This document shows, in pieces, positions 1 through 11,838 of a stretch of 11,838 bases of DNA. How positions within the stretch are numbered: the stretch's first letter is position 1; each line of letters begins with the position of its first letter. The notes under the pieces were generated by a model. It saw only the letters and a list, made by a program, of their open reading frames with translations. It was not told the origin of the DNA and made no database searches. The translations under genes and the position numbers were made by a program. The stretch comes from an uncultured Verrucomicrobiae bacterium. Its GTDB lineage: Bacteria > Chlamydiota > Chlamydiia > Chlamydiales > Rhabdochlamydiaceae. The stretch is from the NCBI GenBank assembly GCA_963818965.1, contig CAWFUG010000006.1, positions 1 through 11,838 on the forward strand, read 5' to 3'.

Positions 1-175
1 CGAGAAGATCTTTTCTAAAGAGCTCAAAAATACGAAGCTCTCTTACATGCTCAAGACGCTTCTCTTTTTTTGTAGAAGCCAAAGAGTGCTGAAGGTGGTC
101 CAACGCGCTTACCAATTCTTAAGGAACAGAAAGAGAAACACTCAGAAATACCCAAAACAAGGAATCGACACATGA
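1..175 (+). CDS. 3' end of an upstream CDS (partial); basic C-terminal tail, product unknown (possibly another glycosyltransferase)
   Basis: The frame starting at base 2 is open (EKIFSKELKNTKLSYMLKTLLFFCRSQRVLKVVQRAYQFLRNRKRNTQKYPKQGIDT*). It ends at TGA 173-175, overlapping the next ATG (172-174) as ATGA, typical of translational coupling. Not in the ORF track. Confidence 0.65.
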   Translation, partial: EKIFSKELKNTKLSYMLKTLLFFCRSQRVLKVVQRAYQFLRNRKRNTQKYPKQGIDT

Positions 176-1305
176 AATCCAACAAACACAAGCTCACGAC
201 TCTCTATTTACTCTTATGCATTATTTTTTTAGGAAACAGTTTATATGCAGACTATTTCCATCTCCCTCAATCTTTTATAGCCATTCCCGATGTGACGACC
301 GGAACACAGGATGACGATATTGAGGTAATAAAACGCGCAGTCGCGGCATACAGAAACACCATTGAAGAGCAGAAATATTGCGACAACTCTAGTCTATGGA
401 GTCAATTTTTCTATCGCCAACAAGCAGATATTCACAAGATGTTTATGAGGGCAGAAATTAAACAAATAGCAAACGTTCTGCGAAATCCAGCTCTTTCAGA
501 TTTATTCTATGGATTCGAAAACCTAGCGAAAACTATTTTAAGAAATCATGGCCGTGACCCCAATTTTGCTCCGGGTGCTATGGACTGCCTCATCCGTTTT
601 GCTGCAGCAATAGGCGCCATCCGCTTGGAAAATCCAGAATCCTATATCCCCACCCAGTGGACAGCAGATGAAATCCTTCTCAAAATTGGCCAAAAATTGA
701 ATGGGGCTGTCCCATTTCCTAATCCTTTTCCTTTGGAACACGGTCTAAAAACATCTTATGGAGTTGTGTCCTATCGCGCCTGTCAAGCCCTCTACCAAGC
801 ATGGAGAATCAAACAACTCGTTAAAGACATTCCAAACCCACGCATTCTTGAAATCGGAGCAGGGTTGGGACGAACCGCTTTTTATGCAAGGTGGCTTGGG
901 ATTAAGGACTATACCATTGTGGATCTACCGATGGCAGCGATCTCTTCGAGCTATTTTTTAGGACGCACCCTTGGAAAAGACCACGTATTATTTGCTGGAG
1001 AAAATGCACAAGACGCTGATCAACGTGTCAAATGGATCACTCCCTCAGAATTCTTAGCGAGCACTCGTTCCTATGATTTAATCATTAATGCAGATGGACT
1101 TACTGAAATGGATCAAAATGTGGCACTCGCCTATTTTCAAAAAATTGAAAAAAACACAACATTATTTCTTTCGATAAATCATGAAAATAACCCATTCACT
1201 GTACGAGAATTATTAGATATCAGCACTTACGTAGAAGAGGGATCTCGTATGCCCTATTGGATGCGTAACGGATATGTAGAAGAACTCGTGCGTTTCAAAC
1301 GATAA
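172..1305 (+). CDS. Putative sugar O-methyltransferase (class I SAM-dependent, TIGR04371-like) with N-terminal signal peptide
   Basis: 377 aa. Motif I ILEIGAGLGRTA, then YTIVDLP and YDLIINADGLTEM, the pattern of the putative sugar O-methyltransferase family. N-terminus MKSNKHKLTTLYLLLCIIFLGNSLYA|D is signal-peptide-like. AAGGA lies upstream. Confidence 0.75.
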   Translation: MKSNKHKLTTLYLLLCIIFLGNSLYADYFHLPQSFIAIPDVTTGTQDDDIEVIKRAVAAYRNTIEEQKYCDNSSLWSQFFYRQQADIHKMFMRAEIKQIANVLRNPALSDLFYGFENLAKTILRNHGRDPNFAPGAMDCLIRFAAAIGAIRLENPESYIPTQWTADEILLKIGQKLNGAVPFPNPFPLEHGLKTSYGVVSYRACQALYQAWRIKQLVKDIPNPRILEIGAGLGRTAFYARWLGIKDYTIVDLPMAAISSSYFLGRTLGKDHVLFAGENAQDADQRVKWITPSEFLASTRSYDLIINADGLTEMDQNVALAYFQKIEKNTTLFLSINHENNPFTVRELLDISTYVEEGSRMPYWMRNGYVEELVRFKR

Positions 1306-1382
1306 GATACGAACAACACAGAGCCCAGAGGACATAGAGAGAAAAACAAAAAAATGCTCCTTTTTGTCCTATAACGCCTTCA

Positions 1383-2267
1383 CTACTGGGCTCTCATTTC
1401 TTTTATCCGATTCACAAACCGGAGCATCTCGAGATCTTCTTCTTCGCTCAGAGAGTCCTTATAAGCGATGTAAGCCCCCTCTTCAAGACCCCACAAAAGA
1501 CATCTCGGCAGCTTTACCTCTCGAAAAAACTTCTCATCCTTGGTCCAGTAATGGTGTAAACGGATCTTATCCACGCATAAATTCGGCCCCTTGCAATCAT
1601 TGGGAGAATAGGCTTGAAAATTGGTATTCACGTGCCAATGATCTTTCGTATAATTACAAAAATGGGGATGGGTGCAGTCTCTCACATGCTCCGGTTGAAC
1701 AATCGATTTAAATAAAAAATTTCTGCAATGATCTAAGGGAGCTCTCTTGTTTAGTTTCTCAATCATGAGCTCGTCGGCACCCACCGATTCAACACCTGAG
1801 GTACCGAAGTGGACCCAGTTAATCCCGAGGCCAGAGACATACCAAAACTCCCTTTCCAATAGCTCAGGAAGAGAATCTCCCGTCATTGGAACGATGAACT
1901 CGTCGACGTCGATGAGTGCCACCCATTTAGCTCTCCCTCTTATCCGATTGAGACAATGGTTGTAAGCACTCGTTTGCACGGTAAAAGAGTAATACGCATA
2001 ATCGTTTGCTTGGAAAGAAGGCCATGGAATGAGATGGACCCATCCTTTTTGAATATAGGGCTCTAAAACTTCGCCGTAGTTATCTTCGCTGTCGTTATTG
2101 TACAACCAGAATTCTTCGACCCCCACCAATCGATGATAATCGATCCATTCAGCCAAAAAGCGCGCTTCATTTTTAAAGATAGCACAAACAGCAAGTGTCT
2201 TTTCATAGCAAAAGCCAGAAACGTGCAAAAACGCGATCGACAGGAATAAACAGTAATACCTTGTCAT
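1383..2267 (-). CDS. Glycosyltransferase family 92 (DUF23)-like protein, copy A
   Basis: 294 aa. LAVCAIFKNEARFLAEWIDYHRLVGVEEFWLYNNDSEDN signature, DxD motif (IDVDEF), KSIV and RLHHY motifs, hydrophobic N-terminal leader. GAGGAG RBS upstream on the minus strand. Confidence 0.85.
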   Translation of the reverse strand: MTRYYCLFLSIAFLHVSGFCYEKTLAVCAIFKNEARFLAEWIDYHRLVGVEEFWLYNNDSEDNYGEVLEPYIQKGWVHLIPWPSFQANDYAYYSFTVQTSAYNHCLNRIRGRAKWVALIDVDEFIVPMTGDSLPELLEREFWYVSGLGINWVHFGTSGVESVGADELMIEKLNKRAPLDHCRNFLFKSIVQPEHVRDCTHPHFCNYTKDHWHVNTNFQAYSPNDCKGPNLCVDKIRLHHYWTKDEKFFREVKLPRCLLWGLEEGAYIAYKDSLSEEEDLEMLRFVNRIKEMRAQ

Positions 2268-2283
2268 CCACTCTTCTCCTCTG

Positions 2284-3171
2284 TCATTGAGCTCTTATTT
2301 CTTTTAGTCGATCCACAAATCGGAGCATCTCGAGATCTTCCTCTTCATTCATAGAGTCTTTCTGGGAAATCCAATGCTCTTTTGAAGCGCCCCACAGGAG
2401 ACATCTCGGTAGCTTTACTTCTCGAAAAAACTGTTCATCTTTGGTCCAATAATGATGTAATCGGATTTTATCCAAACACAGATGCAATTTTCCACCATCC
2501 TCAGGACGATATGCTTCCAAATTTGTATTCACGTCCCAATGACCTTTGATATAATTACAAAGATGGGGATTAGGGCAGCGTTTCACATGCTCAGGCTGGA
2601 CAATCGATTTAAATATAAAATTTCTCTCATAGTTTAATGGAGCTCTCTTGTTCAGTTTTTCAATCATAAGCTCATCGGCGCCAATCGACTCAACACCTGA
2701 AGTACCGAAGTGAACCCAGTTAATCTTGAGACCAGAGACATACCAAAATTCTCTTTCCAATAACTCGGGAAGAGAATCTCCCGTCATCGGAACGATGAAC
2801 TCATCGATATCGATCAGTGCGACCCATTTAATTCTTCTTCTTATGCGATTAAGACAATGATTGTAAGCACTCGTTTGCACGGTAAAAGAGTAATAAGAAT
2901 GATCGTTCTCGTGAAAAGAAGGCCATTGAATGAGATGGACCCATCCTTTTTTAATATAGGGCTCTAAAACTTCGCCGTAGTTATCTTCGCTGTCGTTATT
3001 GTATAACCAAAATTCTTCGACCCCCACCAATCGATGGTAATCGATCCATTCAGACAGAAAGCGCGCTTCATTTTTAAAGATAGCACAAATAGCAAGTGTC
3101 TTTTCATAGCAAAAGCCAGAAACGTGCAAAAACACGATCGACAAAAACAACCCATAACAACTTCTCATCAT
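2284..3171 (-). CDS. Glycosyltransferase family 92 (DUF23)-like protein, copy B
   Basis: 295 aa. Same motifs as copy A (IDIDEF). GAGAGG RBS before tandem ATG ATG, so the start could be 3171 or 3168. Confidence 0.85.
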   Translation of the reverse strand: MMRSCYGLFLSIVFLHVSGFCYEKTLAICAIFKNEARFLSEWIDYHRLVGVEEFWLYNNDSEDNYGEVLEPYIKKGWVHLIQWPSFHENDHSYYSFTVQTSAYNHCLNRIRRRIKWVALIDIDEFIVPMTGDSLPELLEREFWYVSGLKINWVHFGTSGVESIGADELMIEKLNKRAPLNYERNFIFKSIVQPEHVKRCPNPHLCNYIKGHWDVNTNLEAYRPEDGGKLHLCLDKIRLHHYWTKDEQFFREVKLPRCLLWGASKEHWISQKDSMNEEEDLEMLRFVDRLKEIRAQ

Positions 3172-3184
3172 TTCCTCTCGTATG

Positions 3185-4072
3185 TCACTGAGCTCTCATT
3201 TCTTTTAGTCGATCCACAAATCGGAGCATCTCGAGATCCTCCTCTTCATTCAGAGAGTCTTTATAGGAAATGTAGCCCTCGCTTGAAGAGCCCCACAGGT
3301 TACCTCTTGGTAGTTTTACCTCTCGAAAGAACTTTTCATCTTTGGCCCAATAATGGTGTAATCGGATCTTATCTAAACACAGATTCGGCACCTTACAATC
3401 ATCAGGAGGATAAGCTTCCAAATTTGTATTCACGTGCCAATGCCCTTCGGTATAATTACAAAAATGGGGATGAGTACAGTTTTTTACATGCTCAGGCTGG
3501 ACAATCGATTTAGATAGAAGATTTCTCTCGTGATCCAACGGAGCCCTCTTTTTCAGTTTTTCAATCATAAGCTCATCGAGACCAATCGACTCCACACCTG
3601 ACGTGCCGAAGAAAATCCAGTTAATCCCGAGACCCGAGACAAACCAAAATTCTCTTTCCAATAGCTCAGGGAGAGAATCCTCCGTCATCGGAACGATGAA
3701 CTCGTCGACGTCGATGAGCGCCACCCATTTAGTTCGTCCCCTTATGCGATTGATACAATGGTTGTAAGCACCTGTTTGTACAGTAAAAGAGTAATACCAA
3801 TAATCGTTCTCTTGGGAAGAAGGCCATTGAATCAGGTGGACCCATCCCTTTTGAATATAGGGCTTTAAAACCTCCCCGTAGTTATCTTCGCTATCGTTAT
3901 TGTATAACCAAAATTCTTCGACTCCCACCAATCGATGGTAATCGATCCATTCGGCCAGAAAGCGCGCTTCATTTTTAAAAATGGCACAAACAGCGAGTGT
4001 CTTTTCATAGCAAAAGCCAGAAACGTGTAAAAATACAATCGACAGGCATAACCAGTAACAACCTCTTCTCAC
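3185..4072 (-). CDS. Glycosyltransferase family 92 (DUF23)-like protein, copy C
   Basis: 295 aa. Same motifs (IDVDEF). GTG start overlaps the upstream stop as GTGA (4069-4072), with GAGGAG just upstream. Confidence 0.85.
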   Translation of the reverse strand: MRRGCYWLCLSIVFLHVSGFCYEKTLAVCAIFKNEARFLAEWIDYHRLVGVEEFWLYNNDSEDNYGEVLKPYIQKGWVHLIQWPSSQENDYWYYSFTVQTGAYNHCINRIRGRTKWVALIDVDEFIVPMTEDSLPELLEREFWFVSGLGINWIFFGTSGVESIGLDELMIEKLKKRAPLDHERNLLSKSIVQPEHVKNCTHPHFCNYTEGHWHVNTNLEAYPPDDCKVPNLCLDKIRLHHYWAKDEKFFREVKLPRGNLWGSSSEGYISYKDSLNEEEDLEMLRFVDRLKEMRAQ

Positions 4073-4689
4073 ATCTCCTCATAGGCCCAAAAATTGCCAA
4101 AATAATAAATTTTTTTTCCTAAAACTTCCGCGCCCCGAAAAACTGCTTCTCGTACGGAAGCCCATGACCAATCATCTCCACAGAGCATTCCGCCACTCTT
4201 AAGATGGGGGTACCATGCTAGAATGTCTGCCAAAACACTTTCCGTATCATGCGCCGCATCGAGATAAATGAGATCTGCTTCGACATGCAGCGCTTTAGAA
4301 GCTTCGATAGAATCCATCCTGACGGGAATGATTCTATCCGTGAGACCTGCATGTTTTACATTAGAAAGAAACTGCTGATAGAGGAAAGAAAGCCTTGAGT
4401 CTTGCCCATGCACCGATTCATTCGAAGAGCCAAGCCAAGTATCCACTGCATATAACTTGCCCCCATCATCAAGTAACTCTGCCATGAATCGGGTAGAAGC
4501 CCCGAGCCAAGAACCCACTTCAATAATGACTTTTGGATGCATCTGTTCTATCTGCTTTTGCAATGGTTCAGCGTTAAAAAACCATCCATGTCCATCAAAT
4601 GGCAGATCGTGAATGGAGGCATAAGGCTCTGGCATTTCTGCACATAAGGGGAGGCAAAACAAACTCACTATTCTCAGGATTCTTTTCAT
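4069..4689 (-). CDS. Class I SAM-dependent methyltransferase (Methyltransf_24-like) with N-terminal signal peptide
   Basis: 206 aa. IIEVGSWLGAST, YAVDTW, DLIYLDAAH and LKSGGMLCGDDW motifs. Leader MKRILRIVSLFCLPLCA|E. ATGA overlap with the upstream GT2 stop (4686-4689). Confidence 0.85.
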   Translation of the reverse strand: MKRILRIVSLFCLPLCAEMPEPYASIHDLPFDGHGWFFNAEPLQKQIEQMHPKVIIEVGSWLGASTRFMAELLDDGGKLYAVDTWLGSSNESVHGQDSRLSFLYQQFLSNVKHAGLTDRIIPVRMDSIEASKALHVEADLIYLDAAHDTESVLADILAWYPHLKSGGMLCGDDWSWASVREAVFRGAEVLGKKIYYFGNFWAYEEM

Positions 4690-5744
4690 GATTTTGGCTC
4701 CAAAAGCTGTGGTAAATTGTACTGTTTAAATTTTTCTGACGTTCCATCTGGAAGAATCTTTTCTTTCAAAAAAAGCTGCTTGGCCCTTCGCATCAAAGAA
4801 ATAAGGGGGCCTCTCATAAAGGGAAAAATGAAACACACCCCAGCAAAAAGGAAGTAACCACACATTTTTCTACTTAAAAACCCATTGCGAAACGCTTTAA
4901 ACCAAATCGTTACCGCCTCTCTCAAATGTCCTGATGGAATGAAGTTACTCAGACAGGTATGGACAATTCTATAATAATCTTTCCTCAAGAGTCGCTTTAA
5001 TGCAGATTTTAAAGAGGGATCTAGCCAAGAAAATTCCTCAACTCGATGAATCAGCCTCAGCGTCGACTCCATGGAAGCTGAAAAAGTCAGAGAGCCTGAA
5101 AAAGAATCGGAATGAAAAACGAAATAGCCACACGGTTTCTTGGAAATGACAATCGGATACTGCCCAGCCAACTGGATTAAAAAGTCGCAATCCCAAGCGA
5201 CTTGATTTGCAAAGTCGATTTTCACCCGAGAAACGCACTCCGTTCGATACATCACTGTTGTAGGAACAGGGTAGTTACCGATCATCTCAAGGAGTGCCTC
5301 TTTGGAAGCAAACAAACCTTCTCTCGACCAACTTTCCAAAGGCGCACGAAAAACTTGCCCTTGAGCTGTGATCATAAGCGAGGATCCTGCAAAGAAGGCG
5401 CTCTCGGGGTACTCTTGAAAACTTTTTAGAGCCGTTTCACAAAAATGGGGCAGTAACATATCGTCATCAGAGAGAACAGAAAAATATTCCGTTCCGATTT
5501 GAGAAAACCCAAATTCATAATTCCCAAGCATTCCGATATTTTCTGCATGGCAAAAATACTGAATGCGGGGATCTTCCTTTGCAAATCGCGCTACGATCTC
5601 AGCAGTCTCATCCTGAGACGCATTATCACAAATGAGTACACACAACTCTTTGCATGTTTGGCTGAGCACGCTTTCGATGGCCCTTTTCAATAGCTGAGGC
5701 CGCCGGTAAGTGGGAATGAACACTGTAATTAAAGGAAAAGACAT
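4686..5744 (-). CDS. Glycosyltransferase family 2 protein
   Basis: ITVFIPTYRR, CDNASQDET, ENIG...N and SDDD GT-A motifs. Start revised from 5783 to ATG 5744 (MSFPLITV...) because GAAAGG lies just upstream and 5783 falls inside the predicted promoter spacer. No signal peptide. Confidence 0.88.
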   Translation of the reverse strand: MSFPLITVFIPTYRRPQLLKRAIESVLSQTCKELCVLICDNASQDETAEIVARFAKEDPRIQYFCHAENIGMLGNYEFGFSQIGTEYFSVLSDDDMLLPHFCETALKSFQEYPESAFFAGSSLMITAQGQVFRAPLESWSREGLFASKEALLEMIGNYPVPTTVMYRTECVSRVKIDFANQVAWDCDFLIQLAGQYPIVISKKPCGYFVFHSDSFSGSLTFSASMESTLRLIHRVEEFSWLDPSLKSALKRLLRKDYYRIVHTCLSNFIPSGHLREAVTIWFKAFRNGFLSRKMCGYFLFAGVCFIFPFMRGPLISLMRRAKQLFLKEKILPDGTSEKFKQYNLPQLLEPKS

Positions 5745-5763
5745 GTGACCTTTCAGTAGATCC

Positions 5764-5793
5764 TCGAAAAAATACAGCCTCATCCACTATATT
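5764..5793 (+). promoter_or_regulatory. Weak candidate promoter for the rightward GT2, overlapping the leftward promoter
   Basis: TCGAAA (5764-5769), 18 nt, TATATT (5788-5793). Confidence 0.3.
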
Positions 5794-5798
5794 GTCAA
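5769..5798 (-). promoter_or_regulatory. Sigma70/sigma66-type promoter for the leftward GT2-MTase-GT92x3 operon
   Basis: Minus strand reads TTGACA (5798-5793), 18 nt, TATTTT (5774-5769), about 25 nt upstream of ATG 5744. Confidence 0.6.
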
Positions 5799-5823
5799 AT
5801 TGTGTAACATGCGGAGCCTTCCT

Positions 5824-6843
5824 ATGACGCCAGAAATTACGACGATCATTACGACTTATCGACGTCCCCATCTCTTGAAAAAAGCCATCCTCAGCGCTCT
5901 GAATCAAACATTTTCAAACATTCAAGTATGCGTCTATGACAACGCTTCAAGAGATGGGACGGAGCAAATCGTCAGGGAGTTGATGCAGTGCGATCCCAGA
6001 ATCAAGTATCACTGTCATACAGAAAATATCGGCATGATGGCCAACTACCAATACGCCCTTTCTCAAATTAGTACGCCCTATTTTTCACTTCTCTCTGATG
6101 ATGATCAATTGCTGCCGGAATTCTATAAAATTGCCCTACAAAGTTTTCAACAATACCCCGAGATCGCTTTTTGCGCATGCGGTGTCAGAGCAATTGATGA
6201 AAAGGAGTACTTTGTCTCCAGTCCCATCAGCATGTGGAATAGAACGGGTTATTTTTCTGCCCTGGAAGGATTCGATGAAATGATCACCAAACCGCTTTTG
6301 CCAGTCGGAGTACTTTTCCAAACTAACCAAGTCAAAGAAATCCAACCCGATTTGAGTCATGAAATTCAAATCCGATGGGACACAGACTACCTCCTGCAAA
6401 TCATCGAACGACACCCCTATTTCATCAATGGGGAAATCTGTGCCTTGTTTTTGGCACACAGCAATGGATTTTCCACGGGAAATTATAGACAAATGCATTT
6501 ATGCGCTAAAAAATTTGAAAAGCATGTGCATGCCACAAAGCAAATGATCCATCGCATAGAGAAGAGTAAGAAAATCCCTTCCACTCTCAAAGAAAAACCG
6601 ATAAAAGAGCTCCATCAACAGCTAAACATCGATTTTCGCAACATGATTGCAAATTACTTCGAAAAAAAACTCACCAAAGCCTCTAAGGAACTATTCCGTC
6701 TTTATGTACATACCTACGGATTTGGCGTCCTAGAGCCGCAAAACTTCAAGGGCTTTCTAAAGTCCTGGCTCATCAATTATCTGCCCCAGGCCCTTCCCCT
6801 TCTCCTCAAAGCTCGAAATTTGGCCCTCAAGAAAAAGCAATAG
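5824..6843 (+). CDS. Glycosyltransferase family 2 protein (paralog of the divergent GT2)
   Basis: ITTIITTYRRP, YDNASRDGT, ENIGMMAN and SDDD motifs. Start revised from 5800 to ATG 5824 (MTPEIT...), with GGAG at 5813-5816. No signal peptide. Confidence 0.88.
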   Translation: MTPEITTIITTYRRPHLLKKAILSALNQTFSNIQVCVYDNASRDGTEQIVRELMQCDPRIKYHCHTENIGMMANYQYALSQISTPYFSLLSDDDQLLPEFYKIALQSFQQYPEIAFCACGVRAIDEKEYFVSSPISMWNRTGYFSALEGFDEMITKPLLPVGVLFQTNQVKEIQPDLSHEIQIRWDTDYLLQIIERHPYFINGEICALFLAHSNGFSTGNYRQMHLCAKKFEKHVHATKQMIHRIEKSKKIPSTLKEKPIKELHQQLNIDFRNMIANYFEKKLTKASKELFRLYVHTYGFGVLEPQNFKGFLKSWLINYLPQALPLLLKARNLALKKKQ

Positions 6844-6855
6844 GGAAATAAAGAA

Positions 6856-6885
6856 TTGCATACCTTTCACCAAAGTCTGTATAGT
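6856..6885 (+). promoter_or_regulatory. Sigma70/sigma66-type promoter for 6969-8694
   Basis: TTGCAT (6856-6861), 18 nt, TATAGT (6880-6885). Strong RBS AAGGAGAGG at 6954-6962. Confidence 0.5.
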
Positions 6886-6968
6886 CAAAACGTTTGTATA
6901 TAGTGCTTCCACCTCAATCGTAACCGCAAGCAAACCGATTAAAAGTTGGATATAAGGAGAGGTATTGA

Positions 6969-7988
6969 ATGAACCACAAAAACCGACTCTTTGTCTTTGC
7001 TTCTGTGCTGTTTTGTTTACTCTCCGGTTTCTTGGTCGCTAAAAATGACGAAGACATTGTGAAAAGGCATGGATTATTAGTTGGTAAATACCTCCATCCA
7101 GCCAACCAAAAAGTCATTCTCGAAGATTGGCACCATCCCACGATTCGCGATTATTGGAAAATACAACATTATCTGACGCAAGCTCCTCGTCCTGAATTGC
7201 AGTATCTAAATTTTCAAGGAAGCCCATTCAGAGCCGACAGAATGCGCAATTTTCGTCTTATTACTAATGAAGTACAGCCTAAATTTGAGATTATTTCGCT
7301 CAACGAAGACCCCTCTGAGAGAAAAAACTGCATTGTAACCTACGTTTCCATCAACGATAACTACATTAGAAAACAACAGGAACTCATCCAAAGGCTACGG
7401 TCCGTTGGATTTAATGGGCATGTCATTCAAAGAATCGGTGGATGGCCCGCTACTGAAATGGGTTCATTAGAATTTTTCGATATTCCTTACGCCTTTAAAA
7501 TTTGCGCATTATTGGAGGCGAGAAATTTGGGTTATCAAAACTGTTTATGGCTTGATTCTTATATGGTGCCACTGACCGATCTGAGTGACCTATTTAATCA
7601 TATAACGGAACATGGAATATTTTTGTTTTACAGCCACATTGGCGGTGGAATAGGCCACATTCAACCCTTTGCAGCTGAGTCCTTCGGCACATCGGTTTCC
7701 TGTTTTGAGCAAGGGGCAGGTATCACTGCCTGCATTGTCGGGGTCAGTTCGTTCCACGAAAGAGGTATCCAGTTCCTGGATTCTTGGCACGCCATGTTGG
7801 CTACTCAAAGGCTGGGATTCCTGTCATTCATTCCTGAACAAGCAGCCCTATGTGTGCTTGCTGATCGTTTAGGGCTCGGCCCGTACGCAGGCAATCCAAA
7901 ATTTGTAGCCTCTGGGTGCGACCCCGATGTGATTACATGTGATGCAAATATATGCTGGGACCGTTTCACTCAAACCTATGGTCCCTAA
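6969..7988 (+). CDS. Hypothetical exported or membrane-anchored protein, probable GT-A-fold nucleotide-diphospho-sugar transferase
   Basis: 339 aa. Hydrophobic N-terminus (RLFVFASVLFCLLSGFLVA). PYAFKICALLEA..GY..CLWLDS and a later EQAAL resemble the K...WxD and DQ/EQ motifs of GT-A transferases. The CDS is solid; the function is tentative. Confidence 0.55.
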   Translation: MNHKNRLFVFASVLFCLLSGFLVAKNDEDIVKRHGLLVGKYLHPANQKVILEDWHHPTIRDYWKIQHYLTQAPRPELQYLNFQGSPFRADRMRNFRLITNEVQPKFEIISLNEDPSERKNCIVTYVSINDNYIRKQQELIQRLRSVGFNGHVIQRIGGWPATEMGSLEFFDIPYAFKICALLEARNLGYQNCLWLDSYMVPLTDLSDLFNHITEHGIFLFYSHIGGGIGHIQPFAAESFGTSVSCFEQGAGITACIVGVSSFHERGIQFLDSWHAMLATQRLGFLSFIPEQAALCVLADRLGLGPYAGNPKFVASGCDPDVITCDANICWDRFTQTYGP

Positions 7989-8019
7989 TCGTCTTAACTT
8001 TTAAACTTATGAGGCTCCC

Positions 8020-8694
8020 ATGATCCGACAAATAGTGCGCTGCCTTTCCCTTGGACTATCTATTTTTTACATAGGCTCCGTCCTTGCGGATATACCCTAC
8101 CTCAGCAAAGCAGAGCGCTATTTTTCCGACGTTTACGATCATGCTGCGTGGGGCCACAATGAAATGGGAGAAGGAAGCTCTGGTCCTGGATCCCTAGTGC
8201 ATGAAGCCATCCCCTTTATTAATTATATCCAAAATTTCTTAGAGACTCATGAAATCGATTCCGTTGTTGATGTCGGATGTGGAGATTGGGTACTTGCCCG
8301 TGAAATTAATTGGGGCAAAAGAAATTACTTGGGGATCGATGTCGTGGAAAGTGTAATAGAAAAAAATCAGGTAAATTATAGCTCTGACAATATCCATTTT
8401 TTAAAATTTGATGCAGGAATAGATTCAATTTCCCCGGGAGATCTACTCATTTGTAAAGATGTCTTCATTCACTTGCCCTACTCTGAAATCAATAACATTT
8501 TAAAAGAATCCAACAAATTCAAATATTGCATTTTCGTTAATGACGTAGAAGGATCTGGCGTGAATATAGATCTACCTAACTATGGCTTTCGAAGTGTTTA
8601 TTTAACAACCTTCCCCTTTAACCTCATCCCGACGCAAGTAACCCATTATATTTCTCACGGCAGAACAAAAGAAATTGTGCTTATTAAACACTAG
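8020..8694 (+). CDS. Class I SAM-dependent methyltransferase with N-terminal signal peptide
   Basis: 224 aa. FSDVY...WG...SGPGS, SVVDVGCGDW, YLGIDVV and DLLICKDVFIHL motifs, a type often found in glycan clusters. Leader ends ...GSVLA|D. GAGG RBS upstream. Confidence 0.85.
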   Translation: MIRQIVRCLSLGLSIFYIGSVLADIPYLSKAERYFSDVYDHAAWGHNEMGEGSSGPGSLVHEAIPFINYIQNFLETHEIDSVVDVGCGDWVLAREINWGKRNYLGIDVVESVIEKNQVNYSSDNIHFLKFDAGIDSISPGDLLICKDVFIHLPYSEINNILKESNKFKYCIFVNDVEGSGVNIDLPNYGFRSVYLTTFPFNLIPTQVTHYISHGRTKEIVLIKH

Positions 8695-8700
8695 CTGCGG

Positions 8701-8813
8701 TATGAACCTATCCTAATAAAAAGTTTCAGTCGATTTTCGGGTTCTTTTGAATCGAAAATCGGTCAAAATAATCCCGAAAATCGACTGAAACTTTTTATTA
8801 GGACAGATTCGTA
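8701..8813. repeat. 113-bp palindromic element (long inverted repeat, MITE-like)
   Basis: Perfect 31-bp inverted repeat, 8711-8741 (TCCTAATAAAAAGTTTCAGTCGATTTTCGGG) versus 8773-8803. It extends imperfectly outward (7/10) to 8701 and 8813 and inward to a 3-nt loop at 8756-8758. Both ends are TA. Confidence 0.9.
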
Positions 8814-8943
8814 GTATTATTTTAAATAACCGTGATGCGAGTTATTTGCAGATATGCCCGTGTACCAGTCTGGGTTTACCCATGTACAATTATGAGCATT
8901 TCCTCTAGTGTAAAGAGCTACTCATCGCTTTTATTGAGGTCCT

Positions 8944-10560
8944 ATGGTGCTTTTACACATTACACGCCTGCTGTGTGTGGGGTGCTGTTCGCTTTTCTTG
9001 TTTACTTCGTGCCACAACGACAAAACCCCGAAAATGGGAGAGTGCTCCGCAGAGAGACTCGTTCGGCTCAACTTAAGACACGAGCCACTGACGATGGATC
9101 CCCGAAAAGGGGGAGATGTCATCTCTTCCCAAATGCACTTTTTACTATTCGAAGGGCTCGTAAAACTCAATCCCGATCGCTCGATTGCGCCGGCACTTGC
9201 AGAATCGTTCACAGTGTCTGAAGATGGATTGATCTATACATTTAGATTGAGAGACACTTGTTGGTCTGATGGCTCGCCCGTTCTCACTTCCGATTTCGAA
9301 GCTGCCTGGAAGATGATTCTATCACCGAGCTTCCCCTCCCCTAATGCGCATCTGCTCTATCCGATTAAAAATGCAGAAAGAGCGAAAAAGGGAGAGGTTG
9401 AGTTAGGCGAGATCGGCATCGCATCCGAAGGAGAAAAGACCCTTCTCGTCACTCTTGAAAAGCCGACTCCCTACTTTTTAGATCTGATCTCTTTTTGCGT
9501 CTTTTTCCCCGTCTCTTCGCAAAATGATCAAAATCATCCGGAATGGGCCAGGGATCCAGGAGAGAACTTCTTGAGCAATGGCCCCTTTTTATTGCAGGAG
9601 TGGAAACACCATGACGAAATTCTCCTCGTAAAAAATCCGCTTTATTGGGATCACACACGAGTCCTTCCTGATAAAATTCACTTCAGTATGGTCGATAATG
9701 AAGCGACCGTCCTTCAAATGTTTGAAAATGGAAGTCTCGATATGATCGGGGATCCCCTCTCTTCCATCTCCACCGATGCCTTAAGTACGTTGAAACAAAA
9801 GGGTCTGATCCAAAAATACTCGATCCCTGCGACGACCATGGTCGCATTCAATGCCGCATCCCCATTCTTTTCCAATCCCAAGATACGCAAAGCCTTCTCT
9901 TATGCGATCCATCGAGAATCTATCGCAAATATCACCCAGATGGATGAGTGTATTGCGACAAGTGCCGTCCCTCCCATTTTGAAAAAGGGAATAGGACGCC
10001 TCCAATTTTTTCAAGACGGTAACGATCATTTGGCGCAAAAACTCTTTGAAGAAGGACTGCGAGAGAGTGGCCTTTCCCGGGAAGCTTTTTCGAACTTGAG
10101 TTATTATTACGCGACGACAGAACTGAACCACAAAATTGCGCAGGCACTCCAGCAACAATGGAGAGACACCTTGGGAGTGGAGATTAAACTAGAGAACTTT
10201 GAACACAAAATTTTACTCGCTAAGTTCTCCCAACGAGATTACCACATCGGCCAGGTCCGCTGGATGTCTCAATACAACGACACGATGAGCATGTTAGAGC
10301 GGTTTAAATCCAAGGATAATCCGATCAATTTTTCCAATTGGGAACACCCTCTCTTCGCACAACTTTTAGAAGCCTCTTTCTATGAAACAGGAGCGCAGCG
10401 GTTCCAGACTTTAGAAAGGGCAGAAGAGATTCTAATGGAAGAAATGCCCTTTAGCCCCATTTATCATTGGGACATGACCTACATGGTACAACCTGGATGC
10501 AAAAACCTCGGAATCTCTTCGATCGGGGAGCTTTGCTTTGAGGACATGGATCATTCATGA
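8944..10560 (+). CDS. oppA: Oligopeptide ABC transporter substrate-binding lipoprotein (SBP family 5)
   Basis: 538 aa. Lipobox-like LFTSC, EPLTMDPR, LFEGLV, ALAESFTVSEDGLIYTFRLRDTCWSDGSP, SNGPF and AEEILMEEMPFSPIY. GAGGT RBS at 8936-8940. Confidence 0.92.
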   Translation: MVLLHITRLLCVGCCSLFLFTSCHNDKTPKMGECSAERLVRLNLRHEPLTMDPRKGGDVISSQMHFLLFEGLVKLNPDRSIAPALAESFTVSEDGLIYTFRLRDTCWSDGSPVLTSDFEAAWKMILSPSFPSPNAHLLYPIKNAERAKKGEVELGEIGIASEGEKTLLVTLEKPTPYFLDLISFCVFFPVSSQNDQNHPEWARDPGENFLSNGPFLLQEWKHHDEILLVKNPLYWDHTRVLPDKIHFSMVDNEATVLQMFENGSLDMIGDPLSSISTDALSTLKQKGLIQKYSIPATTMVAFNAASPFFSNPKIRKAFSYAIHRESIANITQMDECIATSAVPPILKKGIGRLQFFQDGNDHLAQKLFEEGLRESGLSREAFSNLSYYYATTELNHKIAQALQQQWRDTLGVEIKLENFEHKILLAKFSQRDYHIGQVRWMSQYNDTMSMLERFKSKDNPINFSNWEHPLFAQLLEASFYETGAQRFQTLERAEEILMEEMPFSPIYHWDMTYMVQPGCKNLGISSIGELCFEDMDHS

Positions 10561-10992
10561 GGTCTTCTTTTCCGCAAAGCCTTCATTGCGCAATAAGACC
10601 TTCGCTTCGACGACTTTGGGTTTCAAATACTCGCGCAGAGCGCGATCGAACTCTTTAGAAGAACACTGCTCTCCACAAGTGAATAGATCGACGAAACAGG
10701 CCCGGTGTTCGGGATAAGTATGGATACTCGCATGACTCTCAGAAAGCAGAAAAACCATCGTCAAGCCATCGGGAGGAAAGACCCATTCTGAACGCTTGAG
10801 AATCGTCGCTCCACTCTTTTCTACGGCGATTTCCATCGCAGCAGTCAGGGCTTCGATATCTGAGAGCGCTTTTTCATCGCATTCGCAATAGCTCGCCAAA
10901 AAATGCGTCCCCATAAATGCGTAAGAGTCTACTTCATTTGCACATCCCATGCTAAAAACAGAAAAAAAGAATAAACAAAGAACACGTCTCAT
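10555..10992 (-). CDS. speD: S-adenosylmethionine decarboxylase proenzyme family (pyruvoyl-dependent, class 1B) with N-terminal signal or lipoprotein-like leader
   Basis: GTHF...SGATIL...LLSE|SHASIHTYPE...VDLFTCG contains the self-cleavage site and the catalytic His and Cys. Start placed at ATG 10992, 5 nt after TAAGG; the track's GTG 10998 overlaps that RBS. Confidence 0.88.
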   Translation of the reverse strand: MRRVLCLFFFSVFSMGCANEVDSYAFMGTHFLASYCECDEKALSDIEALTAAMEIAVEKSGATILKRSEWVFPPDGLTMVFLLSESHASIHTYPEHRACFVDLFTCGEQCSSKEFDRALREYLKPKVVEAKVLLRNEGFAEKKTS

Positions 10993-11020
10993 AAACACCT
11001 TAAGATATACAGCACGCGCT

Positions 11021-11049
11021 ATTGTATAAACTTACATCGAAAAATGCAA
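11021..11049 (-). promoter_or_regulatory. Sigma70/sigma66-type promoter for speD
   Basis: Minus strand reads TTGCAT (11049-11044), 17 nt, TACAAT (11026-11021), ending 28 nt upstream of ATG 10992. Confidence 0.6.
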
Positions 11050-11131
11050 TCCCTTTCTCTTTCAAAAAATGTCATCAAGAGTCATAATTAAAACATACCC
11101 GGGTGCACTGAGGTATCAAGAGGCATGATAG

Positions 11132-11838
11132 ATGATTCGTATTCTTTTTTCTTTAGGTACTTTGGCGGCTGCCTGCTATGGCCTTTTGAGGCTCAGTTCT
11201 TCCCATCCAGAGATCAGGGGAAGGATCGACCAGTTCCTCCATACGGGAACGTTTCACACGCTTGAGATCCGCTACACAGCAGATCAAATCATGCAGTCTC
11301 ATCGTAAAGACCTACTTAAGAGCAATCGGCATCAATTTCTAGAACCCTCTCTCAAGTTTTACCCTTACCTGCTTCTCGAAGTGAAGTACCCCCTTTCTCC
11401 TTACAAGACAAAAGAGAGCGTCATGCTGTGGGATCTGACAGATGGAGAGATGGTGATCAGCACGAATCGCTGGGAAAAAACCCATGGATTTAGCGACTGC
11501 ATCAACGCGCATGTCGATCTGAATGAATTTAAGATCATCCGAGCTCTTGCAGAAAAAGGGGGCTTTACCGATCGAGAGAGCCTTTCAAGAGAGGTCCCTG
11601 TCAACCCCAAACTCCTAGATAGCTGGCTCGAGAGCTGCCGTCGGAAAAAATTGATCCTCTCAATGGACAATCACTACCGACTCCATCTAGAAAATCCCCG
11701 CTTAAAAATCACCCCTTGTACAAAGCTCGATGAGCGCCTCGTGACGAAGAATTACCACCGCGCAGAGTGTCTTCCGAAGCGATTCTCTTTTGACCAAATC
11801 GAAAGGGTGACTCAAGCTGCCTTTGGAACTGAGTTCGA
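11132..11838 (+). CDS. Hypothetical membrane-anchored protein (5' part; runs off the window), resembling a conserved Chlamydiota protein
   Basis: Not in the ORF track because it has no stop in the window. Open from ATG 11132 to the edge: MIRILFSLGTLAAACYGLLRLSSSHPEIRGRIDQFLHTGTFHTLEIRYTADQIMQSHRKDLL...FYPYLLLEVKY...LWDLTDGEMV...WEKTHGF...YRLHLENP... AAGAGG RBS at 11118-11123 and a candidate -10 CATAAT at 11083-11088. The chlamydial resemblance is from recall only. Confidence 0.85.
   Translation, partial: MIRILFSLGTLAAACYGLLRLSSSHPEIRGRIDQFLHTGTFHTLEIRYTADQIMQSHRKDLLKSNRHQFLEPSLKFYPYLLLEVKYPLSPYKTKESVMLWDLTDGEMVISTNRWEKTHGFSDCINAHVDLNEFKIIRALAEKGGFTDRESLSREVPVNPKLLDSWLESCRRKKLILSMDNHYRLHLENPRLKITPCTKLDERLVTKNYHRAECLPKRFSFDQIERVTQAAFGTEF

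Follow-up and report, generated by a model that had tools for sequence, protein, structure and literature searches.

Tailoring of glycans on the periplasmic side of bacteria is known from ArnT and O-antigen ligase, which are polytopic GT-C enzymes using polyprenyl-phosphate sugars. Bacteria keep their SAM and nucleotide sugars in the cytoplasm. In eukaryotes, the Golgi and ER enzymes have a type II signal anchor and a stem region. Chlamydia trachomatis has been reported to make glycogen in the lumen of its inclusion, through GlgA and its partners (Gehre et al. 2016, PMC4829429); these enzymes exit by type 3 secretion, are part of glycogen metabolism and are found in Chlamydiaceae.

The locus described here comes from an environmental chlamydia (genome G000, a genome bin that is 87.85% complete). 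The window, that is, the whole stretch of DNA analysed, comprises 11,838 nt of contig CAWFUG010000006.1 (C6) in assembly GCA_963818965.1. Sugar- and methyl-adding enzymes that are normally intracellular nearly all start here with an export signal, and no paper describing this trait of environmental chlamydiae was found in the literature. The leaders had been pointed out in an earlier note on this DNA; the observation was confirmed and is stronger than originally put. Judged from sequence, the leaders exist, are enriched, selective, translated and conserved in kind among orthologs, and motifs for catalysis and cofactors are intact.

Gene content of the window

The following genes were identified.

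172..1305, + strand: NanM-like sugar O-methyltransferase (O-MT); TIGR04371, 62.3 bits, cut-off 44
1383..2267, - strand: GT92 copy a (GT92a), signal peptide MTRYYCLFLSIAFLHVSGFC; PF01697, 103 bits, cut-off 23
2284..3171, - strand: GT92 copy b (GT92b), signal peptide; PF01697, 98.9 bits
3185..4072, - strand: GT92 copy c (GT92c), GTG start, signal peptide MRRGCYWLCLSIVFLHVSGFC; PF01697, 103.2 bits
4069..4689, - strand: Methyltransf_24/CmcI-like O-methyltransferase (MT24); PF13578, 74.2 bits
4686..5783, - strand: GT2 without leader; PF00535, 81.6 bits
5800..6843, + strand: GT2 without leader; PF00535, 83.4 bits
6969..7988, + strand: ORF6969, GT-A fold (GT8-like) by predicted structure, signal peptide ending in SGFLVA, then K
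8020..8694, + strand: probable SAM methyltransferase (MT8020), signal peptide ending in GSVLA, then D; motif I VVDVGCGDW
8944..10560, + strand: OppA-type substrate-binding lipoprotein, lipobox LFTSC; SBP_bac_5, 221 bits
10555..10998, - strand: SpeD-type pyruvoyl decarboxylase (AdoMetDC family); TIGR03330, 95 bits, cut-off 75.65
11132..11836, + strand: unknown ORF truncated at the end of the contig, lipobox-type leader ending in LAAAC, classed lipoprotein

The ORFs and domains named in the earlier note were recovered in the profile searches. MT8020 gave a weak Methyltransf_25 match (23.1 bits, under the cut-off of 27), and in G111, G088 and on contig C12 it is fused C-terminally to a Methyltransf_24 domain. 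For ORF6969, Pfam and NCBIfam profile searches gave no match; the top Foldseek PDB matches of its AlphaFold2 model (pLDDT 88.9) were LARGE1, MNT2, XXYLT1, glycogenin and UGGT (E 1.8e-5 to 1e-3, TM 0.35-0.42), a single invariant Asp lies at the expected DxD position, and paralogs in the same genome are found on C12 (three) and C2 (one). Pfam and NCBIfam searches with the truncated last ORF gave no family. The best NCBIfam neighbours of the GT2 at 4686..5783 are PglI, TuaG and WcaA, and this protein has a C-terminal hydrophobic segment (residues 312-330).

In an alignment of 24 GT92 sequences (A1), the DxD motif (D120, D122) and another 16 columns show no variation. GT92b is 82% identical to GT92a, and dN/dS is 0.11-0.19 for GT92a against its paralogs and 0.11-0.22 for the GT92 paralogs overall. 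In the translations, SAM motif I can be seen in all three methyltransferases and the self-cleavage Ser in SpeD. These features, together with the apparent co-export of pathway partners (SpeD with SpeE, PAPS enzymes with a sulfotransferase), speak against the reading that the exported proteins have lost their cofactor-dependent activity and, as derivatives of enzyme folds, now bind glycans or have a structural role in the envelope. With such a reading the cofactor problem would vanish, and the sub-threshold Pfam score of MT8020 and the lack of a full DxD in ORF6969 agree with it, but we regard it as very unlikely.

The best explanation for the locus is a low-GC accessory island for glycan tailoring that exists in two sister copies, one in the window and the other on C12. 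The OppA stretch is 98% identical to C12:10090-11709, a second SpeD copy is located at C12:15027-15470, and a complete copy of the truncated last ORF at C12:15604-16440. C6 may, however, represent strain variation at the C12 locus and not a second copy. OppA is an ordinary exported neighbour in the window. On the C12 sister island, genes for PAPS synthesis and a sulfotransferase (Sulfotransfer_2) have leaders as well. Orthologs of the ATP sulfurylase have a leader in 10 of 11 cases and are mostly about 560-585 aa long, the length expected for an APS kinase fusion.

Form, enrichment and selectivity of the leaders

Inspection of the N-termini confirmed a Sec-type leader in 8/8 of the enzymes for which the earlier note had named one (O-MT, three GT92, MT24, ORF6969, MT8020 and SpeD), with an n-region of +1 to +3, an uncharged core of 11-19 residues, and either a lipobox or a -3/-1 site with small residues. 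Further leaders in the window are those of OppA and the truncated last ORF. The O-MT signal peptide covers residues 1-26 (ending in NSLYA, then D), with an n-region of +3, a core of 19 residues and a charge of -2 over the following 15 residues. MT24 has a short signal peptide, MKRILRIVSLFCLPLCA, then E, with an n-region of +3, a core of 11 residues and -4 over the following 15 residues. GT92b is classed as signal peptidase I type (SPI), and SpeD carries a lipoprotein signal, MFMRRVLCLFFFSVFSMGC, its TIGR03330 match beginning at residue 28.

Export calls were made with a simple home-made classifier, not with SignalP. By these calls, 9 of the 11 complete genes in the window are exported versus 354/1872 (18.9%) elsewhere in the genome, the background being our own gene calls outside the window (binomial P 1.2e-5). 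Among 1767 sliding 11-gene windows, only this one had 9 exported genes and the next best had 7, making it the densest stretch. On control sets the classifier gave positive calls for 3.5% (pseudo-N-termini at internal Met), 5.8% (reversed proteins) and 6.3% (proteins with the first 40 residues shuffled).

Both window GT2s are leaderless, as had been claimed, and the selectivity extends genome-wide to the GT-B Glycos_transf_1 genes and most GT2 genes. None of the Glycos_transf_1 (PF00534) genes that pass the Pfam cut-off alone has a leader (0/6); a seventh, weak and passing only together with neighbouring matches, has a leader from an internal start. Leaders were observed in 3 of about 10 intact GT2 genes genome-wide. 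LspA is present in the genome, and a search of the genome for TatC did not find it.

The form of the leaders supports a resemblance to cleavable Sec or lipoprotein signals and not to long anchors. In most window leaders positive charge precedes the core and the residues behind it carry a net charge of zero or below; the positive N-terminal side with acidic residues past the core is seen in O-MT, MT24, MT8020 and SpeD. The GT92 and MT24 cores, that of MT24 being especially short, fall below the 19-residue transmembrane hydrophobicity threshold, the GT92 catalytic domain starts 2-5 residues past the core (in GT92a, PF01697 begins at residue 25), leaving no linker, and some orthologs have classic lipoboxes. 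All of this argues against uncleaved anchors whose catalytic domains face the cytoplasm beside the GT2s and use ordinary cytoplasmic cofactors, an arrangement that is clearly improbable, although the cytoplasmic location of bacterial SAM and nucleotide sugars would favour it and the cores of O-MT, ORF6969 and MT8020 clear the threshold. The GT92 flanking charges hardly discriminate: both GT92a and GT92b have an n-region of just +1 and another +1 in the residues behind the core, so the positive-inside argument is weak for these two.

Start sites

Shine-Dalgarno-like motifs were observed directly upstream of the leader start codons, including GGAG before the ATG of GT92a and GAGGAG before the start of GT92c. 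Several genes have no alternative start; the next in-frame start lies only at codon 40 in O-MT and at codon 47, within the domain, in GT92c. MT24 starts with an ATG that shares bases with the stop codon of the GT2 lying upstream. Real starts downstream of the leaders, a case raised in the earlier note, fail on this evidence, and it is scarcely credible that the leaders are an artefact of longest-ORF choice. Internal Met29 of SpeD does coincide with the beginning of the TIGR03330 match, and MT24 has an internal Met19, but Met29 is unconserved in the first 29 orthologs fetched, a leader is visible by eye in 29/29 of these, and leader conservation in kind spans five families. The downstream-start reading was therefore rejected, contradicted by the motifs, the missing alternative starts and the ortholog leaders.

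Conservation across orthologs

The ortholog counts come from related genomes that are not independent and therefore overstate evolutionary events: the classifier called 79 SPI, 8 lipoprotein and 5 anchor among 120 GT92 homologs; 22/31 SPI among MT24 ortholog ORFs; 18 SPI, 2 lipoprotein and 4 anchor (24/33) among ORF6969 relatives, plus 5 hydrophobic under a relaxed rule; 17 SPI and 3 lipoprotein (20/25) among MT8020 ortholog ORFs; 28 SPI and 2 lipoprotein (30/36) among chlamydial SpeD orthologs; and 44 SPI, 1 lipoprotein, 2 anchor, 10 hydrophobic without charge and 63 none among the best 120 database relatives of O-MT. The sequence of the leader varies among orthologs while its kind is kept, and the mature N-terminus behind it is conserved. 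Lipobox variants were seen among orthologs of GT92, MT8020, SpeD, SpeE and ORF6969.

Leaderless forms within Chlamydiota amount to 7/31 MT24, 5/36 SpeD and, by eye, about 9 GT92, indicating that the enzymes can function in the cytoplasm too. A leader is present in 40 of 46 Chlamydiota-labelled GT92 relatives. Half of the GT92 relatives scored from other phyla (5/10) were called leaderless (two cyanobacteria, Selenomonadales, Vulcanimicrobiota and one Verrucomicrobia); in a third cyanobacterial GT92, which looks leaderless by eye, the 'anchor' call falls on the first beta-strand. Searches of the 27 genomes in family f4 (about 1.0-1.2 Mb for the members listed) found no MT24, ORF6969, MT8020 or SpeD protein.

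A SpeE partner is present in the genome, and SpeD and SpeE leaders are gained or lost together. In 24 genomes with both genes, the classifier found leaders on both in 18, on neither in 5 and a discordant pair in 1, where the leader is visible by eye. This co-variation in a housekeeping-type pair counts against the view that the proteins are Sec-exported and then released, by type II secretion or in vesicles, as effectors remodelling host glycans and not a bacterial or lumenal one. In favour of such release, which is unlikely, the genome encodes a GspD secretin, the host cytosol and secretory pathway, where the effectors would act, are rich in SAM, nucleotide sugars and PAPS, GT92, GT8-like and Sulfotransfer_2 are families typical of the eukaryotic ER/Golgi, and the families are multi-copy, patchy in distribution and placed in a low-GC island. 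Signal-peptide and lipobox proteins of amoeba symbionts have also been treated as delivered effectors in one study (PMC3417536), which favours the same view. On the other side, a lipobox would keep the orthologs that have one attached to bacterial membranes, no path over the vacuole membrane can be seen, and the cluster's own leaderless GT2s point to a glycan pathway of the bacterium.

Cofactor supply and proposed mechanism

A search for metK found no copy in G000 or in 17 of the 22 genomes from its family, and three full-length TLC nucleotide transporters are encoded in the genome. In a lineage without metK and with nucleotide transporters, host SAM and nucleotides must therefore cross the periplasm. 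SAM import by Chlamydia has been reported (Binet et al. 2011, PMC3104491). The host-derived cofactors proposed in the earlier note are thus plausible, but SAM auxotrophy is not a strict requirement. In family f6, metK is present in 16 of 17 genomes and MT24 relatives in 9 of 17, and 3 of the 4 MT24 orthologs with N-termini read have a leader. SAM auxotrophy fails to explain the trait, since lineages with metK (f6; G080) have leader-bearing forms too. The presence of SAM, nucleotide sugars and ATP outside the cytoplasm is assumed here; no donor transporter was found within the window.

From sequence we infer export and cleavage of the window enzymes, and with them a compartment, donor molecules and an acceptor. 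The exported glycosyltransferases, methyltransferases and SpeD probably act outside the cytoplasm with host-supplied SAM and nucleotide sugars. Three GT92 enzymes and the GT8-like glycosyltransferase, three SAM methyltransferases and SpeD would be made as Sec precursors (SPI or lipoprotein) and cross the inner membrane by means of cleavable signals, while the two leaderless GT2s would remain on the cytoplasmic side. The site of action of the catalytic domains may be the periplasm, the surface of the bacterium or an inclusion (vacuole) lumen continuous with it. There they would draw on SAM, on nucleotide sugars and, in the case of the C12 PAPS enzymes, on ATP, host molecules that would pass the periplasm during uptake anyway. 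The acceptor would be a glycan at the surface or in the lumen, bearing galactose, O-methyl groups and possibly sulfate. The earlier interpretation thus stands for the leaders, which are real, translated, selective and conserved, and not for its division of labour: a core built by cytoplasmic GT2s, then flipped and extended outside, is not supported, the window being without flippase, ligase and priming transferase.

Comparison with known systems

The export tags suggest that the parasite builds or decorates a glycan beyond its own cytoplasm with host cofactors. ArnT and O-antigen ligase likewise tailor glycans on the periplasmic side after cytoplasmic assembly; unlike these GT-C enzymes, the window enzymes are soluble GT-A and Rossmann-fold proteins of the nucleotide-sugar/SAM type.

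The Leloir enzymes of the eukaryotic Golgi/ER lumen (GT92 GALT-1/GALS1, GT8-type LARGE1/XXYLT1, GT71 MNT2, Sulfotransfer_2) belong to the same families or folds; an N-terminal hydrophobic segment puts their domain on the non-cytosolic side and their donors need import. The window leaders differ in their short core, in the catalytic domain following immediately, and in alternating with lipoboxes, and this combination without a stem fits cleaved bacterial signals.

The canonical SpeD/SpeE spermidine pathway (class 1b AdoMetDC, TIGR03330) is matched in the above-cut-off score, self-cleavage Ser and SpeE partner, but not in the export signals carried by both partners in 18/24 chlamydial genomes. 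SpeD homologs are reported to include arginine or ornithine decarboxylases (PMC10407285), so the chlamydial substrate could differ from the canonical one.

The closest precedent is the inclusion-lumen glycogen synthesis of C. trachomatis. Its GlgA shares with the window, where this is inferred, a chlamydial nucleotide-sugar glycosyltransferase placed outside the bacterial cytoplasm and fed by host-supplied activated sugar, and in both the vacuole is regarded as a metabolically active compartment. The window differs from that system in its Sec and lipoprotein signals, in its GT92, GT8-like, SAM methyltransferase and SpeD enzymes, and in its occurrence in environmental chlamydiae.

Gene content of the window

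Contig C6, whose 11,838 bases are the entire window, belongs to a 2.24-Mb chlamydial bin (G000) of 12 contigs that is 87.85% complete, and it is filled by 12 non-nested ORFs. Its named relatives put the genome with the environmental chlamydiae.

Non-nested ORFs of the window (coordinates, strand, assignment, basis)
172-1305, +, NanM-like sugar O-methyltransferase (O-MT); TIGR04371, 62.3 bits, cut-off 44
1383-2267, -, GT92a, first of three tandem GT92 copies; PF01697, 103.2 bits, cut-off 23
2284-3171, -, GT92b; PF01697, 98.9 bits, same cut-off
3185-4072, -, GT92c; PF01697, 103.2 bits, same cut-off
4069-4689, -, Methyltransf_24/CmcI-like methyltransferase (MT24); family scan
4686-5783, -, GT2, divergently placed to the next; nearest named neighbours of the pair PglI, TuaG, WcaA
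5800-6843, +, GT2, second of the pair
6969-7988, +, ORF6969, without a family; family scans
8020-8694, +, MT8020, probable methyltransferase; weak Methyltransf_25, 23.1 bits, below the cut-off of 27
8944-10560, +, OppA-type binding protein; family scan
10555-10998, -, SpeD-type decarboxylase; TIGR03330, 95 bits, cut-off 75.65, residues 28-137
11132-11836, +, ORF11132, unassigned and cut by the contig end; lipobox LAAAC

The match of O-MT to TIGR04371 covers just model positions 131-266 of 273. GT92a and GT92b share 82% identity, a fourth GT92 copy lies elsewhere in the genome (C9:37230-37898), and dN/dS among the three window paralogs is 0.11-0.22, indicating that they are under purifying selection. 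Two plus-strand ORFs (1364-1711 and 3034-3513; 115 aa and 159 aa, alike) were rejected as genes, since they only read the 3' ends of the GT92 paralogs in antisense. Among sequencing runs, none of RNA was listed as containing the window, and the single DNA run that was listed shares 0.05 of the sampled words.

The G+C content of the glycan part (1-8900) is 42.1% against 47.5% for the genome, and values of 42.5% or less occur in only 1.5% of the genome's 9-kb windows. The spacer between MT8020 and OppA holds a 113-base palindrome (8701-8813) with 55-nt arms, 84% complementary, and a 3-nt loop; near-identical pieces of 45-66 bases were found on C1 (4 places), C3, C8 and C12, and the palindrome probably belongs to a family of mobile hairpin elements. 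A 61-base repeat at 6885-6945 is shared with C9:76794-76854.

Form and enrichment of the leaders

The earlier note had described a leader, here a predicted N-terminal Sec signal, on eight enzymes of the locus and on neither of its GT2 proteins, and this observation stood. All eight have a basic n-region (+1 to +3) and an uncharged hydrophobic core of 11-19 residues, followed by small residues at -3/-1 or by a lipobox, while both GT2 proteins have neither such a site nor a lipobox. With a home-made, rule-based classifier, seven window proteins were assigned to the signal peptidase I (SPI) class, and SpeD (FSMGC), OppA (LFTSC) and ORF11132 (LAAAC) to the lipoprotein class, the lipobox pattern being a PROSITE-like rule. 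The lipoprotein-processing enzyme LspA (Peptidase_A8) is encoded in the genome (C2:20947-21396).

A concentration of leaders in the window was also seen in a genome-wide comparison, in which crude gene calls (1883 genes, 87.7% of bases) were all passed through the one classifier: leaders were called in 9 of the 11 complete window genes against 354/1872 (18.9%) elsewhere (binomial P 1.2e-5). When the genome was cut into 1767 sliding windows of 11 genes, nine was reached here alone, the runners-up having seven. Control rates were 3.5% for internal-Met pseudo-N-termini (215/6226), 5.8% for reversed proteins (109/1883) and 6.3% for proteins with the first 40 residues shuffled (119/1883); the classifier is thus informative, though no validated tool.

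Shine-Dalgarno-like purine-rich motifs were observed directly 5' of the leader starts of GT92a, GT92b, GT92c, ORF6969 and others. The next in-frame start is codon 47 in GT92c, already within the domain, and codon 40 in O-MT, and the ATG of MT24 shares bases with the stop codon of the GT2 gene upstream. The SpeD family match begins at residue 28, beside an internal Met29; this Met29 is not kept among the 29 chlamydial SpeD orthologs first fetched, each of which has a variable hydrophobic leader before a conserved mature start. A start-codon artefact, with the true starts downstream of the leaders, had been named in the earlier note as fatal to its proposal; it is contradicted by the Shine-Dalgarno-like motifs at the leader starts, the missing alternative starts, the unconserved Met29 of SpeD and the conservation of leaders among orthologs. 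Tat export was rejected as well: a search of the genome (87.85% complete) found no TatC, and an RR pair is present in SpeD and GT92c only.

Conservation and selectivity of the leaders

Orthologs were scored with the same classifier, and each candidate start upstream of the domain was tried.

Leader calls among relatives of the window enzymes (family, sequences scored, calls)
GT92; best 120 of 247 database relatives; 79 SPI, 8 lipoprotein, 5 anchor, 14 hydrophobic but with an uncharged n-region, 14 none (fragments among them)
Methyltransf_24; 31 ortholog ORFs; 22 SPI, 2 by a relaxed rule (one of these false by eye)
ORF6969 family; 33; 18 SPI, 2 lipoprotein, 4 anchor, 5 hydrophobic by the relaxed rule
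SpeD; 36; 28 SPI, 2 lipoprotein
MT8020; 25; 17 SPI, 3 lipoprotein
NanM-like O-MT; best 120 database relatives; 44 SPI, 1 lipoprotein, 2 anchor, 10 hydrophobic, 63 none

Within the phylum sample, only 2/150 genomes yielded the NanM-like O-methyltransferase. In every family the leader sequence varies and the residues just past the predicted cleavage site are conserved, and SPI sites and classic lipoboxes interchange among orthologs. A variable leader with such swapping is, as far as sequence patterns go, the pattern of exported proteins and is hard to square with an anchor whose catalytic part faces the cytoplasm. Such an anchor would also have to accommodate the charge distribution around the cores, the lipoboxes and the shortness of the cores, which is 11 residues in MT24 and stays under the 19-residue transmembrane threshold in the GT92 proteins and MT24; the charge argument is weak for GT92a and GT92b, a point in the anchor's favour, and overall we consider this reading very improbable.

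GT92 loci were fetched from species-representative genomes (75 loci, 69 of them with an ORF bearing both required motifs). Among those labelled Chlamydiota, 40/46 scored as bearing a leader, though with one false "anchor" call, and inspection by eye adds about four more. In the small sample from other phyla (n=10), five GT92 proteins scored as leaderless (two from cyanobacteria and one each from Selenomonadales, Vulcanimicrobiota and Verrucomicrobia), and a third cyanobacterial protein is leaderless by eye, its "anchor" call falling on the first beta-strand. A clear leader outside Chlamydiota was observed in one Pseudomonadota bin and one Verrucomicrobia, and the calls for a second Verrucomicrobia and a Rickettsiaceae bin are doubtful, at distances of 88 and 132 residues ahead of the domain. 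No GT92 was found in 14 well-known control genomes.

Within G000, none of the six called genes whose Glycos_transf_1 (GT-B fold) match passes the Pfam cut-off by itself has a leader; in a seventh, with a weak match that clears the cut-off only jointly with adjacent hits, a leader can be read from an internal start. A clear leader was observed in three of about 10 intact GT2 genes, and in 3/7 Methyltransf_24 genes by the classifier with two more by eye. At C8:240422-243248, three successive GT2-family genes have a clear signal peptide directly before each GT2 domain, and this is another predicted exported glycosyltransferase cluster. In three other genomes (loci L013, L014 and L017 of G036, G126 and G059), the Methyltransf_24 ortholog lies behind about 290 extra N-terminal residues that resemble other glycosyltransferase domains by eye, the leader preceding the whole protein.

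Candidate activities of GT92, ORF6969 and MT8020

The GT-A DxD motif of GT92 (D120 and D122, DVDEF) is invariant in 24 aligned sequences. The characterised GT92 proteins GALT-1 and GALS1 are galactosyltransferases using UDP-Gal. Conserved cysteine pairs, looked for as a sign of an oxidising compartment, were uninformative: no Cys is invariant among the aligned GT92 sequences, and the ORF6969 family has a single invariant one. The SAM motif I of MT8020 is visible by eye, and Methyltransf_25 reaches 39.5 bits in its C12 paralog, within a fusion protein.

Neither Pfam nor NCBIfam gave a match to ORF6969 with E of 0.01 or lower. In the ESM Atlas, unnamed Chlamydiota clusters come first among its neighbours, and then GT34, Nucleotid_trans and DUF1647 clusters. 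An AlphaFold2 model built with 17 relatives (pLDDT 88.9) matched LARGE1, MNT2, XXYLT1, glycogenin and UGGT in Foldseek (E 1.8e-5 to 1e-3, probability ~1.0, TM only 0.35-0.42), which are GT-A enzymes of the ER/Golgi lumen and their kin. ORF6969 is therefore read, from the predicted fold, as a putative divergent GT-A glycosyltransferase, and its possible DxD is represented by a single invariant Asp, D196 (LWLDS), across 17 sequences. The family is multi-copy, with five matches in G000 and seven each in two other genomes, and in some genomes the homolog is fused behind a GT2-like domain that is itself preceded by a leader.

In a genome of another family (G111, family f7), the best orthologs of ORF6969 (46% identity) and of the MT24+MT25 fusion (55%) are adjacent (L179, C1:267892-270291), as on C12, and the best NanM-like O-MT ortholog (50% identity) lies at C1:50474-51481. 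These orthologs point to a shared or transferred module.

A sister island on contig C12 and its predicted sulfation genes

The last 2.9 kb of the window (8925-11837, OppA-SpeD-ORF11132) corresponds to C12:10090-11709 and 15037-16309 at 98-99.8% identity, so that the end of C6 and the start of C12 represent either a segmental duplication within a single genome or strain variants that fell into the same bin. The C12 island is equally low in G+C and has three ORF6969 paralogs, at the start of the contig; also in it are GT2 fragments, a Methyltransf_24 + Methyltransf_25 fusion with a leader almost that of MT8020, and a NanM-like methyltransferase with a leader plus a pseudogene of such an enzyme.

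Between OppA and SpeD on C12, a 3.3-kb insert carries genes for ATP sulfurylase, APS kinase and a sulfotransferase (L096, 11791-14759). The ATP sulfurylase has a signal peptide, the APS-kinase frame (12956-13405) overlaps its 3' end, and the Sulfotransfer_2 gene that follows has a leader from an internal Met. A leader was found in 10/11 ATP-sulfurylase orthologs of other chlamydiae, most of which run to about 560-585 aa, as would be expected if APS kinase were fused to them; in G000 the gene appears to be split by a frameshift. Just 3' of the sister island (L096, 21276-24553), the N-termini resemble LPS-core heptosyltransferase-type enzymes by eye, which would put the island beside LPS core genes.

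Concerted leaders on SpeD and SpeE

The only spermidine-synthase (SpeE) gene of the genome (C9:396944-397840; L091/L206) encodes a predicted signal peptide, MRTLLSTCLLCLSITCHA before QE, read from the second in-frame Met. SpeE and SpeD were found in the same families of the phylum sample. In the 24 genomes where both are readable, leaders were observed on both proteins in 18 and on neither in five (G082, G131, G086, G090 and G079), and the state called by the classifier agrees in 23/24, the discordant G098 having a weaker hydrophobic leader by eye; these genomes are related and not independent, and the counts are given without a P value. Leaderless pairs come from no fewer than two distinct families, f1 (genus g3) and f7. 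That two enzymes joined by a single metabolite have or lack leaders together is an argument for the leader setting their shared compartment.

The SpeE partner and this co-variation favour S-adenosylmethionine decarboxylase, with SAM as the substrate, as the predicted activity of SpeD. A study of neofunctionalised SpeD homologs (PMC10407285) describes proteins that use arginine or ornithine instead of SAM.

Cofactor supply

The SAM synthetase gene metK was not found in G000, nor in 17 of the 22 members of its family, each with a completeness of 94% or more, and it was found in 41 of the 150 genomes of the phylum sample. Binet et al. (2011, PMC3104491) state that most chlamydiae are without metK and describe a SAM transporter in C. 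trachomatis. Three full-length nucleotide transporters of the TLC family and a GspD secretin are encoded in G000. Host SAM and nucleotides must therefore cross the periplasm of this organism, and the main chemical objection to exporting enzymes that depend on SAM or nucleotides falls away.

A strict link between leaders and loss of metK was rejected. G080 has metK together with leader-bearing SpeD and SpeE, whereas G082 and G131 have no metK and yet leaderless SpeD and SpeE; in family f6, 16/17 genomes are metK-positive, 9/17 have Methyltransf_24 relatives, and three of the four orthologs read bear a leader. The three leaderless g3 genomes of the SpeD/SpeE comparison have metK.

Proposed mechanism

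It is proposed that the GT92 proteins, the GT8-like ORF6969 protein, the three methyltransferases and SpeD would be exported by the Sec route and then cleaved or lipidated, that they would act in the periplasm, at the surface or in the vacuole lumen on host-derived SAM and nucleotide sugars, and that the leaderless GT2 proteins would work on the cytoplasmic face. Judged by their N-termini, the leader-bearing proteins quite probably cross the inner membrane; the compartment and the donors are inferences. For the scheme as a whole we lean moderately towards acceptance. The earlier proposal of extracytoplasmic glycan extension and methylation with host cofactors is retained only in part, the observation of leaders on which it was built having held. 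For its division of labour, in which a GT2-built core would be flipped and then extended, the window offers no flippase, ligase or priming enzyme.

Onward secretion, with the proteins acting as effectors that remodel host glycans, is the main rival but unlikely; the lipoprotein variants among the orthologs and the SpeD/SpeE pair speak against it, and the scheme of Sec export with action in the envelope or vacuole lumen remains preferred.

Comparison with known systems

In the standard view, bacteria keep SAM, ATP and nucleotide sugars within the cytoplasm and rely on lipid-linked donors for glycan chemistry beyond it. Conserved and selective Sec tagging of Leloir glycosyltransferases, SAM methyltransferases, PAPS enzymes and SpeD/SpeE argues against this cytoplasm-only view in energy-parasitic chlamydiae, whose periplasm or vacuole lumen may serve as a workspace rich in cofactors. 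As a tentative generalisation, held at somewhat less than even confidence, environmental chlamydiae might have moved whole cofactor-dependent pathways from the cytoplasm to the periplasm or vacuole lumen, with the Sec leader as the sorting switch. Golgi-type glycan extension, O-methylation, PAPS synthesis with sulfation, and SpeD/SpeE polyamine synthesis would then draw on SAM, ATP and nucleotide sugars of the host ahead of their uptake, leaders would be gained or lost by whole pathways, and the envelope space would be a Golgi-like biosynthetic compartment, perhaps in other protist-parasitising bacteria too. If true, this would matter for what the chlamydial surface and vacuole matrix are made of, and for host-symbiont gene flow of Golgi-type enzyme families.

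A full-text literature search, with subscription journals and supplements outside its scope, returned no report of signal-peptide-tagged GT92, methyltransferases, SpeD or SpeE in chlamydiae. Four window enzymes were found in none of the 27 genomes searched in family f4, for which the listed genome sizes are about 1.0-1.2 Mb.

The type II glycosyltransferases and sulfotransferases of the Golgi/ER lumen have a topology like that of the window proteins, with families or folds in common. The nearest published system (Gehre et al. 2016, PMC4829429) is the synthesis of glycogen in the inclusion lumen of C. trachomatis by type 3-secreted bacterial enzymes, with UDP-glucose supplied through the host transporter SLC35D2. 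The principle is common to that pathway and the window set, but the glycogen enzymes take the type 3 route, whereas the window proteins have hydrophobic Sec or lipoprotein leaders and no type 3 signals, and the enzyme families and taxa are different. If the proposed scheme is true, this lone glycogen precedent would broaden into a general strategy.
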